Part shown: positions 1 through 64,000 of the stretch, one piece after another
Layout of the letters: the number at the start of each line of letters is the position of its first letter
How positions within the stretch are numbered: position 1 is the first letter of the stretch
Assembly (NCBI GenBank): GCA_021298195.1
Contig: JAJTEQ010000001.1
Coordinates: forward strand, 102,110 to 166,109
Source: Ilumatobacteraceae bacterium
Lineage (GTDB): Bacteria > Actinomycetota > Acidimicrobiia > Acidimicrobiales > Ilumatobacteraceae
DNA length: 64,000 nt
Direction: 5' to 3'
Translations under genes and position numbers: made by a program
The notes under the pieces: generated by a model
What the model saw: the letters and a program-made list of their open reading frames with translations, nothing else
Told to the model about the DNA's origin: nothing
Database searches by the model: none

Positions 1-51
1 AATCGAGCATGGCTCCCCCTCACAACGCGGTCCCCCGACCGCTCTCCCACC

Positions 52-855
52 TTATTTCCGGCGCGCCGCCAGATACTTCATCGAGGCTTCCCGACTCTCG
101 GGGTCCCGCATGGCGTACACCAACGAGTCGGCGTCCTGGACCGATCGACCGGTACCGGCCATCTCCTCGGCGACGGCGTTGACAAGGGCCTTGGTCGCGC
201 GCAACGCGTACGACGGCTTGGCCGCCAGCGACGTCGCCAGGGCGTCGACGTGAGCGGCCAATTCCTCTCGCGTGACCACCGTGTTGATCCAACGAAGCGA
301 CAGGGCCTCGGAGGCGGTGAAGGGACGGCAGGTGAGCACCAATTCCTTGGTGACGGCCGGGCCCAGTTCACGAACGAGACGCGGGATACCTCCCCACGCC
401 AGGGGGATGCCGAGGTCGACCTCGGGAATCGAGAACAATGCGTCGTCCGACGCGACCCGGAGGTCGCAGGCCGCCACCAGCACTGCGCCACCACCGACGC
501 AACGACCGTGCACCGCCGCGATGGTCAACTGGGGAACGTCGGTGAGAGCGTTGGTCGCCAGACGCCCGAGGTCGGCTCCATCACGGGGGTTCCCCGATGC
601 CGGAGCGGCGAAATCACCCAAATCGAAGCCCGCGGAGAAGGCCCGTCCGGCACCATCGACGATGACGACCCGAATGTCGGATCGCTGATGCAACCATCCG
701 CAGATCTCGATGATCTCGGACAGAAGGACCGCCGACAGTGCGTTCAGTTTCTTGGGGCGATCGAGGGTGATGCGACCCACCGAACCCGCCTCCGACCACG
801 TGAGACACTCGAGGTTCGGGGGCGTGGACCGTGGCGAGGAATCGTGCGAACTCAT
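52..855 (-). CDS. enoyl-CoA hydratase/isomerase (crotonase) family protein
   Basis: 267-aa ORF with ATG at 855. Crotonase-like text: RITLDRPKKLNALS, VVIVDGAGRAFSAGFDL, AAVHGRCVGGGAVLVAACDLRVA. Confidence 0.85.
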   Translation of the reverse strand: MSSHDSSPRSTPPNLECLTWSEAGSVGRITLDRPKKLNALSAVLLSEIIEICGWLHQRSDIRVVIVDGAGRAFSAGFDLGDFAAPASGNPRDGADLGRLATNALTDVPQLTIAAVHGRCVGGGAVLVAACDLRVASDDALFSIPEVDLGIPLAWGGIPRLVRELGPAVTKELVLTCRPFTASEALSLRWINTVVTREELAAHVDALATSLAAKPSYALRATKALVNAVAEEMAGTGRSVQDADSLVYAMRDPESREASMKYLAARRK

Positions 856-868
856 TCCCCGAAGTCAA

Positions 869-1861
869 TCAGAGGAATCGTCGAACGGCCTGGATGCGGG
901 TGGCCGACGGCAGCTTGGAGATTCGCACGACCGAACCGGTGTTGGGCGCCTCGATCCAATGGGTGGAACTGACGGCGATTCCCACGTGACTGATCTGCGT
1001 CGAGTCGACACTGGAGTAGGTGAAGATCAGATCGCCGGCCTGAATGGGTGTCGTCTTCCAGTCGACGACGACGCCGAGCTTGGACTGCGCGAGGCTCCGG
1101 TGCGGCAACTTCACTCCCGCCACGGCGTAACTGGCCAACGTGAGGCCCGAGCAGTCGTAGGTGGACGGTCCGGCCGTGGCGAACTTGTACGGCTTTCCGA
1201 CCTGGGCGTGGGCGAAGTCCAGAACCTGCTGCAACTTGGTGGACGTCGCGGCCGGGACGCTCGCCGGCGTCGCGACCGTGACATTCGCCGGTGTCGCAAC
1301 CGTGACACTTGCCGGCGTCGTGGCCGTGACGTTCGCCGGCGTCGCGGCACCGGTGGGCAGTTTGATGACCTGTCCGGGGACGATGACGCTCGTACGGGTG
1401 AAGTTGTTCGCAGTCAACAGAGCCCTCAACGACACCTTCGCCGTGGACGCGATCTTCGACAACGAGTCGTTGCGTTGCACCACGTAGGTCGGCCCGTTCG
1501 ACGAATTCGTCACTGAAACACTCGGATTCTTCGAAACGACGGGAGTTGCAACGGGCGTGGCCGAGGCGGTGTCCGGCAGCTTGATGACCTGACCGGGGAG
1601 GATGACGCTCGTTCGGGTGAAGCCGTTGACGACCAGCAGTTCGGACATCGGAACGTTGACCCGAGAAGCGATGCGACTGAGCGAATCGTTCTTCGCCACG
1701 ACGTAGGTGAGACCAAGCGAGGAGGAGGCCGATGACGAGGACGATGAGGACACGTTGTTGCCCTGAGCGAGGGCGCCGGGCACACCGACGACACCGAGTG
1801 CGATCGCGGCCGACAACGACATCAAGGCCGTGCGTCCGAGTTTGGTCATCCTCCGTTTCAC
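869..1861 (-). CDS. secreted peptidoglycan endopeptidase, 2x LysM + NlpC/P60
   Basis: Signal peptide MKRRMTKLGRTALMSLSAAIALGVVGVPGALAQ. Two LysM repeats (TYVVAKNDSLSRIASRVNV..., TYVVQRNDSLSKIASTAKV...). C-terminal NlpC/P60 core (YDCSGLT ... HVGIAV). Start may be GTG 1861 or ATG 1849. Confidence 0.85.
   Translation of the reverse strand: MKRRMTKLGRTALMSLSAAIALGVVGVPGALAQGNNVSSSSSSSASSSLGLTYVVAKNDSLSRIASRVNVPMSELLVVNGFTRTSVILPGQVIKLPDTASATPVATPVVSKNPSVSVTNSSNGPTYVVQRNDSLSKIASTAKVSLRALLTANNFTRTSVIVPGQVIKLPTGAATPANVTATTPASVTVATPANVTVATPASVPAATSTKLQQVLDFAHAQVGKPYKFATAGPSTYDCSGLTLASYAVAGVKLPHRSLAQSKLGVVVDWKTTPIQAGDLIFTYSSVDSTQISHVGIAVSSTHWIEAPNTGSVVRISKLPSATRIQAVRRFL
1263..1358 (-). repeat. 24-nt in-frame tandem repeat (about 3.5 copies) encoding the ATPANVTV linker of the NlpC/P60 protein
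   Basis: Successive plus-strand units gccggcgtcgcgaccgtgacattc / gccggtgtcgcaaccgtgacactt / gccggcgtcgtggccgtgacgttc / partial fourth. Protein text: TPANVTATTPASVTVATPANVTVATPASV. Confidence 0.7.
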
Positions 1862-1964
1862 GAAGAGGGGTATCGTCCCCCCATCGTCGGACCTTTACGA
1901 AAAAATCGCGGAGAACCTCGTTTTCACCTCGTGACCACGATGTTCACGAATGATCGGGTTTCGA

Positions 1965-3146
1965 TCAATCGCGAATCTTGCGATCCATGTTCTGGTGATA
2001 CAAGGCGATCTTGAACTCGCGTTCGGAGAGGATCTGGCGCGAGAAGGCACTCGACTTCTTGGACCGTGCCATCTGTGTGTAGATGCTGATGTCCTCGCCC
2101 ACCACCCGCTTCAACTCGTTCCAGTGGGCCATTGTGCGCGACCAATACTCCGCGTAGGCGGGATCCGACTGATCGCCCGGGTACACGATTTCCCAGCACA
2201 AGAATCGCGTGCGATCGACACCCAGCGGAATGGGTTGGAACACCTGAATGTGCTCGGGATTGCAGTTGAAGACCGTGTTCGGGAAGACCACGTAATGGCA
2301 GATCGCGTTGCGGTGGTGGTCGAAGTCCTCGTCGGGCAACTTGTCGAGGTGGGTGGGACGGGGCACGAAACACATGAAGTTGTCGCCGACCACGTGGAAC
2401 GACGAACACCGAGCGGCCTTGGTGAACTCGGCGGGCACGTGATGAAGTTCGGTGACGTGGTACACCTCGTTGAACCCGTCGACGATGGCCTTGTAGTTCA
2501 CGGGAACGTCCCATTCGACGACCTCGTGAACGACCATGTCCTGCATGTGGTAGGCGCCGAGGTCGGCGGTGATCTCGGGTCCGATGGAGTCGGCCAGGGG
2601 AACGGCGCGCTCGGGTCCGGCGAGGTTGAACCAGACCCAACCACCCCACTCCTCCACGGCCACCGCCGGCGAGTGCGCCGAGGCCAACACGACCGGGTCG
2701 AAGTCCTCGCGCTCGGGCACGCCGACCAGGCGACCCCGGGTGTCGTACACCCAACCGTGATACGGACAGGTGAAACGCCGGGCACCACAGCCGGACTTCT
2801 CGGTGACGAACGAAGGGCCGCGATGGCTGCACACGTTGTGGAAACCGGCCATCGTTCCGTCGCTCTGACGCACCATCACGATGGTCTCGTCGTGACCCTC
2901 GTAGGAGATCCAGTCTCCGGGCTTGGCCACCTGCTCGGTGCGGCCGCCGATCATCCAATGGCGACCCAGCACCCGCTCGCGTTCCAGTTCGTAACGAACC
3001 TGGTCGCGGTACACGCTGGCGTCCATCACGCTCGGTCCGAACTCGGGAAGGCTCTTCACGCTGCCGCCGATGCGAGCAGGAAGGGTTCCTCTCGTCGGTA
3101 CATGAACGGGAGAACCACCAGCGGGGTCAATCTTCTGATCGGTCAT
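1965..3146 (-). CDS. Rieske 2Fe-2S aromatic-ring-hydroxylating oxygenase, alpha subunit
   Basis: Rieske motif CSHRGPSF...CPYHGWVYD. AGGAGG lies 6 nt upstream of ATG 3146. 393 aa. Confidence 0.85.
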   Translation of the reverse strand: MTDQKIDPAGGSPVHVPTRGTLPARIGGSVKSLPEFGPSVMDASVYRDQVRYELERERVLGRHWMIGGRTEQVAKPGDWISYEGHDETIVMVRQSDGTMAGFHNVCSHRGPSFVTEKSGCGARRFTCPYHGWVYDTRGRLVGVPEREDFDPVVLASAHSPAVAVEEWGGWVWFNLAGPERAVPLADSIGPEITADLGAYHMQDMVVHEVVEWDVPVNYKAIVDGFNEVYHVTELHHVPAEFTKAARCSSFHVVGDNFMCFVPRPTHLDKLPDEDFDHHRNAICHYVVFPNTVFNCNPEHIQVFQPIPLGVDRTRFLCWEIVYPGDQSDPAYAEYWSRTMAHWNELKRVVGEDISIYTQMARSKKSSAFSRQILSEREFKIALYHQNMDRKIRD

Positions 3147-3203
3147 CGGCCACCTCCTGCACCTGATACCTGTCTAGCGGATGGCGTCGGTCAGAATTGC
3201 ACC

Positions 3204-4238
3204 ATGTTTTTGATCTCGGGGATGAGCGACCGCGTCCCCATGTCCGAGGTGGGGGCGTACGCCAAGCGAGTCGAGGCGATGGGCTTCGACATCCTGCACG
3301 TACCCGAGACCGTTCACGACTCGATGGCGGTGTCGTTGTTGGCGCTCATGGCCACCGATCGGCTGCGGGTCCAGACCAGCCTCACCTTGGCCTTCCCCCG
3401 TAGCCCGATGCTGTTGGCCCTCCAAGCATGGGACGCGTCGGCCGCCGGCGCGGGTCGCTTCGATCTGGGTCTGGCCACGCAAATTCGACAGAACATCGAG
3501 GGTCGGTTCGGCGTTCCGTGGAGTGATCCGCTGCGACGCATGGAGGATTACGTCACGGTCGTGCGCGCCGTCTGGAGATCGTTCACCGAAGGTTCTCCCC
3601 TAAATGTGAGCACCGCGTCGTACACCCTCGATCGTTTGCAACCTTTTTTCGATCCCGGCCCGCTGGCACACGACCCGCCGACGATCCTCCTCGGCGGCGT
3701 GAACCGCGGCGCGATCGAGTTGGCCGGTCGCTGCGCCGACTGGTTCGTGACACATCCGACCAATTCGCATCCGCGATTCGTGCGCGAGTTGGCGATGCCG
3801 GCCCTCGACAGCGGTGTCGAACAGGCTCGACGTCCCGACCGGCCGCGCATCATCACCGCCTCTCCGCTCATCACCGGTCCCGACGTGGACGCCGTCGACC
3901 GAAGTCGCCAAACTCAACGCGCGGTGCTGGCGTTCCTCTACTCCACCCCCGCGTACCAGCGAACGCTCGAGCTGTTCGGGTGGCCCGAACTGGGTCCGCG
4001 ACTGCGAACCATGACGCGCAACGGTGACTGGGCGTCGCTCGGCGCGCTCATGACCGACGAGGTTCTCGACACCGTTCTGCCCACGGGAACCTGGGACCAA
4101 CTTCCCGACATCCTCGAGGGCTGGTACGGCGGTCTGGTCGACGGGCTGTTGATTCAACCGCCCGAGGATCCGTCTCTCGACGCACGATTCTCCGAGACCC
4201 TGCGGGCCATCGGATCGATCCGGCCGCGGCTCGACTGA
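3204..4238 (+). CDS. LLM-class (luciferase-like) flavin/F420-dependent oxidoreductase
   Basis: In-frame ATG at 3204 inside the overcalled ORF 1950..4238. LLM-like text: AKRVEAMGFDILHVPETVHDSMAVSLLALMATDRL...FDLGLATQIRQNIEGRFG. The upstream part of the ORF is antisense to the Rieske gene. Confidence 0.75.
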   Translation: MFLISGMSDRVPMSEVGAYAKRVEAMGFDILHVPETVHDSMAVSLLALMATDRLRVQTSLTLAFPRSPMLLALQAWDASAAGAGRFDLGLATQIRQNIEGRFGVPWSDPLRRMEDYVTVVRAVWRSFTEGSPLNVSTASYTLDRLQPFFDPGPLAHDPPTILLGGVNRGAIELAGRCADWFVTHPTNSHPRFVRELAMPALDSGVEQARRPDRPRIITASPLITGPDVDAVDRSRQTQRAVLAFLYSTPAYQRTLELFGWPELGPRLRTMTRNGDWASLGALMTDEVLDTVLPTGTWDQLPDILEGWYGGLVDGLLIQPPEDPSLDARFSETLRAIGSIRPRLD

Positions 4239-4772
4239 TCAGGAGTTCGCGATCAGGTCGGCGATCAACGGCTCGAGCGACTCCCGATCCAGGCTCCCCT
4301 GCACCTTGGTCACCGAACCATTCGCATCGATGAAGACCCAGGCCGGTTGATACGGGATCCCGTAGCGAGCGAAAACATTTCCCGAGTCATCGAGAAGACT
4401 GGGGAAGGTGATCTCGTGACGTTCGATGAAGTCGCGCATGTACTCCTCCGAACCGTTCCACGCGACACCGTAAAAGTCGACCGATTCACCGTAGGTGAGG
4501 TGGGCCTCCTCGACCGAGGGGGCTTCGTTGTTGCATTGCGTTCAACCGGGCGCCCAGAACCACAAGACCACGGGACGACCCGACGACCCGACATCAGTGG
4601 TCGGATCGATGAGCAAATCCTCGCCCGCCGACACCGACGAGGAACCATCCGGAAGCACCACGGACCCGACGGTCTCCGTCGAGCCCGCGATGTCGGCCGA
4701 ATCACCACCACAGGCCGTGGCGATCACGGCGACCGCCACCACCGTCGTCAGGAACCTCGCCATCGATCGCAT
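4239..4772 (-). CDS. TlpA/DsbE(MPT53)-like thiol:disulfide oxidoreductase lipoprotein with in-frame UGA at the first redox-motif position (candidate selenoprotein, motif U-T-Q-C)
   Basis: ORFs 4542..4775 and 4239..4439 share one frame (4775-4439=336) and are separated only by TGA at 4542..4544. The joined text reads ...RPVVLWFWAPG-[TGA]-TQCNNEAPSVEEAHLTYGESVDFYGVAWNGSEEYMRDFIERHEITFPSLLDDSGNVFARYGIPYQPAWVFIDANG... This parallels the redoxin pattern WFW-x-P-W-C-x-x-C-N-x-EAP. N-terminal lipoprotein signal MARFLTTVVAVAVIATAC. No frameshift or second stop over 177 codons. Confidence 0.6.
4504..4523 (-). promoter_or_regulatory. candidate bacterial SECIS hairpin downstream of the UGA
   Basis: mRNA GCCCCCUC-GGUC-GAGGAGGC: 4 bp, one C/A mismatch, 3 bp, with a GGUC apical tetraloop. 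It starts 18 nt after the UGA, and the loop starts 26 nt after it. As I recall, the E. coli fdhF SECIS minihelix also has a GGUC loop. Confidence 0.45.
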
Positions 4773-5680
4773 CACGGCGTCACGGTAGACGGGTCCGACT
4801 GTGCCGTCGCATCGGGCGGGCGCGAGGCATTGGTGACGATGGCCACGCCCACCAGGATCACAGGCAGTGCCACGGCCATGTTGGTCGACACGCTCTCGTC
4901 ACTGAAGACGACTCCGAGCAGAACCGCGATGGCCGGATTCACGTACGCGTAACTCATCGCCAATGGGCCACTCACGTTTCCGATCAGGTACGTGAAAGCC
5001 GAGAACGCCACGATCGAGCCGAACACCACGAGGTAGCCGACCGCGAGCCCGCTTCGAAGGCTCGGTGCTTCGACCGTCTCCCGCGACACCAGCGACAGGA
5101 ACATGAAGGCCACCGCGGCGGCCCCCATCTCGATGGTCGTCGTCATCGGTCCGTCGGGCATGTCGACGCGGCGACTGAGGGCCGATCCGAAACTCCAGGA
5201 CACGCAGGCCACGAAGACGAGCGACACACCACCCCACGAACCCGACAGCCCCTCGTCGGACACCAGCACGGCCACCCCGGCCAATCCGATGAACATCCCG
5301 ACCCACTGCATCCGATTGGGCCACGACCGCCAGAGCCCGCCCCACAGGGCCATCATCATCGGCTGAATCGCGATGATCGTCGCCACCAAACCCGAGTCGA
5401 CTCCGCGATCCTCGGCCAACGTCACCATGCCGAGCCCACCGATCAGAAGCATGATCCCGATCAGGGAGGCGTTGCGCGTCTGTCGGCGACTCGGCCACGC
5501 CACTCCACGGGAGCGAAGGATCAACACCATGACGAGCGATGCCACGACGAATCGGCAACCCTGCATGAAGAACGGCGGCATCGTCTCGAGCCCGATCTTG
5601 ATGGCCAGATACGTGGAACCCCAGATCACCCACACGGCGGCCAGTGACAGCACGGTGAGGCGACCGAACGAGCGGGACAT
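4772..5680 (-). CDS. EamA/DMT-family transporter
   Basis: About 302 aa and multi-TM. EamA-like text: LAAVWVIWGSTYLAIKIGLETMPPFFMQGCRF. Only the C-terminal half of ORF 4772..6634 is credible. Start is ATG 5680, or alternatively ATG 5704. Its stop TGA (4774..4772) overlaps the ATG (4772..4770) of the redoxin gene. Confidence 0.8.
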   Translation of the reverse strand: MSRSFGRLTVLSLAAVWVIWGSTYLAIKIGLETMPPFFMQGCRFVVASLVMVLILRSRGVAWPSRRQTRNASLIGIMLLIGGLGMVTLAEDRGVDSGLVATIIAIQPMMMALWGGLWRSWPNRMQWVGMFIGLAGVAVLVSDEGLSGSWGGVSLVFVACVSWSFGSALSRRVDMPDGPMTTTIEMGAAAVAFMFLSLVSRETVEAPSLRSGLAVGYLVVFGSIVAFSAFTYLIGNVSGPLAMSYAYVNPAIAVLLGVVFSDESVSTNMAVALPVILVGVAIVTNASRPPDATAQSDPSTVTP

Positions 5681-5731
5681 GTCGACATTCTCGCCGACGA
5701 CCATGTCGGTCGGACAATCCCCGCCGATACC

Positions 5732-6694
5732 GTGTCCGTCGTGTCCGATCTCGGTGTCACGACCCCACCTCTGTGCGTGCTGGGCGACTTCGCATGGGAC
5801 GTGCTCATTCGCACCAACAGTGAACTGTTGCGCGGGGGCGACACCTTCGGAGAGGTGATGCTGACCCCGGGAGGGAGCGCGGCCAACGTCGCCGTCTGGG
5901 CCAGCCGTTGCGGAACCCCGACGCGATTCGTCGGCAAGATCGGTCGCGATCGTTTCGGCCAATTGGCGCAGGAGGACCTCGAACGCGAGCACGTCGTGGC
6001 GCACCTCGTGGAGACCGAAGCGCACTCCACCGGTTCGGTCGCGGTGTTCGTGGATCACACGGGGCAACGCTCGATGGTCTCGGGTCACGGAGCCGACTTC
6101 TACCTCATGCCCTCGGAGTTGCCCGTCGATGCCATCTCGTCGGCGCGCCACCTGCACCTCACCGCGTGGTCGTTCTTCACCGACCCGCCACGCTCGGCCG
6201 CCCGGGCGGCGGCTCGCACCGCCCGCGCGAGTGGGGCGACGGTTTCTTTCGATCCCGGCTCGTTCCAGATGATCATGGAGATGGGAGTGCCCGCCTTCCT
6301 GGCGGCGTGTGCCGATCTCGAGTTCGACATCGTCCTTCCCAACAAGGAGGAGGGCCAGGTGCTCACGGGCGAGACCTCCGCCGACGCCATCGTCGAGGGG
6401 CTCACCAAGATCTTCCCGGGCGCCCTCGTCGTGTTGAAACTCGATGCCGATGGCGCACTCGTGCACGACGGTCGGATCAGCACCCACATTCCGCCGGCGA
6501 CGAACAATCTGGTCGATGCCACCGGCGCCGGTGATTCCTTCGCCGGCGCATTCCTCTCCCACCATCTCGCCTCGAACTCCCCCATCGACGCCGCGCGCTT
6601 CGCGACTCGCGTCTCGGCCTGGGTGATCGAGCACATCGGGGCGCGACCGTCTCCCGACGGTCGCCTACGAACGCTCTTGTCGTCTCCCCGTTGA
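5732..6694 (+). CDS. PfkB-family carbohydrate kinase (ribokinase-like)
   Basis: LTPGGSAANVAVWASRCG near the N-terminus and DATGAGDSFAGAF near the C-terminus (PfkB signature 2). GTG start at 5732. Confidence 0.85.
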   Translation: MSVVSDLGVTTPPLCVLGDFAWDVLIRTNSELLRGGDTFGEVMLTPGGSAANVAVWASRCGTPTRFVGKIGRDRFGQLAQEDLEREHVVAHLVETEAHSTGSVAVFVDHTGQRSMVSGHGADFYLMPSELPVDAISSARHLHLTAWSFFTDPPRSAARAAARTARASGATVSFDPGSFQMIMEMGVPAFLAACADLEFDIVLPNKEEGQVLTGETSADAIVEGLTKIFPGALVVLKLDADGALVHDGRISTHIPPATNNLVDATGAGDSFAGAFLSHHLASNSPIDAARFATRVSAWVIEHIGARPSPDGRLRTLLSSPR

Positions 6695-6707
6695 GAAAGG
6701 ACCGCTG

Positions 6708-7457
6708 ATGCAACTCGGAATCGAAGGACGACGCGCCGTCGTCACCGGCGCCTCCAGCGGACTGGGTCTGGCCACCGCCAAGGCCTTGGTCGCCGAGGGA
6801 GTGCGCGTCGTGATCGTGTCCCGTGACGCGGACAAGCTCGCCCGAGCGACGTCCGAATTCCCGGATGGCTCCAACGTCGACGTGCTGGTGGCCGACGTCA
6901 GCGACCCGGACCAAGTGACCACCATGATCGACCGGGCACGATCGATCCTCGGTGGTCTCGACATCCTGGTGGCCAACGCCGGTGGACCTCCGCCGGGAAC
7001 CTTCTCGTCGACGTCCTTCGACGCCTACGAATCGGCGTTGAGGTTGAACCTGCTGTCGACGGTGGCCATGTGCCGAGCCGCCGTGCCGATCATGATGGAG
7101 TCCGGCTGGGGCCGGATCGTGGCCATCACCTCCACCTCGGTGCGCGAACCGATCGAACATCTCATCTTGTCCAACACCGCGCGCGCGGGGGTCACCGGAT
7201 TCCTCAAGACGTTGGCCCGTGAGATCGCCGGACACGGCATCACGGTGAACACCTTGCAACCGGGCCTGCACATGACCGGTCGCCTGTCGGCGCTGTACCC
7301 CGACCCGCAGGCACTGGCGACGACCATCCCGGCCGGAATGGTCGGCGACCCCGACGACTTCGGCCGCGTGGCGGCCTTCGTGTGCTCCGAACACGCGCGC
7401 TTCATGACCGGCGTGTCGATTCCGCTCGACGGAGGAGCGTTGCGCGGATTGCAGTGA
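6708..7457 (+). CDS. SDR-family oxidoreductase
   Basis: VVTGASSGLGLATAKAL Rossmann motif. GAAAGGA SD upstream of ATG 6708. 249 aa. Confidence 0.85.
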   Translation: MQLGIEGRRAVVTGASSGLGLATAKALVAEGVRVVIVSRDADKLARATSEFPDGSNVDVLVADVSDPDQVTTMIDRARSILGGLDILVANAGGPPPGTFSSTSFDAYESALRLNLLSTVAMCRAAVPIMMESGWGRIVAITSTSVREPIEHLILSNTARAGVTGFLKTLAREIAGHGITVNTLQPGLHMTGRLSALYPDPQALATTIPAGMVGDPDDFGRVAAFVCSEHARFMTGVSIPLDGGALRGLQ

Positions 7458-7460
7458 ACG

Positions 7461-7862
7461 TCAGGCGCGAGCCGCGGCCACGCGACGCACCGCGTCGACC
7501 ACTTGATCAGCGGGCGCGCCTGGTCCCAACACCGCGGCGATCCCCGCCGCCGTGAGTTCCTCGACGTCCTGGTTGGGGACGATACCCCCCAACACCACGG
7601 GGATGTCCGAACCACGATCACGAATCGCCTTCACGACGAGGGGGGCCAACGTCATGTGCGCCCCCGACAACATCGAGAGTCCGACCACATCGACGTCCTC
7701 GTCGACCGCCGCGGCGGCCACGGTCTCGGGGGTCTGGAACAAACCGGTGTAGATCACTTCGATTCCGGCGTCGCGCAACAGGCGTGCGACCACCTTCACG
7801 CCGCGGTCATGACCATCGAGGCCGACCTTGGCCACCAACACGCGCAACGAATCCTGTGACAT
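7461..7862 (-). CDS. acyl-CoA mutase small subunit (cobalamin-binding domain)
   Basis: B12-binding text [31 protein letters not shown] (DxHxxG). GAAGGAA SD. Lies 19 nt downstream of the large subunit. Confidence 0.85.
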
Positions 7863-7881
7863 GGTGTTCCTTCGCTCGCTC

Positions 7882-9516
7882 TCAGATCGTCGGCACTTCG
7901 ACGTGACGCCCGAAGACCCCGGCCATGGTGTTCATCATCTCGCCCACCGTCACGTAGGCCAACGACGCGTCGATCAAGGCGGGCATCAGGTTCACCTCGG
8001 TGTCGACGGCGTCCTTGGCCAGGCGGTCGAGGGCGTCGCGAACCGCGGCATCGTTGCGATCGCCCCGCACCTTCGACAACCGTTGCTTCTGCTTGGTCTC
8101 GTCCTCGTTGGTGATCTTCAGAATGGCGAGATCGTCGTCATCGTTACCTTCGAGGAACCGGTTCACCCCGACCACGATGCGCTCACCACGGTTGAAGTTG
8201 CGCTCCAACTCGTAGGCGCTGTCGGCGATGCGACCCTGGAACCAGTTCTCCTCGATGCCGGTGATGCACCCCTCGAGGATGGAACCCCGGCCCATCTCGT
8301 CGATCTTGGCGAAGATCTCCTCGGCGCGACGCTCCATCTCGTCGGTGAGGGCCTCGACGAAATGGGAACCACCGAGCGGGTCGGCCACGTGGGCCACGTT
8401 CGTCTCGTACGCGATCACCTGCTGCGTGCGCAACGCGATGCGCGCGGCCTTCTCGGTGGGCAACGCGAGCGCTTCGTCCATCGAGTTGGTGTGCAACGAC
8501 TGGGTGCCGCCCAAAACGCCGGCCAAGGCCTCGATCGCGGTGCGAACGATGTTGACCTCGGGCTGCTGTGCGGTGAGGGACACGCCGGCCGTCTGGGTGT
8601 GGAAGCGCAATTGCATCGAGCGCTCGCTGGTGGCTCCGTAGCGCTCCTTCAACCAGCGGGCCCAGATGCGCCGCGCGGCGCGGTACTTCGCGATCTCCTC
8701 GAAGAAGTCGATGTGAGCGTTGAAGAAGAATGACAGTCGCGGCGCGAAGGAGTCCACCGGGAGACCGGCCTGTCGGGCCAGTTCCACGTAGGCGAAACCG
8801 TTCGCCAGGGTGAACGCCAATTCCTCGGCGGCGGTGGAGCCGGCCTCACGGATGTGGTACCCGGAGATGGAGATGGAGTGCCAACGGGGCATCTCGGCGG
8901 CGGTGAAGGCCACGGTGTCACGAACGAGTCGCATCGACTGACGGGGCGGGAAGACGAACTCCTTCTGCGCCTGATACTCCTTCAAGATGTCGTTCTGGAG
9001 CGTTCCACCCAGCTTGGCCCGGGGAACGCCGGCGGTCTCGGCCTGCGCCACGAACATGGCCAGCATCACGGCGGCCGGCGAGTTGATCGTCATGGACGTG
9101 GTGATTCCGCCGAGATCGATGTCGGCGAAAAGATCGCGCATGTCGGCCAAGGTGTCGATGGCCACGCCACAGCGACCCACCTCGCCCAGCGCCATCGGGT
9201 CGTCGGAGTCGAGCCCCAAGAGGGTGGGCATGTCGAACGCGGTCGACAGTCCGTCGCCACCGGCCTTGATGATCTCCTTGAAGCGTTGGTTGGTGTCGAT
9301 CGCGGTCCCGAAGCCCGCGAACATGCGCATCGTCCAGAGCTTGCTGCGGTACATCGACGCGTAGGGTCCGCGCGCGTAGGGATACTGCCCGGGGAACTCG
9401 CCGTCATCGGGGCCGTACACGGGTTCCAACGGAATACCCGACATGGTCTGGAAGGGTCCTTCACGCAGTCGGGACTCGTCGAACGCCTTCTGCCACTGTT
9501 GCCGGGGAGTGCTCAC
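7882..9516 (-). CDS. methylmalonyl-CoA-mutase-family acyl-CoA mutase, large catalytic subunit
   Basis: [60 protein letters not shown]. Start taken as GTG 9516 (544 aa); ATG at MSGIPLE is the alternative. The upstream part of ORF 7882..9927 is not credible. Confidence 0.85.
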
Positions 9517-9536
9517 ACCCCCATTGTGGCGGGGAA

Positions 9537-9986
9537 TCAGGCCGATGCTCCACCCGAGCCGTCGACGCGCCCCGTCTCGGTGGTTCGTTCCGCTTGGGGC
9601 AGGACGCATTCGGCCGTTCCCCCGGGCATCCGATGTCGGTTCTCGGCCACCCAGCGATACACCGCGGCCGCGATCCGGTCGACCCCGGGAAACACGATGA
9701 ATCGACCGAGCACCTTCCAGAAACCCCCACCGTGGATCAGGGTGCGCGCGACGGCTCGATGCCCCGAAACCACCGTCCCGTCGACATCGACCCACTGCAC
9801 CGCGGTCTCGCACATCTCGACGGTGAGTCCCAATGAACCGAGATCGGTGTGCTGCCAAGCCACGACACGTGGGTGTCGCGCGATGCGCCGCTCGATGAAA
9901 CGCACCGAACGAGCACAGAACGCACAATCGCCGTCGTAGACCAACACGGGATCCGTGAGGGAGGTGGACGAGATGCTCACGACCAC
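9537..9986 (-). CDS. DCC-family (DUF393) thiol-disulfide oxidoreductase
   Basis: N-terminal VLVYDGDCAFCARSVRFI motif typical of the DCC1-like family. 149 aa. Confidence 0.75.
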   Translation of the reverse strand: MVVSISSTSLTDPVLVYDGDCAFCARSVRFIERRIARHPRVVAWQHTDLGSLGLTVEMCETAVQWVDVDGTVVSGHRAVARTLIHGGGFWKVLGRFIVFPGVDRIAAAVYRWVAENRHRMPGGTAECVLPQAERTTETGRVDGSGGASA

Positions 9987-10038
9987 AGTGTGCCAGTCCT
10001 CCCTCGTCCGTGCACTTCGGGAGGGACGGCTCCGGGTG

Positions 10039-13000
10039 TCAACGCCTCGCGCGCAGCGTCCGTATTTCGAAGGGACGCAGCGTCAGTTCGACCGAACTCG
10101 CCGTCACCGTGATCGGCGCGGCATCGGACGGCTCCTCGAGGGCGTTGCACTCCACCACCGACGTGACCGGTCGGTCGAAGGTCAAGCGGCCCGTCGCCCG
10201 ACCTCCCCGAGTTTCCCACAGTCGAATCACGATGTCGCCCGAACCGTCATCGGCCGACTTCACGGAACTGATCGACACGCCCTCGGAGTCCACGCGAACA
10301 CCGACCGAGACGATCTCGGGCGTGCCTCGCACCACTCGTGTCGGGTGCCCGATCAGTGCCGCCTCGCGCTCCAAAAGACCGCTGGCGATCACGTCGTGAT
10401 CGGCCACGAAATAGGACCACTCGACGCGTTGTCCCCCGCGGTCCGCCGTGGGATCGGGGAACATCGGCGCGCGGAGCAACGTGAGTCGCAGGGCGTCACC
10501 ACGATTGTCGTAACCCCGCGGGCCGTCCGCGACGATCGCCATGCTGGCTCCGGGCTCGCCGACCACGACGTAACGATGCGCACAGGTCTCGAATCGCGCC
10601 ACGTCCCACGACGTGTTGCCGTGTCGCGCGCGCCGTACGTGCCCGAACTGGGTGCCACACACCGCTTCGCGGGCCATCACGTCGATCGGCGCGATCAGCT
10701 GAACGCGTTTCTCGACCTCGTGCCAGTCGGCGTCCATCGCCACGTCGACGCGCGCCGAGTCCGCGACCACGGACCAACGCATCCGGAAACGGGAGGATCC
10801 GTGCGCGAACTCGCAGACCACGACCACTCGTCGCTCGTCGACCGACTCGATGCGCGGGGGACTTTCCGCGCCGATCGATGTGGCGGGCGCATCGGCGTCG
10901 GCCATGTCGATGTCCCACGCGTCGTACTCGGCCGGGGTGTCGCGTCGGATCGTCAGGCCGATACGGGATCCGGGGCGCACGAACTCTCGGCCACTTCCCA
11001 CGTGGACCAGCGAGACGATTCCCCCGTCGTCGGCGAAGGTCACACGAACCAGGCCGTTCTCGACCACCAGCGAAGTTCCGTCAGTACCGAGCCCGCATCG
11101 AACCGGATTCGCCGGCGACCGACGAGCCCGACCGAGTTCGACGATGCTCATGGCGGGAACGATCACGCGCTCGGGGACTCCGTCGACGTCGACGACACCG
11201 TCCAGATCGACCGGCGCCGGATTCGCCAACCAGACCGAGTCGTCGAAGCGGGGCGACAACACCTCGTCGATCGCTTCCTCGATCCGACGCGCGATCTCGG
11301 CGTGCTCGGCCTCGGCGTCGCGATGGACCCAGGCGATGGACGATCCGGGAATGATGTCGTGGAACTGCTGCGTCAGAACGCGTCGCCACCACCCCTCGAG
11401 ACCGTCCACTTTGCTCGCGGTCGCCGCCGACCACAGTTCGATCTCGTGCAGCAGTCGCTCACTGTTGCGGTTGCCCTGCTTCGTGCCGATCTGGGAGCTG
11501 TACGTTCCGCGATGCTTCTCGAAGTACATCTCACCCACCCAGACGGGTGCACGCGCGCCATATTCCTCGATGGCATCGTCGAAGAATCCCGCCACGGTTC
11601 CGAAAGTGACCGAGGGGACCGAATCCATGGAACCCGCGATGCGCCCACGGTCGATCATCTGTTGCGTCGGACCCCCGCCACCATCGCCGTGACCGAACAA
11701 GGCCAAGGACATGGTCGCGCCGACGTGGTCGGCGAAGTTCCTCTCGGCGAAACGCAACTGCGACGGCATGAGGATGGCGTTGTAGGTGTCCACCGGGCTG
11801 AAGTGCGCGAACAACCTCGAGCCATCGATCCCCTCCCACCAGAAACTGTGATGGGGCATGCGGTTCGTTTCGTTCCAACTCAACTTCTGCGTGAAAAACC
11901 AACGACCGCCAGCGTGACGAACGATCTGGGGCAGAGAACCGGGATAACCGAAGTCGTCGGGCAGGAACGCGCCGTCGCATCGACGACCGAACCAGGACTG
12001 GAAGGCCCGTTGGCCGTGGATCATCTGGCGCAGCAGACTCTCCCCCGAGGGCAAATTGAGGTCGGTCTCCACCCACATCCCACCGACCGGTTCCCAGCGG
12101 CCCTCGGCGACCAAGCGCCTCACCTCGTCGAACAATTGCGGCGCGTCCTCGCTCACCCATTCGTAGTGCTGGGCCTGACTGTGCGTGAACACCACGTCGG
12201 GATTGAGCCGCAACAAATGCACCGCATTCGCGAAAGTGCGCACCGCCTTGCGACGCGTCTCGCGGATCGGCCACAACCACGCCGTGTCGAGATGGGCGTG
12301 ACCGCTCGCCACGACGCGATGGCGGGGTCGCGGCCCGGATCCGTCGAACACCGACGACAGCGCGTCGATGCCCTCGGCGGCCGTGCCCGACACGTCGTTC
12401 ACGTCGATGGCGTTTCCGGCTCGCTCGAGGGCGTCGAACAAACGCGCTCGACCGGGCTCGTTCTCCGACGAATCGAGTGTCAGGTCGATGACCGCCTGCA
12501 GGCGCAACGTCAGCTCCTCCACGGCGGCGTCGAACACCGCGATGTCGGCTCGACGCATCACGTACAGAGGCACGTTCGGTGCGGTCTGCGGATCTCCGAG
12601 CGACGTCGGGCCGTATCCGGAGGCGTGTCCGGCGATGACCGGTGTCGCGGCCGCCTCGACCCAGATCTCGATGACTTCTCCGATCGCGCGCTCCCCGAGG
12701 TCGATCGTGCGTCGGTCGGGCTGAATCGCGTGAACGATCCGGCCGTCGATCCAGGCGATCGCCTCGGCCTGGAACCCGTCGTATCGGCCGTTGAACCCGA
12801 TGTCGACGCTGGCCACCAACCGCCGTCCGGCATGCCGTTCGTCGACGGTGTGCGTGAGTCGGAACCAGGTGGTGTGCCACGGTCGTCCCCACGCGGAGCC
12901 CGGCTCGACGAGCCGTCGTGGCGCCCGCACCGCGTCCTCGAATCGTGGAGCGTCGAACGCCTCGTCGATCGCTTCGATCGTCATCCCGGTCTCGCGCGAC

Positions 13001-13077
13001 AGCACGCACGGCCGGATCCGCTGCGAAAGAAGCCGTTGCGCGCGTTGCATCGCCGGGGCCGTGACACGGTGCGCCAT
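10039..13077 (-). CDS. GH38 alpha-mannosidase
   Basis: About 1012 aa. GH38 text: VVASGHAHLDTAWLWPIRETRRK, FTHSQAQHYEW, WVETDLNLPSGESL. ATG 13077 overlaps the TGA of the upstream gene (CTGATGG). Confidence 0.85.
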   Translation of the reverse strand: MAHRVTAPAMQRAQRLLSQRIRPCVLSRETGMTIEAIDEAFDAPRFEDAVRAPRRLVEPGSAWGRPWHTTWFRLTHTVDERHAGRRLVASVDIGFNGRYDGFQAEAIAWIDGRIVHAIQPDRRTIDLGERAIGEVIEIWVEAAATPVIAGHASGYGPTSLGDPQTAPNVPLYVMRRADIAVFDAAVEELTLRLQAVIDLTLDSSENEPGRARLFDALERAGNAIDVNDVSGTAAEGIDALSSVFDGSGPRPRHRVVASGHAHLDTAWLWPIRETRRKAVRTFANAVHLLRLNPDVVFTHSQAQHYEWVSEDAPQLFDEVRRLVAEGRWEPVGGMWVETDLNLPSGESLLRQMIHGQRAFQSWFGRRCDGAFLPDDFGYPGSLPQIVRHAGGRWFFTQKLSWNETNRMPHHSFWWEGIDGSRLFAHFSPVDTYNAILMPSQLRFAERNFADHVGATMSLALFGHGDGGGGPTQQMIDRGRIAGSMDSVPSVTFGTVAGFFDDAIEEYGARAPVWVGEMYFEKHRGTYSSQIGTKQGNRNSERLLHEIELWSAATASKVDGLEGWWRRVLTQQFHDIIPGSSIAWVHRDAEAEHAEIARRIEEAIDEVLSPRFDDSVWLANPAPVDLDGVVDVDGVPERVIVPAMSIVELGRARRSPANPVRCGLGTDGTSLVVENGLVRVTFADDGGIVSLVHVGSGREFVRPGSRIGLTIRRDTPAEYDAWDIDMADADAPATSIGAESPPRIESVDERRVVVVCEFAHGSSRFRMRWSVVADSARVDVAMDADWHEVEKRVQLIAPIDVMAREAVCGTQFGHVRRARHGNTSWDVARFETCAHRYVVVGEPGASMAIVADGPRGYDNRGDALRLTLLRAPMFPDPTADRGGQRVEWSYFVADHDVIASGLLEREAALIGHPTRVVRGTPEIVSVGVRVDSEGVSISSVKSADDGSGDIVIRLWETRGGRATGRLTFDRPVTSVVECNALEEPSDAAPITVTASSVELTLRPFEIRTLRARR

Positions 13078-13583
13078 CAGTGACCCCCTGCGACCCGTCC
13101 GATCACCGGTTGGGCGAGCCGCACGGCGGGGTCGAATCCGGACTCGTTCGGCAACCAGCCGTTGCGATCGGGCCACAGCAACTGGACCATGGCGAAGGAC
13201 TCCCCGCGATGCCAGGCGACTCCGGTGCGGAACATGTCGACTCGTGACGTGACGTCGACGCTGGCGAAAACGCAACGGAGCTCGTTGTCGAACAAACCGA
13301 CGAGTTCGGTGTCGATCGGAATGTCGACTCCCGATGCCAGCTGATCGACGACCATGTCGAGCAACCCGCTGACGGCCACCGGTGTGAGACCGAACACCAC
13401 GATCTCGGGAAATCCGTGCAATTCGGGGAGACCGATCGTGTAGCAGTACCCCGGCGTCGGCGGGTCACCGGACGGCTCGGCCGACACCGGCTCGAGCGCC
13501 CACCCCTTCGTTTCGATCATCCACTCGATCTTCTCGGCATGGGGGATGCGGAAGTTCGGCAACTCCGACGGCGATGAACCCAT
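13077..13583 (-). CDS. DUF4262-like protein
   Basis: 168 aa. Text YCYTIGLPELHGFPEIVVFGLTPVAVSGLLDMVVDQL matches my recollection of the DUF4262 core pattern. Confidence 0.6.
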   Translation of the reverse strand: MGSSPSELPNFRIPHAEKIEWMIETKGWALEPVSAEPSGDPPTPGYCYTIGLPELHGFPEIVVFGLTPVAVSGLLDMVVDQLASGVDIPIDTELVGLFDNELRCVFASVDVTSRVDMFRTGVAWHRGESFAMVQLLWPDRNGWLPNESGFDPAVRLAQPVIGRVAGGH

Positions 13584-13616
13584 TCCTCCATCGTTTCACA
13601 CCGCTACCTTGTCCTC

Positions 13617-14354
13617 GTGCTCCGGTTCCTGTTGCGACCCAAGTGGATCCTCTTCCATCTGCTCTGCCTGACCGGCATCGTCGCGATGTTGTTCCTGTCG
13701 CTCTGGCAATTCGACCGCATGGGCGAACGACGAGACTTCAACGACGAGGTGCGTGATCGGGCGACGATGCCCCTCCTCGACATCGCCGAGCTGGACTCCG
13801 CCGACGTGGATCCCGCCGCGCTCGAATGGCGCTCGCTCGGCGCCAAAGGCGTCTACCTGGCCGACGAACAGGTCACCATCGCCAACCGCAGTCAGAACGG
13901 CCGAGCCGGCAGCAACGTGGTGACACCTCTTCGACTGGAGGACGGTCGAACGATTCTCGTCAACCGCGGATTCCTCGCCCTCGACGACGAGGCTCCGGTC
14001 GCACCCGACGGAGAGGTTCGGCTGGTCGGAACCGTCAGATCCGGAGAGACGCGTCGCACGGGCCAACCCGCCGAGGCGAACGGTGACCTCGACGAGTTTC
14101 TCCGTCTCGACATCGACCGCCTCGACGAGCAGATCGACGGCGAACTGTTGGACATCGTGCTGGCGCTCGAGAATTCCGACCCCGCCGAGAGTTCCACACT
14201 GACCCCGGTGGCCTCACCCGAACTCAGCGACGGACCGCACCTGTCGTACGCGATCCAATGGTTGATCTTCGCCTCCGCCGTCGCCGTCGGATGGGTGCTC
14301 GCCATCAGATTCAGCCTGCGTCGCCGCGAGCCTCGATCGACGCCATCCGCCTGA
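13617..14354 (+). CDS. SURF1-family protein (cytochrome oxidase assembly)
   Basis: N-terminal TM plus LWQFDRMGERRDF and C-terminal GPHLSYAIQWLIFA plus TM, the typical SURF1 topology. GTG start. Confidence 0.75.
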   Translation: MLRFLLRPKWILFHLLCLTGIVAMLFLSLWQFDRMGERRDFNDEVRDRATMPLLDIAELDSADVDPAALEWRSLGAKGVYLADEQVTIANRSQNGRAGSNVVTPLRLEDGRTILVNRGFLALDDEAPVAPDGEVRLVGTVRSGETRRTGQPAEANGDLDEFLRLDIDRLDEQIDGELLDIVLALENSDPAESSTLTPVASPELSDGPHLSYAIQWLIFASAVAVGWVLAIRFSLRRREPRSTPSA

Positions 14355-15276
14355 ACTGCTCCACGACGTCGTGGCTGGTGTGCCCGGCGTCCATGGATCG
14401 ATACACGGTTTCGACGTTGACACTCACGCGACCGAACTCGCCCCAACTGGCGAACGAACGACCGGCGATCCCCATTTCGCGGGCGATGTCGCGGGCCGCT
14501 TCGAAAGCGTCGATCCCCGCGGCGTGACGAGCCGCGGCCTCGATCTGGATGAACGCCAGATAGTCCCGCACCGCGACCACTCCGGTCTTGTCGGTCACGG
14601 GACCGTGACCCGGAACCACGGTCTCGATGTCCATCCCCAGCATCAGGTCGCAGGCCGCGATCCAGTTCGACAACGGGCCCGCCCACACGATGGGTGTCCC
14701 CCCGACGAACAAGATGTCACCGGTGAACACCGTGCGGGCATCGGGAACGTGGGCGATCACGTCACCTCCGGTGTGCGCCGGCCCGACCTCGATCAATTCG
14801 ACCACGCGGCCGCCCACCTCCACGTCGAGACGACCGTCGAAGGTCCGCGTCGGCAGGCGTTGTTCGATGCCGTCGAAACGGAAGGCTCCGAAGAACGAGC
14901 GGAACAACTCGCCCACTTCGCCGGGAGCCGCGTTCAACGCCGCCAACATGGAAGGTGGCACCTCGGACATCTCCCGGGTCGCGGACGTCGAGGCGACGAT
15001 CTCGGCACCTTCGACCAGTTGATTCCCGTAGCAGTGGTCGCCGTTGGCGTGAGTGTTCAACAACGTCGCGATCGGAGCCGTTCGCGTGTGCGGGGCGAAA
15101 GCGCTCAACATCTCCGCGGTCAGATCGAGATCGAACAGGGTGTCGACGAGCAGCGAGGCTCCGTCGCCCACGATCAACCCGGCGTTGCTCCAACCCCAAC
15201 CGCCGTCGGGTTGCAAAAAGGCCAGACAGCCGTCACCCAACTCGTGGGCGCCTCGCTCGTAGGCGACCTCAGACAT
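14311..15276 (-). CDS. MBL-fold metallo-hydrolase
   Basis: LLNTHANGDHCYGN (HxHxDH-type metal motif variant) and PGHGPV. Start ATG 15276 (MSEVAYERG...). Its 3' end overlaps the convergent SURF1 gene by 44 nt. Confidence 0.8.
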   Translation of the reverse strand: MSEVAYERGAHELGDGCLAFLQPDGGWGWSNAGLIVGDGASLLVDTLFDLDLTAEMLSAFAPHTRTAPIATLLNTHANGDHCYGNQLVEGAEIVASTSATREMSEVPPSMLAALNAAPGEVGELFRSFFGAFRFDGIEQRLPTRTFDGRLDVEVGGRVVELIEVGPAHTGGDVIAHVPDARTVFTGDILFVGGTPIVWAGPLSNWIAACDLMLGMDIETVVPGHGPVTDKTGVVAVRDYLAFIQIEAAARHAAGIDAFEAARDIAREMGIAGRSFASWGEFGRVSVNVETVYRSMDAGHTSHDVVEQFRRMASIEARGDAG

Positions 15277-15508
15277 CCGAGTTCGAGCCCTCGGCCAACT
15301 CGTCGGCGTCATCGAACTCCTGCACCCGCCCAACGGGTCCGCACCAACGGCACGTCACGGACTCGACCTCGTCCTCGAGGACCACGACGTCCTCCACCGC
15401 CAGGCGTCCCCCGGTGCTGTAATGGTGGAACGCCGACGTGCGGGTGCGTCGCACGACGTCGAAACGGGTGAGGTTTCCGCAGGAGGTGCAGCGCAATCGA
15501 GGGGCCAT
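15269..15508 (-). CDS. small zinc-ribbon protein (hypothetical)
   Basis: MAPRLRCTSCGNL...CRWCG gives two CxxC pairs. About 79 aa from ATG 15508; ATG 15562 is the alternative. No SD seen. Confidence 0.45.
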   Translation of the reverse strand: MAPRLRCTSCGNLTRFDVVRRTRTSAFHHYSTGGRLAVEDVVVLEDEVESVTCRWCGPVGRVQEFDDADELAEGSNSDV

Positions 15509-15544
15509 GACCCGATCGTAGGTTGCCCCCCTCCGATTCTTCCG

Positions 15545-17341
15545 ATGCTTGACGGGGAACATCTGTTCGGGAACACTGGACGAGTGCCCGAATCGGTCGT
15601 TGCCCCTCCCTCGTCACGCGAGCGACGCGCCGTGCAGCGCACCTTCGACGACATGGGAACGCCACTCAGCGAGGTCACGTTCTGCATCATCGACTTCGAG
15701 ACCACCGGCGGGTCTTCCGACACCGATCGGATCACCGAGATCGGCGCGGTCAAATACCGCGGCGGCGAGTGCCTGGGGACCTTCCAGACCCTCGTCAACC
15801 CCGGGGTGCCGATTCCCCCGTACATCACGATGCTCACCGGCATCACCGAGTCCATGGTCTTCCCCGCGCCGCGCATGGAGTCGATACTCGGCACCCTCGT
15901 GCACTTCATCGGAGATGCCGTGATAGTCGCCCACAACTCCCGGTTCGACATGGGCTTCCTCAACGCCGCGTTGATTCGGGACGATCGCGACCCACTCGAC
16001 AACAAGGTCGTGGACACCGTTCCGCTGGCCCGGCGGCTGGTGGGAAGCGAGGTGCCCGACTGCAAACTCGGCACTCTCGCATCGCGTCTGCGTCTGGCGC
16101 ACCAACCGAGCCACCGAGCGCTGGACGACGCGTTGGCGACCGCCGACCTGTTGCACCTCCTGCTCGAACGTGCCGCCGGATACGGCGTGCTCGGCTTGGA
16201 CGACCTCATCGGACTCCCGCGGCTCGACACCCATCCGCAAGCGGCCAAGTTGCGACTCACCGAGGACCTTCCCCGCGCTCCGGGTGTGTACATCTTCTCC
16301 GATGTGAACGGGCGCATCCTCTACGTCGGCAAGGCCACGAACCTGCGTCAGCGGGTGCGGAGCTATTTCAGCACCGGCGAGAGTCGGCGCAAGGTCGGAT
16401 CGATGTTGCGCGTCGTGCATCGTGTCGATCACATCGAGACCCCGGACCCGATCACCGCCGAGATCCTCGAGATGCGGCTCATTCGACGCGTGATGCCGCA
16501 GTACAACCGCGCGGGGACGACGAGCAACAAGTACTGCTACGTCCGACTCACTCTCGAGGAGGAATGGCCCCGACTGGTGATCGTCAAGAACCCCGGTACC
16601 GGGAAAGCGGCGGCCGGCATCCACATCGGACCCCTGCCCAGCCGCACCGCGGCGCGACTGGTGGTGGAAGCGATCGAGTCGGTGGTTCCCCTGCGACGGT
16701 GCACGGTTCGCATGGGCCGCACCTACGCCGCCCCCGCGGATGCACCGGTCTGCTCGGCGGCTCAACTCGGCGTGGCCATGTGTCCCTGTTCGGGTACCGC
16801 CGACCCCGAGAAGTACGCCGAGGTCGTGCGGTTCATCGCCTCGGCCCTCACCGCCGACTCGTCGCCGCTCTTCGGCATGCTCGACGAGAAGATGCGCGCA
16901 CTCGCCGTGGCCCAGCGGTACGAAGAGGCCGCCAACGTGCGCGACCGCATGCAGGCGCTGTCGCAGGCGCTTTCCCGCCAACGACGTTGCGAACAGCTTC
17001 GTCGCGCCCAACGACTGATGGTCCGACACGACGGCGTGGTGTTCGAACTCGATCATGGCGTCCTCGTGGCCACCCGACTCGACGACCAGATGTTCACGCC
17101 CTTGACCACGAATCCGGGTCCCGTGCTCACGACCGTCGAATCGTTCCTCGTTCCCGCGACCCCACCGACGGCCCAGAGCGGGCCCTTGTCCCGCGACTTG
17201 TACGACGAATTGATGTGCGTCTCCCGATTCCTGGAGGCCCACGCGCGATCCATCGACGTCATCGAATGCACGGGGAACATGAGCTCGCCGCGGTGCCCGA
17301 TTCCGGAACCGGGCGGAACGACCCTGCGTCAGGTCGCCTGA
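15545..17341 (+). CDS. DEDD (DnaQ-like) 3'-5' exonuclease fused to a GIY-YIG (UvrC-like) nuclease domain
   Basis: FCIIDFETTGG, VAHNSRFDMGFL and HRALDDALATADL (Exo I-III). Then GVYIFSDVNGRILYVGKATNLRQRVRSYF (GIY-YIG). Start is uncertain: ATG 15545 chosen, ATG 15653 possible. Confidence 0.8.
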   Translation: MLDGEHLFGNTGRVPESVVAPPSSRERRAVQRTFDDMGTPLSEVTFCIIDFETTGGSSDTDRITEIGAVKYRGGECLGTFQTLVNPGVPIPPYITMLTGITESMVFPAPRMESILGTLVHFIGDAVIVAHNSRFDMGFLNAALIRDDRDPLDNKVVDTVPLARRLVGSEVPDCKLGTLASRLRLAHQPSHRALDDALATADLLHLLLERAAGYGVLGLDDLIGLPRLDTHPQAAKLRLTEDLPRAPGVYIFSDVNGRILYVGKATNLRQRVRSYFSTGESRRKVGSMLRVVHRVDHIETPDPITAEILEMRLIRRVMPQYNRAGTTSNKYCYVRLTLEEEWPRLVIVKNPGTGKAAAGIHIGPLPSRTAARLVVEAIESVVPLRRCTVRMGRTYAAPADAPVCSAAQLGVAMCPCSGTADPEKYAEVVRFIASALTADSSPLFGMLDEKMRALAVAQRYEEAANVRDRMQALSQALSRQRRCEQLRRAQRLMVRHDGVVFELDHGVLVATRLDDQMFTPLTTNPGPVLTTVESFLVPATPPTAQSGPLSRDLYDELMCVSRFLEAHARSIDVIECTGNMSSPRCPIPEPGGTTLRQVA

Positions 17342-18192
17342 CGGGCCCCGCCGACGTCGATACCCAGGTCCAACATCCGACCGTCGTTCTCCTCCACCAT
17401 CGACCGCATACGGCGCACGAGTTCCGCGGACTCCTCGACGGTGGTCAACGCGGCAACGCTCGGGCCCGACCCGGACAACCACGAAACGACGGCGCCGTTG
17501 CGCACGAAGGCGTCGCGCACCGCCCGGGATCGCGGTGCGGCTTCGAATCGCGTCTCTTGATGAAGACGATCCTGCACTCCGAGGGCCAACAGTCGACGAT
17601 CGCCGAGCCGCAGACCCTCCGCGAGCATCAACACTCGACCCATGTTGAACACCGCGTCGCTGCGAGCGACCACGTCGCCCAACGTTCCCCGACTCTTCGA
17701 CGTGGACGTGCTCGATGCGGGCACCCACACCACGAGTCGCGCGTCGAATCCGACCGGGATGTTCACCACCGTGCGATCCGCGACGGCGACGACGCCCCCG
17801 AACAAACTGGCGGCCACGTTGTCGGGATGACCCTCGATCGTCGCGGCTCGATCGAGGATCTCGTCACGACGTTCCTCGATGAACCCGTTGCCATCGGTCG
17901 GCGCGACGCCTTCGCGGGACATCAGTCCGATGATGGTTCCGGCCACGATCGCCGCTCCGGAGAAGCCGAGGCCCCGGCCCGACGGGATCGAGCTCTCGAA
18001 CCACACCTCCCCGCGTCCTCCGGCGGCGGAGAACGCGACTCGTGCCGGATGTCGGTCGGACAATTCGTGTTCGTCTCGTCCGAATCCCATGCGTACGTGC
18101 ACGCCCAACGCCATCGCGAGAACGTCGAAACCCGGCCCCAAGTTGGCCGAGGATCCCGGGACGATCACGGCCGTCCCGATTCGATCAGGCAC
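17329..18192 (-). CDS. thrB: homoserine kinase
   Basis: VPGSSANLGPGFD, PSGRGLGFSGAAIVAG (GHMP motif), EGHPDNVAASLFGG, SGSGPS. GTG 18192 overlaps the trpD stop by 8 nt. Confidence 0.8.
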   Translation of the reverse strand: MPDRIGTAVIVPGSSANLGPGFDVLAMALGVHVRMGFGRDEHELSDRHPARVAFSAAGGRGEVWFESSIPSGRGLGFSGAAIVAGTIIGLMSREGVAPTDGNGFIEERRDEILDRAATIEGHPDNVAASLFGGVVAVADRTVVNIPVGFDARLVVWVPASSTSTSKSRGTLGDVVARSDAVFNMGRVLMLAEGLRLGDRRLLALGVQDRLHQETRFEAAPRSRAVRDAFVRNGAVVSWLSGSGPSVAALTTVEESAELVRRMRSMVEENDGRMLDLGIDVGGARQAT

Positions 18193-19255
18193 CGCAGTCG
18201 ACCAGAGCCGCTCGGGACTCCGACACGAGTCCCTCGAGAACCGACCGCGCCGCGCCCGAGTCGATCGCCGCGGAGGCACGCTCGAGACCCTCCTCGAGAC
18301 TGCTGACCGCGTCGGCCACCACCAATCCGGCGGCGGCGTTCAGCAACACGATGTTGCGCACCGGACCCTGCTCGCCATCGAGGAGTCGGCGCACCACGTC
18401 GGCGTTGTGTCGAGGGGTGCCCCCCACCAGCTCGTCCATGATCGCCGGTGCCAGTCCGAGAGAAACCGGGTCGACCACGAAGTTGCGCACCGCGCCTCCG
18501 CGCAACTCGAGCACGGTCGAGGTTCCGGTGGTGGTCAATTCGTCGAGCCCACCGCCGTGCACCACCCACGACGACACCGAGCCGTGAAGACGCAACGAGG
18601 CCAGCATGCGCTCGGCCACCAGTGGATTCGCCACACCGATGAGCTGACGCTTCACGCGACCGGGATTCGCCATCGGACCGAGAAGATTGAACACCGTGGG
18701 GATCCCGATCTCACGACGGGCCGGAGCCGCGAATCGGAATGCCGGGTGATAGCGAGCGGCGAGACAGAACCCCATGCCCACCTTCTCGACGCAACGCTTC
18801 ACTCCCTCGGGCGAGAGTTCGACGACCACACCGAGGGCCTCCAGAACGTCGGCGGTGCCGCATTGCGACGACGCGGCGCGGGCCCCGTGCTTGCACACCG
18901 GCACGCCCGCACCGGCCACCACGATGGCCGACATCGTGCTGACGTTCACCGAATGACTGCGATCACCACCGGTGCCGACGATGTCGATGGCCCGATCCCG
19001 AACCGAGTCGTCGAGCGGCACGAGCGTGGCGGCATCGAGGACCGCGTCGAGTAATCCGGACAGCTCCTCGGGGGTCTCGCCCTTGGCACGCAAGGCCACG
19101 ATGAAACCGATCAATTGCGCCGCGGTGGCTTCACCTTCGAGAATCGTCGTCATGGCCGCTCGCGCGTGGCTGGCCGGCAAATCCTGCCGGTCGAGCAGCG
19201 CGGACAACAGTGCGGGCCAACCGCCGATGGCGTCCAGAGTGAGGGTCTCGTCCAT
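18185..19255 (-). CDS. trpD: anthranilate phosphoribosyltransferase
   Basis: IVGTGGDRSHSVNVSTMSAIVVAGAGVPVCKHG and RAASSQCGTADVLEALG. 356 aa. Confidence 0.9.
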   Translation of the reverse strand: MDETLTLDAIGGWPALLSALLDRQDLPASHARAAMTTILEGEATAAQLIGFIVALRAKGETPEELSGLLDAVLDAATLVPLDDSVRDRAIDIVGTGGDRSHSVNVSTMSAIVVAGAGVPVCKHGARAASSQCGTADVLEALGVVVELSPEGVKRCVEKVGMGFCLAARYHPAFRFAAPARREIGIPTVFNLLGPMANPGRVKRQLIGVANPLVAERMLASLRLHGSVSSWVVHGGGLDELTTTGTSTVLELRGGAVRNFVVDPVSLGLAPAIMDELVGGTPRHNADVVRRLLDGEQGPVRNIVLLNAAAGLVVADAVSSLEEGLERASAAIDSGAARSVLEGLVSESRAALVDCGA

Positions 19256-19302
19256 GACGCGGTCAGGCTAGCGAGCCGCGACGGAGCGAGCCGAGGCGAT
19301 TG

Positions 19303-19539
19303 TCAGGCAGTGCGACGGCGTTGACGCACGATGCGACGACGTTCGCGTTCGGTGGTGCCGCCCCACACACCCACCTTCTCACGACTGGCCAAGGCGTGTT
19401 CCAGACACGCGATGCGCACGTCGCAACCGTCGCAGATGTTCTTGGCCACGTCGGCCTCGTCATCGGTTTCCGGAAAGAACACCTCGGGGTCCAAACCCCG
19501 ACACGCCCCCAAATCCCGCCAGATCACGTCGCTCACCAT
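19303..19539 (-). CDS. WhiB-family transcriptional regulator
   Basis: CRGLDPEVFFPE...CDGCDVRIACLEHAL...GVWGGTTERERR (4 Cys plus the GVWGG turn). ATG 19539 is preferred over the TTG at 19569. Confidence 0.85.
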   Translation of the reverse strand: MVSDVIWRDLGACRGLDPEVFFPETDDEADVAKNICDGCDVRIACLEHALASREKVGVWGGTTERERRRIVRQRRRTA

Positions 19540-19627
19540 GTCCCCACGTACCTTCCCCGTGGCGGACAATAGAACGAGGTCGTTCCTTTGTGAAGAGGCC
19601 GGTGAAAAAGTGCCCCTGACCTGCCCC

Positions 19628-20230
19628 TCAGGGCAGCAGATCGCCCAGGAATTCCTCGCGATTCGCGTCGGTCAACATGATCTCTTCGAGGTACGAGGGG
19701 TGGTCGCAGGCGAACATCGCCTCGCCCGAATCCAAGGCGTTGATGTCCTCCGGAGAGAACTCGAATTGAACGTAGTGAACCGCGGCGGTGATCGCTTCGC
19801 GGGTGAGTTGGCTGGCGTGTTGGGCCTCGGTGATGGAGCGCACCGTGCGTCCACCGGGGAGGCGGAACACCAACGACGACTCGATGCCGACCAGCTTCGG
19901 AAGCCATTCGCGCATCTGCTCGTCGGAGGTGAGTTCGATGAACAAGGTGGCGCACAACTGTCCCGCCTCGGGGATCATCGGGTTGTAGATGTCGAGCTCG
20001 GTCTGGATCTCCTGGTCGGTCGCCAGTCGCTCGACGCGAGCCATCTCCTGGATCTGATGGCGGATCGTGTCACGGTTCTCGAAGACGACCGACACGAACG
20101 GTCCGAGGGCCAGACGGCGACGCTGTTTCATCGCGATGACCCTGGCCTTGAAGGCCTCGCGCTCGCGCTCGTACGCGCGGACGTCGGCGATGTCGTCGAG
20201 GGTGAGCTTGCGGGGGGTGATGGTGTTCAT
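19628..20230 (-). CDS. DUF3501-like protein
   Basis: 200 aa from ATG 20230 ([27 protein letters not shown]...). The family call is from memory of the DUF3501 pattern and its usual Fe-S-protein neighbour. Confidence 0.65.
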
Positions 20231-20249
20231 GTCTTGCTTCCTCCTCTGG

Positions 20250-21554
20250 TCATTCTTCGGGGATTCCATAGGCGCGGGCCACCACCTGCAGGGGGTGCAA
20301 CGAGATCTGCCCCGTCTGCTCGTTGATGGCACCGTTGGCCAGATGACAATCGCCGACGACGACGTCGCCGCCGGCCTTGATGATCTCGTCGCCCAGCTTG
20401 CGTCCGATCGGAATGGAGAGTTCGGCGTTCTCGGCCCGCAGTCCCCACATTCCGTCGATGCCCGAACACTGCTGCACCAACTTGATCTTGGCGCCGGTCA
20501 GTTTCATGAGGTCGCGGCTCTTGAGGCCGATGTTCTGAGCCCGCAGGTGACACGGCGTGTGGTACGTGATGGTTTCAGGGATGTCACCGGCGAACTCGGT
20601 GTCGAGCGCGGTGCCCTCGGCCTTGTGCAACTTGACGAGATATTCGCTGGCGTCGTACGTGTGCTCGGCGACCAATTGCGCGTCGGGTCCACCGACGTAG
20701 TCGAGATAGTCCTTCTTCAGCACGTAGCCACAGGTGGGCTGCGGGACGACGATGTCGTTGCCCTTGCGGACCGTGTTGGCCAACGCCGCCACGTTCTTCT
20801 CGGCAATCTTGGTGAAGCTTTCGATGTCGCCACTGTGCAGGAAAGGCGCACCGCAACACTGGGTGGTGTCGGCCAGGGTGCACTCGACACCGTTGCGCTC
20901 GTACACCTTCACGAGATCCTGTCCGATCCCGGGCGCCTGGTACTCGACGAGGCAGGTCGGGAACACGGCGACGCGGCCCTGGCGCTTGCCGATGCGCAAC
21001 TTGGGTCGACGCTTGAACCAGGTCGTGAAGCGTTGCTTGGCGAACGGAGGCAGCACGCGTTCGCCGGACACGCCGGTGGTCACCTCGATGGCCTTGCGGA
21101 CGAACGATCCGGGCTTGGCCCCCATCATCTTGTTCATGACCGGCGCGGTCTTGGTGGCCACCTTGCCGAGAAGATCGGTGCGACCCATCACGTTGGTCGT
21201 GACGCGGTCGCGCAGGGAGACCTGATCGTTGGCGTGACGCATCGCGTCGGCGCGCAACATGAGTCGCGGGAAGTCGAGTTCCCACTCGCTCTGGCCCGGA
21301 ATGTACGGGCAGTTGATGTAACACAACTTGCACTGGAAGCACTCGTCGATGACCTGGTCCTGTTGAGCGACCGTCAGCTTGCCCGCGTCCTGGTCGTCGT
21401 GCTGGTCGATGAAGTCGAACAACGTGGGGAACGACGTGCAGAACTTAAAGCACAAACGGCATCCGTGACAGAGGTCGTACACGCGCGTCAGTTCGTCGCG
21501 CACGTCCTTCTCGTCGAGATACTTCGGATGCTTGGGGTCGTAGGTGATGGTCAT
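20250..21554 (-). CDS. HdrD/GlpC-like Fe-S oxidoreductase (2x 4Fe-4S motifs + 2x CCG domains)
   Basis: [15 protein letters not shown] and [13 protein letters not shown], followed by the Cys-rich motifs TQCCGAP, TCGY, TPCH and QQCSG. AAGGAA SD before ATG 21554. Confidence 0.8.
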
Positions 21555-21704
21555 CGGGGGTTCCTTGCTGTCGACGGGGGTGGCCGCCTCACCCGAGGCG
21601 ACCACCCATCGTCATCATTGCGGGCTAACGAGCCCGAAACTCACAGAGCCTCGAGGCCGAATCTCTCGGACCTCTCAGCTCCGAAACTCACGCAGCGTCG
21701 AGGA

Positions 21705-22118
21705 TCAGAGAGCCTCGAGGCCCTGCTGAAAGCGGCCGGCGTGGCTCTTCTCGGCGCGAGCCAGAGTCTCGAACCAGTCGGCGATCTCGGCGAAGCCCTC
21801 TTCGCGGGCGGTCTTGGCGAAGCCCGGGTACATCTGGGTGTACTCGTAGGTCTCACCGGCGATCGACGCCTTGAAGTTGGCCTCGGTGTCGCCGATGGGC
21901 TCGCCCGACGCGGGGTCGCCGACCTCGGCGAGGTACTCCAGGTGGCCGTGAGCGTGACCGGTCTCGCCTTCGGCGACCGAACGGAACAGCGCGGCGGCGT
22001 CGGGGTAGCCCTCGACGTCGGCCTTCTGGGCGAACCAGAGGTAGCGGCGGTTGGCCTGGCTCTCGCCGGCGAACGCCTCCTTCAGGTTTTCATGTGTCTT
22101 GGTGCCGTGGAGGCTCAT
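21705..22118 (-). CDS. rubrerythrin-family di-iron protein (no rubredoxin domain)
   Basis: [45 protein letters not shown] and [11 protein letters not shown] (ExxH pairs). 137 aa. Confidence 0.85.
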
Positions 22119-22154
22119 GACATTCTCTCTTTCGGGTTGGTGGGTTTTCTTTGC

Positions 22155-22622
22155 TTATCCCCGAGCCGAGGCTCGAGAAACCGTGTCGGACGCACACGTG
22201 ACGCACGTACCGCTGAACAAAATGGACGCTTCCTCGATCCGGAAGCCCTCGAGTCCGTCGACCTTCAATCGGTCGGAGCCCGCGACGTACACGTCACGAA
22301 CCTCGCCGCACGACGAGCAGACGACGTGGTGATGATCGTCGGTGTTGGGATCGAATCGTGTGGCACCGGTACCCACGTCGATCAGACGCAGTTCACCCAT
22401 GGACGCCAGGTCGGTGAGGGTCTGGTACACCGTGCGCAACGAGATGCCGGGCATCCGAGCGCTGGCCTCGGCGAACAGGGCCTCGGCCGTGGGGTGCACC
22501 GTGTTGCCGTGCATCAAACCGAACAACAGCTGTCGTTGCGGGGTGACCTTGAGCCCGTTGGCTCGGAAGGTTTCGGTGAGTTCGGCCGGTGACTTCACGG
22601 TGCGAAAACTAGACGCACCCAT
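22155..22622 (-). CDS. Fur-family transcriptional regulator (PerR/FurA-like by context)
   Basis: [14 protein letters not shown]...HPTAEALF...[11 protein letters not shown]...[17 protein letters not shown]. Start ATG 22622. Confidence 0.85.
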
Positions 22623-22718
22623 TGTCAATCTGCAACGGGTGCGAACTAACACGACGTGATATCCGTCTCAGCACCGCCCCCTCTCCCCGACGGGCCGGTC
22701 AGGGGTACTGTCGCGGGC

Positions 22719-24401
22719 ATGGCTCGCCCCGATCAGATCGTGCGCGCGAGCCAGGTCGCCCGGTTGAAGCAGGGAAACTTCGACGTGGTCGTCGTCGGTG
22801 GCGGAATCACCGGGGTCGGAGTGGCCCTCGACGCGGCTTCACGGGGGTTGCGAACCGCACTCGTCGAACGCGACGACTTCGCCTCCGGAACGTCGTCCAA
22901 GAGCTCCAAGCTGGTGCACGGCGGATTGCGCTACTTGCAACAAGGCGAGGTTCGACTCGTCTACGAGGCGTTGTACGAGCGTCAACGGCTCCGTCGCAAC
23001 GCACCGCACCTCGTGTCGATGTTGCCGTTCATGCTTCCCATCCTCACCAAGGACGGACTCGTGTCGCGCAAGATCGCCCGTGCCCTCGGGTCGGCACTGT
23101 GGATGTACGACCTCACGGGAGGGGCGCGCATCGGACGGGTGCATCGACGCTTGCGCAAGAAGAAGGCGCTCGCGCACATGCCCACCATGCCCGAGCAACG
23201 CCTGGCGTCGGCGTACATCTACTACGACGCCCAAGCCGACGACGCTCGGCTCTGTCTGTCCGTCGCGCTCACCGCGGCCGATCATGGAGCGACCATCGTC
23301 AATCGATGCGCCGTCACGGCGATCACCCGCGACGAATCGGGACGCGCGAACGGGGTGTCCGTGCTGTGCGACGGTGAGCGCTTCGACGTCGGGGCACGCG
23401 TCGTCGTCAACGCCGCCGGTGTCTGGACCGACGAGATTCGCACTCTCGAGACCGGTGTCGACCCCGACACCATTCGTCCGGCCAAGGGCGTGCACGTGAC
23501 CGTTCCGTGGGACAAGGTTCGCAACGACATCGCCGTCGTGATCCCCGTGCCCAAGGACAAACGCAGTCTGTTCGTCGTGCCGTGGGGTCCCCGACCCGAT
23601 GGAACCTTCACGCACACGTACGTCGGAACCACCGACACCGACTACCGCGGACCCGTCGACGATCCGCAATGCACCAAGGACGACATCGACTACGTCGTGA
23701 GGGCTCTGAACGCCAGCGTCACCACCGGCATCACCACCAAAGACGTCATCGGAGTGTGGGCCGGATTACGTCCGTTGGTGAAGCAGGTCAACGCGGCCGA
23801 CGGCACGGGACAAGGCGGAAAAGCCGCCCGCACCGCCGACTTGTCGCGTCGACACCTGGTCCACCGCGGTGAGTCGGGCATCATCACCGTCACCGGCGGA
23901 AAACTCACGACGTATCGCGAAATGGCCGAGGACACGGTCGATGCCGCGGTCGAGCTGCTCGCCGGCGCGAACGTCGGTCGTTGCCGCACGAAGCGATTGA
24001 AGTTGCGGGGCGCGATGCGTCCCCGTTCCGATGGAACCCTCGAGGCCCACCTCGAATCGCGGCACGGCACCGACGCTCGAGCGATACGTGACCTGATCGC
24101 CGCGCGACCCGATCTCGGAGATCCACTCGTGCCCGGGCTCCCCTACGTCCGTGCGGAGGCCATCCATGCCGTGACGCACGAATTGGCCACCACCCTCGAC
24201 GACATCCTCTCGCGACGCACGCGGTGTCTCTTGTTCGATCGCGATGCGACGCTGGCCGCTGCCCGATCGGTGGCCGAACTTGTCGCGCCAGCGGCCGGGT
24301 GGGACCGAGCGCGAATCGACGCCGAGGTCGCGACCTTCACCGAAATCTGCGCCCACGAATCGACCGCGGCGCTCGTCACCGAGAGCGAGATGTATCCATG
24401 A
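22719..24401 (+). CDS. glpD: FAD-dependent glycerol-3-phosphate dehydrogenase
   Basis: FDVVVVGGGITGVGVALDAASRGLRTALVERDDFASGTSSKSSKLVHGGLRYL. ATG 22719. Confidence 0.9.
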   Translation: MARPDQIVRASQVARLKQGNFDVVVVGGGITGVGVALDAASRGLRTALVERDDFASGTSSKSSKLVHGGLRYLQQGEVRLVYEALYERQRLRRNAPHLVSMLPFMLPILTKDGLVSRKIARALGSALWMYDLTGGARIGRVHRRLRKKKALAHMPTMPEQRLASAYIYYDAQADDARLCLSVALTAADHGATIVNRCAVTAITRDESGRANGVSVLCDGERFDVGARVVVNAAGVWTDEIRTLETGVDPDTIRPAKGVHVTVPWDKVRNDIAVVIPVPKDKRSLFVVPWGPRPDGTFTHTYVGTTDTDYRGPVDDPQCTKDDIDYVVRALNASVTTGITTKDVIGVWAGLRPLVKQVNAADGTGQGGKAARTADLSRRHLVHRGESGIITVTGGKLTTYREMAEDTVDAAVELLAGANVGRCRTKRLKLRGAMRPRSDGTLEAHLESRHGTDARAIRDLIAARPDLGDPLVPGLPYVRAEAIHAVTHELATTLDDILSRRTRCLLFDRDATLAAARSVAELVAPAAGWDRARIDAEVATFTEICAHESTAALVTESEMYP

Positions 24402-25897
24402 CCACCGAGATCACTCCCCCCATCGAACTGGTCACCGCCGGCGACGTCGCCGATCACTTCGACCACCAAACCCCACGCATCGAGCAACATCACCTCGACG
24501 CGATCGGCTCGATCTGCGCCACCGCCGTCTCCGCGCGCGAAACCGCCGAGGCCAGTCGTGACTGGTGGCCGTTGACCATGCACTGGGCCCTTCGCGGCGA
24601 GGTCCCCAAGGCGGCTGCCATCCTGTGCCGACCGACGAGCACCACGGAGGTTTCGCGGCTCCTCGCGTATTGCAACGCCCACTCCATTCCGGTCACCGCG
24701 GCCGGCGGACGAAGCGGTGTGTGCGGTGCTTCCACGCCCGTGCACGGCGGAGTGTTGCTCGACACCACGGCGATGCGGGGCGTCGTCCACGTCGACGACG
24801 ATTCGCTGACCGTGGAGGTGCTTCCCGGAACGTTCGGCCCCGATCTCGAGGCTCATCTGCGCCCCGCGGGACTGACGGTGGGGCACTTCCCCCAGAGCTT
24901 CGACATCGCCACCGTCGGCGGCTGGGTCGCGTGTCGTGGTGCGGGGCAATACTCGACGCGCTACGGAAAGATCGAGGACATGGTCGTCGGCCTCGAGGTG
25001 GTGCTGGCCGACGGCACCGTCGTGCGCACCGGAGGAGCGCCGCGTGCCGCCGCCGGACCGGATCTCAATCAGATCTTCGTCGGGAGCGAGGGAACGCTGG
25101 GCGTCGTCACGCGCGTCTGGCTTCGCTGCCGACCCGTGGCCACCAGCGAGCGTCGCGCGGCGTTCGGGTTCGACACGTTCGAGGACGGACTCGATGCCTG
25201 CCGACGAATTCTCCGTCGCGGAGGAACCCCGGCGGTGTTGCGTCTGTACGACGCACCGGAGAGCAAGCGCGGACAAGGCGGTGACGGCTCGGTGTGCGTG
25301 CTGCTGGTCCTGGACGAGGGTGATCGTGCCAGTGTGGACGCGTCCATGAGCATCGTCGACGAGGAGTGTTTGTCGACGCCCGGGTGCGCGCCCCGCGACG
25401 TCGAGTTGGTCGAACGGTGGATGCACCATCGCAACGACACCAGCGCGCTGCAGGCCCTCACGAAGAAGGGCTTCGTCGTGGACACCATGGAAATCGCCGC
25501 TCCGTGGGGACGACTGAACTCGATCTTCGATGCCACCCGTGCCGCGATGCTGGCGGTTCCGAACGCGCGCACGGCGACGTGTCACCTGTCGCACAGTTAC
25601 ATCGACGGCGCGTGCCTGTACTTCACGTTCGCGGCGAACCCCCCGGCCGGCGAGGTGGAGTCCACGTACACCGCCCTGTGGGACGCCGGTACCCGCGCGG
25701 TTCTGGCCCACGGAGGGAACCTCAGTCACCATCACGGAGTCGGACTCAATCGTGCGCGATTCATGGAAGAAGCGCTCGGGTCGGGCTTCACGGTGTTGCG
25801 CGCGTTGAAGAACTCCCTCGATCCGAAGGGCATTTTGAACCCCGGCAAGATGGGGCTTCCGTTGCCGGACGGATGGGAAGGAGTGCAGTGGCCGTGA
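24398..25897 (+). CDS. FAD-linked oxidase (GlcD / alkyl-DHAP-synthase-like)
   Basis: FAD_binding_4-like text: VTAAGGRSGVCGAS, ARGAGQYSTRYGKIEDMVVGLEVVLADGTVV, GPDLNQIFVGSEGTLGVVT. Its ATG overlaps the glpD stop (ATGA). Confidence 0.8.
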   Translation: MTTEITPPIELVTAGDVADHFDHQTPRIEQHHLDAIGSICATAVSARETAEASRDWWPLTMHWALRGEVPKAAAILCRPTSTTEVSRLLAYCNAHSIPVTAAGGRSGVCGASTPVHGGVLLDTTAMRGVVHVDDDSLTVEVLPGTFGPDLEAHLRPAGLTVGHFPQSFDIATVGGWVACRGAGQYSTRYGKIEDMVVGLEVVLADGTVVRTGGAPRAAAGPDLNQIFVGSEGTLGVVTRVWLRCRPVATSERRAAFGFDTFEDGLDACRRILRRGGTPAVLRLYDAPESKRGQGGDGSVCVLLVLDEGDRASVDASMSIVDEECLSTPGCAPRDVELVERWMHHRNDTSALQALTKKGFVVDTMEIAAPWGRLNSIFDATRAAMLAVPNARTATCHLSHSYIDGACLYFTFAANPPAGEVESTYTALWDAGTRAVLAHGGNLSHHHGVGLNRARFMEEALGSGFTVLRALKNSLDPKGILNPGKMGLPLPDGWEGVQWP

Positions 25898-26328
25898 ATG
25901 ACTCGATGTCGATCAGTCGTTGGGACCGTGCGGCGATTCGCGCCGGCGCATCGGTCGCGCTGGTGTTCGCCGTGCCGTTGTCGGTGGCGGCGCGCATCCT
26001 CGCCGGTGACGACACGCCCGAAGGTGGCAAGGCCACTCTCGTCGTGTTGTTGTCGCTCGGTGCCGCGATCGGTTTCTTGTTGGGTGCGGGTGTCGCGGCC
26101 TGGCACCAGCAGCGCGGAACTCCGCTCTCGCACGGAATCGTGACCGCCGCCGTCACCTACGTCGTCCCCCAAGCCATCCTCATCGTCGTCAAACTCGCCC
26201 GTGGGGGCGAGGTGCGATGGACCGGCGTCATCTTCAACCTCACCGTGATGATCTCCATGGGGGTCCTCGGGGGTCTGCTCGGATCCTCCATGCGCAAGCG
26301 CGGTGCTCGACCGTCCGGTCAACGCTGA
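25894..26328 (+). CDS. small integral membrane protein (hypothetical)
   Basis: 4 predicted TM segments. Its GTG overlaps the preceding stop (GTGA). Only the C-terminal 144 aa of ORF 25366..26328 is credible. Confidence 0.45.
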   Translation: MNDSMSISRWDRAAIRAGASVALVFAVPLSVAARILAGDDTPEGGKATLVVLLSLGAAIGFLLGAGVAAWHQQRGTPLSHGIVTAAVTYVVPQAILIVVKLARGGEVRWTGVIFNLTVMISMGVLGGLLGSSMRKRGARPSGQR

Positions 26329-26345
26329 CGTGACAGACTCCTGAC

Positions 26346-27851
26346 ATGAGCGGATCCGTACTGGTCATCGACGTCGGGACGAGTGGTCTGCGGTCCGCCG
26401 TCGTGCGCCCCGACGGTTCGGTGAACGGACTTCACCACCGGGCCTTCGTCCCGTCGACGCCGTTCGCCGGCCTCGTGGAGTTCGATGCCGTCGAGATGGC
26501 GCGGTTGGTTGTGGAGGTCGCTCGACTCTCCATCGCCGACGCCGGTCCCGTGGCGTCGGTCGGCATCACCAATCAACGCGCGTCCACCATCGTGTGGCGC
26601 CGGAGCACCGGCACACCCATCGGACCGGCTCTCGGTTGGCAGGACCTGCGAACCGTCGGTGAGTGCATCATGGCCAAACTCGAACACGGTCTCGGTTTGG
26701 CTCCGAACCAGTCGGCGACGAAGGTGGCGTGGCTGCTGAAGAATCACGTCGGCGACGATGCGGCGGTGGCGGCCATCGTCGACGATCTCGCCTTCGGTAC
26801 CGTCGACACCTGGATCGCCTGGACGTTGTCGCGAGGTTCGTTGCACGTCATCGATCACGGAAATGCCGCGGTCACCGGACTCTGCGAAATCAACGCCGAC
26901 GGTGGACCACGTTGGCATCGACGGGCGTGCGAAGCACTCGGCGTTCCGATGGAGATCCTGCCTTCCATCGTGGCGTCGTCGGGCGTGATCGGACACGCCA
27001 CCGCACTCGAAGGTTCTCCCCCGATAGCCGCGTTGGCCGGAGACCAACAGGCGTCGTTGATGGGCCAGTCGTGCGTTCGTCCGAACATGGCCAAGTGCAC
27101 CTTCGGCACGGGCGGAATGATGAACGTGTTGCTCGGCACCGAGGCACCCGACACTCCGGAACGTTCCGCGCACGGCACGTTCCCGATCGTGGCGTGGAGT
27201 CGTCAGCAGATGCCGACCCCCGAGGTGTGGTGGGCGTCGGAAGCCATCATGTTGTCCGCCGGCACGAACGTCGAATGGTTGCGCGACGATCTGGGAATCA
27301 TCGCCGACGCCGCCGAGAGCGACACCGTCGCCGCCTCATGCTCCGACACCGACGGGGTGATGTACGTGCCGGCTCTGCTCGGACTCGGCACCCCCTCGTG
27401 GGACTACGGCGCTCGCGGCGCCTTGTTGGGTCTCACCCGTGGTTCGGGCCGGGCCCACGTCGTGCGCGCGGTCCTCGAGGGAGTGGCCCATCGTGGAGCC
27501 GATCTGCTGGAGGCCATCGAGGCCGACCACCCCGGCGTCCGGGTCCCCGAGATCCGCGTCGACGGGGGGATGAGCCGGAACCGCACCTTCGTGCAGGCCC
27601 TCGCCGATGCCACCGGTCGACCGGTGGCGGTCTCACCCGTCAGCGAGGCCACGACGCTGGGTGCCGGCTATCTGGCCGGACTCGCCACCGGCACCTGGTC
27701 CACCCTCGACGAGATCGCCGGATTGTGGAGCCCGCTGTCGATCGTCGAGCCTCGATCAGAGGTTGATCGAGCCCGCCAGCGGGCGAAGTGGGCCGACGCT
27801 GTGACCCGCGCCTCCGGTTGGATACCCGAGCTGTCGAGCCTCGACTTCTAG
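26346..27851 (+). CDS. FGGY-family carbohydrate kinase (glycerol-kinase-like)
   Basis: VLVIDVGTSGLRSAVV, GITNQRASTIVW, FGTGGMMNV and VDGGMSRNRTFVQALADATGRPV. Confidence 0.8.
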   Translation: MSGSVLVIDVGTSGLRSAVVRPDGSVNGLHHRAFVPSTPFAGLVEFDAVEMARLVVEVARLSIADAGPVASVGITNQRASTIVWRRSTGTPIGPALGWQDLRTVGECIMAKLEHGLGLAPNQSATKVAWLLKNHVGDDAAVAAIVDDLAFGTVDTWIAWTLSRGSLHVIDHGNAAVTGLCEINADGGPRWHRRACEALGVPMEILPSIVASSGVIGHATALEGSPPIAALAGDQQASLMGQSCVRPNMAKCTFGTGGMMNVLLGTEAPDTPERSAHGTFPIVAWSRQQMPTPEVWWASEAIMLSAGTNVEWLRDDLGIIADAAESDTVAASCSDTDGVMYVPALLGLGTPSWDYGARGALLGLTRGSGRAHVVRAVLEGVAHRGADLLEAIEADHPGVRVPEIRVDGGMSRNRTFVQALADATGRPVAVSPVSEATTLGAGYLAGLATGTWSTLDEIAGLWSPLSIVEPRSEVDRARQRAKWADAVTRASGWIPELSSLDF

Positions 27852-27914
27852 AGTGTGGAGTTGTTCGGGCGCACCGGCAGAGACAGCCGGGCGTCCGGTT
27901 CTGAAAGGACACTC

Positions 27915-28448
27915 GTGAGCACGACCCCCGTGACCAAGAACAGTGACAAGTTCGCGACCACTCCCCCACGTCGCCCGACATCGGCCGACATCGAATTGCT
28001 GGCCTTCGCCCAGTCCGCCGAGCTGACCGCCCGCGACTTGTACGAGCAGGCCGTGGCCGCGGGGGCCGGTGGAGACCACGTCGCGAGCTTGGTGGCCGTT
28101 GCCGCGCATCACGACGCCTACGCGCAGTCCTTGTCGGCGCTGCTGGGCACCGACGCTCCTCAGGCGCGCAACGACGCGTTGTTCTCGTCGTTGAAGTCCG
28201 GATTCGGTGCGAACACCGAGTCGATGGCTCTGGCCGCCCACGAGCTCGAGAACACCCTGGTGGTCACGCACACCGATCTCCTCGGCCTTCTCGAGGGGAC
28301 CGAGGGTGCCGCGCTCGTCGCTTCCATCCTCATCGGCGAGTCGCGTCATTGCGCCGCGATGGCCGCCTTGGCCGGCAAGTCGCCCGTGAGCGACATCGAT
28401 TTGTTCCTGACGACGTCCGACGTCGTGTCCCTCGCCCCGCAGGCCTGA
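27915..28448 (+). CDS. ferritin-like domain protein (no signal peptide)
   Basis: AAAGGA SD 5 nt before GTG 27915. Four-helix E/H pattern: AELTARDLYEQ, AAHHDAYAQ, ELENTLVVTH, GESRHCAA. Paralogous to the next gene. Confidence 0.6.
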   Translation: MSTTPVTKNSDKFATTPPRRPTSADIELLAFAQSAELTARDLYEQAVAAGAGGDHVASLVAVAAHHDAYAQSLSALLGTDAPQARNDALFSSLKSGFGANTESMALAAHELENTLVVTHTDLLGLLEGTEGAALVASILIGESRHCAAMAALAGKSPVSDIDLFLTTSDVVSLAPQA

Positions 28449-28455
28449 TCCGGAG

Positions 28456-29397
28456 ATGACCATGAACGATTTCAACCGTGACGAACTGCGTCGTGCGTTG
28501 CGCGACACCGCTGACCACCGGACCGATGCCCTCGGGTCCATCGTCGAAGCCACCCGGGGCCTGAACTTCGCCCGCTCGCTCTCGCGTCGTCGCTTCTTCG
28601 TCGCCGGCGGAGCGACGGTGTCGTTCGCCGCTTTGGTGGCGGCCTGTGGTGGTTCGGAGTCCACCGGCATCGCCCGCTTGGGTGACGCGCCGACGCCGAA
28701 CGAACTGGTCGAGGCCGACGTCACCGACATCGCCCTGTTGCGCACGGCGACCTCACTCGAGCACAACGCCATCTTCGTGTACGAGGCCGCCGCCAGTGCC
28801 GGCGTCCTCTCCGGTGACGCCGCCGAGATCGCCAAGCGCTTCCTCGACGACCACCGCGCGCACGCCGAGGCCACCGCATCACTCACCCGGAGTCTGGGTG
28901 GCAAGGCGTACACGCAACCCAACCCCCGCCTGCAGTCGATCTACATCGAGCCGGCCCTCACGTTGATCGTGGGCGACGAGGCGAACGGAGTGCCCGCCAC
29001 CGACGATCCGGCCGCCGACGTGCTGGCCCTGGCCTACGCGCTCGAGACCATCGCCGGCGCGACGTATCAGGCGTACGTGCCGTTGCTCGACGACAAGTCG
29101 CTGCGCGCCGCCGCCATGGGTATCGGCGACCAAGAAGCCCGCCACGCGGCGTTGCTCGGCGTCGTTCTCAACCCCGATCGACTGGTGTCGTCGATGGGTC
29201 TCTCCATCGCCGCCGAGTATCAAGAGGACACCGATACCCCGGCCGCGGCCTACGCGTCACCGTCGGCCTTCGGAACCCAGGCGCCGGTTCCGGTGACGCT
29301 GGGTGCCGCCAACGAAAGTGGCATTCGCACCACCGTGAACCTCGAGACCCCGAGCCTGAACTCGATGGTCTACGAGTACCTCGACGCCGAGGGCTGA
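28456..29397 (+). CDS. Tat-signal lipoprotein with ferritin-like domain
   Basis: Twin-arginine plus lipobox SRRRFFVAGGATVSFAALVAAC. Ferritin-like E/H pattern: SLEHNAIFVYE, DDHRAHAEA, ALETIAGATYQ, GDQEARHAA. Confidence 0.65.
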   Translation: MTMNDFNRDELRRALRDTADHRTDALGSIVEATRGLNFARSLSRRRFFVAGGATVSFAALVAACGGSESTGIARLGDAPTPNELVEADVTDIALLRTATSLEHNAIFVYEAAASAGVLSGDAAEIAKRFLDDHRAHAEATASLTRSLGGKAYTQPNPRLQSIYIEPALTLIVGDEANGVPATDDPAADVLALAYALETIAGATYQAYVPLLDDKSLRAAAMGIGDQEARHAALLGVVLNPDRLVSSMGLSIAAEYQEDTDTPAAAYASPSAFGTQAPVPVTLGAANESGIRTTVNLETPSLNSMVYEYLDAEG

Positions 29398-29419
29398 GCC
29401 CGCCCGTACACTTCTCCCC

Positions 29420-29783
<364 letters not shown>

Positions 29784-29806
29784 ACCCACCAACGAGCGAC
29801 GGCTCG

Positions 29807-30088
29807 TCACTCGCCGCGGGCCACCGCCGCGGCGATCACGCGATCGAGTTCTTCCAACTGCATCGCATCCTTCACGCCCAACAAACGGGCGTAGAAGCGC
29901 AAGCCCTTGGGAGAGCCGACGACGTGCACCGGGATACGATCACCGAGATCGGAGCCGTAGGCGGTGGGGATGTCGACGGAGTCCACGCCGGCGTCGAACA
30001 GGTCGGACTCGTCGGCGGCCAACGCCGCGGCATCGAAACCCCCCAAGCCGTAGCTCTCGGCATCGACGAAGAAGGTGAATTCGGCCAT
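29807..30088 (-). CDS. small acidic hypothetical protein
   Basis: 93 aa from ATG 30088 (MAEFTFFVDAESYGLGGFD...). No recognisable motif. The upstream part of ORF 29807..30310 is basic and low-complexity, and would collide with the P450 start. Confidence 0.4.
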   Translation of the reverse strand: MAEFTFFVDAESYGLGGFDAAALAADESDLFDAGVDSVDIPTAYGSDLGDRIPVHVVGSPKGLRFYARLLGVKDAMQLEELDRVIAAAVARGE

Positions 30089-30164
30089 TTCCGGAATGTA
30101 GGCCGTCGCGGACGTTGGTGTCTCGTTGGTGTTCGTTTCGGGCTCGGGTACTAACTTCTCCCCC

Positions 30165-31427
30165 ATGAGCACGAGCCTCCCCCACGTTCCGCTGAGCGAC
30201 ATCGACCTGTCGTCACCCGAGTTCTGGACCGCCGATCGCGCGTGGCGCGAGGGGGCCTTTCGCACCTTGCGCGACGAGAAACCGTTCGCATTCTTCGAGG
30301 AGCGCGTCATCGAGGACGCTCCGTTCCCGCCCGGCCCCGGCTACTTCGCCGTCACGCGTCACGACGACATCTGGCAGATCAGCCGCAACGCCCAACTGTT
30401 CTGCAGCGGCAAGGGCAGCAACATCGGCGACCTTCCGGTGGAGATGAACGAGTTCTTCGGATCCATGATCAACATGGACGACCCCAAGCACTTCCGTCTG
30501 CGCAACATCGTCTCGCGCGGTTTCACCCCCAAGGAAGTGTCGCGCATCGAGGACCAGGTCCGGGACCGCGCCGCTCGACTGGTGACCGAACTCATCGAAC
30601 GATTCCCCAATGGCGAGTGCGACTTCGTCGAAGAGGTGGCCGCGGCCCTGCCGCTGGCGATCATCTGCGACATGATGGGCATCCCCGAAGAGGACCACAA
30701 GAAGATCTTTCACTGGACCAACGTCATCCTCGGCGTGGGTGACCCCGAGTTCGTGGGCTCGTACGAGGACCTCATGACCGTGGCCCTCGAGATGTTCATG
30801 TACGCCCAGGCATTGGGCGAGAGCCGCGTCGGAAATCCGCAGGACGACGTCACCTCGGCGATGATGAACGCGGTCGTCGACGGCGAGCGCCTCACCGCCC
30901 AGGAATTCGGTTCGTTCTTCATCTTGTTGGTGGTGGCGGGCAACGAAACCACCCGCAACGCCATCAGTCACGGCATGAAGTTGCTCACCGACAATCCCGA
31001 CCAACGCAAGATCTGGTTCGACGACTTCGACACCCACACCCGTACCGCCGTGGAGGAGATCGTGCGTTACGCCACGCCGGTCATCCACTTCCGTCGTACG
31101 GTCACCGAGGACACCGTGCTCTCGGGCCAGGAACTGAAGGCGGGCGACAAGGTGGTCATGTTCTACGCCTCGGGCAACCGCGACGAGCGAGTGTTCGCGA
31201 ACCCGCACTTGTTCGACGTGACGCGCGCGGTGGCTCCGGCCCAGGTGGGCTTCGGCGCCGGTGGTCCGCACTTCTGCCTCGGAGCCAATCTGGCGCGCCG
31301 GGAGATCCAGGTGATGTTCGACGAGATTCGTCGTCGCCTGCCCAACATGCGCATCACCGGCGAACCGGCCTACCTGCAGAGTTCGTTCATCAACGGCATC
31401 AAGCGCATGCCGTGCGCTTGGAACTGA
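30165..31427 (+). CDS. cytochrome P450
   Basis: Heme loop FGAGGPHFCLGANLARREI, I-helix VVAGNETTRN and ExxR (EEIVRY). ATG 30165. Confidence 0.9.
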   Translation: MSTSLPHVPLSDIDLSSPEFWTADRAWREGAFRTLRDEKPFAFFEERVIEDAPFPPGPGYFAVTRHDDIWQISRNAQLFCSGKGSNIGDLPVEMNEFFGSMINMDDPKHFRLRNIVSRGFTPKEVSRIEDQVRDRAARLVTELIERFPNGECDFVEEVAAALPLAIICDMMGIPEEDHKKIFHWTNVILGVGDPEFVGSYEDLMTVALEMFMYAQALGESRVGNPQDDVTSAMMNAVVDGERLTAQEFGSFFILLVVAGNETTRNAISHGMKLLTDNPDQRKIWFDDFDTHTRTAVEEIVRYATPVIHFRRTVTEDTVLSGQELKAGDKVVMFYASGNRDERVFANPHLFDVTRAVAPAQVGFGAGGPHFCLGANLARREIQVMFDEIRRRLPNMRITGEPAYLQSSFINGIKRMPCAWN

Positions 31428-31437
31428 GCGTTCACGT

Positions 31438-32034
31438 TCAGACCATCTCGCCGGCCAGATAGTGGCGACGACACAGCAGTTCATACCGCACGACGTCGCC
31501 GAACATCGGCTCGGGGGCGTCACCGGTGTCACCGACGACCACCGTTTCTCCCTCGTACACCACGATGCCGTTCACCACGCGGGCGTTGTGCGTCGCGCGC
31601 GAACCGCACCAGCAGCGCGCCTCCACCTGCATCTCCACACGCTCGTCGGCCACCTCCAGCATGCGTCGCGTGCCATCGAACAACAAGCCCCGGAAATCGG
31701 TGATCAGCCCGAACGCGTAGACATCCACCCCGAGTTCGTCCACGATGCGTGCCAGCTGGTCGCATTGGTCGACCGAGTAGAACTGCACCTCGTCGCACAC
31801 CACGAAGTCCAAGGGTGTCCGGGATCGTGCCAACTCGAACAGGTCGAGGTCGGCCGACACCTCCACGGCCGGAGCCGAGACCCCCAGTCGACTGGTGACC
31901 TGGGTTCCGTCACGATCCAGTTTGGTGAGCAACAATCCGTTGCGATCGCGAACCGCCAGATTGTGATGGATCTGCAAAGCGAGGGTGCTCTTTCCCGAGC
32001 CCATCGTGCCGAAACTGAATCGCAACGTCGCCAT
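31438..32034 (-). CDS. tdk: thymidine kinase
   Basis: P-loop FGTMGSGKST, VVCDEVQF, and the C-terminal Zn motif CWCG...CRRH. Confidence 0.9.
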   Translation of the reverse strand: MATLRFSFGTMGSGKSTLALQIHHNLAVRDRNGLLLTKLDRDGTQVTSRLGVSAPAVEVSADLDLFELARSRTPLDFVVCDEVQFYSVDQCDQLARIVDELGVDVYAFGLITDFRGLLFDGTRRMLEVADERVEMQVEARCWCGSRATHNARVVNGIVVYEGETVVVGDTGDAPEPMFGDVVRYELLCRRHYLAGEMV

Positions 32035-32078
32035 GCCGAGGCAAAACTAGTCGCCCCGCTCCCGTGGGTCGGCAGTCG

Positions 32079-32921
32079 TCAGCCCGTGCGGAAGTCGGCC
32101 ACCACCGCGGCGTGATCACTGGGCTGCACCCGTCGACCGTCGATGTTCTCGGACTCGACCCCGGTCAACCACGCTCGACGCGGGTGTCCCATCGGCTTGG
32201 GACGGGGCCACGACACGAACAGATAATCCAGACGGCGATTCGGCCAGTTGGCATCGGCCTGGTATTCGTTGTCGGCGCGCCAGGTGAGCCCGTCGCCCTC
32301 TCCACATTGTTCCCACACGTCCGACAACACCAGATTCGTGTGACGGGGCTCCGTACGGCCGGTGAGCCGTCGGATCTCGTCGCTGTCGGGCACCGCGTTG
32401 AAATCGCCACCGAGGATGACCGGTGGATCCGATTCGGAGTTTCCCCGAAGATCCCGAATCAGGTCCGCCAACGCGTCGACTTGGCGCACGCGAACCGCTG
32501 ACTCGTCGAAGCGATGATTCAGATGCGTGCACACGAACGGCCACGCACCCCACGGAGTGGTCACGCGTGCGAACACGGCTTTGCGATAGCCGGCGTCGGA
32601 ATCCTTGCCCGGAAGAGTCACCTGTCCGTGGGATTCGATGGGCCAACGGGAAAGGATCGCGTTGCCCATGGCCGTCTCCTCGCCTTCGTTGGCGGACGAA
32701 CGACGCGGGAACCACGGACCGTCGGAGACGAAGCAATGCATACCCAGATCGCGCGCGAGATCGTGGGCGAAAGTGCGCACCTCGGTGCCGTTTCGCACGC
32801 CGAAAACCTCTTGCAGGCACACGATGTCGGGGTTCTCACGAGCGATCACCCGACGAATGGCCTCACGGCGACGTTCGAAGGGCCCGAACTCGTACCAAAG
32901 ATTCCACGTCATCACCCGCAT
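32079..32921 (-). CDS. endonuclease/exonuclease/phosphatase (EEP) family protein
   Basis: MRVMTWNLW..., IVCLQEV, GGDFN, SDHAAV. Start ATG 32921 is chosen to avoid overlap with the upstream gene; 32957 or 32987 are possible. Confidence 0.75.
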   Translation of the reverse strand: MRVMTWNLWYEFGPFERRREAIRRVIARENPDIVCLQEVFGVRNGTEVRTFAHDLARDLGMHCFVSDGPWFPRRSSANEGEETAMGNAILSRWPIESHGQVTLPGKDSDAGYRKAVFARVTTPWGAWPFVCTHLNHRFDESAVRVRQVDALADLIRDLRGNSESDPPVILGGDFNAVPDSDEIRRLTGRTEPRHTNLVLSDVWEQCGEGDGLTWRADNEYQADANWPNRRLDYLFVSWPRPKPMGHPRRAWLTGVESENIDGRRVQPSDHAAVVADFRTG

Positions 32922-32946
32922 CGTGCGCGAGTCGGAGGCGGACCGG

Positions 32947-35097
32947 TCAGCCGGCATTGTGTCGGGAGTCGAAACGGCGTTCGGCACTCATCGAGACGAA
33001 CCGTAGATCACCGGTCGGCGAGAACGTGCCCTGGACGTCGACGATCATGTGGGTGGCCGCCGAGGTGTACAAGCAGAACGAACCATCGGCGTCCACCGGC
33101 ACCACCGCGAGATTCGCCGCCGTGCGACCGGGCACGACGTTGGCGTTCGAAGCGGTCTCGGTGCTCGGAGACAATGCCGAGCACTTGTCGGCCTGCACGT
33201 AACCCGACGCCACGCTGTCGGTGAGGGTGATGTTCACCAACACCGCCGATGCGCCGGCCGGAGCCGTGAGGCGCAGGATTCCCCCGACCGGACGGCGCAC
33301 GCCACAACCATCGACGTAGCACTTGCGGGTGTCCACGAGTCGGGTCTGGGGCGTCAAGGTGAGCCCCCACTGGCCGGCGGGCAAGAATGCTCCCTGCACG
33401 TCGACGATCTGGTGCAACTCAGCGGAGGTCGCGGTGCAGAATCCGCGCGTGGCACCGACGTTGCCCACGGTGACGATGGCCAAATTCGACACGATGTCGT
33501 TGGAACCGAAGTTCAGGTTCGAGGAGGTTTGTCCACGTGCGGTGAGCGATTCGCAGGAATCCGCGGTGAGGAATCCACCGCCACTCGCCGTGTCGGTGAC
33601 GGTCACGTTCGCGAGCAGCGACGTCGAGCCGGCCGGTGCCTGTGGCACCGGGACTCCGTTCAACGACGCCGTGGTGGCTCGACCGCCGAGGCGACACGCT
33701 CCGGCCGCGTCGCAGCGATCGCCCTTGCGCGTGTCGAGCACTCGCGTGGGGGTCACGAGCGTGAAGCGACCCGAGGTCGGTCCCGCCACTGCCGACGGGA
33801 GGAAGAATCCCTGCGCATCAATGATGACGTGCATCGAGTGCGAGTTGTAGAGGCAGAAACGCCCGAGGGAGTCGAGCGGAACGACCGCCAGGTTGGCCAC
33901 GGTTCCACCCTTACCCACGTTGCCGTTGGACCAGGCCCGTTCACCCGAGATGGGGACGTCGCACCGTTCCGCGGTCACGAACGCGTCGGTGTTCGCGCCG
34001 GTGAGGGTGATGTTCACCAACGCCGCGGTGGCACCGGCCGGCGCCTGGAGCACGATCGGGGTGCGCCAGCCAGCCTGCGGGCGATCGGACCAGGCGCAAG
34101 TGCGAACCGTCGTCGTTCCCTCCACCTGATTGCTGCAATAACGGGTCACGGTCGCGCCGTTGAATCGCGCGATGGCCACGGCCTCGTCGGGGGTTCCTCG
34201 GAACTCGAAGTGCATCGGGTCGCGCAGGATGTTCGACTTCTGCGCACTCGGTGTTTGGCAACCACCGTTCCAGCCGTACCCACCCCACAACAAACCCCAC
34301 TTCTGTGCGGTGTCCACGACCCACTTGGGCATGTCGGTGCGCATCGGCACGGCGCACGCCGTGGTGGCGCCGTTCTCAGCCGACGGTACGTAGCGAATCT
34401 CGGGGTTCGCGCTCACGTTGATGTCGATCGCCAGACCCCATGCGTGGTTGGACAACGACTTGGCGTCGAGGCCCGTGCAGTCCTTGCGCGTGTTGGACGT
34501 GCAGCGGAAGTTGTATCCGATGACGTCGCGAACCTTGTACCCCTTGGACTGGATCTCGGCGAGGAATCCCTCGAAAAGCACGAGGGCCCCCGGAGGGGCC
34601 TGCACCGCACCGGACTTGATGGTCCCGACCTTGCCGGCGTTCTTCCAGAGGTTCTGTTCCCACGTGCGCAACGCCTCGGATCCGGTGTACGACCATCCGA
34701 GCCACTTCCAACCGGAATTCGCGGAGCCATCGGCGTTGTACGGAAACGGCGGAGTGCCCCAACCGCGTTCGGCCGGCTCGGAATACTTCGACACCACGCA
34801 CGTCACCACGTCGCCGCTGGCGATCTGAGCGTCCGTGCACTTGGCGGGAATCGAGGGCGTCACCCACGGCGTGGAGTCGGAGGTGTCGATGTTGGCGGGT
34901 CGGATTCCGGTCGGCGACGCGCTGGCCTTGGCCGACGCCGGTGCGGTCAACATCGCGAACATCATCACCGCGTACACCACGAGGCCGACGAGGACGACGA
35001 ACGGAGCGAAACGGGTGGCGCGGCGCGGGCGGCGCACACCGCCGTTCGGGGGGGTCAGGATCGACTGGCTCATCACGGGCACAGGTATCGGAGTCAC
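32947..35097 (-). CDS. membrane-anchored M15-family (VanY-like) peptidase with three C-terminal repeat domains
   Basis: N-terminal TM FAPFVVLVGLVVYAVMMFAMLTA. M15 metal and catalytic text SNHAWGLAIDIN ... DPMHFEF. Then three repeats of about 90 aa (see the repeat feature). Start is GTG 35097 or ATG 35073. Confidence 0.75.
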   Translation of the reverse strand: MTPIPVPVMSQSILTPPNGGVRRPRRATRFAPFVVLVGLVVYAVMMFAMLTAPASAKASASPTGIRPANIDTSDSTPWVTPSIPAKCTDAQIASGDVVTCVVSKYSEPAERGWGTPPFPYNADGSANSGWKWLGWSYTGSEALRTWEQNLWKNAGKVGTIKSGAVQAPPGALVLFEGFLAEIQSKGYKVRDVIGYNFRCTSNTRKDCTGLDAKSLSNHAWGLAIDINVSANPEIRYVPSAENGATTACAVPMRTDMPKWVVDTAQKWGLLWGGYGWNGGCQTPSAQKSNILRDPMHFEFRGTPDEAVAIARFNGATVTRYCSNQVEGTTTVRTCAWSDRPQAGWRTPIVLQAPAGATAALVNITLTGANTDAFVTAERCDVPISGERAWSNGNVGKGGTVANLAVVPLDSLGRFCLYNSHSMHVIIDAQGFFLPSAVAGPTSGRFTLVTPTRVLDTRKGDRCDAAGACRLGGRATTASLNGVPVPQAPAGSTSLLANVTVTDTASGGGFLTADSCESLTARGQTSSNLNFGSNDIVSNLAIVTVGNVGATRGFCTATSAELHQIVDVQGAFLPAGQWGLTLTPQTRLVDTRKCYVDGCGVRRPVGGILRLTAPAGASAVLVNITLTDSVASGYVQADKCSALSPSTETASNANVVPGRTAANLAVVPVDADGSFCLYTSAATHMIVDVQGTFSPTGDLRFVSMSAERRFDSRHNAG
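33019..34059 (-). repeat. three tandem protein-domain repeats (about 90 aa cores plus PxRxxDTRK linkers) within the M15 peptidase
   Basis: R1: QAPAGATAALVNITLTGANTDAFVTAERCD...SNGNV..GTVANLAVVPLDSLGRFCLYNSHSMHVIIDAQGFFLP. R2: QAPAGSTSLLANVTVTDTASGGGFLTADSCE...SNLNF..DIVSNLAIVTVG..GFCTATSAELHQIVDVQGAFLP. R3: TAPAGASAVLVNITLTDSVASGYVQADKCS...SNANV..RTAANLAVVPVDADGSFCLYTSAATHMIVDVQGTFSP. Confidence 0.75.
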
Positions 35098-35216
35098 CGT
35101 GACGGGCCTTGAGAATCTCGCGGAGATTCACCCTCTCAACTGGGGTGACGCACACTTGGCCCCGAATCGGGCGTTCCCTTTCTTGAGCCCCTCGGGGCGA
35201 ACCTCAAGGAGAGACC

Positions 35217-36470
35217 ATGAAGCCCACCCTCAGACTGGACCATTCGATGATCGTCGCCCGTCGCGACGAGCGCATCCACGCCCTCTTGGAGCTGACCGCT
35301 CCCCCGGCGCCGACCCTCGAACGCCCACCGCTCGACATCGCCCTCGTCATCGACCGATCAGGTTCGATGGAGGGTCGCCCCCTCGACTCGGTGCGCAAAG
35401 CGGTTCTCGAACTGCTGCGCGTGGCCGGCGCCAACGACCGCATCGCGGTGGTCACCTTCGACACCTCGGTCGACGTCGTGCTGCCCCTCGACCACCACGA
35501 CGTCACCACCGTCGCCGGTCGCATCCGCGCGATTCACAGTGGTGGCTCCACCAACCTCTCCGCTGGTTGGTTGAAGGGAGTGGAGATTCTGACCGCGGCG
35601 AAACGTCCCGATTCGGTGGCACGCGTGGTGGTGCTCACCGACGGTCACGCCAACGCGGGCGTCACCGAGCCCGATGCGTTGTGCACGATGGTGCGTGGCG
35701 CCACCGATCACGGCGTCACCACGTCGCTCATCGGATTCGCCGACGGCCACGACGAAACCCTCATCGCCGCCCTGGCCGACGCCGGTCGCGGCAACGACTA
35801 CTGGTGTGCCGGCCCCGATCAGGCACTGAACGTGTTCACGGCCGAATTCGCCGGTCTCGCCTCGGTCGTGGCCCAGAACCTCTCGGTCGAGGTTCGTCCC
35901 ACCGTGGCCACGGCGGCCTTCGAGTGTCTCAACGAATTCGACTCCTCACCGGTTCCCGGCAACGAGGCCGCCCGCGTCATCAACATCGGCGACGCGTACG
36001 GCGACGAGGTTCGTCGACTGGCGTTGCGCTTCGCGTTGCGTCCGGTGAGCACCACCGACGAGGTGCTGGTCGCCGAACTGGTGGTGCGATGGGCTTCGAC
36101 CGTGGGCACGGTCTCGCTCCACGAACTGATCATCCCCGTCAGCGTGAACAGCGTGGACGAGGGCGAATCGCTACCCGCCCCCGACGCGGGGGTGGTCGAG
36201 CACATCGTGCGCCTCGAGGCCGCCGACGACCGTCGTCGTGCGATCGAGGCCGCCCGTCGTCGTCGGTTCGACGAAGCCCGTCGTCTGGCTCACCGCGCCG
36301 CCGACAAGCTCATCGGAGTCGGCGCCGATCCGGACGAAGTTCGCGAACTGATGCGATTCGCCGCCGACATCGAGCACGCCGACGAGATGACGATGAAGGG
36401 CATGAGTTCGGCCAGCCGCCAGATCAACAAGGGTCGTCGCTCGCGCTTCGATCCGAACAACCCGTACTGA
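35217..36470 (+). CDS. von Willebrand factor type A (VWA) domain protein
   Basis: MIDAS text LDIALVIDRSGSMEG, then VVLTDGHAN. AAGGAG SD before ATG 35217. 417 aa. Confidence 0.8.
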   Translation: MKPTLRLDHSMIVARRDERIHALLELTAPPAPTLERPPLDIALVIDRSGSMEGRPLDSVRKAVLELLRVAGANDRIAVVTFDTSVDVVLPLDHHDVTTVAGRIRAIHSGGSTNLSAGWLKGVEILTAAKRPDSVARVVVLTDGHANAGVTEPDALCTMVRGATDHGVTTSLIGFADGHDETLIAALADAGRGNDYWCAGPDQALNVFTAEFAGLASVVAQNLSVEVRPTVATAAFECLNEFDSSPVPGNEAARVINIGDAYGDEVRRLALRFALRPVSTTDEVLVAELVVRWASTVGTVSLHELIIPVSVNSVDEGESLPAPDAGVVEHIVRLEAADDRRRAIEAARRRRFDEARRLAHRAADKLIGVGADPDEVRELMRFAADIEHADEMTMKGMSSASRQINKGRRSRFDPNNPY

Positions 36471-36513
36471 TCCGTCGGTTCCCATCGGTTACCGTTTCCC
36501 TCGTGTTCGGCGC

Positions 36514-37512
36514 GTGTCCGAGCACGAGGGGGACATCATGGGGGATCGATTCGAGGACGGATTCGCGGGCCGCGTGGCCGTCGTCACCGGCGGTGGCACG
36601 GGCATGGGGCGCGAACTGGTGCGTCAACTGACCGCCGACGGCTGCGACGTGGCGACCTGCGACGTGATCGCCGAGAACCTCGACGAGACAGTGGCCATCT
36701 GCGCCGCTGACGGCAACGCCGGCGAGATCCTTCCGTTCATCGCCGACGTCTCGATCGAGTCCCAGGTGTTGGCCTTCCGGGATCGCGTGTCCGCCTGGCG
36801 CCCGCACGTGAACCTGCTCTTCAACAACGCGGGAATCGGTGGTGGCGGGAGCATCGTTCTCGACGGTCGCGAGGAATGGGAGAAGACGTTCGGTGTCTGC
36901 TGGTACGGCGTCTACTTCAACACCCGGGCGTTTCTGCAACTGCTACTCGACGCACCCGTGGGCCACGTGGTGAACACCAGCTCGGTGAACGGGTTCTGGG
37001 CCTCACTCGGGCCGGGCATCCCGCACACCGCGTACAGCGCGGCGAAGTTCGCCGTGAAGGGCTTCACCGAGGCGCTCATCACCGACTTCCGCATCAACGC
37101 GCCGCACCTGCGCGCGTCGGTGGTGATGCCCGGTCACATCGGAACCTCCATCGCCATCAACTCGCGCAAACTCCTGGGCGCCGACCCCAAGGAGATGACC
37201 GCCGAGCAGGTGGCCCAGGTGCGCGAGCGTTTGTCGCGAGCCGGCCTCGACGTCAGCGGCGCCAGCGACGAGGACCTGCGCGTGGGTATTCAGGCCCAAG
37301 GCGAAGCGTTCCGCGATCAGGCGCCCACGTCGGCGGCTCGGGCCACCACCATCATCCTCGACGCCGTGAAGCGCGGCGACTGGCGCATCCTGGTGGGCGA
37401 CGACGCCGTGATCCTGGACGAGATGGTTCGCGAGAACCCGACCGACGCCTATCTGCCCGATTTCATGACCCGCGTGCACGCGCGCGGGGCGTTGCGCTTC
37501 ACCGACAACTGA
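36514..37512 (+). CDS. SDR-family oxidoreductase
   Basis: VAVVTGGGTGMGRELV, NNAGIGG and YSAAKFAVKG (YxxxK). Start 36514 or ATG 36538. Confidence 0.8.
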   Translation: MSEHEGDIMGDRFEDGFAGRVAVVTGGGTGMGRELVRQLTADGCDVATCDVIAENLDETVAICAADGNAGEILPFIADVSIESQVLAFRDRVSAWRPHVNLLFNNAGIGGGGSIVLDGREEWEKTFGVCWYGVYFNTRAFLQLLLDAPVGHVVNTSSVNGFWASLGPGIPHTAYSAAKFAVKGFTEALITDFRINAPHLRASVVMPGHIGTSIAINSRKLLGADPKEMTAEQVAQVRERLSRAGLDVSGASDEDLRVGIQAQGEAFRDQAPTSAARATTIILDAVKRGDWRILVGDDAVILDEMVRENPTDAYLPDFMTRVHARGALRFTDN

Positions 37513-37516
37513 CGAA

Positions 37517-37714
37517 TCAGTAGTTCGGGCACAAGGGCGGGTCGTCGTCGCTGTGCTTGGCGAAGGCGTATCCGCAATCGTCGCAGATGTCGTCGGCGGC
37601 CGGAATGCCCGCGCGACGGCGCCGGCGTTCCTCGCGGATCTCCTCCAATTCGGCCCGACGCTCGGCCTTCTTCTTGCCGTGTCGATAGGCCAGGTACGCA
37701 CCGAACAGTCCCAT
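37517..37714 (-). CDS. small hypothetical protein (65 aa)
   Basis: Near-perfect SD AAGGAG 5 nt before ATG 37714. Sequence: MGLFGAYLAYRHGKKKAERRAELEEIREERRRRRAGIPAADDICDDCGYAFAKHSDDDPPLCPNY. The rest of ORF 37517..38302 is antisense to the ACAD gene. Confidence 0.5.
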   Translation of the reverse strand: MGLFGAYLAYRHGKKKAERRAELEEIREERRRRRAGIPAADDICDDCGYAFAKHSDDDPPLCPNY

Positions 37715-37805
37715 GATTTCTCCTTTGCTACCGAGAACGACGGAACCGGGGCGAACCGTGCGCTCGGCTTTGCCAACTCGGCCTCCCGACTGGGAGACTT
37801 CGGTC

Positions 37806-39020
37806 ATGAGCACCGCCACCATCACCGATTCCGCCCGCGCCACCGTGGAGGCCGCCCTCGATGCCTTCTTGGCCACCAACGATCCGACCAAGATGGACAA
37901 CATCGCGTTCCGCGGCGCGCGCTTCGACGCCGGACTGGCCTGGGTGCACTTTCCCGTGGGCCACGGCGGTCTGGGACTGCGGCCCGAGCTGAATCGTCTC
38001 GTCGAGGAGCGTCTGCGCAAGGCCGGCGCCGAAGCGCAGGACCCATCCACGTTCTTCATGGCGTTGGCCGGCCCCACCATCGTCACCCACGGCAGCGAGG
38101 ACGTGAAGAAGCGCTTCCTGCGCCCGATGTTCACCGGCGAGGAGAAGTGGTGCCAGCTGTTCAGCGAGCCGGGCGCCGGTTCGGACTTCGCGGGTCTGGG
38201 CACCCGCGCCGTGCGCGACGGCGACGAATGGGTCGTGAACGGCCAGAAGGTGTGGAACACCTTGGCGCACCTCGGTGACTGGGGCATGCTCGTCACCCGC
38301 ACCGACCCCGATCAGCCCAAGCACAAGGGCATGACCTACTTCGCCATCGACATGCACTCGGCCGGAGTCGAGGTGCGTCCGTTGCGTCAGATCACCGGCG
38401 AAGCCGAATTCAACGAGGTCTACATGACCGACGCGCGCGTCCCGGACTCGCAGCGCATCGGAGAGATCGGCGAGGGCTGGCGCGTGGCGCTCACCACGCT
38501 CATGAACGAACGCACCGCCATCGGTGGCGGCGGCGGTGGCAACGCCAAGCGTCGCGGTCCCATCGACGAGGCCGTGCGTATCTGGAAGGAGCGTCCCGCG
38601 GACCAGCGCGACCGCGCGCACCTGGATCAGTTGATGCGCCTGTGGTGCAAGAGCGAGGTGCTGCGCCTCACGAACATGCGCGCCGCCCAGGCAGCCAAGG
38701 CCGGCAACCCCGGCCCCGAGGGCTCCATCGCCAAGTTGATGTTGGCCGAGTTCAACAAGAAGGTCACCGAATTCTCCGTCGAGTTGATGGGCGCCAACGG
38801 GATGATCGATTACGACTTCACGTTCCGTCGCCCCGACAACCTCAGCGTCGATGGTTCCGAGGGTGGTGTCCGGCACTCGTTCCTGCGTTCACGCGCCAAC
38901 TCCATCGAGGGTGGCACCAGCGAGATCATGCGCAACATTCTCGGCGAACAGGTGCTGGGTCTGCCCGGCGAGCCGCGCGTCGACAAGGACCTCCCCTGGA
39001 TCAAGGTCCCCCGTAACTGA
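37806..39020 (+). CDS. acyl-CoA dehydrogenase
   Basis: WCQLFSEPGAGSDFAGLGTRAVRDGDEWVVNGQKVWNT, and C-terminal IEGGTSEIMRNILGEQVLGLP. Confidence 0.85.
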   Translation: MSTATITDSARATVEAALDAFLATNDPTKMDNIAFRGARFDAGLAWVHFPVGHGGLGLRPELNRLVEERLRKAGAEAQDPSTFFMALAGPTIVTHGSEDVKKRFLRPMFTGEEKWCQLFSEPGAGSDFAGLGTRAVRDGDEWVVNGQKVWNTLAHLGDWGMLVTRTDPDQPKHKGMTYFAIDMHSAGVEVRPLRQITGEAEFNEVYMTDARVPDSQRIGEIGEGWRVALTTLMNERTAIGGGGGGNAKRRGPIDEAVRIWKERPADQRDRAHLDQLMRLWCKSEVLRLTNMRAAQAAKAGNPGPEGSIAKLMLAEFNKKVTEFSVELMGANGMIDYDFTFRRPDNLSVDGSEGGVRHSFLRSRANSIEGGTSEIMRNILGEQVLGLPGEPRVDKDLPWIKVPRN

Positions 39021-39092
39021 CCCCGGCGTTCTGGGTCGCGAAAGTGCCGGTTTTCGGCACCCTGGCCGACCCGGATCGGGGAGACTGACGGC

Positions 39093-39485
39093 GTGCGCAC
39101 GTCCCGCGGAGTCGAGATTCCCGACGATTGCCTGCAGTGGACGTTCGCCCGCGCCGCCGGCGCCGGTGGCCAGCACGTGAACAAGACCGCATCGAAGGCC
39201 ACGCTGACCGTTCCCACCTCCGAACTTCGGGGGTCACCCACCAAGGTGGCCCGGGTGCGAGAACGTCTGGGTGAATCGATCGTGATCACCTGCCAGGAGA
39301 GTCGCAGTCAATGGCGCAATCGCCAGACGTGCGTGGAACGACTGGTCGACATCGTCGACGAGGCGGCGACACCACCACCGGCACCGCGACGGGCCACGAA
39401 ACCCAGCCGAGGCGCTGTCGAGCGTCGCATCGCCAGCAAGAAGAAACACGGCGACAAGAAAGCAGGGCGTCGCGGCGACTGGTGA
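39093..39485 (+). CDS. arfB: alternative ribosome-rescue factor ArfB (peptidyl-tRNA hydrolase, GGQ)
   Basis: AGAGGQHVNKTASKATL GGQ motif, plus a basic C-terminal tail KKKHGDKKAGRRGDW. GTG start. 130 aa. Confidence 0.85.
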   Translation: MRTSRGVEIPDDCLQWTFARAAGAGGQHVNKTASKATLTVPTSELRGSPTKVARVRERLGESIVITCQESRSQWRNRQTCVERLVDIVDEAATPPPAPRRATKPSRGAVERRIASKKKHGDKKAGRRGDW

Positions 39486-39504
39486 GTCCGCTACCGTCGC
39501 GGGC

Positions 39505-39933
39505 ATGCCCAGTCGTTTCGCCCTGAAGTCCATGAACGCCATCCACAAGACGTTGCTCACCGTGTCGTTCGGACGCATCGGGTGGAACGCCGGCAACATG
39601 CCCGTGTTGAAGCTCACCACGGTGGGCCGTAAATCCGGCGTGAAGCGCGAGGTGATGCTCACCTCTCCCCTGCAGATCGGCGACACCTGGGTGATCGTGG
39701 CGTCCAAGGGGGGCGACGACGATCACCCGGCTTGGTACCTGAACCTTCTCGCCGAGCCGCGCGTGGAGGTCGACATTCGCGGAACGCGTTCGGTGCGCAC
39801 CGCGCGCGTGGCCTCCACCGACGAGCGCGCCAGTATGTGGCCGCGTATCACCGAGACCTACACCGGCTACGCGGGCTACCAGAATCGCACGTCGCGCGAG
39901 ATCCCCCTCGTCTTGCTGGAGCCGGCGATCTAA
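39505..39933 (+). CDS. nitroreductase-family deazaflavin (F420H2)-dependent oxidoreductase (Ddn-like)
   Basis: TTVGRKSGVKREVMLTSPL, ASKGGDDDHPAWYLNLLAEPRVEV, ERASMWPRI, YQNRTSREIPLVLL. Confidence 0.8.
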   Translation: MPSRFALKSMNAIHKTLLTVSFGRIGWNAGNMPVLKLTTVGRKSGVKREVMLTSPLQIGDTWVIVASKGGDDDHPAWYLNLLAEPRVEVDIRGTRSVRTARVASTDERASMWPRITETYTGYAGYQNRTSREIPLVLLEPAI

Positions 39934-40685
39934 CGACCGATCCACTTGGGTTCGCGCTTCTCGAAGAACGCGCGCAAACCCTCGTGCAGATCCTCACTGG
40001 CGCCGATGGCCTCCTTGGCCCGCGCCGTGGCAAGCCAACCGGCCTCATCGTCGGCGTTCAACGCGTCGTTGATCTCGCGCACGCACGCCTGGACCGCCAC
40101 CGGGCCGTTCAGACACACCTTGCGCGCCAGTTCGACCGCCGCGTCCAACGCGCCACCCGCCTCGGTCACCACGTTCACGAACCCGACCTCGTACCCGCGT
40201 CGCGCCGACATCGGCTCACCGGTGAGGATCAGTTCGCGGGCCACGTTCACGGGCAACGACGAGGGCGCCCGGAACAGGCCGGCCGACGTGGGCACCAATC
40301 CACGACGCACCTCGGGCAGACCCAAACGCGCGTTCTCGGCGGCCACCACCATGTCGCAGGCCATCGCCAGTTCCAGCCCGCCGCCCAGAGCGAAGCCTTC
40401 GATGGCGGCGATCAAGGGTTTGCGCCGACGACGACGGATGAGTCCGTACTCGCCGCCGCGCTCGGTGTCGTAGTCGCCCCGCGAGGTGAGGTCGCTGCCC
40501 GCGGAGAACACCAACGGGGTGCCGGTGAGCACGCCCACCCACAGGTCGACGTCGTCGTCGAGTTCGTTCAGAGCCGCGTCGAGGGCGTCGGCCAGCGCGC
40601 GATCGAAGGAGTTGCGTTTGTTCTCGCGACACATGCGGATCACCATGATGTGGTCGATGCGTTCGGTGGTCACCAGCTCGGTCAT
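39930..40685 (-). CDS. enoyl-CoA hydratase/isomerase (crotonase) family protein
   Basis: VLTGTPLVFSAGSDL and AAIEGFALGGGLELAMACDMVVA. 251 aa. Confidence 0.85.
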   Translation of the reverse strand: MTELVTTERIDHIMVIRMCRENKRNSFDRALADALDAALNELDDDVDLWVGVLTGTPLVFSAGSDLTSRGDYDTERGGEYGLIRRRRRKPLIAAIEGFALGGGLELAMACDMVVAAENARLGLPEVRRGLVPTSAGLFRAPSSLPVNVARELILTGEPMSARRGYEVGFVNVVTEAGGALDAAVELARKVCLNGPVAVQACVREINDALNADDEAGWLATARAKEAIGASEDLHEGLRAFFEKREPKWIGR

Positions 40686-40722
40686 GCCCGAACCCTAGAG
40701 GACGTTCGTTAGCCTCGACCCC

Positions 40723-41448
40723 ATGCCCTCGGTCGAACGCGCGCCCATCGCCGGCGCCTTCGGAGGTGGCGGACTGTTCGGCATCGGATACGCCCTCGGC
40801 ATCCTGGACACCCTGCGCGCGCGGGGCATCGATCTGTCGACGGCCCCCATGATCGGGACGTCGGCCGGATCGTGGGCAGCGGCGGCCACCGCACTCGGCG
40901 TGGACTACCAAGCCCTGGCCGCACTCGAGGTTCCGCGCTTCCCCAACCCGCGCGCCGGCGTGTTGGCGCGATCCGCCCGCCGCGTCTTCGGGGCCGACAA
41001 CGTACCCAACATCACCGCGGTGGCGTGCTCGTTGCCGCGTTTCAAGCGGGTGGAACTGTTCGGCGCGTCCACTCCCGTTCATCAGATGGTGGCCGCGTCG
41101 TCGGCGGTGCCCGGCTTGTTGGCACCACAACGCATCAAGGGCACCTTGTACGTGGACGGCGGCGTGCGTTCGGGTGTCAGCGTCGATCTGGCGGCGCACG
41201 CCGACGTGCTCGTCGTGATCGCTCCTTTGGCCGGGGCCATGTTCGGCCCGTTCAACGACATCGTGGAACGCAACACGCACGAGGAGATCGCCGAGTGGGA
41301 AGCCACCACGGGCGGACGCACCATCTTGTTCGCGCCGTCGATCGTCACCTCACGCGCGGCGACGTTGCCCCATCACCTGTTCGACAAGGACCGTGCCATG
41401 GCCGCGTACGAGTTGGCCCGCACCGAGGCCCTCAACACGCCACTCTGA
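40723..41448 (+). CDS. patatin-like phospholipase
   Basis: Oxyanion FGGGGLFGIGYALG, nucleophile elbow GTSAGS and the catalytic Asp region YVDGGV. Confidence 0.8.
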   Translation: MPSVERAPIAGAFGGGGLFGIGYALGILDTLRARGIDLSTAPMIGTSAGSWAAAATALGVDYQALAALEVPRFPNPRAGVLARSARRVFGADNVPNITAVACSLPRFKRVELFGASTPVHQMVAASSAVPGLLAPQRIKGTLYVDGGVRSGVSVDLAAHADVLVVIAPLAGAMFGPFNDIVERNTHEEIAEWEATTGGRTILFAPSIVTSRAATLPHHLFDKDRAMAAYELARTEALNTPL

Positions 41449-41455
41449 AAAGCAC

Positions 41456-41508
41456 GCGATCCCGGTCGCGAGAGTACCGTTTGTGGGCACTCCCGCGACC
41501 GGGATCGC
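41456..41508. terminator. long hairpin between convergent genes (candidate bidirectional terminator)
   Basis: Perfect 15-bp arms gcgatcccggtcgcg / cgcgaccgggatcgc. A further 4 bp (gagt/actc) pairs after one mismatch. 13-nt loop, no U-tract. Confidence 0.55.
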
Positions 41509-41529
41509 GATGAGGTTGCGTGTGACGCG

Positions 41530-44367
41530 TCAGCTGCAGCCGGAGGTGCTGCCGCACGACGGGCAGGCGTGGCAGGAACCGGCGCGGTTCATCTGCACAC
41601 CACACTGCATGCACATCGGCGCATCGCTGTGCTTCTGACCCGGGCGCTTCATCTCGGCCGAGATGTCGCTCACCGGAGCCGTGGGCGCGATGCCCAGTTC
41701 CATCTGGGTGACCAACTCTTCCACCGACGGGATGCTCTTGGGATCGGCGGCCACTTCGGTGCCCTGCACCGACTGGATGCCCGACTCCTCGACGCCGGGC
41801 AGTGTGGGCTGCAGACGCTCGTCGATGGAGAAGATGCCCAGTTCCTCGCGCTCTTCGTAGGTCATGTACTCGAGGGCGAGACGACGGAACAGGTAATCCA
41901 TGATGGACGCCGCGAAACGGATGTCCGGATCGTCGGTCATGCCGGCGGGCTCGAAGCGCATGTTCACGAAGGCCTCGACGAAGGCCCGCATGGGCACGCC
42001 GTACTGCAGGCCGTAGCTGATGCTCTTGGCGAACGCGTCCATGATGCCCGAGAGGGTGGAACCCTGCTTCGACACGGTGAGGAACACCTCACCGGGACGA
42101 CCGTCCTCGTACTCGCCGATGGTGGCGAAGCCCTTGCAATCGGCCACGCGGAACTCGAACGTGCGACCACGGCGACTGCGGGGCAACTTCTGACGCACCG
42201 GCTTGGTGACGACCTTCTCGACGATCTTTTCGACCACGGCCGACGCGGTGGCCGCCGGGGCGTCCGCCTTGTCGTCGTCCTTCTTGGCCGTCGAGAGTGG
42301 CTGACCCACCTTGCAGTTGTCGCGGTAGATGGCCACGGCCTTCAAGCCGAGTTCCCACGACAGCATGTGCAGGGCCTCGATGTCCTCGATGCTGGCCTCC
42401 TCGGGCATGTTCACCGTCTTGGAGATGGCGCCCGAGATGAACGGCTGCACCGCACCCATCATGCGCACGTGACCCTCGTAGTGGATGGTGTTGTCACCCA
42501 TGGAGCAGGCGAAGATCGCCACGTGCTCGGCCTTCAGGTGCGGGGCACCCAGGATGGACTTCTCGGTGTCGATGTAGGCGATGATGTCGTCCACCTGCTG
42601 GGGGTTGTAACCCACCTTGCGCAAGGCGCGCGGGATGGTCTCGTTGACGATCACCATGTTGCCGCCACCGACGAGTTTCTTCATCTTGACCAGACCGAGG
42701 TCGGGCTCGATGCCGGTGGTGTCGCAGTCCATCATGAGGCCGATGGTGCCGGTCGGCGCGAGCACGGTGGCCTGCGCGTTGCGCACGCCGTACTCCTCAC
42801 CGTCGCGCACGGCCGACTCCCACGATTCCTGACCGGCGCGCAACAGAGCCGCCGGCACGATGGTCTCGTCGGCGATCTCGTAGCTGGCGTCACGGTGCAT
42901 GCGCAGCACGTTGAGCATGTGGCGCTCGTTCTCGGCGAAGCCGGCGAAGGGTCCCATGCGGCTGGCGGTACGGGCGCTGGTGGCGTAGGCGTGGCCGGTC
43001 ATGAGGCTGGTGAGCGCGGCGGCCCACGCGCGACCCTCGAGCGAGTCGTAGGGCAGACCGAGCGCCATCAACAACGCACCCAGGTTCGCGTAGCCCAGGC
43101 CGAGCTGGCGGAACTTGCGGCTGTTCTCACCGATCTTCTCGGTCGGGTAGTCCGCGCGACCCACCAGGATCTCCTGGGCGGTGAACATGGTCTCGATGGT
43201 GTGCTTGTACGCGTCGAGGTCGAAGTTGCCTTCCTCGTCGAGGTACTTGAGCAGGTTGATGGAGGCCAGGTTGCACGCCGAGTTGTCGATGTGCATGTAC
43301 TCCGAGCACGGGTTCGAGCCGTTGATGCGACCCGTCGCGTGCGCGGTGTGCCACTTGTTGATGGTGGTGTCGAACTGCAGACCGGGGTCGGCACATTCCC
43401 ACGAAGCGGTGGCGATCTGACGCCACAAGTCACGGGCGCGCACGGTGCGCACGGGCTCGCCGGTGGTGACGGCGCGGAACGACCAGTCGGTGTCGTCCTT
43501 GACGGCTTGCATGAAGTCGTCGGTGACGCGCACCGAGTTGTTGGCGTTCTGGTACTGGATGCTGAAGGCGTCGGCGCCGTCGAGGTCCATGTCGAAGCCG
43601 TTGTCGCGCAACACGCGCGCCTTGCGCTCTTCCTTGGCCTTGCACCAGATGAACTCTTCGATGTCGGGGTGATCGACGTTGAGGATGACCATCTTGGCGG
43701 CACGACGGGTCTTGCCGCCCGACTTGATGGTGCCGGCCGAGGCGTCGGCGCCACGCATGAACGACACCGGACCCGATGCCGTTCCGCCGCCCTGCAACAG
43801 TTCGGCGCTGGAGCGGATCTTGGACAAGTTGATGCCCGAACCCGAACCACCCTTGAAGATCACGCCTTCCTCGCGGTACCAATTCAAGATGGCGTCCATC
43901 TTGTCCTCGACGGCGAGGATGAAGCAGGCGCTGGCCTGCTGGGGCACGCCCTTGACGCCGATGTTGAACCACACCGGGCTGTTGAACGCCGCGCGCTGGG
44001 TGACGAGGATGAACTTCAGCTCGTCACGGAAGTTGTCGGCCTCGGCGTCGTCCACGAAGTAGCCACCCTCGCGACCCCACGTGGTGATGGTGTCGGCCAC
44101 GCGGTCGATCACCTGGCGCAAGGAGGACTCGCGCTCGTCGGTGCCCGGGGTACCGCGGAAGTACTTCTGGGCCACGATGTTGGTGGCGTTCAGCGACCAG
44201 GTGACGGGGAACTCCACGCCCAGCTGTTCGAAGGCGACCGATCCGTCCTTCCAGTTGGAGATGCGGGCGTCACGCTTCTCCCAGACCACCTGGTCGTAGG
44301 GATGCACACCGGGGGCGGTGAAGTGACGGCGGATGCCAATGGCGAGGCGGTCCGGTGCGAGTGACAT
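41530..44367 (-). CDS. nrdJ: adenosylcobalamin-dependent ribonucleoside-diphosphate reductase (class II)
   Basis: 945 aa. Class II RNR text: NPCSEY, LLMALGLPYDS and others. C-terminal Cys-rich tail CMQCGVQMNRAGSCHACPSCGSTSGCS. AGGAGA SD 5 nt before ATG 44367. Confidence 0.9.
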   Translation of the reverse strand: MSLAPDRLAIGIRRHFTAPGVHPYDQVVWEKRDARISNWKDGSVAFEQLGVEFPVTWSLNATNIVAQKYFRGTPGTDERESSLRQVIDRVADTITTWGREGGYFVDDAEADNFRDELKFILVTQRAAFNSPVWFNIGVKGVPQQASACFILAVEDKMDAILNWYREEGVIFKGGSGSGINLSKIRSSAELLQGGGTASGPVSFMRGADASAGTIKSGGKTRRAAKMVILNVDHPDIEEFIWCKAKEERKARVLRDNGFDMDLDGADAFSIQYQNANNSVRVTDDFMQAVKDDTDWSFRAVTTGEPVRTVRARDLWRQIATASWECADPGLQFDTTINKWHTAHATGRINGSNPCSEYMHIDNSACNLASINLLKYLDEEGNFDLDAYKHTIETMFTAQEILVGRADYPTEKIGENSRKFRQLGLGYANLGALLMALGLPYDSLEGRAWAAALTSLMTGHAYATSARTASRMGPFAGFAENERHMLNVLRMHRDASYEIADETIVPAALLRAGQESWESAVRDGEEYGVRNAQATVLAPTGTIGLMMDCDTTGIEPDLGLVKMKKLVGGGNMVIVNETIPRALRKVGYNPQQVDDIIAYIDTEKSILGAPHLKAEHVAIFACSMGDNTIHYEGHVRMMGAVQPFISGAISKTVNMPEEASIEDIEALHMLSWELGLKAVAIYRDNCKVGQPLSTAKKDDDKADAPAATASAVVEKIVEKVVTKPVRQKLPRSRRGRTFEFRVADCKGFATIGEYEDGRPGEVFLTVSKQGSTLSGIMDAFAKSISYGLQYGVPMRAFVEAFVNMRFEPAGMTDDPDIRFAASIMDYLFRRLALEYMTYEEREELGIFSIDERLQPTLPGVEESGIQSVQGTEVAADPKSIPSVEELVTQMELGIAPTAPVSDISAEMKRPGQKHSDAPMCMQCGVQMNRAGSCHACPSCGSTSGCS

Positions 44368-44497
44368 GGGATTCTCCTGATTCTCTGAACGATGGATTGC
44401 GACTGGGTAACGAAAAAGTGTCGTGAAGATGGTTCCGACCCGTGCCGGTGACCCCCTCGAAGGGGTCGCCGGAGCGGGCCGGATGGTCTGCTATGAG

Positions 44498-44511
44498 CAC
44501 AACATGTGGTG
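44498..44511. promoter_or_regulatory. NrdR box (proximal)
   Basis: CACAACATGTGGTG is palindromic ACA-type and fits my recollection of the NrdR consensus acaCwAtATaTwGtgt. It lies in the nrdJ leader. Confidence 0.6.
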
Positions 44512-44538
44512 TCTACGGTCCCCCACCGCTCTTTCCAC

Positions 44539-44552
44539 CACAAGTTGTAGTG
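44539..44552. promoter_or_regulatory. NrdR box (distal, abutting the -10)
   Basis: CACAAGTTGTAGTG lies 41 bp from the first box, immediately downstream of the putative -10 element. Confidence 0.55.
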
Positions 44553-44554
44553 AG

Positions 44555-44584
44555 ATTACAGCAGTGTAGTTACGTGCTTGTCAA
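44555..44584 (-). promoter_or_regulatory. putative nrdJ promoter
   Basis: Minus strand TTGACA (44584..44579), 18 nt spacer, TGTAAT (44560..44555). This is the most AT-rich patch of the intergenic region. Confidence 0.45.
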
Positions 44585-44886
44585 CGATTGTCGCGTCACC
44601 CCTGCTAGCAGGGGTCGAAACCGGCCCTGACGAGCAGTAGAGGCGGTACGACCGCGCAGGTTCAGGATCTGTGAGGTTCCCAAGTTGCCCCGCACACACG
44701 CTCTGCGAGCCACTCGCCACACCGCCGTACCGCCTCCGACTTGGGCGTCACTGTAAAGCAGGCACTCTGTGGAGAACGAGAGGATAACCCTGTGAATTTG
44801 TGGCCTTTAGCAGGGGAAAACCCTGTTGATGGGGTGTGCAGAAGCCTGTGGGAAACCCTCGATTCGCCCTCGCGGCCACCCTGTGG

Positions 44887-47175
44887 TCACTGAGCAGGGG
44901 CGATGTCGACCGGGATGCCGTTCAGCACCGAGGTGCCCGAGAGCGGATCCAGGGCCCGATCATCGCTGAGGATGTTCGAATTCACCCCCGCTCGGCCCGC
45001 GGCCACCGCCATCTTGATGCCCGGGGACGAGTGACCCCAGCCGTGGGGCAGGCTCACCACCCCGGGACGAATGTCGGTCGTGATTTCGACCGGCGCGATC
45101 ACGCTTCCGACGCGCGACGAGATTGTTGCAAGTGCATCATTCTCGAGACCGAGTCGTTCGGCGTCCGTCGGGTGCATCTGCAACGAACAATCCATCGAGC
45201 CCTTCATCAAGACGCCGATGTTGTGCATCCACGAATTGTTCGACTTCAGATGTCGACGTCCGACCAACACCATCGAGCGAGAAGTCAATCCGTCGATCGC
45301 ATCACGCAAACGCGCGACGTCGGCGACCAAAGGTTCGGGGGCCAACTCCACCTTGCCCGTTCGCGTGCGCAACGCCTCGGGCAATCGCTCCCCCAAGGCG
45401 CCGAAGTCGACACCGTGCGGATTCGCGAGCAACAGATCGAGACTCGCTCCACCCGGATTCGCTCCGAAGGCCGCGCCATACGGGCCGGTTTGCAGCATCA
45501 GATCCAACATGCGCGCGGGCCCGCGTCGGCCCGACGCGTCGAGAGCCGCTCGGATCTCGTTCGCGTCACGACCGTGAACGGGAGAGGACGCGTCCGACAC
45601 CGCGGAACGAACGAGACTCTCGATCCCTTGGTCGTCGGCGACCGCCGCATCAGCGTCGGGACCGAGACCCGCGGCGATCAATCCGAGTTTGGCCAGGATC
45701 TCCCACTCGTCGGGCTGGCCCTCGTCGCGAGCGAGCACCGGTTCGCTGTAGTTCGCCACGTTGCGCACCGCGTATTGCAACAAGAACACGTCGTAGTGAT
45801 CGCGCTGCAACTGCGACGGTGGAGGAAGAATCACGTCGGCGTGACGCGTGGTCTCGTTCAGATAGATGTCGACGCTGATCATCAACTCCAACTCGTCCAA
45901 CGCCGCGTCCAACTGCGTCGAGTGGGGTGTCGACAACACCGGGTTGCCGGCCACGGTGATCAAGGCTCGAATGGAATCATCGCCCGCGTCGGTGATCTCC
46001 TCGGCCAACGCCGCCACCGGGTACTCCCCCATCACCTCGGGGTAGCCCGACACCTTCGTCCGTCCGCCCCCACGTCCGATGCGAAAGCCCGAGCCCTTGC
46101 CTCCGGCCCCCTTGGTGGTGGGACTACCGAGCGCGGGCTTGGTGAACATCACACCACCGGGGCGATCGAGATTGCCCGTGAGCGTGTTCACTACGTCGAT
46201 CAACCAACTGGCGGTGGTGCCGAATTCGGTGGTGGTCGTGCCGATGCGTCCGTACACCGCGGCCGACGGCGCGGCGGCCAGCTCGTGGGCAATGCGGCGG
46301 ATGACCTCGGCATCGATTCCGGTGGCGGCCGACACGGCCTCGGGCGAGAATTCCTCACTGGCCGATCTCATCTCGTCGATACCGGCGACCAACGACGCCA
46401 GGCGAGCAGGAACTCGCACCAGCCCGTCGGCGAACAGAACGTTCACGATCGCCATCAGGAACAGGGCATCGGAACCGGGACGAATGGCCAACCATTCATC
46501 GGACTCCTCGGCGGTCTTGGTCCGACGGGGGTCGGCCACCACCACCTTTCCTCCGCGCGAACGAATGGCCTGCAGACGTCCCGGGAAGTCCGGGGCGGTG
46601 CACAGACTTCCGTTGGACGCGTACGGGTTGGCCCCCAGCATCAACAGGTAATCCGTGCGATCCAGATCCGGAACCGTCACGCTGGCTCCGGTTCCGAACA
46701 TGTATCCACTGGCCACTTGCTTGGGCAACTGGTCCACCGTCGATGCGCTGTACCGGTTGTGGGTGCCCAGGCCGATCAACATCGAGCGGTTGTACAGCAT
46801 CGCCGACAACGAGTGCGCGCTCGGATTGCCCAAGTAGACCGCCACCGCTTCTCGTCCGCGACGTTCGATCACGTCCTGCAGTCGACCGGCCACTTCGGCC
46901 CAGGCCTCGTCCCACTCCACCTCGACGTGCACGCCGTTGCGCTTCACGAGCGGTTTGCGGAGACGATCCGGATCCTCATGGAGCTGCTTGAGCGCCGACC
47001 CCTTCGGGCAGATGAACCCGTGCGAGAACACGTCATCCATGTCGCCGCGAATGCGACCGACGGATTCGCCACGATCGGTGATCGTGACGGTGATCTCGAG
47101 ACCACATCCGGCTTCGCAGAGGGGACACGTGCGATACGCGGTTCGGGTGCGGTCGGAATCGGTGGTGTCGTTCAC
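44887..47175 (-). CDS. molybdopterin-dependent oxidoreductase (FdhF/anaerobic-dehydrogenase-like, Cys type)
   Basis: N-terminal 4Fe-4S motif CPLCEAGCGL...FICPKG. 762 aa with MopB-like length and layout. The ligand position is Cys, and there is no in-frame TGA. Confidence 0.85.
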   Translation of the reverse strand: MNDTTDSDRTRTAYRTCPLCEAGCGLEITVTITDRGESVGRIRGDMDDVFSHGFICPKGSALKQLHEDPDRLRKPLVKRNGVHVEVEWDEAWAEVAGRLQDVIERRGREAVAVYLGNPSAHSLSAMLYNRSMLIGLGTHNRYSASTVDQLPKQVASGYMFGTGASVTVPDLDRTDYLLMLGANPYASNGSLCTAPDFPGRLQAIRSRGGKVVVADPRRTKTAEESDEWLAIRPGSDALFLMAIVNVLFADGLVRVPARLASLVAGIDEMRSASEEFSPEAVSAATGIDAEVIRRIAHELAAAPSAAVYGRIGTTTTEFGTTASWLIDVVNTLTGNLDRPGGVMFTKPALGSPTTKGAGGKGSGFRIGRGGGRTKVSGYPEVMGEYPVAALAEEITDAGDDSIRALITVAGNPVLSTPHSTQLDAALDELELMISVDIYLNETTRHADVILPPPSQLQRDHYDVFLLQYAVRNVANYSEPVLARDEGQPDEWEILAKLGLIAAGLGPDADAAVADDQGIESLVRSAVSDASSPVHGRDANEIRAALDASGRRGPARMLDLMLQTGPYGAAFGANPGGASLDLLLANPHGVDFGALGERLPEALRTRTGKVELAPEPLVADVARLRDAIDGLTSRSMVLVGRRHLKSNNSWMHNIGVLMKGSMDCSLQMHPTDAERLGLENDALATISSRVGSVIAPVEITTDIRPGVVSLPHGWGHSSPGIKMAVAAGRAGVNSNILSDDRALDPLSGTSVLNGIPVDIAPAQ

Positions 47176-47203
47176 GACCCGACTTTAGGTCGCCCCGGCC
47201 GGG

Positions 47204-47662
47204 TCAGACCACGGGCGACTTGTCGAGCAACGCCGCCTCACGCTGGAAGTCCTCGGCGGCATCGAAGTTCTTGTAGACGCTGGCGAAACGCATGTAGGCC
47301 ACCTCGTCGAGGGCCCGCAATCGATCCAGGACCGCCAACCCGATGCGAGTGGAGGGAATGTCGCCCCCGATCTGGCGCAGTTCGTCCTCGACCGAGTCGG
47401 CCAACGCATTGATGGCATCCTCGTCGATGGGGCGACCCTTACTGGCCGCGCGTACTCCGGAGGTCACCTTCACCCGATCGAACGGTTCGCGTCCACCGTT
47501 GGTTTTGGCGACCATCAACGGCACCTCGTCCACCCGCTCGAACGTGGTGAAACGATGGTTGCAGGCGGGACATTCGCGCCGGCGGCGGATGGCGGCCCCT
47601 TCCTCGGCCACGCGCGAATCCACCACTTTGGTGTCCTCGTGGCGGCAGATCACGCAACGCAT
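47204..47662 (-). CDS. nrdR: transcriptional repressor NrdR
   Basis: MRCVICRHEDTKVVDSRVAEEGAAIRRRRECPACNHRFTTFE zinc ribbon, followed by an ATP-cone. ATG 47662. Confidence 0.9.
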   Translation of the reverse strand: MRCVICRHEDTKVVDSRVAEEGAAIRRRRECPACNHRFTTFERVDEVPLMVAKTNGGREPFDRVKVTSGVRAASKGRPIDEDAINALADSVEDELRQIGGDIPSTRIGLAVLDRLRALDEVAYMRFASVYKNFDAAEDFQREAALLDKSPVV

Positions 47663-47738
47663 GTCGTTCAGAGTACCCGTCATGGCGGGCTCGCGTCCGT
47701 CGAACACGCGAACAAATACGTGTGACGTGACCGGTGAA

Positions 47739-48167
47739 TCAGCCTTCGGGGATCACCAAACGTTGGCCGACGGCGATCGATGCACCACCGTTGACGTCGA
47801 CCAGTTCGTTCACGAACGAGCCGATGTCACCGTCGGTGAGCGACGAGGCGATGGACCACAACGTGTCGCCGGGGCGCACCACGTAGAACCCCGCGCCTTG
47901 TCCGTACACCACAGGATCGATCATGGTCGCGTTCGATGCGGTGACCGAGAGCGGCGTCACCGTGGGGATGGAGGCAGTCGCATCCCCACGGCTCGCCAGG
48001 GCACGGACGCCGAGGCAGGCGGCGGCCGCGACACTGAGTCCGATGAGCGCCACCATCAATCGGCGGCGCAGGTACACCTCATGGGCCTCCCGGCGACGAC
48101 CCGCGGCGGGGGTGATGTCACGGGAGTGGATCTCGATCACGTAGCGGGGGTCAAGGGCCAGGGCCAT
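47739..48167 (-). CDS. LysM-domain membrane protein (ChiZ/Rv2719c-like by architecture and synteny)
   Basis: Basic N-terminus, one TM (LMVALIGLSVAAAACLGV) and a C-terminal LysM (YVVRPGDTLWSIASSL...). Divergent from lexA. AAAGGA SD. Confidence 0.7.
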   Translation of the reverse strand: MALALDPRYVIEIHSRDITPAAGRRREAHEVYLRRRLMVALIGLSVAAAACLGVRALASRGDATASIPTVTPLSVTASNATMIDPVVYGQGAGFYVVRPGDTLWSIASSLTDGDIGSFVNELVDVNGGASIAVGQRLVIPEG

Positions 48168-48298
48168 GGGAGTCGTCCTTTCGGTCGGTGGTGGTTGGTG
48201 GTGGTTGGTCGGCGTGGTTCGGGTGTTGTGCGACGGTTGTGGCGTCGGTCGTGTTCTCGACCTGTTCTCACCGTGCCAACGGGGTGTGGCACGGTTTC

Positions 48299-48310
48299 AA
48301 ACAGATGTTC
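48299..48310. promoter_or_regulatory. LexA (SOS) box, degenerate
   Basis: AAACAGATGTTC versus the actinobacterial core GAAC-N4-GTTC. Confidence 0.4.
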
Positions 48311-48329
48311 GCAACACGGGTGTCATTAA

Positions 48330-48341
48330 GAACAGGTGTTC
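48330..48341. promoter_or_regulatory. LexA (SOS) box
   Basis: GAACAGGTGTTC, a perfect GAAC-N4-GTTC. Confidence 0.75.
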
Positions 48342-48361
48342 GCTTAATGGCACACTATGGA

Positions 48362-48373
48362 GAACACCTGTTC
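48362..48373. promoter_or_regulatory. LexA (SOS) box
   Basis: GAACACCTGTTC, a perfect GAAC-N4-GTTC. Confidence 0.75.
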
Positions 48374-48430
48374 GGTGTCAACCCTTCCCTGCTCCGGGGC
48401 CCAAAATGCCCTCGTGAGCAGGCATACTAC

Positions 48431-48442
48431 GAACAGGTGTTT
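48431..48442. promoter_or_regulatory. LexA (SOS) box overlapping the lexA -35
   Basis: GAACAGGTGTTT (one mismatch), running into TTGACT. Confidence 0.55.
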
Positions 48443-48469
48443 GACTCGAGGGGCGAACACCCGTACGAT
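48441..48469 (+). promoter_or_regulatory. putative lexA promoter (leaderless transcript)
   Basis: TTGACT (48441..48446), 17 nt spacer, TACGAT (48464..48469). The ATG at 48476 lies 6 nt after the -10, and there is no SD. Confidence 0.45.
48455..48466. promoter_or_regulatory. LexA (SOS) box-like, in the lexA promoter spacer
   Basis: GAACACCCGTAC (two mismatches in the right half). Confidence 0.35.
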
Positions 48470-48475
48470 GAGGCC

Positions 48476-49132
48476 ATGACCGACGCCCGTAAGAGCTCCC
48501 CCACCTCGTCCGCCCTCACCGCCCGTCAGCGGGGCATCCTGGAATGCATCGAATCCAGCATGGCCACCCGGGGATTTCCGCCCTCGGTCCGTGAGATCGG
48601 TGAGGCCGTCGGGCTGACGTCGCCCTCCACCGTTCACAACCACCTGAGCACCCTGCAGAAGTTGGGCTTTCTCGAGCGCGACCCCAATCTGCCCCGCGCC
48701 ATCAAGGTCTGCTGGGACCGCAACAGTGGCGCCAAGATCGAGCGGGCCCGCGTCCACCACGTGCCCCTCGTCGGCGACGTGGCCGCCGGCACCGACGTGC
48801 TGGCGCAACAGAACGTCGAAGATCTGCTTCCGCTCCCGGCTGACTTCACCGGTGACGGCGAACTGTTCATGTTGCGCGTGCGCGGCGAATCGATGATCGA
48901 CGCCGGCATCCTCGACGGCGACTACGTGGTCGCACGCCAACAAGCATCGGCCGACAACGGCGACATCGTCGTGGCGGGCATCCCCGGCGACGAGGCCACC
49001 GTCAAGACGTTCAGTCGTCGTGGTAACACCATCGTCTTGAAGCCGGCCAACGAGCGCCTCTCGCCGATGGAGTTCGATGCCGACGACGTCCGCGTCTTCG
49101 GCAAGGTCGTCACGGTTCTGCGTCGACTCTGA
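48476..49132 (+). CDS. lexA: LexA repressor
   Basis: LTARQRGILECIESSMATRGFPPSVREIGEAVGLTSPSTVHNHL wHTH. S24 peptidase text: MLRVRGESMIDAGILDGDYVV, KTF. The upstream part of ORF 48188.. is not credible. Confidence 0.9.
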   Translation: MTDARKSSPTSSALTARQRGILECIESSMATRGFPPSVREIGEAVGLTSPSTVHNHLSTLQKLGFLERDPNLPRAIKVCWDRNSGAKIERARVHHVPLVGDVAAGTDVLAQQNVEDLLPLPADFTGDGELFMLRVRGESMIDAGILDGDYVVARQQASADNGDIVVAGIPGDEATVKTFSRRGNTIVLKPANERLSPMEFDADDVRVFGKVVTVLRRL

Positions 49133-49174
49133 TCCCGTCCGACTCGCCGGCCATACGGGGCAGCGTTCAGCAGA

Positions 49175-49834
49175 TCACCGTTCAGGTGCTCGGTCCTCCG
49201 GTCGAGGCGGCGCCCACGTCAACGTCGGTTCATCGGTCGCCGTTCCGTAGGTGACCACCGGACCCGTGTTCACGGTGCGCCGACGGCGACGCACGGTGCC
49301 GATCAGGGCGATCGCCATCATCAGAAGTCCGATCAGCACACCGGCCACGGCGATCAGCACCAAACGATTCCTCTCCACGGCGACGTCGGGACCCACCGCC
49401 ACCACCGCCGAGGGGTCGCTCGATCGCACCTCGATGACGAAGGTGCCCGCTTCGGTCACCTCGACGCGAAGAATCGACTCGCCCACTCCCTCGGGCGTGC
49501 TGTACGACACCGAGTCATCGTCGTCGATCGCGCCACCCGTGCCGGATCCGTCGCGCACCTCCACGTCCACCTCGGGTGACACCTCCGACTCGTACGTGCG
49601 CGCCCCGTTGTCGCAACCCTCGATCGTTGCCACCCGCCCCTTGCGCTCGACGTAGACGAAGAAGGTTCCCGCCTCGGACACGTCGACGGTGGTGGCACAT
49701 CCGGCCGGCACGCGCACGAGGTCGGCCACCATGTTCTGGTTCTGTTCCACCCCACGAACGGCCGACACGAACGCCGCCACGGTGACACCGATGCCGAGCA
49801 ACCACAACAGCGCGTTGGCCCGCGCTCTCATCAC
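49175..49834 (-). CDS. hypothetical membrane protein (2 TM)
   Basis: N-terminal TM ALLWLLGIGVTVAAFVSAV, an acidic extracytoplasmic domain, then a second TM LIAVAGVLIGLLMMAIALIG followed by RRRRR. Its start (GTGATG) overlaps the dapC-like stop. Confidence 0.5.
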   Translation of the reverse strand: MMRARANALLWLLGIGVTVAAFVSAVRGVEQNQNMVADLVRVPAGCATTVDVSEAGTFFVYVERKGRVATIEGCDNGARTYESEVSPEVDVEVRDGSGTGGAIDDDDSVSYSTPEGVGESILRVEVTEAGTFVIEVRSSDPSAVVAVGPDVAVERNRLVLIAVAGVLIGLLMMAIALIGTVRRRRRTVNTGPVVTYGTATDEPTLTWAPPRPEDRAPER

Positions 49835-50955
49835 CGCACCCCGAGTCGAGTCGCCACGCGTTCGATGGTGTCGTCGGTCTGGACCACCGCGACGCGCACG
49901 AATCCGGCTCCCGCGGCTCCGTACAAATCACCGGGGCTCACCAGTGCGCCACCCTCCCGAGCCAATCGCTCCGTGAAGGCCCAGGCGTCGTCGACGGGGA
50001 ACCACAGATAGAAGCCACCATCGGGAAGTGGAACGTCGGTTCCCGACCATCGCGACAGGATCTGCGCCATGCGACGCAGACGCGCCAGATAACGATCGCG
50101 TTGCTCGGACACATGAGCGTCATCGTTCAACGCCGCCACGGCGGCGGCTTGGGCCGGGCCGGGCACCATCATGCCCACGTGCTTGCGCACCTCGCCGAGG
50201 TAATGAACGAGATCGGGATCGCCGGCGTACGCACCCACGCGCAGACCGGCCAGATTCGAGCGTTTCGACAGTGAGTGCACCGCGATCACCCCGTCGGATC
50301 CGTGCTGCAGGATCGATCGGGCCGGCGATGCCCACGTGAACTCGGCGTAGCACTCGTCGCTGAACACCGGCACGCCCTTCGAACGACCCCACGTGGCGGC
50401 CGCCTCGAGGTCGTCCAATGCTCCGGTGGGATTGGACGGACTGTTCACCCACAACAACAACGCCCGAGCGGCGTCGGCGTCGCTGATGGCGTCGAGGTCG
50501 ACACCACCGCGGGCGTTCATGGGAACCGCGACCGCACGACAGCCGGCCAACGTGGCCCCCATCTCGTAGGTCGGATACGCGATCGACGGGTACAAGACGG
50601 TGTCGAGCCACGGCGAACGCAACTTCATCCACTGGGGCAAGGTGCCCACGAACTCTTTGGTGCCGATGCAGGCCGCGATGGCCGAGGTCGGAACGTCGAC
50701 CGCGAAACGACGGTTCATCCACTCCGAGAACGCCCGGCGCAAGGGCTCGTTACCCACCGACGGCGGATACCCGCGTTCGGAGTTACTGGCGGCCAGCGCG
50801 GCCACCACCGACGCCGGAGGCGGGTCGCACGGGGTGCCGATGGACAGATCCACGAGCCCGCCCTCGAACGCGGAACCCAACGGCTTGAACGAATCGAGGC
50901 GCTCGTAGGGGTACGGCGGGGGCTCGAAACCACGACGTTCTTCGGCGGGATTCAT
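49831..50955 (-). CDS. PLP-dependent aminotransferase (succinyldiaminopimelate transaminase DapC-like)
   Basis: MNPAEERRGFEPPPYPYERLD...LVDLSIGTPCDPPP...YPPSVG, and SLSKRSNLAGLRVG (PLP lysine). ATG 50955. Confidence 0.75.
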   Translation of the reverse strand: MNPAEERRGFEPPPYPYERLDSFKPLGSAFEGGLVDLSIGTPCDPPPASVVAALAASNSERGYPPSVGNEPLRRAFSEWMNRRFAVDVPTSAIAACIGTKEFVGTLPQWMKLRSPWLDTVLYPSIAYPTYEMGATLAGCRAVAVPMNARGGVDLDAISDADAARALLLWVNSPSNPTGALDDLEAAATWGRSKGVPVFSDECYAEFTWASPARSILQHGSDGVIAVHSLSKRSNLAGLRVGAYAGDPDLVHYLGEVRKHVGMMVPGPAQAAAVAALNDDAHVSEQRDRYLARLRRMAQILSRWSGTDVPLPDGGFYLWFPVDDAWAFTERLAREGGALVSPGDLYGAAGAGFVRVAVVQTDDTIERVATRLGVR

Positions 50956-50983
50956 GATCCGCCCATAGTAGGCGGGCTCGGGC

Positions 50984-52294
50984 TCACCGACCCACGACGA
51001 ACTCGACCAAACGACCCGCCGATGCGTCGGCCAGACGTGCGCGTACCCGCACACCGTCTTCCTCGTGGGTCGTGGACACCACCTCGCCCTCTCGATGAAT
51101 GGCGGCCAGGACGTCGCCACGTTCGTACGGCACCAGAAGCTCGACCACCGTGCTGAGCGAGCGAAGCCGGTCGGACAACGTCTGCAGGAATCCGTCGATG
51201 CCGGTTCCTGCGTGCGCACTGATCCCCACCGACCCGGGATGCCACGTCACCGCATCGGCGACCGCTTGCGGATCGAGGTCGGCTTTGTTGAACACCAGCA
51301 ATTCGGGAACGGCCTCGGCGCCGATCTCGCGCAACACCTCGCGCACCGCATCGATTTGTCCGTCGGGATCGGGTCCGCTGCCGTCGACGACGTGAACCAG
51401 GTAGTCCGCCCGCGTGGCCACTTCGAGCGTGCTCTTGAACGATTCCACCAAACCGTGCGGAAGTCGCCGCACGAAACCCACCGTGTCCGTGAGCAGCACC
51501 GGTTCACCTCCGGGCAACGAGAGTCGGCGCGTGGTCGGGTCGAGCGTGGCGAACAGACGGTCCTCCACCAACACCCCGGCATTGGTGAGCCGATTGAGGA
51601 GCGTGCTCTTCCCGGCGTTGGTGTACCCGACGATCACCACGTTGGCCAGACCACTGCGCGAGCGTCCCTTGCGTTGGAGATCGCGGGTGTGACCCAACTC
51701 CACCAATTCATGTTCCAATCGCGAGATGCGATTCTTGATGCGACGGCGGTCGACCTCGAGTTTGGTTTCACCGCTACCGAAACGCGAGCCGACTCCACCA
51801 CGCTGCTGCGAGAGCTTCGCGTTCGCGCCGCGACGCAAACGAGGAAGTCGATAGCGCAACAGAGCCAGTTCCACTTGGGCCTTGCCCTCCAGGGTGTGGG
51901 CGTTCTGGGCGAAGATGTCGAGGATCACGGCCGTGCGATCGATCGCGGTTCGCCCGAGCAACTTCTCCAGGTTGTACTGCTGACCGGGCGAGAGTTCGTT
52001 GTCGAACACCACCGTGTCGGCGTCGACCGCCAGGCACAGATCACGCAGCTCCTCCGCCTTGCCCTTGCCGACGTACCACGTGTGATCCGGCGTGTCGCGA
52101 CGTTGTACCAACCGTCCGGCCACGTCGGCGCCGGCGGTGTCGATCAACAACGCCAATTCGTCGAGACTCGCCTCGGTCTCCTCGTCGTCGTGTCCGTCCA
52201 ACGTGACCCCGACGATGACGATCTTCTCGCGGACCGAGCGCTCGATGAGCGTCTGGCCCAACGCCTGGTTGTACGGGGAATTCGGGTTGCTCAC
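50984..52294 (-). CDS. hflX: GTPase HflX
   Basis: HflX N-domain (GKGKAEEL, RLPRL). G motifs VGYTNAGKST, DTVGF and NKAD. GTG 52294 overlaps the dapF stop (GTGA). Confidence 0.85.
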   Translation of the reverse strand: MSNPNSPYNQALGQTLIERSVREKIVIVGVTLDGHDDEETEASLDELALLIDTAGADVAGRLVQRRDTPDHTWYVGKGKAEELRDLCLAVDADTVVFDNELSPGQQYNLEKLLGRTAIDRTAVILDIFAQNAHTLEGKAQVELALLRYRLPRLRRGANAKLSQQRGGVGSRFGSGETKLEVDRRRIKNRISRLEHELVELGHTRDLQRKGRSRSGLANVVIVGYTNAGKSTLLNRLTNAGVLVEDRLFATLDPTTRRLSLPGGEPVLLTDTVGFVRRLPHGLVESFKSTLEVATRADYLVHVVDGSGPDPDGQIDAVREVLREIGAEAVPELLVFNKADLDPQAVADAVTWHPGSVGISAHAGTGIDGFLQTLSDRLRSLSTVVELLVPYERGDVLAAIHREGEVVSTTHEEDGVRVRARLADASAGRLVEFVVGR

Positions 52295-53100
52295 GTCGCA
52301 ACCGTGACCGAGGCGACGAAGGTGGCCTCGGCGATCAGGGTGATGCGACGACTCTCTCGTTCCACCACGACCCGAGCATCGCCTCCGTCCATGTGCACCA
52401 ACACCTCGGGTGTGGACGCCGGCACCAGACCCCACGCAACCGCGGCTTCGGCGGCGGCACACGCCCCGGTGCCGCACGCCATGGTGATTCCGGCGCCACG
52501 TTCGTGCACCCGCATGGTGATGGCGTGCGGTTCGGGACCGGGCTCGATGATCTCCAGGTTTACGTGGGGCACGAGCGACCCGAGGGCCAGCAGATCGACG
52601 GCACGGACGTCGTCCACCCCGACGACCGAGTGCGGGTTGCCGAGCGACGTGTGCCGCACGGGGCGATCGGGATGGCACTGCAGTGCGGCCCAGTCGAGGG
52701 GTTCGATCAGATCCGACGCCGAACCCATGTCGACGCTCAGCAGATGCGTGCTCTCGTCGAGCCGACGGACCACTGTCACGAGTCGCTCACCGGCATCGGT
52801 GTCGACCCGATACTCGACACCGTCGGGACCATCGTGATGCGCGGCCTGCACCAGACACCGGATGCCGTTCCCGCTCATTTCGGCACGACTTCCATCGGCG
52901 TTGTACAACGTCATTCCGAGCCGGGTGGGGGACTTGCGCTCGAGCAACAGCAAACCGTCGGCGCCCACGCCCGTGCGTCGATCGCACCATGTGCGAGCAC
53001 GATCGACCCACGCGGTGGCCGAGGCGCTCTCGCCCGACTCGATCTCGGCGACGAGGAAGTCGTTGCCGAGACCGTGGTGCTTGGTGAGACGGCGATGCAT
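52291..53100 (-). CDS. dapF: diaminopimelate epimerase
   Basis: LTKHHGLGNDFLV, NADGSRAEMSGNGIRC and ERGAGITMACGTGACAA (two catalytic Cys). Confidence 0.9.
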   Translation of the reverse strand: MHRRLTKHHGLGNDFLVAEIESGESASATAWVDRARTWCDRRTGVGADGLLLLERKSPTRLGMTLYNADGSRAEMSGNGIRCLVQAAHHDGPDGVEYRVDTDAGERLVTVVRRLDESTHLLSVDMGSASDLIEPLDWAALQCHPDRPVRHTSLGNPHSVVGVDDVRAVDLLALGSLVPHVNLEIIEPGPEPHAITMRVHERGAGITMACGTGACAAAEAAVAWGLVPASTPEVLVHMDGGDARVVVERESRRITLIAEATFVASVTVAT

Positions 53101-53112
53101 ACCGACTCCACC

Positions 53113-54036
53113 TTAGGTCAGGGAGGCGACGAGGGCGGGGGCGACTTCCGTAACCGGATCGGCTTCCACCCTCATCCATTCGACCCGCGGGTCGCGACGG
53201 AACCAGCGCTCCTGCCTCACGGCGAACTGCCGCGTGCGCCGGATCGTGGTGGCCACGGCCTCGTCCAGCGACGCACGACCCTCGAGGTGATCGACCATCT
53301 CCTTGTAGCCGAGGGCCTGCATCGCCGTGCGCGACATCCCCCGTGCCAAGAGATCCGCCACTTCGGCGACCAATCCCCGATCCATCATGTCGTGCACCCG
53401 ACGTTCGATGCGTTCGGCCAGGACCGCGCGATCCCACTGCAGTGCCACCTGCCGAACGGTGCTGACGGGATAGGTGTCGACGCCGGGACCGAACGACGAG
53501 AACGGTCGGCCACTCCCCTCGCACACCTCGAGGGCGCGCACGATACGACGTCCGTTCGAGGGTTCCATCTTCGACGCCGCCGTGGGATCCCGTTCGACGA
53601 GACGACGATGAAGCCCCTCGGGACCCTCCGCCGCGAGTTCACGCTCCAGCCGCGCACGAACATCGGGCCATTGTCCGGGAATGTCCAGTTCGTCGACCAC
53701 GGCCCGCAGATACAACCCCGTTCCCCCCACGAAAACGGGGGTGCCACCACGGCTTTCGATGTCGCGCACGGCTCGCTCGCTCTCGGCCTGGAAACGCGCG
53801 ACCGTGAACGACTCCGACGCATCGACCACGTCGATCAGGTGATGGGGCACGCTCGCTCGCTCGTCGACCGTGGGCTTGGCTGTTCCGATGTCCATCCCGC
53901 GGTACACCTGCATCGCGTCGACCGACAACAACTCGACACCATGCCTTCGACCCGCCTCGGACGCGGCGACCGCCATGGCCACCGCCGACTTCCCGCTGGC
54001 CGTCGGGCCGAGAATGGCCAAACGGGAACCGGTCAC
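53113..54036 (-). CDS. miaA: tRNA dimethylallyltransferase
   Basis: LAILGPTASGKSAVAMAVA P-loop, DAMQVYRGMDIGTAKP, PHHLID. GTG 54036. Confidence 0.85.
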   Translation of the reverse strand: MTGSRLAILGPTASGKSAVAMAVAASEAGRRHGVELLSVDAMQVYRGMDIGTAKPTVDERASVPHHLIDVVDASESFTVARFQAESERAVRDIESRGGTPVFVGGTGLYLRAVVDELDIPGQWPDVRARLERELAAEGPEGLHRRLVERDPTAASKMEPSNGRRIVRALEVCEGSGRPFSSFGPGVDTYPVSTVRQVALQWDRAVLAERIERRVHDMMDRGLVAEVADLLARGMSRTAMQALGYKEMVDHLEGRASLDEAVATTIRRTRQFAVRQERWFRRDPRVEWMRVEADPVTEVAPALVASLT

Positions 54037-54043
54037 CGCACGC

Positions 54044-55471
54044 TCACAGTGCCGCGACCGGGATGCGCGTTCGGTGCGTCGGCTCGGCGAGCAGTTCGCG
54101 GAACTCGCCGCGCAGGTGATGAGGCGCCGCCCCGGTGACGAGAACACTCGCGTAACTACCGACGCGAAGGGAACCGGTGGCCGCAAAGTGCACCAGTTTG
54201 TTCTGTCTGGTTCGCCCGGAAATGACGCCGGGGTTCTTCTTCGATGGTCCCTCGATCAGAACCTCCTCGACACGACCGACGCGAGCTTCGTGCTTCAGCA
54301 GTGCGGACCGCTCCACCACCACGCGCAGACGAGCGAAGCGTTCGGCCACCACGGCGGGATCGACGAATCGGTCCACCATGGTCGCGGCCTCGGTGCCGTC
54401 GCGGGGCGAGAAGATGAACGTGTACGCGTAGTCGTACTCGGCGGCCGCGGCCACCTCGAGGGTGCCCACGAAGTCCTCCTCGGTCTCACCGGGAAAACCC
54501 ACGATGATGTCGGTACTGACGGCCAGGTCGTCCACGTGCCGACGGGCCTCGGCGAGTCGTTCCAGGTAGCGCTCGGCCGTGTATCCGCGATGCATGATCG
54601 ACAGCAGTCGATCACTTCCGGATTGCAGCGGATAGTGAAGGTGCTCGCACACCGTCGGCGTCTCGCCCATGGCGGCGAAGGTCTCGGCCCGCATGTCCTT
54701 GGGATGAGGACTGGTGAATCGAACACGTCGAATTCCCGGAACGACGCCGACGTCACGGAGAAGATCGGCGAACAGTGGACGCGCGGACACGTCGTGTCCG
54801 GCCTTGCGTCGTTCCAGTTGGATGTCGCGCCCGTAGCTGTTGACGTTCTGGCCGAGCAAGGTGACCTCGGTGACCCCCTCGGACACCAAACGCCGAACTT
54901 CCTCGAGCACATCGTCGTAGGGGCGACTGATCTCGGCGCCCCGGACGCTCGGGACGATGCAAAAGGCGCACGAATTGTCGCACCCGATCTGGATGGTGAC
55001 CCACGCGTCGTAACTCGTCGAACGCTTGGCGGGCAACGCCGACGGGAACAGGGCTTGGTCGTCGAGCACCGCCTCGTCGAGGATCTCGGTGACCGGTCCC
55101 GCGGTGACCGAATCGTTCAACAGATCGACGGTGCGATGGACATTGTGCGTGCCCAGGACCACGTCCACCCAGGGCGCGCGATCACGAACGATCTCGCGGT
55201 CCTTCTGGGCCAGGCAACCCGACACCACGATCTGACGACCCTCGCGCTCGTTCTTCCAGCGTCGCATCGTGCCCAGAGTGCCGTACAACTTGTTGTCGGC
55301 GTTCTCGCGAATGCAGCAGGTGTTGAGAACCACCACGTCGGCGTCGTCCTCGTTCTCGACCGCCCGCAAACCGTCGTTCTCCAGCAATCCGGCGATGCGC
55401 TCGGAGTCGTGTTCGTTCATCTGGCACCCGAAGGTGCGAACGATGTAGGTCCGTGTCGGGGCCTCGGCCAT
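54044..55471 (-). CDS. miaB: tRNA-2-methylthio-N6-dimethylallyladenosine synthase
   Basis: UPF0004 N-domain FGCQMNEHDSE, radical-SAM CDNSCAFC and a TRAM C-terminus. Confidence 0.9.
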   Translation of the reverse strand: MAEAPTRTYIVRTFGCQMNEHDSERIAGLLENDGLRAVENEDDADVVVLNTCCIRENADNKLYGTLGTMRRWKNEREGRQIVVSGCLAQKDREIVRDRAPWVDVVLGTHNVHRTVDLLNDSVTAGPVTEILDEAVLDDQALFPSALPAKRSTSYDAWVTIQIGCDNSCAFCIVPSVRGAEISRPYDDVLEEVRRLVSEGVTEVTLLGQNVNSYGRDIQLERRKAGHDVSARPLFADLLRDVGVVPGIRRVRFTSPHPKDMRAETFAAMGETPTVCEHLHYPLQSGSDRLLSIMHRGYTAERYLERLAEARRHVDDLAVSTDIIVGFPGETEEDFVGTLEVAAAAEYDYAYTFIFSPRDGTEAATMVDRFVDPAVVAERFARLRVVVERSALLKHEARVGRVEEVLIEGPSKKNPGVISGRTRQNKLVHFAATGSLRVGSYASVLVTGAAPHHLRGEFRELLAEPTHRTRIPVAAL

Positions 55472-55497
55472 GCCGTGAGGCTATCGGTCGGTCACGA

Positions 55498-56766
55498 TCA
55501 GGGTTCGACGAAGTCCCGCAACACGCGACCGCCGGCCATGTGGCGCAGGCGGAACAGGGTGCGCACCTCGATCTGGCGCACCCGTTCACGGGTGATGCTG
55601 AACGCCTGTCCCACCTCTTCGAGGGTGGCGCCCTCGCTGCCGTCGAGACCGAAACGCATCCGCATCACTTCCTGCTCGCGGGCCGGCAGATCGACCAGCA
55701 CGGCCCGTACCGCTTCGCGCATGTCGGCGATCTCCATGCTGTCGCTCGGATCGGCCGCGTTCGTGGCCGGCAGGTTGTCGGCGAAGGTGACGTCGCTGTC
55801 GTCACGAGTGGGTTGGTCGAGGCTCATGGTGTCGGCGGCCAGACTGAGCCAGTCCGCCACCCGATCGGCCGATTCACCCAAGGCCTCGGCGACCTCGGTG
55901 AGGCGGGGCTCGCGTTGCAACTTCTGGGCGAGATCGCGCTGCATCCGAATCGCCCGGTTCACGTTCTCCATCGCATGGGCGGGCAAGCGGATGTTGCGAC
56001 TCTCCTCGGCCACCGCGCGGGAGATGGACTGCTTGATCCACCAGGTCGCGTAGGTCGAGAACTTGAAACCTCGACTGTGGTCGTACTTCTCGACGGCTTT
56101 CATGAGCCCGATGTTGCCGCTCTGGATGGCGTCGGCGAGCGGCATGGTGGTCTTGGTGTACCGCTTGGCGATGCTGACCACGAGGCGAAGGTTCGCCTGG
56201 GTGAGATCGTGACGAGCCCGTCGACCGTGGTCGATCATTCGTTTCAAACGTCGGCGCTCGAGATTCGACGCCGATTCTCCCAACTCGGCCAGCTCCCGTT
56301 CGGCCGACAGGCCGTCGGCGATGCGTCGGCCGAGAAATCGCTCCTCTTCGGCGCCGATCAAGGGGATGCGACTGATCTCGTGCAGGTACAACCGAACGGC
56401 ATCCTGGGTGGCTTCGTCACCGGCACCGCGAGAGGTGGCCGATACGCCACGACGTCCCTTCTTGTGTTCGACGAGGGGGCGACGCAACTCGCCGGTGTCG
56501 TCGAGTTCGAACGACTGGTCGACCGCGATGCCCGCACCTTCGATGGCGGTCCTGATCGTTTCGATGATCTCGGGCAGCAATTCGACGTCGTGCAACGCAT
56601 CGACGATTTCCTCGGTCGAGAGTTCACCGCGACGACGACCGTACGCGATGAGTTCCGACCAGTCCTCGGGATCGAGACCGCGCACCTGAGGAGCGACGTC
56701 GGACGAGGGCCCACGCCGATCTCCGTCGACCACGTCAGTCTCGACTGTCACCCCCACCCCCCGCAC
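55498..56766 (-). CDS. RNA polymerase sigma-70 factor (RpoD/SigA-like, group 1 or 2)
   Basis: Regions 1.2 to 4 are present: VRLYLHEISRIPLIGAEEE, LRLVVSIAKRY, GNIGLMKAVEKYDHSRGFKFSTYATWWIKQSI, TLEEVGQAFSITRERVRQIE. Start is uncertain (GTGs at 56766, 56757, 56751, 56733) and overlaps the dnaG 3' end. Confidence 0.85.
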   Translation of the reverse strand: MRGVGVTVETDVVDGDRRGPSSDVAPQVRGLDPEDWSELIAYGRRRGELSTEEIVDALHDVELLPEIIETIRTAIEGAGIAVDQSFELDDTGELRRPLVEHKKGRRGVSATSRGAGDEATQDAVRLYLHEISRIPLIGAEEERFLGRRIADGLSAERELAELGESASNLERRRLKRMIDHGRRARHDLTQANLRLVVSIAKRYTKTTMPLADAIQSGNIGLMKAVEKYDHSRGFKFSTYATWWIKQSISRAVAEESRNIRLPAHAMENVNRAIRMQRDLAQKLQREPRLTEVAEALGESADRVADWLSLAADTMSLDQPTRDDSDVTFADNLPATNAADPSDSMEIADMREAVRAVLVDLPAREQEVMRMRFGLDGSEGATLEEVGQAFSITRERVRQIEVRTLFRLRHMAGGRVLRDFVEP

Positions 56767-58525
56767 GAGTGCCCCGCTCCGCGATCCACCCTAGCAATGC
56801 TTCCGATGCCACCGGAGCAAGACGAGAATCCTCGAGTTCCTCCAGCCGAACACGCGCCTCACGATCCGCGCGAATCGCATCGGGGTCCGTGACACCGGTT
56901 CGTCGCGACAGCACACGACGCACCGCCACCCCGATGAGATCGAAAGCGACCGACATCGGTTCCACTTCCACATCAGCGACGGCGGCTCGTTCGAGCAGTT
57001 CGCGCACTTCGGGATCGGCGAGACCCAACGCGGCATCCACCAGATTCGTCGACTCGGCCTGCGACGCCGCGGCCAGGGCGAGGAACGCGCGTCGGGAGAC
57101 GTCGGAATCGAAGAGTTCCTCGATGAGCCAGGGGGCGATGTCGTCCCACGACTGCAACAGCAAGGTGATCGCGACGAACTCGGCGTTCTCGGCCACACCC
57201 ATCTCGCGGGTGGACGCCACCCGGACCTCCGGGCGCTCGTTGCGCCTCTCGGCCAATCGCGACAGATCGGCCACCGGAAGTCCGACCCGAGTGGCGACCT
57301 CGCCGGCATAGAGCTTGCGCACGTTCACGTCGGGATGCTCGTTGATCACCCGCATCGCCTGCTCGGCGACCCGCGCTCGGTCCTCGGGACTGCGCAACGG
57401 CTTGGCCCCCACCACGCGATTGACGCGGAACCCGAGGAAGGGCATGGCCTCGTCGATGGCCGCGGCCAAGGCGGCCGGATCGCTGTTGGCCAGGTCACCG
57501 GGATCCTTCCCGTCGGGAAAACGGGCCACGGAAACCTGCACCTGGTACTTCTTCTCCCATTCGTAGAACTTCTCCGCCGCACCCTGGCCCGCGGCGTCGG
57601 CGTCGAAGGCCAGAACGACGCGGCTGGCGAAGCGTTTCAGGATGCGCACATGATCCTCGGTGAGGGCCGTGCCACAGGTGGCGACCGCCCGCGTGACACC
57701 GGAACGATGGAACCCGATGACGTCGGTGTAGCCCTCGCAGACGATCACCTGATCGGCCTTCACCACGTCGTTCTTGGCCCAGTTCATGCCGTACAACGTC
57801 TTGGACTTGAAGTAGATCTTGGTCTCCGAGGAGTTCTTGTACTTGGCCGGGTCACTCGACCCGGGAAGGACGCGACCACCGAACGCCACCGGTTCGCCGG
57901 TGTCGGTGAAGATCGGGAACATGATGCGATCACGAAACGCGTCGGTCGGACGCTGACGACTGTTGATGAAGGAGAGCCCCACGTCGACCAACACGTCATC
58001 GGGGATCTTCAGGGACTTCAGGTGCGTGCTGAGCAGGTCCCAGTCCTTGGGGGCGTAGCCCAATTTGAATCGGCGCGCGACGTCACCGGACAGGCCGCGC
58101 TGACGTAGGTAGTCGCGAGCCTCACGGGCGTCGGGCGAGGTGAGCAGTCGCTCGTGGTACCACTCGACCGCGGCCTCCATGGCCCCCACCAACTTCTTGC
58201 GACGTTGACGATCCTGGCTCTCGCCCCCGGAGGTGTACGTGAGGGTGATGCCCGCGCGACCCGCCAACTTCTCGACGGCGGTGACGAAATCCACGTGTTC
58301 GATCTCCTGGACGAACTTGAAGACGTCACCACCGGCCTGACAGCCGAAGCACTTGTAACGAGCGGTCTCCTCGCGCACGTTGAACGAGCCGCTCTTCTCG
58401 GCGTGGAACGGGCACAGGCCGACCCAATTGCGACCCGTCTTGCGGAGCGCGACGTACTGCTGGACGACGTCGACGATCGATACCGTCGCCCTCACGCGTT
58501 CGATGTCCTCCTCGGCGATCGCCAT
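56735..58525 (-). CDS. dnaG: DNA primase
   Basis: Zinc ribbon GLCPFHAEKSGSFNV...YKCFGCQAGGDVFKF, TOPRIM VCEGYTDV ... AFDADAAG. ATG 58525. Confidence 0.9.
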   Translation of the reverse strand: MAIAEEDIERVRATVSIVDVVQQYVALRKTGRNWVGLCPFHAEKSGSFNVREETARYKCFGCQAGGDVFKFVQEIEHVDFVTAVEKLAGRAGITLTYTSGGESQDRQRRKKLVGAMEAAVEWYHERLLTSPDAREARDYLRQRGLSGDVARRFKLGYAPKDWDLLSTHLKSLKIPDDVLVDVGLSFINSRQRPTDAFRDRIMFPIFTDTGEPVAFGGRVLPGSSDPAKYKNSSETKIYFKSKTLYGMNWAKNDVVKADQVIVCEGYTDVIGFHRSGVTRAVATCGTALTEDHVRILKRFASRVVLAFDADAAGQGAAEKFYEWEKKYQVQVSVARFPDGKDPGDLANSDPAALAAAIDEAMPFLGFRVNRVVGAKPLRSPEDRARVAEQAMRVINEHPDVNVRKLYAGEVATRVGLPVADLSRLAERRNERPEVRVASTREMGVAENAEFVAITLLLQSWDDIAPWLIEELFDSDVSRRAFLALAAASQAESTNLVDAALGLADPEVRELLERAAVADVEVEPMSVAFDLIGVAVRRVLSRRTGVTDPDAIRADREARVRLEELEDSRLAPVASEALLGWIAERGTRAGGGGDSRD

Positions 58526-58536
58526 CGCGAACGAGA

Positions 58537-59535
58537 CTAATGCCGGGACGGGTCGTGGTTGTCCGACGACGAACGATCGGCCTTCAGCGAGAAGCCGATG
58601 GCCGCCGCCAACACGATCACGATCACCATCAAGCTGAGCCAGGTGGGGATGTGGTACCACTCGGCGATCAACATCTTCACCCCCACGAAGGCCAGGATGA
58701 TCGCCAGACCCTCCTTGAGGAAACTGAACCGGGCGTGCGCATCGGCGAGCAGGAAGTAGAGGGCCCGCAAGCCCAGGATCGCGAAGGCGTTCGACGAGAA
58801 GACGATGAACTGCTCACGACTGACCGCCAACACGGCGGGCACCGAATCCACCGCGAAGAGCACGTCGGTGAATTCGATGAGGATCAACACCGCGAAGAGT
58901 GGCGTGGCCACCCGAACCCCGTTGCGCCGGGTGAACAACTTCTGTCCGTCGAAGTCCGGGCTGCTCGGAACGACCCGATTGATGAGACGCATGAAGCGTC
59001 CCGACGCCGGGTCGAGTTCCTCCTCGGCCTCCACCACCAACTTGACCGCGGTGTAGAGCAGGAAAGCGCCGAAAATGTAGAGCACCCAATCGAATTTCTC
59101 GATCAGAGCCACCCCGGCGAAGATGAAGACGGCGCGCAACGCCAGGGCACCGAAGATGCCCCAGAACAACACCCGGTGCTGATACTTCGTCGGAATCTTG
59201 AAGTAACTGAGGATCAACGCCCACACGAAGACGTTGTCGATGCTCAGGCTCTTCTCGATGAGGTAGCCACTGACGTACTCGCCGGCCGCCGCACCACCGA
59301 ACGCCAGCGCCACCACGCCGGTGAAGGCCAAACCGAGGCTGATCCAGACGGTGCTCTCGATGGCGGCTTCGCGGACGTGGACGTCATGGGCCTTGCGGTG
59401 CACCACCAAGATGTCGAAGGCCAACAAGGCGCAGATGAACGCGATCAAGGTGACCCATGCCCAGCCGGGCACGGACACGTCGACGAAGTTCAGCTCGGAG
59501 TTGGCTTCGGACGCGGGAAAAGGGATCGTCATCAA
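58537..59535 (-). CDS. TerC-family integral membrane protein
   Basis: YLIEKSLSIDNVFVW and FAVDSVPAVLAVS (paired TerC motifs). About 9 TM. Confidence 0.85.
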   Translation of the reverse strand: MMTIPFPASEANSELNFVDVSVPGWAWVTLIAFICALLAFDILVVHRKAHDVHVREAAIESTVWISLGLAFTGVVALAFGGAAAGEYVSGYLIEKSLSIDNVFVWALILSYFKIPTKYQHRVLFWGIFGALALRAVFIFAGVALIEKFDWVLYIFGAFLLYTAVKLVVEAEEELDPASGRFMRLINRVVPSSPDFDGQKLFTRRNGVRVATPLFAVLILIEFTDVLFAVDSVPAVLAVSREQFIVFSSNAFAILGLRALYFLLADAHARFSFLKEGLAIILAFVGVKMLIAEWYHIPTWLSLMVIVIVLAAAIGFSLKADRSSSDNHDPSRH

Positions 59536-60266
59536 TCGCGGCCGAACAGGCCACCCAGGGCCCCGCCGCCGCCGCCGGCGCCCGAGTTACCGGTGCCGAG
59601 CATGCCCTGAATCCAACCGACCAGTTCGTTGGGGTTGCGCGTCTGGGTCCAGACCTTGCCCGGTCCGCTGAACTCGAAGACCAGACCTTCACCACTCTTG
59701 AACGACTGGATGAGCCCACCGCCACTGGCCTTGCGGATGGCCATTCCCACCGAACCTTCGTAGGCGACCATGTGTCCGGTGTCGACGGTGAGGGTCTGAC
59801 CCGCGGCCAGATCCCAGGTTTCGAGCGCTCCGTAACATCCGAACACCACGAGTCCTTGTCCTTCGGCGCGAATGATGAATCCGCCTTCGCTGCCGAACAT
59901 GTTCTTGAAGCCACCCCATTGAGTCTCGATGGCCACGTTCGCGTCGTTGGCGAGCCACGACCCCTTCTGGATGAACAACGGGGTCGCCGGAGTGACATCG
60001 AATGCGATGACGTCTCCGGGAAGTCGCGGGGCGACGTCGACGAAGCCACCTTGGGCCGGCGCCGTGTAGGTGCTCACGAAGAAGCTCTCACCGCCGAGCG
60101 CCGCGCGCTTCAGGCTCTTGAGCACACCGCCCTCGGCCTTGGACGACAATTCGACGCCCGTCGACATCGTCATCATCGCGCCGCTCTCCACGCGCACGGG
60201 CTCGTTGGCCGCCAGCGTGATGCGGGCCACTCCGAACGACGGTCCCTGACGAGTCTGCACTTGCAT
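59532..60266 (-). CDS. TIGR00266/AIM24 (DUF124) family protein
   Basis: 244 aa from ATG 60266 with a GGAGGAGGA SD. Text: LAANEPVRVESGAMM...GESFFVSTYTA...TVDTGHMVAYE...GEGLVFEFSGPG, and a Gly-rich tail. Confidence 0.7.
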   Translation of the reverse strand: MQVQTRQGPSFGVARITLAANEPVRVESGAMMTMSTGVELSSKAEGGVLKSLKRAALGGESFFVSTYTAPAQGGFVDVAPRLPGDVIAFDVTPATPLFIQKGSWLANDANVAIETQWGGFKNMFGSEGGFIIRAEGQGLVVFGCYGALETWDLAAGQTLTVDTGHMVAYEGSVGMAIRKASGGGLIQSFKSGEGLVFEFSGPGKVWTQTRNPNELVGWIQGMLGTGNSGAGGGGGALGGLFGRD

Positions 60267-60297
60267 GGCTGTCCTCCTCCCGGAGGAGATCCTCCGA

Positions 60298-62967
60298 CTA
60301 CTTCGTTTCGCTCTTCTTCTTACCACCTGAAGCGGCGATGACCGCCTGTGCCGCGGCCAATCGGGCGATCGGAACGCGGAACGGCGAGCAACTGACGTAG
60401 TCGAGGCCCACCCGGTAGAAGAGGTCGATCGACTCGGGGTCTCCCCCGTGCTCACCGCACACGCCCAGTTTGATGCCGGGCTTGGCCGCTCGTCCACGCT
60501 CTGACGCGATCTTGACCAATTCCCCGACTCCCGTCTGGTCGATCGTCTCGAACGGATTGCGCTTCAGCAGGCCGTTCTCCAGGTAGGCCGGCATCATGCG
60601 GCTCTCCACGTCGTCGCGGCTGAAGCCGAAGGTCATCTGGGTGAGGTCGTTGGTGCCGAAACTGAAGAAGTCGGCCTCCTCGCTCAGCTCGTCGGCGCGC
60701 AATGCGGCACGCGGGGTCTCGATCATGGTGCCGATCGACACCTTGGGCTTCTTTGCGCCCTTCTTCGACGAGTCGGCGATTCCCTTGACGACCCAGGATC
60801 GGGCCAACGCCAGCTCCTCGCGGGTGACCGTCAGCGGGATCATCACCTCGACGATCGGCTTGCCACCCTTGGCCGCGCACTCGGCGGCGGCCTCCATGAG
60901 CGCCTGCACCTGCATGGCGTACAAACCGGGCTTCACGACACCCAGACGCACTCCGCGCGTTCCGAGCATCGGGTTGAACTCGGCCCACTCTTCGGCGGCC
61001 TTGAGCAACTTGGTCTCCTCGGGCGACAGACCCACGGTGGCCTTCTTGATCTCGAGTTCGTCCACGCGAGGCAGGAACTCGTGCAACGGCGGGTCGAGCA
61101 GGCGAACCGTCACCGGTAAACCGTCCATCGCGGTCAGAATGTCGATGAAGTCCTTCTTCTGGACGACACGTAGTTCCTCGAGTGCCGCGGTCTCCTCCTG
61201 CGGTGTCTGAGCGAGAATCATCCGTCGCACGACCGGCAGTCGATCCGGGGCCAGGAACATGTGCTCGGTACGGCACAAACCGATTCCCTCGGCACCCAAC
61301 TTGCGGGCGTTGGTCGCGTCCTCGCCGGTGTCGGCGTTCGCGCGCACGGCCAACTTGCCCTTGCGCACTTCGTCGCACCACTTCAAGATGGTCTCGAACT
61401 CCTTGGGGGGCTTGGACGCCGACAATGCCACTTCGCCCAACACGACCTCACCGGTGGCGCCGTCCAGCGAGATGATGTCGCCCTCTTTCACCACCACGGT
61501 GCCCGCGGTGAACTGCTTGCCCTCGATCCGGATCGATTCGGCGCCCACCACGGCGGGGGTGCCCCAGCCGCGCGCCACCACGGCCGCGTGGCTGACCAGA
61601 CCGCCACGAGCGGTGAGAATGCCCTGCGACACCATCATTCCGTGAACGTCCTCGGGACTGGTCTCGCTGCGAACCAGGATGACCTTCTCGCCACGATCGG
61701 CGGCATCGGCGGCATCGTCGGCCGTGAAATAGACCTTGCCCACCGCGGCACCCGGCGACGCGGCCAGACCCTTGGCGATCACCTGCTTGTTGCCGGCTTC
61801 GAACTGTGGGTGCAGCACCTGGTCGAGGTGCTCGGCGGCCACGCGGGTGATGGCTTCTTCCTTGCCGATCTTCCAGACCTTCTTCGGCCCCTTGGTTCCC
61901 TTGGTCATGTCGACGGCCATGCGAAGCGCCGCGGCGCCGGTGCGCTTGCCCACGCGGGTCTGCAGCATCCACAACTTGCCCTGCTCGATCGTGAACTCGG
62001 TGTCGCACATGTCGGTGTAGTGCGCCTCGAGGCGGGCGAAAATGGCCAACAACTCCTTGTGAATGGCCGGGAACTTCGCCTTCAACGCGTCGAGGTCCTC
62101 GGTGTTCCGGATACCGGCCACCACGTCCTCGCCCTGAGCGTTGACGAGGAAGTCACCGTACGGAACGTTCTCACCCGTGGCCGCGTTGCGGGTGAAGCCC
62201 ACGCCGGTGCCCGAGTTGTCGTCGCGATTGCCGAACACCATGGCCTGCACGTTCACGGCGGTGCCCAGATCGTGCGAGATCTTCTCGCGAACGCGGTACG
62301 CGATGGCCCGCGCGCCGTTCCAGCTCTTGAACACGGCCTCGACGGCCCCGCGCAACTGCTTGTCGGGGGCTTGCGGGAACGCCTTGCCGGTTTCGGTCTT
62401 CACGACCGCGAGATACTTCGTGCACAGGCTCTTCAACGTCTCCGCGGTCAGCTCCGCGTCGGTTTTCACACCGGCCGCGCTCTTGGCATCCTCGAGGGGG
62501 TGCTCGAAGTGCGATCCGTCGACACCGAGCACGATGCGTCCGTACATCGCGATGAATCGGCGATAGGAGTCGTAGGCGAAGCGCTCGTCACCCGTGACCT
62601 TGGCGAGACCCTTCACGCTCTGATCGTTGAGACCGAGGTTGAGGACCGTGTCCATCATGCCCGGCATGGAGAACTTCGCGCCCGAACGCACGCTGACGAG
62701 CAACGGATCCTTCGGATCACCCAACTTGCGCTTCATCGCCTTCTCGAGTTTGGCGACCTGATTCGCGATCTCGGCGTCGAGGCTCTTCGGCCAACCCGAG
62801 ACCATGTAATCACGACAGGCGTCGGTGGAGATGGTGAACCCCGGAGGAACCGGCAACTTGAGCACGCTCGTCATCTCGGCGAGGTTGGCTCCCTTGCCGC
62901 CGAGCAGATCCTTCATCTGCATCGGAGGACGACGGTGTTTGTGATCGAAAGAGTAGACGTACGGCAC
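60298..62967 (-). CDS. ppdK: pyruvate, phosphate dikinase
   Basis: LLGGKGANLAEM, phosphohistidine region GGLVSHAAVVARGWG, PEP-utilising C-domain GLCRTEHMF, GTNDLTQ. GTG 62967 gives 889 aa. ORF 60298..63675 is overcalled upstream. Confidence 0.9.
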   Translation of the reverse strand: MPYVYSFDHKHRRPPMQMKDLLGGKGANLAEMTSVLKLPVPPGFTISTDACRDYMVSGWPKSLDAEIANQVAKLEKAMKRKLGDPKDPLLVSVRSGAKFSMPGMMDTVLNLGLNDQSVKGLAKVTGDERFAYDSYRRFIAMYGRIVLGVDGSHFEHPLEDAKSAAGVKTDAELTAETLKSLCTKYLAVVKTETGKAFPQAPDKQLRGAVEAVFKSWNGARAIAYRVREKISHDLGTAVNVQAMVFGNRDDNSGTGVGFTRNAATGENVPYGDFLVNAQGEDVVAGIRNTEDLDALKAKFPAIHKELLAIFARLEAHYTDMCDTEFTIEQGKLWMLQTRVGKRTGAAALRMAVDMTKGTKGPKKVWKIGKEEAITRVAAEHLDQVLHPQFEAGNKQVIAKGLAASPGAAVGKVYFTADDAADAADRGEKVILVRSETSPEDVHGMMVSQGILTARGGLVSHAAVVARGWGTPAVVGAESIRIEGKQFTAGTVVVKEGDIISLDGATGEVVLGEVALSASKPPKEFETILKWCDEVRKGKLAVRANADTGEDATNARKLGAEGIGLCRTEHMFLAPDRLPVVRRMILAQTPQEETAALEELRVVQKKDFIDILTAMDGLPVTVRLLDPPLHEFLPRVDELEIKKATVGLSPEETKLLKAAEEWAEFNPMLGTRGVRLGVVKPGLYAMQVQALMEAAAECAAKGGKPIVEVMIPLTVTREELALARSWVVKGIADSSKKGAKKPKVSIGTMIETPRAALRADELSEEADFFSFGTNDLTQMTFGFSRDDVESRMMPAYLENGLLKRNPFETIDQTGVGELVKIASERGRAAKPGIKLGVCGEHGGDPESIDLFYRVGLDYVSCSPFRVPIARLAAAQAVIAASGGKKKSETK

Positions 62968-63036
62968 GAACGGGAAGTCTACGAGGTGGTGTCGGCGCCC
63001 CTCCACCGGTGACCCCACGTCCCCTAGCATCGACTC

Positions 63037-64000
63037 ATGCGCATCCTCGGGTTTCCCGTACAGATACGGCCCGGATTCGTCCTGTTCATGCTGTTGATCG
63101 TGGTGGTGAACGGCCAACCCATGGGATATTGGTTGGCCGGATCGGTCACCGTGTTCACCCTCGTGCACGAGTTGGGGCACGCGGTCGCCGCCCGCCGTAC
63201 GGGCGCCACCGCCAGTATCTCGCTGGACTTTCTCGCGGGATACGCGTCGTTCACCCCGACACGAGTGCTCACGCGCGGTGAGCGCGCCTCCATCGCGCTG
63301 GCCGGCCCGGGAATTCAGATCGTCCTCGGCGTGGCCGCGCTCTTGGTGATGGGAGTGAATCCGCTCTCGCACGACGACTTCGCGTCGGACTATTCGTCGC
63401 TCGCCATCTGGTGGGCCGGACCGATGATCGGGCTCTTCAACCTCATTCCGGTATTGCCACTCGACGGCGGCACCATCGCCGGCGAGATCATCGACGTCTT
63501 CAAGCCCGGTCGGGGCCGGGCGGTGATGGCGCGCGTCAGCCCGCCCGCCACGGCGGTGGCGTTCGTACTGATGGTGTTGATCGAAGATCTGCGTCCCCTG
63601 GCCGCGTTCGCCGCCATCCTCTTGGTGTTGCAGATGCAACTGGTCTCGTCGCGGACACCGGTTCGCCGCGTGCACGCCGATGCCGAGGACCTGGCGTGGA
63701 AGTCCGGACGCCCCGGCATGCTGGTGCCCCCGCAGGTCACCTCACCGTGGTGGGAGGCGCACCAACTCCTGAACACCGGGCGCGACGAGGCTGCGGTCGC
63801 GGTCATCCTCGACGATCTGGCGGGGCGCCGCGCCGGTCAATGGTGGCCACCCCATGCCGCCACGCCTGCGCAGCTCGAACCGTTGGTGGAGCGCGTGGTG
63901 GCTCGACTCCCCGAACCGCATCAGAACGACCGAACGCAGTCCGCCGCCGTCCTGGTGGACGTGCTGCGTCGCACCGGACGTCCCGAGGTGGCCGCACGAT
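63037..64000 (+). CDS. site-2 protease (M50) family metalloprotease, 3'-truncated by the window edge
   Basis: My own translation from ATG 63037: MRILGFPVQIRPGFVLFMLLIVV...TLVHELGHAVAARR (HExxH) ... FNLIPVLPLDGG. The frame is open to position 64000, and the ORF is absent from the track because no stop lies within the window. Confidence 0.75.
   Translation, partial: MRILGFPVQIRPGFVLFMLLIVVVNGQPMGYWLAGSVTVFTLVHELGHAVAARRTGATASISLDFLAGYASFTPTRVLTRGERASIALAGPGIQIVLGVAALLVMGVNPLSHDDFASDYSSLAIWWAGPMIGLFNLIPVLPLDGGTIAGEIIDVFKPGRGRAVMARVSPPATAVAFVLMVLIEDLRPLAAFAAILLVLQMQLVSSRTPVRRVHADAEDLAWKSGRPGMLVPPQVTSPWWEAHQLLNTGRDEAAVAVILDDLAGRRAGQWWPPHAATPAQLEPLVERVVARLPEPHQNDRTQSAAVLVDVLRRTGRPEVAAR

What the first reader, a model, noticed from the sequence alone, without database searches (positions are those of the whole stretch)
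4239..4772. Split redoxin ORFs are one gene with UGA replacing the first Cys of CxxC: candidate exported selenoprotein
ORF-track entries 4542..4775 and 4239..4439 are in the same frame and separated only by TGA 4542..4544. Read through, the product is a complete TlpA/DsbE-type thioredoxin-fold lipoprotein. Its active site reads W-F-W-A-P-G-[UGA]-T-Q-C-N-N-E-A-P. In Cys homologues as I remember them (for example mycobacterial MPT53/DsbE, WFWTPWCPFCNAEAP), the stop sits exactly on the nucleophilic Cys. The region after the stop keeps clear family similarity (FPSLLDDSGNVFARYGIPYQPAWVFIDANG), with no second stop or frameshift over about 100 codons, which argues against a decaying pseudogene. Sec-for-Cys in UxxC redoxins is an established phenomenon. 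An Sec-containing, lipobox-anchored extracytoplasmic DsbE-like protein in an actinobacterial-type genome would still be unusual, and automatic annotation would miss it or label it a pseudogene.
Basis: partly seen in the sequence, partly recalled or inferred. Interest (0 to 1): 0.8.

Follow-up and report, generated by a model that had tools for sequence, protein, structure and literature searches.

The report
Selenocysteine redoxin lipoprotein gene, mis-annotated as split
The apparent stop codon inside this small redox-enzyme gene very probably encodes selenocysteine: the same TGA and a matching RNA hairpin recur in 80 related gene copies from 78 aquatic actinobacterial genomes, so this is a real gene of an already known kind that public annotation cuts in two.

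Summary
On the minus strand, 4772..4239 is one reading frame with a single TGA (4544..4542). That TGA sits on the first Cys of the CxxC motif of a thioredoxin-fold protein closest to M. tuberculosis MPT53/DsbE and DsbF.

- The TGA is present in 83/83 family sequences, including 80 loci from 78 Acidimicrobiia/Ilumatobacteraceae genomes at 38-96% identity, and in six independent assemblies of this population.
- The part after the TGA is under purifying selection (dN/dS 0.11-0.33).
- A hairpin at 4523..4504 (CCUC-GGUC-GAGG) carries the same GGUC loop as the E. coli fdhF SECIS. It is fixed even at synonymous sites, and its lower stem covaries.
- A close orthologue in the same gene neighbourhood has TGC.
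- A lipoprotein signal is conserved in 82/83.

No Sec machinery was found in the window or fetched loci, and the rest of the genome could not be searched. Published tables list SelD, SelA and SelB in both Ilumatobacter genomes.

UxxC thioredoxin/Prx-like selenoproteins have been catalogued since 2005-2008, so this is a new member of a known kind. Public annotation splits it into a "hypothetical protein" and a truncated "peroxiredoxin".

The parts
4239..4772 (-). Complete selenoprotein gene: ATG 4772..4770 to stop TGA 4241..4239, 177 codons including Sec77. An alternative GTG start lies at 4775.
   Evidence: Single frame with one internal TGA. Pfam AhpC-TSA/Redoxin/Thioredoxin. MPT53/DsbE and DsbF are the best solved relatives. 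dN/dS is 0.11-0.33 downstream and 0.25-0.91 upstream of the TGA.
4710..4772 (-). Signal peptide with lipobox (MRSMARFLTTVVAVAVIATA|C). The Cys21 codon TGT at 4712..4710 is the predicted lipid-anchored first residue of the mature protein.
   Evidence: 82 of 83 family members show a K/R n-region, a hydrophobic run and [GAS]-C followed by G or A; the 83rd is cut by its contig end. The lipobox Cys lies a median of 60 residues before Sec. This is a pattern-based inference; no signal-peptide predictor was available.
4545..4562 (-). WFWAPG motif directly before the active site. The codon before the UGA is GGT.
   Evidence: Conserved in the family. GGT is used in 79 of 79 Gly cases, while other conserved Gly columns use GGT in 10-35% of sequences.
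4542..4544 (-). UGA read as selenocysteine (Sec77), replacing the first, nucleophilic Cys of CxxC.
   Evidence: TGA in 83/83 family sequences. It aligns with the first Cys of MPT53 and DsbF. A close orthologue has TGC. TGA is present in six independent assemblies.
4533..4535 (-). Resolving Cys80 (TGC) of the UxxC motif.
   Evidence: Cys in 82 of 83 sequences.
4504..4523 (-). Candidate SECIS hairpin, GCC-C-CCUC-GGUC-GAGG-A-GGC. Lower stem 4523..4521 with 4506..4504; 1x1 mismatch at 4520/4507; upper stem 4519..4516 with 4511..4508; loop GGUC at 4515..4512, starting 26 nt after the UGA.
   Evidence: 91% of cells are paired, against 27-55% when the partner columns are slid. Pair 24-39 covaries (CG 38, AU 10, GC 6, GU 3, UG 3). 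L060 has a compensatory U-A in the upper stem. Codons TCG 81/81, GTC 83/83 and GAG 80/81 have near-zero entropy, against 0.7-2.3 bits at other conserved residues. The E. coli fdhF SECIS apex has the same GGUC loop.
4332..4358 (-). IPYQPAWVF motif holding the predicted cis-Pro (Pro143) that faces the active site in thioredoxin folds.
   Evidence: Aligns with 'vpwqpafvf' of MPT53. It is invariant or nearly so in the family, with freely varying codons.
4772..5704 (-). Upstream gene for a YedA-type drug/metabolite (DMT/EamA) exporter. Its stop TGA 4774..4772 overlaps the redoxin ATG, so the two are probably co-transcribed and translationally coupled.
   Evidence: NCBIfam NF008432 YedA scores 295 bits against a cut-off of 270. 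The same adjacency on the same strand is intact in 18 related loci, with remnants in L014 and L026.

Best explanation
This is one gene (4772..4239, minus strand) for a 177-residue selenoprotein. The protein is a lipid-anchored thioredoxin-fold thiol-disulfide oxidoreductase that sits outside the cytoplasmic membrane. It belongs to the actinobacterial MPT53/DsbE-DsbF branch of the TlpA/ResA-like group.

The UGA at 4544..4542 is decoded as selenocysteine. The inferred route is that the mRNA hairpin at 4523..4504 (CCUC-GGUC-GAGG upper stem-loop) recruits SelB carrying Sec-tRNA(Sec) to the ribosome, in competition with release factor 2.

The precursor is then exported. It is lipidated on Cys21 and tethered to the outer face of the membrane by a linker of roughly 45 low-complexity residues.

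In the mature enzyme the selenolate of Sec77 attacks substrate disulfides or oxidised thiols. The mixed selenenylsulfide is resolved by Cys80 to give an intramolecular Se-S bond (UxxC).

Shown here: gene continuity, conservation of the TGA, purifying selection on both sides, the Sec/Cys orthologue pair, the RNA-level constraint and covariation of the hairpin, the conserved lipoprotein signal, and homology to DsbE/DsbF.

Inferred: actual Sec insertion, presence of selA/selB/selC/selD in this genome, export, and the direction of catalysis. The nearest characterised relatives, Mt-DsbE and Mt-DsbF, act as oxidants in vitro. The redox partner is unknown. The co-transcribed YedA-type exporter is the only conserved neighbour, and only within one subclade.
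For: - Single in-frame TGA.
- Thioredoxin-fold family hits, with the TGA on the first Cys of CxxC in the alignments to 1LU4 and 3IOS.
- TGA in 80/80 loci from 78 species-level genomes at 38-96% identity, plus L001 and L009.
- TGA in six independent assemblies.
- dN/dS of 0.11-0.33 after the TGA.
- Cys-form orthologues (TGC) in the same gene neighbourhood and about 90% identical over the mature thioredoxin domain by inspection, still carrying the hairpin.
- Hairpin pairing of 91% against 27-55% for slid controls, with covariation.
- Zero or near-zero codon entropy at the hairpin codons only.
- The same GGUC loop as the fdhF SECIS.
- Divergent members L085 and L087 have a different stem but again GGUC in the loop.
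- Lipoprotein signal in 82/83.
- TGA also serves as an ordinary stop for this gene and for the upstream gene, so there is no global recoding.
- Ilumatobacter coccineus and I. nonamiensis are listed as SelD+, SelA+ and SelB+ with 15 and 10 selenoproteins (PMC5029168 Tables S1/S2). Sec machinery is reported as universal in Actinomarina, another Acidimicrobiia lineage (bioRxiv 10.64898/2026.04.03.716425).
Against: - No tRNA-Sec, SelA, SelB or SelD was found in the 64 kb window or in about 0.9 Mb of related flanks. The rest of the genome could not be searched.
- Folding the window's sequence alone gives no significant stability (z = -0.25).
- RNAalifold recovers only three pairs.
- The upper stem is almost invariant, so its support comes from synonymous-site conservation rather than covariation.
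- Rfam has no matching family.
- There is no protein-level evidence for selenium.
- No redox partner such as a CcdA/DsbD-like or VKOR gene lies nearby.
Confidence: 0.88

Rival explanations
1. Decaying pseudogene: a strain-specific nonsense mutation inactivated an ordinary CxxC redoxin.
For: Gene callers and public annotation treat it as two fragments. No Sec machinery was seen in the window.
Against: The TGA is present in 83/83 family sequences across 38-96% identity. There is no second stop or frameshift. dN/dS after the stop is 0.11-0.33 with saturated dS. A hairpin fixed at synonymous sites follows the stop.
Confidence: 0.02
2. Sequencing or assembly error at 4542..4544.
For: Nothing specific; single-base errors do occur in metagenome assemblies.
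Against: The codon is identical in six assemblies from different samples. The exact 76-aa N-terminal ORF is recorded on 43 contigs. TGA is present in 78 other genomes.
Confidence: 0.01
3. The UGA is read through or reassigned without selenium, for example Trp, Cys or Gly inserted by a near-cognate or suppressor tRNA. The hairpin would then serve as a generic read-through stimulator.
For: Sec machinery was not shown for this genome. Hairpins after stop codons can stimulate read-through in other systems (general knowledge).
Against: The codon sits on the catalytic Cys, where only Cys or Sec preserves function. The loop is the GGUC of the fdhF SECIS. TGA is the ordinary stop of this gene in many family members and of the upstream gene. 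Cultured relatives have SelA, SelB and SelD and many selenoproteins.
Confidence: 0.05
4. A truly split gene: the 76-residue lipoprotein stub and a separately initiated C-terminal fragment are made as two polypeptides, or only the stub is functional.
For: Both halves are called as ORFs. In L001 and L009 an ATG lies five codons after the TGA.
Against: There is no conserved start codon after the TGA: the window's first ATG is 34 codons downstream, at 4439. The split would separate the active-site Cys pair and cut the thioredoxin fold just before its active-site helix. The Cys-form orthologue is a single 177-aa protein.
Confidence: 0.03

Closest known systems
Mycobacterium tuberculosis MPT53/DsbE (Rv2878c, PDB 1LU4) and DsbF (Rv1677, PDB 3IOS)
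   Same: They are the best solved relatives (E 3.4e-21 and 5e-21 over about 100 residues). They share the WFW-x-P-x-CxxC-N-x-EAP active-site context and the (W/Y)QPA(F/W)VF cis-Pro region. They are secreted or membrane-associated single-domain thioredoxin-like proteins of Actinobacteria, and they act as oxidants that fold hirudin in vitro (PMC3853704).
   Different: The first Cys is replaced by a UGA/Sec codon, and Gly rather than Trp precedes it. The gene carries a SECIS hairpin inside the coding sequence. No DsbD/CcdA-type gene lies nearby, unlike Rv2874 and Rv2877c next to mpt53. Activity was not tested.
Predicted bacterial selenoprotein family 'Prx-like thiol:disulfide oxidoreductase' (PF00578, UxxC/UxxU), with the GOS 'Prx-like 1/3' and 'Trx-like' UxxC groups
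   Same: Same defining criteria as used in the field: an AhpC-TSA/Redoxin domain plus a UxxC motif, many Cys homologues, and marine and freshwater metagenome origin. The GOS read JCVI_READ_1091141091063 (…LALLGSAC…VVLWFWAPYUTTCMREA) is a lipoprotein-type relative already listed in 2008.
   Different: The catalogued representative is a Geobacter protein (WP_010940744.1), and direct homology to it was not tested. This Acidimicrobiia clade, its lipoprotein anchoring, its near-invariant SECIS and its closeness to DsbE/DsbF were not described in any paper I could search.
E. coli fdhF SECIS (SelB-binding stem-loop after UGA140)
   Same: A hairpin inside the coding sequence just after the UGA, with the same apical GGUC loop.
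   Different: The upper stem is only 4 bp, followed by a 1x1 mismatch and a 3-bp lower stem. The loop starts 26 nt after the UGA, against 18 nt in fdhF. SelB binding was not tested.
[quoted passage not shown]
   Same: A TlpA/ResA-like thioredoxin fold with Sec at the first active-site position.
   Different: The motif is UGC rather than UxxC, and the proteins are much longer (354-position model). The window protein scores 27.8 bits against a cut-off of 300, so it is not a member.

Membership tests
Bacterial selenoprotein gene (UGA decoded as Sec) | In-frame UGA conserved among orthologues, with coding conservation on both sides | tested here: met
   TGA in 83/83 sequences. dN/dS is 0.11-0.33 downstream and below 1 upstream.
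Bacterial selenoprotein gene (UGA decoded as Sec) | Cys-containing homologues align with Cys at the UGA column | tested here: met
   P0001/P0026 orthologues have TGC in the same gene neighbourhood. P0004-P0008, MPT53 and DsbF have CxxC.
Bacterial selenoprotein gene (UGA decoded as Sec) | SECIS stem-loop shortly after the UGA, with conserved G/U in the apical loop | tested here: met
   The hairpin at 4523..4504 has a GGUC loop. Pairing is 91% against 27-55% for slid controls, with covariation at pair 24-39, and it is fixed at synonymous sites. The loop equals that of fdhF. SelB binding itself was not tested.
Bacterial selenoprotein gene (UGA decoded as Sec) | selA, selB, selD and tRNA-Sec present in the same genome | not testable with these tools
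Literature: both Ilumatobacter genomes are SelD+, SelA+ and SelB+.
Bacterial selenoprotein gene (UGA decoded as Sec) | Selenium present in the protein | not testable with these tools
   Needs 75Se labelling or mass spectrometry.
TlpA/ResA/DsbE-like extracytoplasmic thioredoxin-fold oxidoreductases | Thioredoxin-like domain of the AhpC-TSA/Redoxin type | tested here: met
   PF00578 at 2.6e-14 and PF08534 at 7.5e-12. Solved relatives: MPT53, DsbF, ResA and StoA. No NCBIfam model reaches its cut-off; ResA scores 57 against 170.
TlpA/ResA/DsbE-like extracytoplasmic thioredoxin-fold oxidoreductases | W-x-x-x-CxxC active site and a cis-Pro loop | tested here: met
   WFWAPG-U-TQ-C, with Sec in place of the first Cys. 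YQP aligns with WQP of MPT53. The geometry was not modelled.
TlpA/ResA/DsbE-like extracytoplasmic thioredoxin-fold oxidoreductases | Export signal or membrane anchor | tested here: met
   A lipobox-type signal is conserved in 82/83 sequences. This is a pattern-based test with no dedicated predictor.
Mt-DsbE/DsbF-type oxidants | Oxidant activity and a nearby membrane redox partner (DsbD/CcdA-like) | tested here: not met
   No such gene lies within about 10 kb in the window's population, or within about 3 kb of the gene in L001-L011. The ORF clustering within 5 kb showed no neighbour shared across the family, but it carried no domain annotation. Activity is not testable here, so the direction of catalysis is left open.
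Peroxiredoxin (the label given to the C-terminal fragment by public sources) | Peroxidatic Cys in a PxxxT/SxxC motif rather than a CxxC dithiol | tested here: not met
   The active site is UxxC in the thioredoxin position. The 'peroxiredoxin' name reflects only the shared AhpC-TSA domain.
ResA-like WAxxUGC selenoprotein (NF041054) | Score above the model cut-off and a UGC motif | tested here: not met
   27.8 bits against 300; the motif is U-T-Q-C.

The most novel reading that the evidence does not exclude
This may be a clade-wide, almost obligate selenium dependence of the cell envelope in abundant aerobic aquatic Actinobacteria (Ilumatobacteraceae and related Acidimicrobiia, including bins labelled acIV). 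A Sec-containing DsbE/DsbF-type lipoprotein would work on the outer face of the membrane. In one subclade it would be paired in an operon with a YedA-type exporter that could supply a small thiol to recycle the Se-S bond. That would be a selenium-based envelope redox shuttle not described before. The minimal 4-bp GGUC SECIS would also dictate the conserved S-V-E peptide.
Probability: 0.15. Interest if true: 0.6.

Novelty: new member of a known kind. Interest (0 to 1): 0.4.

Why it matters
- It corrects a systematic annotation error. The gene is stored in public databases as a "hypothetical protein" plus a truncated "peroxiredoxin" on hundreds of contigs.
- It adds a well-supported, very widely conserved selenoprotein to a lineage that is abundant in lakes, estuaries and the sea. 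That bears on selenium demand in these waters.
- It offers a clean natural data set for bacterial SECIS rules: 83 sequences, a Sec/Cys orthologue pair, and an alternative hairpin in divergent members.
- It provides a candidate for the first experimentally tested Sec-containing exported lipoprotein of the DsbE/DsbF type.
- It does not change what is known about how selenoproteins work.

Tried and rejected
- Single-sequence folding of 4470..4550 was not significant (z = -0.25). RNAalifold gave only three pairs. The case for the hairpin therefore rests on named-structure pair counts and codon entropy.
- Rfam showed no SECIS family match at the gathering threshold or at a permissive E-value. This was expected, since bacterial SECIS elements are poorly represented there (also stated).
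- Searches for Sec machinery found nothing. These were ARAGORN on the window and 60 loci, and tblastn with E. coli SelA, SelB and SelD on the window plus all loci.
- Two scans for a second selenoprotein gene found only out-of-frame noise. They looked for in-frame TGA with coding signal on both sides, or TGA followed by a GGUC hairpin.
- ORF clustering and gene calls found no conserved redox partner and no neighbour shared across the whole family. The exporter is conserved only in one subclade.
- The exact motif (WFWAPGU, EAPSVE) is not in the stored part of the GOS supplement, which is truncated. Only a relative was found.
- I ran no further search on SelD. Hits could not be tied to this genome, and an E. 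coli query would return enterobacterial sequences first.
- Structure prediction was skipped because the sequence match to solved structures is already decisive for the fold.

Full report
**Observation.** On the minus strand, 4775..4239 is one reading frame broken only by TGA at 4544..4542. From the ATG at 4772 the product has 177 codons: MRSMARFLTTVVAVAVIATAC…GRPVVLWFWAPG[TGA]TQCNNEAPSVEEA…IPYQPAWVFIDANG…. With the stop written as Cys it matches Pfam AhpC-TSA (2.6e-14), Redoxin, Thioredoxin and Thioredoxin_2. Among solved structures it is closest to M. tuberculosis MPT53/DsbE (1LU4, 3.4e-21) and DsbF (3IOS, 5e-21), well ahead of ResA (1e-8). In both alignments the stop falls on the first Cys of CxxC: 'vlwfwtpwCpfCnaeaps' against 'vlwfwapg*tqCnneaps'.

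**Not an error, not a pseudogene.**
- The window's neighbouring Rieske protein is encoded identically on contigs from many independent metagenome assemblies. In six of them the redoxin gene differs from the window by 0-11 bases and always has TGA at this codon.
- The first protein search returned two short proteins (P0002, P0003) that begin just after the active site. Their contigs read WFWAPG[TGA]GTCRMEAPSVEEA at about 50% identity to the window.
- A scan of one genome per species with the C-terminal half found 109 confirmed relatives. The best 80 loci come from 78 MAGs, mostly labelled Acidimicrobiia, Acidimicrobiales, Ilumatobacteraceae or simply Actinomycetota, and span 38-96% identity.
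- All 80 have TGA at the first-Cys column.
- The region after the TGA evolves under purifying selection, with dN/dS of 0.11-0.33 and dS near or above 1. The upstream part is also below 1.
- TGA also ends this gene and the upstream gene here, and ends the gene in many orthologues. The code is therefore not globally changed.

**Sec/Cys pair.** The closest full-length protein, P0001, has WFWAPGCGTC. Its DNA has TGC and still carries the downstream hairpin. Its 90% cluster also contains many 72-aa fragments, and the most widespread of these (P0024, indexed in 304 blocks of the collection) proved, on the three contigs examined, to be the tail of a TGA form in the same UvrC-like / redoxin / aldehyde dehydrogenase neighbourhood. 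This is an orthologous Sec-to-Cys replacement, the pattern typical of real selenoprotein families.

**SECIS.** I aligned 65 nt from the UGA for 83 sequences; the alignment has no gaps.
- Columns 22-41 form GCC-C-CCUC-GGUC-GAGG-A-GGC, which is window 4523..4504.
- For this named structure 91% of cells pair, against 27-55% when the 3' partners are slid by 1-3 columns.
- Pair 24-39 covaries (CG 38, AU 10, GC 6, GU 3, UG 3), and L060 keeps an upper-stem pair through changes on both sides.
- At residues conserved elsewhere in the protein the codons vary freely, with 0.7-2.3 bits of entropy. The hairpin codons are fixed: Ser TCG 81/81, Val GTC 83/83 and Glu GAG 80/81. Peptide conservation alone cannot explain that.
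- The E. coli fdhF SECIS, extracted from the K-12 record, folds with the same GGUC loop at its apex.
- The two most divergent members, L085 and L087 (WFWAPW-U), lack this hairpin. They have a longer G+C stem 8-9 nt further downstream, again with GGUC in the loop.
- Against this, single-sequence folding is not significant, RNAalifold recovers only three pairs, and Rfam has no matching family.

**Export.** In 82 of 83 sequences the N-terminus has a K/R n-region, a hydrophobic run and [GAS]-C followed by G or A. LSAC, VSSC and LVAC are the commonest forms. The 83rd sequence is cut by its contig end. A variable low-complexity linker follows, and the lipobox Cys lies a median of 60 residues before Sec. 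In the window this is …AVIATA|C21 GGDS…. No signal-peptide predictor was available, so this is a pattern-based inference, though a strongly conserved one.

**Sec machinery.** The window has only tRNA-Pro and RNase P RNA. ARAGORN on 60 loci found no tRNA-Sec. tblastn with E. coli SelA, SelB and SelD found nothing in the window or any locus. The rest of the genome could not be reached, so this check remains open. Published tables list Ilumatobacter coccineus and I. nonamiensis as SelD+, SelA+ and SelB+ with 15 and 10 selenoproteins (PMC5029168 Tables S1/S2). A 2026 preprint reports universal Sec machinery in Actinomarina, another Acidimicrobiia lineage.

[quoted passage not shown] They fold hirudin in vitro and show no insulin reductase or isomerase activity. 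DsbD-like Rv2874 or Rv2877c has been proposed as their partner (PMC3853704). No such partner gene lies near the gene here or in the related contigs with gene calls. ORF clustering within 5 kb likewise found no neighbour shared across the whole family. The one conserved neighbour is a YedA-type DMT exporter (NF008432, 295 bits against a cut-off of 270). Its stop overlaps the redoxin start (ATGA). It sits in the same position and is intact in 18 related loci, and L014 and L026 show only remnants. I therefore commit to a Sec-based, lipid-anchored thiol-disulfide oxidoreductase outside the membrane. Sec77 would attack and Cys80 would resolve. The direction of electron flow and the partner are left open.

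**Comparison with what is known.** Thioredoxin-fold UxxC selenoproteins are long-catalogued predictions. They include Prx-like thiol:disulfide oxidoreductase (PF00578, UxxC/UxxU), thiol:disulfide interchange protein, and the GOS groups Prx-like 1/3 and Trx-like 1-3. The GOS 2008 sequence file already contains a lipoprotein-type relative, …LALLGSAC…VVLWFWAPYUTTCMREA. The UGC-type ResA-like selenoprotein model does not fit, at 27.8 bits against a cut-off of 300. No NCBIfam model reaches its cut-off for this protein. That is consistent with public records splitting the gene into a 76-77 aa "hypothetical protein" (e.g. MCE2762987.1, Ilumatobacteraceae MAG) and a 66 aa "peroxiredoxin/Redoxin" (e.g. 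MEY3567464.1).

**Verdict.** This is a genuine selenoprotein gene with about 0.9 confidence, and a new, well-documented member of a known kind. Interest is moderate. The finding is not surprising to selenoprotein specialists. It is useful as an annotation correction, as a natural SECIS data set, and as a pointer to selenium use at the cell surface of abundant aquatic Actinobacteria.

Noticed in passing
window 4772..5704 (-); L012-L030, about 200-1200 nt upstream of the UGA: A YedA-type drug/metabolite exporter gene (NF008432, above its cut-off) ends on the redoxin start codon (ATGA overlap). The pair is intact in 18 related loci, and the exporter is better conserved (70-97%) than the redoxin. 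In L014 and L026 only remnants of the exporter remain. A functional link, such as an exported thiol, is speculation.
   Followed up: partly
window 4545..4547 and 4539..4541 (-); alignment A2 columns 4-6: The codon before the UGA is GGT in 79/79 Gly cases, while the Cys-form orthologue has GGC. The base after the UGA is never U (A 34, G 34, C 15). Ser at the next codon is always AGY (13/13), never UCN. This looks like selection on the UGA context.
   Followed up: partly
L085 5989..6058; L087 3763..3832: The two most divergent family members (WFWAPW-U-xxC-RGEAP) lack the CCUC-GGUC-GAGG hairpin. They carry a longer G+C stem 8-9 nt further downstream, again with GGUC in the loop (GUCGCGC-AGGUC-GCGCGAC in L085). 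The SECIS has been replaced while its loop was kept.
   Followed up: partly
L092 3001..3534; L105 1501..2034 versus L102 1183..1719: A Cys-form orthologue (TGC) sits in the same neighbourhood as the TGA form and still carries the hairpin, a fossil SECIS. The TGA form's tail, P0024, is indexed in 304 blocks of the collection, far more than the Cys form.
   Followed up: yes
L053 and L086 (both CALACK01); L069 and L078 (both JBIKVV01): Two genomes each carry two paralogous copies of the Sec-redoxin gene on different contigs. In CALACK01 these are the 'RFESTSVE' and 'KSESSSVE' types.
   Followed up: no
window 4236..4241: The redoxin gene and the convergent F420-dependent LLM-class oxidoreductase gene (3204..4238, +) end tail to tail with no spacer. 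Their two TGA stops form the palindrome TGATCA, and no terminator-like gap lies between them.
   Followed up: no
window about 9537..9986 (-), mapped from L096 3161..3610: A DCC1-like thiol-disulfide oxidoreductase (PF04134) lies about 5 kb from the selenoprotein gene. No link between them is shown.
   Followed up: no
L001 4533..5387; L005 1772..2626: In the marine subclade the prolipoprotein diacylglyceryl transferase gene (lgt, PF01790) lies two genes downstream of the Sec-lipoprotein gene. This may be coincidence.
   Followed up: no
L021, L022, L023, L038, L054, L057, L060, L073, L084 (record titles): Several MAGs carrying this Acidimicrobiia-type gene are titled 'uncultured Bifidobacterium sp.' or 'Bifidobacterium breve'. 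L058, L071 and L089 are titled 'Ferrithrix thermotolerans', L074 'Acidimicrobium ferrooxidans' and L039 'Acidobacteria bacterium'. These are probably mislabelled taxonomy in the public records.
   Followed up: no
window 28599..28675 (+) and 29425..29782 (+): tRNA-Pro (UGG) and bacterial class A RNase P RNA (201 bits) are the only RNA genes detected in the window.
   Followed up: no

What the first reader, a model, noticed from the sequence alone, without database searches (positions are those of the whole stretch)
4504..4544. fdhF-like GGUC-tetraloop hairpin at SECIS distance from the in-frame UGA
Downstream of the UGA the mRNA reads ACGCAAUGCAACAACGAA-GCCCCCUC-GGUC-GAGGAGGC. This forms a 7-bp stem with one C/A mismatch, capped by GGUC. 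From memory, the minimal E. coli fdhF SECIS is GGUUGCA-GGUC-UGCACC with the same loop, and bacterial SECIS models allow roughly 16 to 37 nt from the UGA to the apical loop with G at the start of the loop. Here the loop begins 26 nt after the UGA. The hairpin lies inside coding sequence (E-A-P-S-V-E-E-A), as bacterial SECIS elements do.
Basis: partly seen in the sequence, partly recalled or inferred. Interest (0 to 1): 0.6.

Follow-up and report, generated by a model that had tools for sequence, protein, structure and literature searches.

The report
Selenocysteine insertion hairpin in redoxin gene
The hairpin is a genuine bacterial selenocysteine-insertion signal inside a secreted thiol-disulfide oxidoreductase gene of a freshwater actinobacterium; this is an ordinary kind of element, here supported unusually well by comparison with related genomes.

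Summary

**The gene.** Window 4775..4239 (-) encodes a 178-aa DsbE/MPT53-like redoxin. An in-frame UGA (4544..4542) replaces the first Cys of CxxC, giving WAPG-U-TQC.

**The hairpin.** Eighteen nt after the UGA lies GCCCCCUC-GGUC-GAGGAGGC (4523..4504, -10.1 kcal/mol). It meets all four bSECIS model constraints.

**Thermodynamics.** Folding of this one sequence is not distinctive (z -0.68).

**Comparison with relatives is decisive.**
- 71 of 71 UGA-bearing orthologues (41 same genus, 19 from other genera of Acidimicrobiales, 11 metagenome contigs) keep a GGUC loop at the same spacing.
- Three stem pairs covary: CG/GC/UA/AU, CG/UA and UA/GC.
- The synonymous sites of the hairpin codons are frozen, while 23 other conserved codons vary.
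- 3 Cys orthologues and 9 Cys paralogues lack the hairpin.

**Genome support.** TGA is the main stop codon here. The genome has tRNA-Sec, selD and a second UGA gene of the UGSC family.

**Caveat.** selA and selB are not in this 91%-complete MAG. At the place where three close relatives carry selA-selB, this genome has a real structural breakpoint. Sec decoding in this particular strain is therefore unproven.

**Novelty.** New member of a known kind (UxxC redoxin selenoproteins with a bSECIS).

The parts
4239..4775 (-). Selenoprotein gene. It encodes a 178-aa DsbE/MPT53/TlpA-like redoxin with a UxxC active site (U78). The N-terminus has a hydrophobic leader ending in A-C-G-G, which looks like a lipoprotein signal by eye. 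The true stop is TGA at 4241..4239.
   Evidence: Translation. Pfam: AhpC-TSA 53.6 bits, Redoxin 45.7, Thioredoxin 30.8, all above cut-off. PDB: 1LU4 at E 3.4e-21 and 3IOS at E 5.1e-21. The lipoprotein signal was judged by eye and not run through a predictor.
4542..4544 (-). In-frame UGA read as selenocysteine (U78), in the place of the first Cys of CxxC.
   Evidence: TGA is kept at this codon in 71 of 71 orthologues examined.
4545..4547 (-). Codon before the UGA (GGT, Gly). Its third base, U, is conserved.
   Evidence: GGT occurs in 40 of 40 Gly codons at this column in the genus, whereas other conserved Gly columns use 4 codons. The base before the UGA is T in 63, G in 7 (all Trp TGG) and C in 1 of 71. 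Its function is inferred, not shown.
4524..4541 (-). 18-nt spacer between the UGA and the base of the hairpin. It encodes T-Q-C-N-N-E. Its last codon is GAA with a frozen third base.
   Evidence: There are no indels in this stretch in the 60 aligned orthologues. GAA is used in 41 of 41 genus orthologues.
4516..4523 (-). 5' arm of the SECIS hairpin (GCCCCCUC).
4512..4515 (-). Apical loop GGUC.
   Evidence: Invariant in 71 of 71 UGA-bearing orthologues.
4504..4511 (-). 3' arm of the SECIS hairpin (GAGGAGGC). A at 4507 faces C at 4520 as a conserved 1x1 mismatch.
   Evidence: Pair table. The mismatch position is unpaired in 54 of 58 distinct sequences.
4772..5740 (-). Upstream EamA/YedA-type transporter gene. 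Its TGA stop overlaps the redoxin start (GTGATG), so the two are probably co-transcribed. Its own start is approximate.
   Evidence: Pfam EamA 94.9 bits. NCBIfam YedA 293.3 bits against a cut-off of 270. The overlap was read. The same neighbour occurs in 25 of the 30 same-genus loci and in 0 of 19 loci from other genera.

Best explanation
The hairpin at 4523..4504 (-) is a bacterial selenocysteine insertion sequence (bSECIS). It serves the in-frame UGA at 4544..4542 of a secreted DsbE/TlpA-like thiol-disulfide oxidoreductase.

**Shown**
- The UGA replaces the catalytic N-terminal Cys of CxxC.
- The helix, its GGUC loop, a 1x1 mismatch four pairs below the loop and the 18-nt spacing are conserved across an order of Actinomycetota.
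- Stem pairs change by compensatory substitution, and synonymous sites in the hairpin codons are frozen.
- Cys-containing relatives lack the element.
- TGA is the normal stop codon in this genome.

**Inferred from the established bacterial mechanism**
- When the ribosome has UGA in the A site, the hairpin sits at the mRNA entrance.
- The C-terminal winged-helix domain of SelB binds the loop and upper stem. This delivers Sec-tRNA(Sec) (anticodon UCA) in competition with RF2.
- The peptide encoded by the hairpin (E-A-P-S-V-E-E-A) is the start of the helix that follows the active site. The RNA signal and the protein therefore constrain the same 20 nt.
- The conserved U just before the UGA may be part of the recoding context.
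For: **Anatomy**
- Sequence and frame.
- The hairpin alone folds at -10.1 kcal/mol.
- All four bSECIS model constraints quoted in PMC13188914 are met.

**Homology**
- Redoxin and AhpC-TSA domains are present.
- The UGA aligns to the first Cys of WCPFC/WCPTC in MPT53 and DsbF.

**Conservation of the UGA**
- 41 of 53 same-genus genomes have the orthologue, all with TGA there.
- In 300 other genomes of the order, 22 matched at E <= 1e-22. Of these, 19 have TGA and 3 have Cys.
- 11 of 11 metagenome loci also have TGA.

**Structure**
- RNAalifold finds the same helix.
- On 60 sequences (58 distinct): pair 39-54 is CG 41, GC 8, UA 3, AU 2, other 4. Pair 42-51 is CG 43, UA 14, other 1. Pair 43-50 is UA 44, GC 12, other 2. 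Pair 37-56 is GC 43, GU 15.
- The covariation score is 0.308 against 0.126 for shuffles (0 of 500 reach it). Slid registers give at most 0.089.
- On a tree of 71 orthologues built without the hairpin columns, these pair states need at least 9, 5 and 3 changes.

**Synonymous sites**
- Of 30 conserved degenerate codons in 41 genus orthologues, 7 use a single codon. Six of the 7 are the codon before the UGA and the hairpin codons GAA, CCC, TCG, GTC and GAG. The other 23 use 2-4 codons.

**Controls**
- The homologous 20 nt folds at a mean of -8.99 kcal/mol in 71 Sec forms, with 64 at or below -7.5. The mean is -4.93 in 3 Cys orthologues and -1.99 in 9 Cys paralogues, with none at or below -7.5 and none carrying GGUC.

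**Genetic code**
- TGA ends 712 of 810 long coding-like frames.

**Machinery**
- tRNA-Sec scores 67.5 bits and has anticodon TCA.
- selD scores 323.6 bits.
- A second UGA gene belongs to the UGSC (seleno)protein family: 167.5 bits against a cut-off of 125.
- 16 of 18 sampled same-genus genomes have selA over the cut-off and 14 of 18 have selB.
- A relative's SelB has the SelB-wing_3 domain.
Against: - The single-sequence fold is not better than shuffles (z -0.68).
- No Rfam family matches the site. Bacterial SECIS elements are said to be poorly represented in Rfam (bioRxiv 10.64898/2026.04.03.716425, passage seen).
- selA and selB were not found in this 91%-complete assembly. Contig C4 of this genome has a real breakpoint at the spot where three close relatives carry selA-selB. 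The element may therefore be idle in this strain.
- Several compensatory changes also change the amino acid (S to A together with E to A), so protein co-variation cannot be fully separated from RNA co-variation for those pairs. The CCC-to-CCU plus GAG-to-GAA change, and the GCN third-base changes, are synonymous on at least one side.
- 7 of 71 orthologues fold the 20 nt more weakly than -7.5 kcal/mol.
- There is no experimental evidence of Sec insertion.
Confidence: 0.9

Rival explanations
1. The element is a true SECIS by descent but is idle in this genome. On this reading the strain recently lost selA-selB through a replacement at the oxygenase/NfeD locus. The UGA then simply terminates a 77-aa fragment, and the hairpin, tRNA-Sec, selD and the UGSC gene are recent orphans.
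For: - selA and selB are not found by four family searches or by tblastn with a relative's proteins.
- In G009, G014 and G041 the order is selA-selB, then a 2OG-Fe(II) oxygenase, then NfeD. In G000 contig C4, homology (91-99% nt) stops about 80 codons into the oxygenase and an unrelated methyltransferase-like ORF follows.
- Contigs of 4 runs from 4 studies bridge this junction. In 3 of those runs the relatives' form is also present; its loose end matches G009 at 29 of 30 letters.
Against: - The assembly is 91% complete, holds no contig under about 4 kb, and also lacks a complete tuf gene. selA-selB could therefore lie elsewhere, unassembled.
- The UGA, the hairpin and the downstream frame are intact. 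The part after the UGA differs from G014 and G009 at only 8 and 10 of 100 codons, half of them synonymous. The part before the UGA differs at 16 of 77 codons. The counts are too small to decide.
Confidence: 0.3
2. The hairpin is a by-product of protein and codon conservation (the motif EAPSVEEA in a GC-rich genome) and has no RNA-level role.
For: - The EAP part of the motif is also conserved in Cys homologues such as MPT53 and DsbF.
- Two Cys orthologues form weak hairpins at the same place, at -5.5 and -6.1 kcal/mol.
Against: - Synonymous sites are frozen only in and next to the hairpin. Elsewhere 23 conserved codons use 2-4 codons each.
- Paired positions change together, giving 4 pair types at one pair.
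- The 9 Cys paralogues use 4 different Pro codons at the homologous site and fold at a mean of -1.99 kcal/mol.
Confidence: 0.03
3. The UGA is decoded by something other than the Sec machinery, such as near-cognate read-through or a reassigned code, with the hairpin acting as a generic read-through stimulator.
For: selA and selB are not found in this assembly.
Against: - TGA is the stop codon of 712 of 810 long frames.
- The UGA sits exactly at a redox-active Cys position.
- tRNA-Sec and selD are present, and relatives carry selA-selB.
- The hairpin fits the bSECIS model and has the fdhF-type GGUC loop.
Confidence: 0.03

Closest known systems
Enterobacterial fdhF SECIS (E. coli / Salmonella formate dehydrogenase H)
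   Same: Both are hairpins inside the coding sequence just after the UGA. Both have a 4-nt GGUC loop and an irregularity in the helix a few pairs below the loop. PMC4489274 (passage seen) states that the bulged U18 and the GGUC loop identity are important for function.
   Different: - By my reading of the sequence quoted in that paper, the fdhF loop starts 18 nt after the UGA. Here it starts 26 nt after.
- The irregularity in fdhF is a bulged U. Here it is a 1x1 C/A (or C/C) mismatch four pairs below the loop.
- The loop sits in a different codon phase.
- The host gene and the phylum differ.
- No binding or insertion test was done here.
Consensus bacterial SECIS model (bSECISearch; constraints as quoted in PMC13188914)
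   Same: All four constraints are met: loop 3-9 nt with an upper stem of at least 4 bp; G in the first two loop positions (GG); 26 nt between the UGA and the loop, within 16-37; MFE of -10.1, at or below -7.5.
   Different: The model is permissive. This family is far more tightly fixed than the model requires: an invariant GGUC loop, a fixed spacer and a conserved mismatch.
Mycobacterial DsbE (MPT53, PDB 1LU4) and DsbF (PDB 3IOS), secreted thiol-disulfide oxidoreductases
   Same: These are the best solved homologues, at E 3.4e-21 and 5.1e-21. They share the thioredoxin-like fold and the WFW-x-P-x-CxxC-N-x-EAP context.
   Different: They have Cys (WCPFC/WCPTC) where this protein has Sec (G-U-T-Q-C). 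They have no SECIS.
UxxC thioredoxin-fold selenoprotein families from marine metagenomes and recent inventories. In the GOS survey these are Trx-like, Prx-like and Prx-like 3. [quoted passage not shown]
   Same: They share the same domain families (PF00578, PF08534, COG0526-type), the same UxxC motif, and a bSECIS right after the UGA (PMC2398784 table passage; PMC13188914 table passage). A C-terminal fragment of this family sits on a GOS scaffold (P0004).
   Different: I could not retrieve the representative accessions. Identity of this DsbE-like clade with one of those listed families is therefore likely but untested.
NCBIfam NF041054, ResA-like WAxxUGC motif-containing selenoprotein
   Same: It is a ResA/TlpA-like fold with Sec in the active-site motif.
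   Different: The score is 27.8 bits against a cut-off of 300, and the motif is WAPG-U-xx-C rather than WAxxUGC. This protein is not a member.

Membership tests
Bacterial SECIS (bSECIS consensus model) | Small apical loop (3-9 nt) on an upper stem of 4-16 bp | tested here: met
   The loop is 4 nt. There are 4 pairs, then a 1x1 mismatch, then 3 more pairs. The model is as quoted in PMC13188914.
Bacterial SECIS (bSECIS consensus model) | G in one of the first two loop positions, usually followed by G or U | tested here: met
   The loop is GGUC in 71 of 71 UGA-bearing orthologues.
Bacterial SECIS (bSECIS consensus model) | [quoted passage not shown] | tested here: met
   The distance is 26 nt. 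There are no indels in the 60 aligned orthologues.
Bacterial SECIS (bSECIS consensus model) | MFE at or below -7.5 kcal/mol | tested here: met
   It is -10.1 kcal/mol here. 64 of 71 orthologues are at or below -7.5.
Bacterial SECIS (bSECIS consensus model) | Lies right after an in-frame UGA that aligns with Cys in homologues | tested here: met
   Alignment to MPT53 and DsbF. Cys orthologues L088, L092 and L102.
Bacterial SECIS (bSECIS consensus model) | Structure maintained in evolution (compensatory changes) | tested here: met
Bacterial SECIS (bSECIS consensus model) | Host genome carries selA, selB, selC and selD | tested here: inconclusive
   selC and selD were found. selA and selB were not found in the 91%-complete assembly, and there is a real breakpoint at their usual locus. 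Both are present in most same-genus genomes.
Bacterial SECIS (bSECIS consensus model) | Binds SelB and directs Sec insertion | not testable with these tools
   This needs a binding assay, a reporter assay, 75Se labelling or mass spectrometry.
TlpA/ResA/DsbE-like thiol-disulfide oxidoreductase (thioredoxin fold) | Redoxin or AhpC-TSA domain above the curated cut-off | tested here: met
   PF00578 scores 53.6 against 26. PF08534 scores 45.7 against 26.6.
TlpA/ResA/DsbE-like thiol-disulfide oxidoreductase (thioredoxin fold) | CxxC active site after the W-x-x-W/F-A-x-W context | tested here: met
   The site is present as UxxC (WFWAPG-U-TQ-C) and aligns with the motif of 1LU4 and 3IOS.
TlpA/ResA/DsbE-like thiol-disulfide oxidoreductase (thioredoxin fold) | Export signal (extracytoplasmic location) | tested here: inconclusive
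   A hydrophobic leader followed by A-C-G-G appears here, and similar Cys-containing leaders appear in the orthologues. This was judged by eye only; no signal-peptide predictor was run.
NCBIfam NF041054 WAxxUGC ResA-like selenoprotein | Score above the 300-bit cut-off and a WAxxUGC motif | tested here: not met
   The score is 27.8 bits and the motif differs.

The most novel reading that the evidence does not exclude
This strain may be a natural snapshot of the loss of selenocysteine decoding. At the locus where three close relatives carry selA-selB, it has a real replacement that truncates the neighbouring oxygenase gene. Both forms coexist in the same freshwater samples. The strain nevertheless keeps tRNA-Sec, selD and two intact UGA genes, one of them with a perfect SECIS. 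If selA-selB are truly absent, the hairpin is a freshly orphaned recoding signal. It would then allow a direct study of how selenoprotein genes decay, or convert to Cys, after the machinery is lost. A much less likely alternative is that the UGA is decoded without the canonical SelA and SelB.
Probability: 0.3. Interest if true: 0.5.

Novelty: new member of a known kind. Interest (0 to 1): 0.3.

Why it matters
**Annotation.** The gene is split or truncated at the UGA in public protein sets. Fragments there begin at M-EAPSVEEA just after the UGA. Recognising the SECIS restores a full-length secreted Sec-dependent DsbE-like oxidoreductase. It is found in 40 of 52 other same-genus genomes searched, in 19 of 300 other genomes sampled from the order Acidimicrobiales, and on 11 metagenome contigs.

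**Biology.** Selenocysteine use in the class Acidimicrobiia appeared in only one paper of the library searched, a 2026 preprint on Actinomarina. This family adds a well-supported case from the sister order.

**SECIS definition.** The alignment gives an unusually clean natural definition of one SECIS type: an invariant GGUC loop, a 4-bp upper helix, a conserved mismatch, a fixed spacer and a U before the UGA. It could serve as a seed for a covariance model.

It does not change what is known about the mechanism.

Tried and rejected
- **Rfam.** A scan of 3500..5500 at E <= 10 gave no SECIS family. The four weak matches lie elsewhere and are below gathering score.
- **Single-sequence folding statistics.** These were uninformative.
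- **Strict genome-wide scan for GGTC-loop hairpins after TGA.** It gave 14 candidates, and only the redoxin looked like protein by eye. The others were not scanned against Pfam.
- **Relaxed scan** (any G[G/U]NN loop, filtered on GC3). It gave 189 candidates. Most were adjacent genes in the same frame, so it was useless for finding more selenoproteins. It did turn up the UGSC gene.
- **Possible C-terminal Sec extension in the Cys paralogues.** They seemed to carry a conserved 'U-x-x-x-C-G-P' after their TGA. This is an artefact of an overlapping downstream gene in another frame, and that TGA is a plain stop.
- **P0002.** This database protein shows C at the Sec position and looked like a Cys orthologue with the same peptide. 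All 11 of 11 related metagenome loci carry TGA there, so it gives no Cys control.
- **Neighbourhood.** The EamA transporter and a convergent luciferase-like monooxygenase are neighbours only within the genus (25 and 21 of 49 loci). They say nothing firm about function.
- **Not run.** No structure prediction or complex prediction was run. Domain and PDB sequence matches were judged sufficient.

Full report
**What is at the site.**
- On the minus strand the window reads TGA at 4544..4542.
- An 18-nt spacer follows, then GCCCCCTC (4523..4516), GGTC (4515..4512) and GAGGAGGC (4511..4504).
- Read with TGA as U, frame 4775..4239 gives a 178-aa protein. Its active-site context is VVLWFWAPG-U-TQC-NNEAPSVEEA, and its true stop is also TGA.
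- The hairpin has 7 Watson-Crick pairs and one C/A mismatch.
- The hairpin is in the MFE and centroid folds of 4480..4550(-). That 71-nt fold is not better than shuffles (z -0.68; 47 of 200 shuffles fold as well).
- The hairpin alone folds at -10.1 kcal/mol.
- Rfam has no match at the site.

**The gene.**
- The protein matches AhpC-TSA, Redoxin and Thioredoxin domains above their cut-offs.
- Its closest solved relatives are the secreted mycobacterial oxidoreductases MPT53/DsbE (1LU4, E 3.4e-21) and DsbF (3IOS, E 5.1e-21).
- The UGA aligns with the first Cys of their WCPFC/WCPTC motif.
- The N-terminus looks like a lipoprotein leader. This is by eye and was not tested.
- The gene start overlaps the stop of an upstream EamA/YedA-type transporter gene.
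- It is not a member of the NCBIfam WAxxUGC ResA-like selenoprotein family (27.8 bits against 300).
- Near relatives found in genome contigs are titled Acidimicrobiales or Actinomycetota MAGs.

**Conservation of the UGA.**
- In the same genus, 41 of 53 genomes (own genome included) have the orthologue at 35-99% identity, each with a TGA inside the match. In all 41 the TGA is at the U position of the motif.
- In a sample of 300 other genomes of the order, 22 matched at E <= 1e-22. Of these, 19 carry TGA and 3 carry Cys.
- A database protein printed with C at this position (P0002) led to 11 metagenome loci. All 11 carry TGA.
- Public protein sets also hold fragments that begin just after the UGA (P0003, P0004). 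The gene is therefore usually mis-called.

**The hairpin is under RNA-level selection.**
- RNAalifold on 30 orthologues predicts the same helix.
- On 60 UGA-bearing orthologues (58 distinct rows), the GGTC loop and the next G are invariant and there are no indels between the UGA and the hairpin.
- Pair counts:

| Pair (alignment columns) | Pair types |
|---|---|
| 39-54 | CG 41, GC 8, UA 3, AU 2, other 4 |
| 42-51 | CG 43, UA 14, other 1 |
| 43-50 | UA 44, GC 12, other 2 |
| 37-56 | GC 43, GU 15 |
| 40-53 | unpaired in 54 of 58 (a conserved mismatch) |

- The covariation score is 0.308 against 0.126 in shuffles (0 of 500 reach it). It is at most 0.089 when the partner is slid by 1-3 columns.
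- On a quick maximum-likelihood tree of the 71 orthologues, built without the hairpin-encoded columns, the pair states at these three pairs need at least 9, 5 and 3 changes. The double changes arose repeatedly.
- In the 41 genus orthologues, 30 codon columns have a conserved amino acid with synonymous choice. Seven of them use one codon only. Six of those seven are the Gly codon before the UGA (GGT) and the hairpin codons GAA, CCC, TCG, GTC and GAG.
- The other 23 use 2-4 codons, with entropy 0.66-1.93 bits. One of the 23 is the hairpin's own Ala codon, whose third base changes only together with its partner.
- The base before the UGA is U in 63 of 71 orthologues. It is G in the 7 that have Trp there and C in 1.

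**Controls without Sec.**
- The three Cys orthologues of the order encode EAPTVRAV, EAPDVQAA and EAPTVAAA. They have no GGUC loop and fold the homologous 20 nt at -5.5, -6.1 and -3.2 kcal/mol.
- Nine Cys paralogues of the genus (FWFSACPPC...REMPA) fold it at a mean of -1.99 kcal/mol and use four different Pro codons there.
- The 71 Sec forms average -8.99 kcal/mol, with 64 at or below -7.5.
- The Cys paralogue sits directly upstream of an overlapping membrane-protein gene with an NPCGF motif. I recall this as CcdA-like but did not test it. This paralogue is the ordinary ResA-type copy.

**Genetic code and machinery.**
- TGA ends 712 of 810 long coding-like frames in the genome, so it is the normal stop codon.
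- The genome (2.39 Mb, 107 contigs, 90.9% complete) has a tRNA-Sec with anticodon TCA and selD.
- It has a second in-frame-UGA gene of the UGSC (seleno)protein family, at 167.5 bits against a cut-off of 125.
- selA and selB were not found by TIGRFAM or Pfam models, nor by tblastn with a relative's proteins.
- In the 18 sampled same-genus genomes, selA is over its cut-off in 16 and the adjacent selB in 14.
- One relative's SelB has the C-terminal SelB-wing_3 domain.

**The selA-selB locus in this strain.**
- In G009, G014 and G041 the order is selA-selB, then a 2OG-Fe(II) oxygenase, then NfeD. G014's contig begins inside the 3' end of selB.
- Own contig C4 matches these genomes at 91-99% only from position 854 rightwards. 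That covers NfeD and the first 80 or so codons of the oxygenase.
- To the left lies an unrelated methyltransferase-like ORF that runs off the contig.
- Contigs from four runs of four studies bridge this junction, so it is not an assembly chimera.
- In three of those runs a second form is present. Its loose end matches the relatives' sequence at 29 of 30 letters.
- selA-selB are therefore either elsewhere in the unassembled 9% or lost from this strain. I could not decide which.
- The part of the gene after the UGA differs from the two closest orthologues at 8 and 10 of 100 codons, half of them synonymous. The part before the UGA differs at 16 of 77 codons. This fits continued translation, but the counts are too small to prove it.

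**Comparison with what is known.**
- A 2026 review (PMC13188914, passages seen) quotes the consensus bSECIS constraints: loop 3-9 nt, upper stem 4-16 bp, G in the first two loop positions, 16-37 nt from the UGA to the loop, MFE at or below -7.5. All are met here.
- PMC4489274 (passage seen) quotes the enterobacterial fdhF SECIS and states that its bulged U18 and GGUC loop matter for function.
- Compared with fdhF, the loop here lies 8 nt further from the UGA. The helix irregularity is a 1x1 mismatch rather than a bulge.
- UxxC thioredoxin-fold selenoproteins with a bSECIS are long known from genomes and marine metagenomes (PMC1794560 and PMC2398784, passages seen). The review's table lists 'thiol-disulfide isomerase-like (cd02966, UxxC)' and 'redoxin family (PF08534, UxxC)' families. 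I could not fetch their representatives, so identity with this clade is likely but untested.
- One search for Acidimicrobi + selenocysteine + selenoprotein returned a single paper, a 2026 preprint on Actinomarina. It does not mention redoxins or thioredoxins.
- Supplements of these papers were not opened and may list this family.

**Verdict.**
- The finding is correct: this is a real bacterial SECIS serving a Sec codon in a DsbE-like redoxin.
- It is a new, well-documented member of a known kind and is not mechanistically surprising.
- The open point is whether this strain still has selA-selB.

Noticed in passing
Own genome contig C82:33875-34450 (-), outside the window (locus L103:79-651 -): A second selenoprotein gene. 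It belongs to the UGSC family (seleno)protein, NF041046, at 167.5 bits against a cut-off of 125, with an in-frame TGA at the UGSC motif. Its best downstream hairpin has a GUC loop only 11 nt after the UGA, which is closer than the 16-37 nt of the bSECIS model.
   Followed up: partly
Own genome contig C4:1-1100, outside the window (locus L116): There is a real structural breakpoint inside a 2OG-Fe(II) oxygenase gene, exactly where three close relatives carry selB-selA. A methyltransferase-like ORF replaces them. Both forms occur in the same freshwater metagenome runs (3 of the 4 laid).
   Followed up: yes
window 4545..4547 (-), and alignment A2 column 15: The base just before the Sec UGA is U in 63 of 71 orthologues. 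This includes T-ending Asn, His, Tyr, Thr and Asp codons, in genomes that otherwise favour C- or G-ending codons. It may be a recoding context effect.
   Followed up: partly
Own genome contigs C28:20000-20059 and C105:4-63, outside the window: Only the first 20 or so codons of EF-Tu-like genes are seen, at two contig ends. No full tuf gene scored in the selB family search, unlike in several relatives. This suggests assembly breaks at repeated genes, which bears on how much weight absences in this MAG can carry.
   Followed up: no
Loci L068-L076 (same-genus genomes); own paralogue at C9:44353-44694: The Cys paralogue of the redoxin (FWFSACPPC) ends in TGA and overlaps a downstream membrane-protein gene with an NPCGF motif. 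I recall that motif as CcdA-like but did not scan it. This copy is probably the housekeeping cytochrome c maturation ResA.
   Followed up: partly
window 4772..6634 (-): The 620-aa open frame is over-extended. Only residues 323-603 match the EamA/YedA transporter, so the real gene is about 300 codons long.
   Followed up: partly
rows G002:C29:19947-20306, G042:C123:579-920, G062:C5:52411-52752: Three more distant redoxin paralogues (25-31% identity) in same-genus genomes also carry one in-frame TGA. They may be further Sec-containing redoxins.
   Followed up: no
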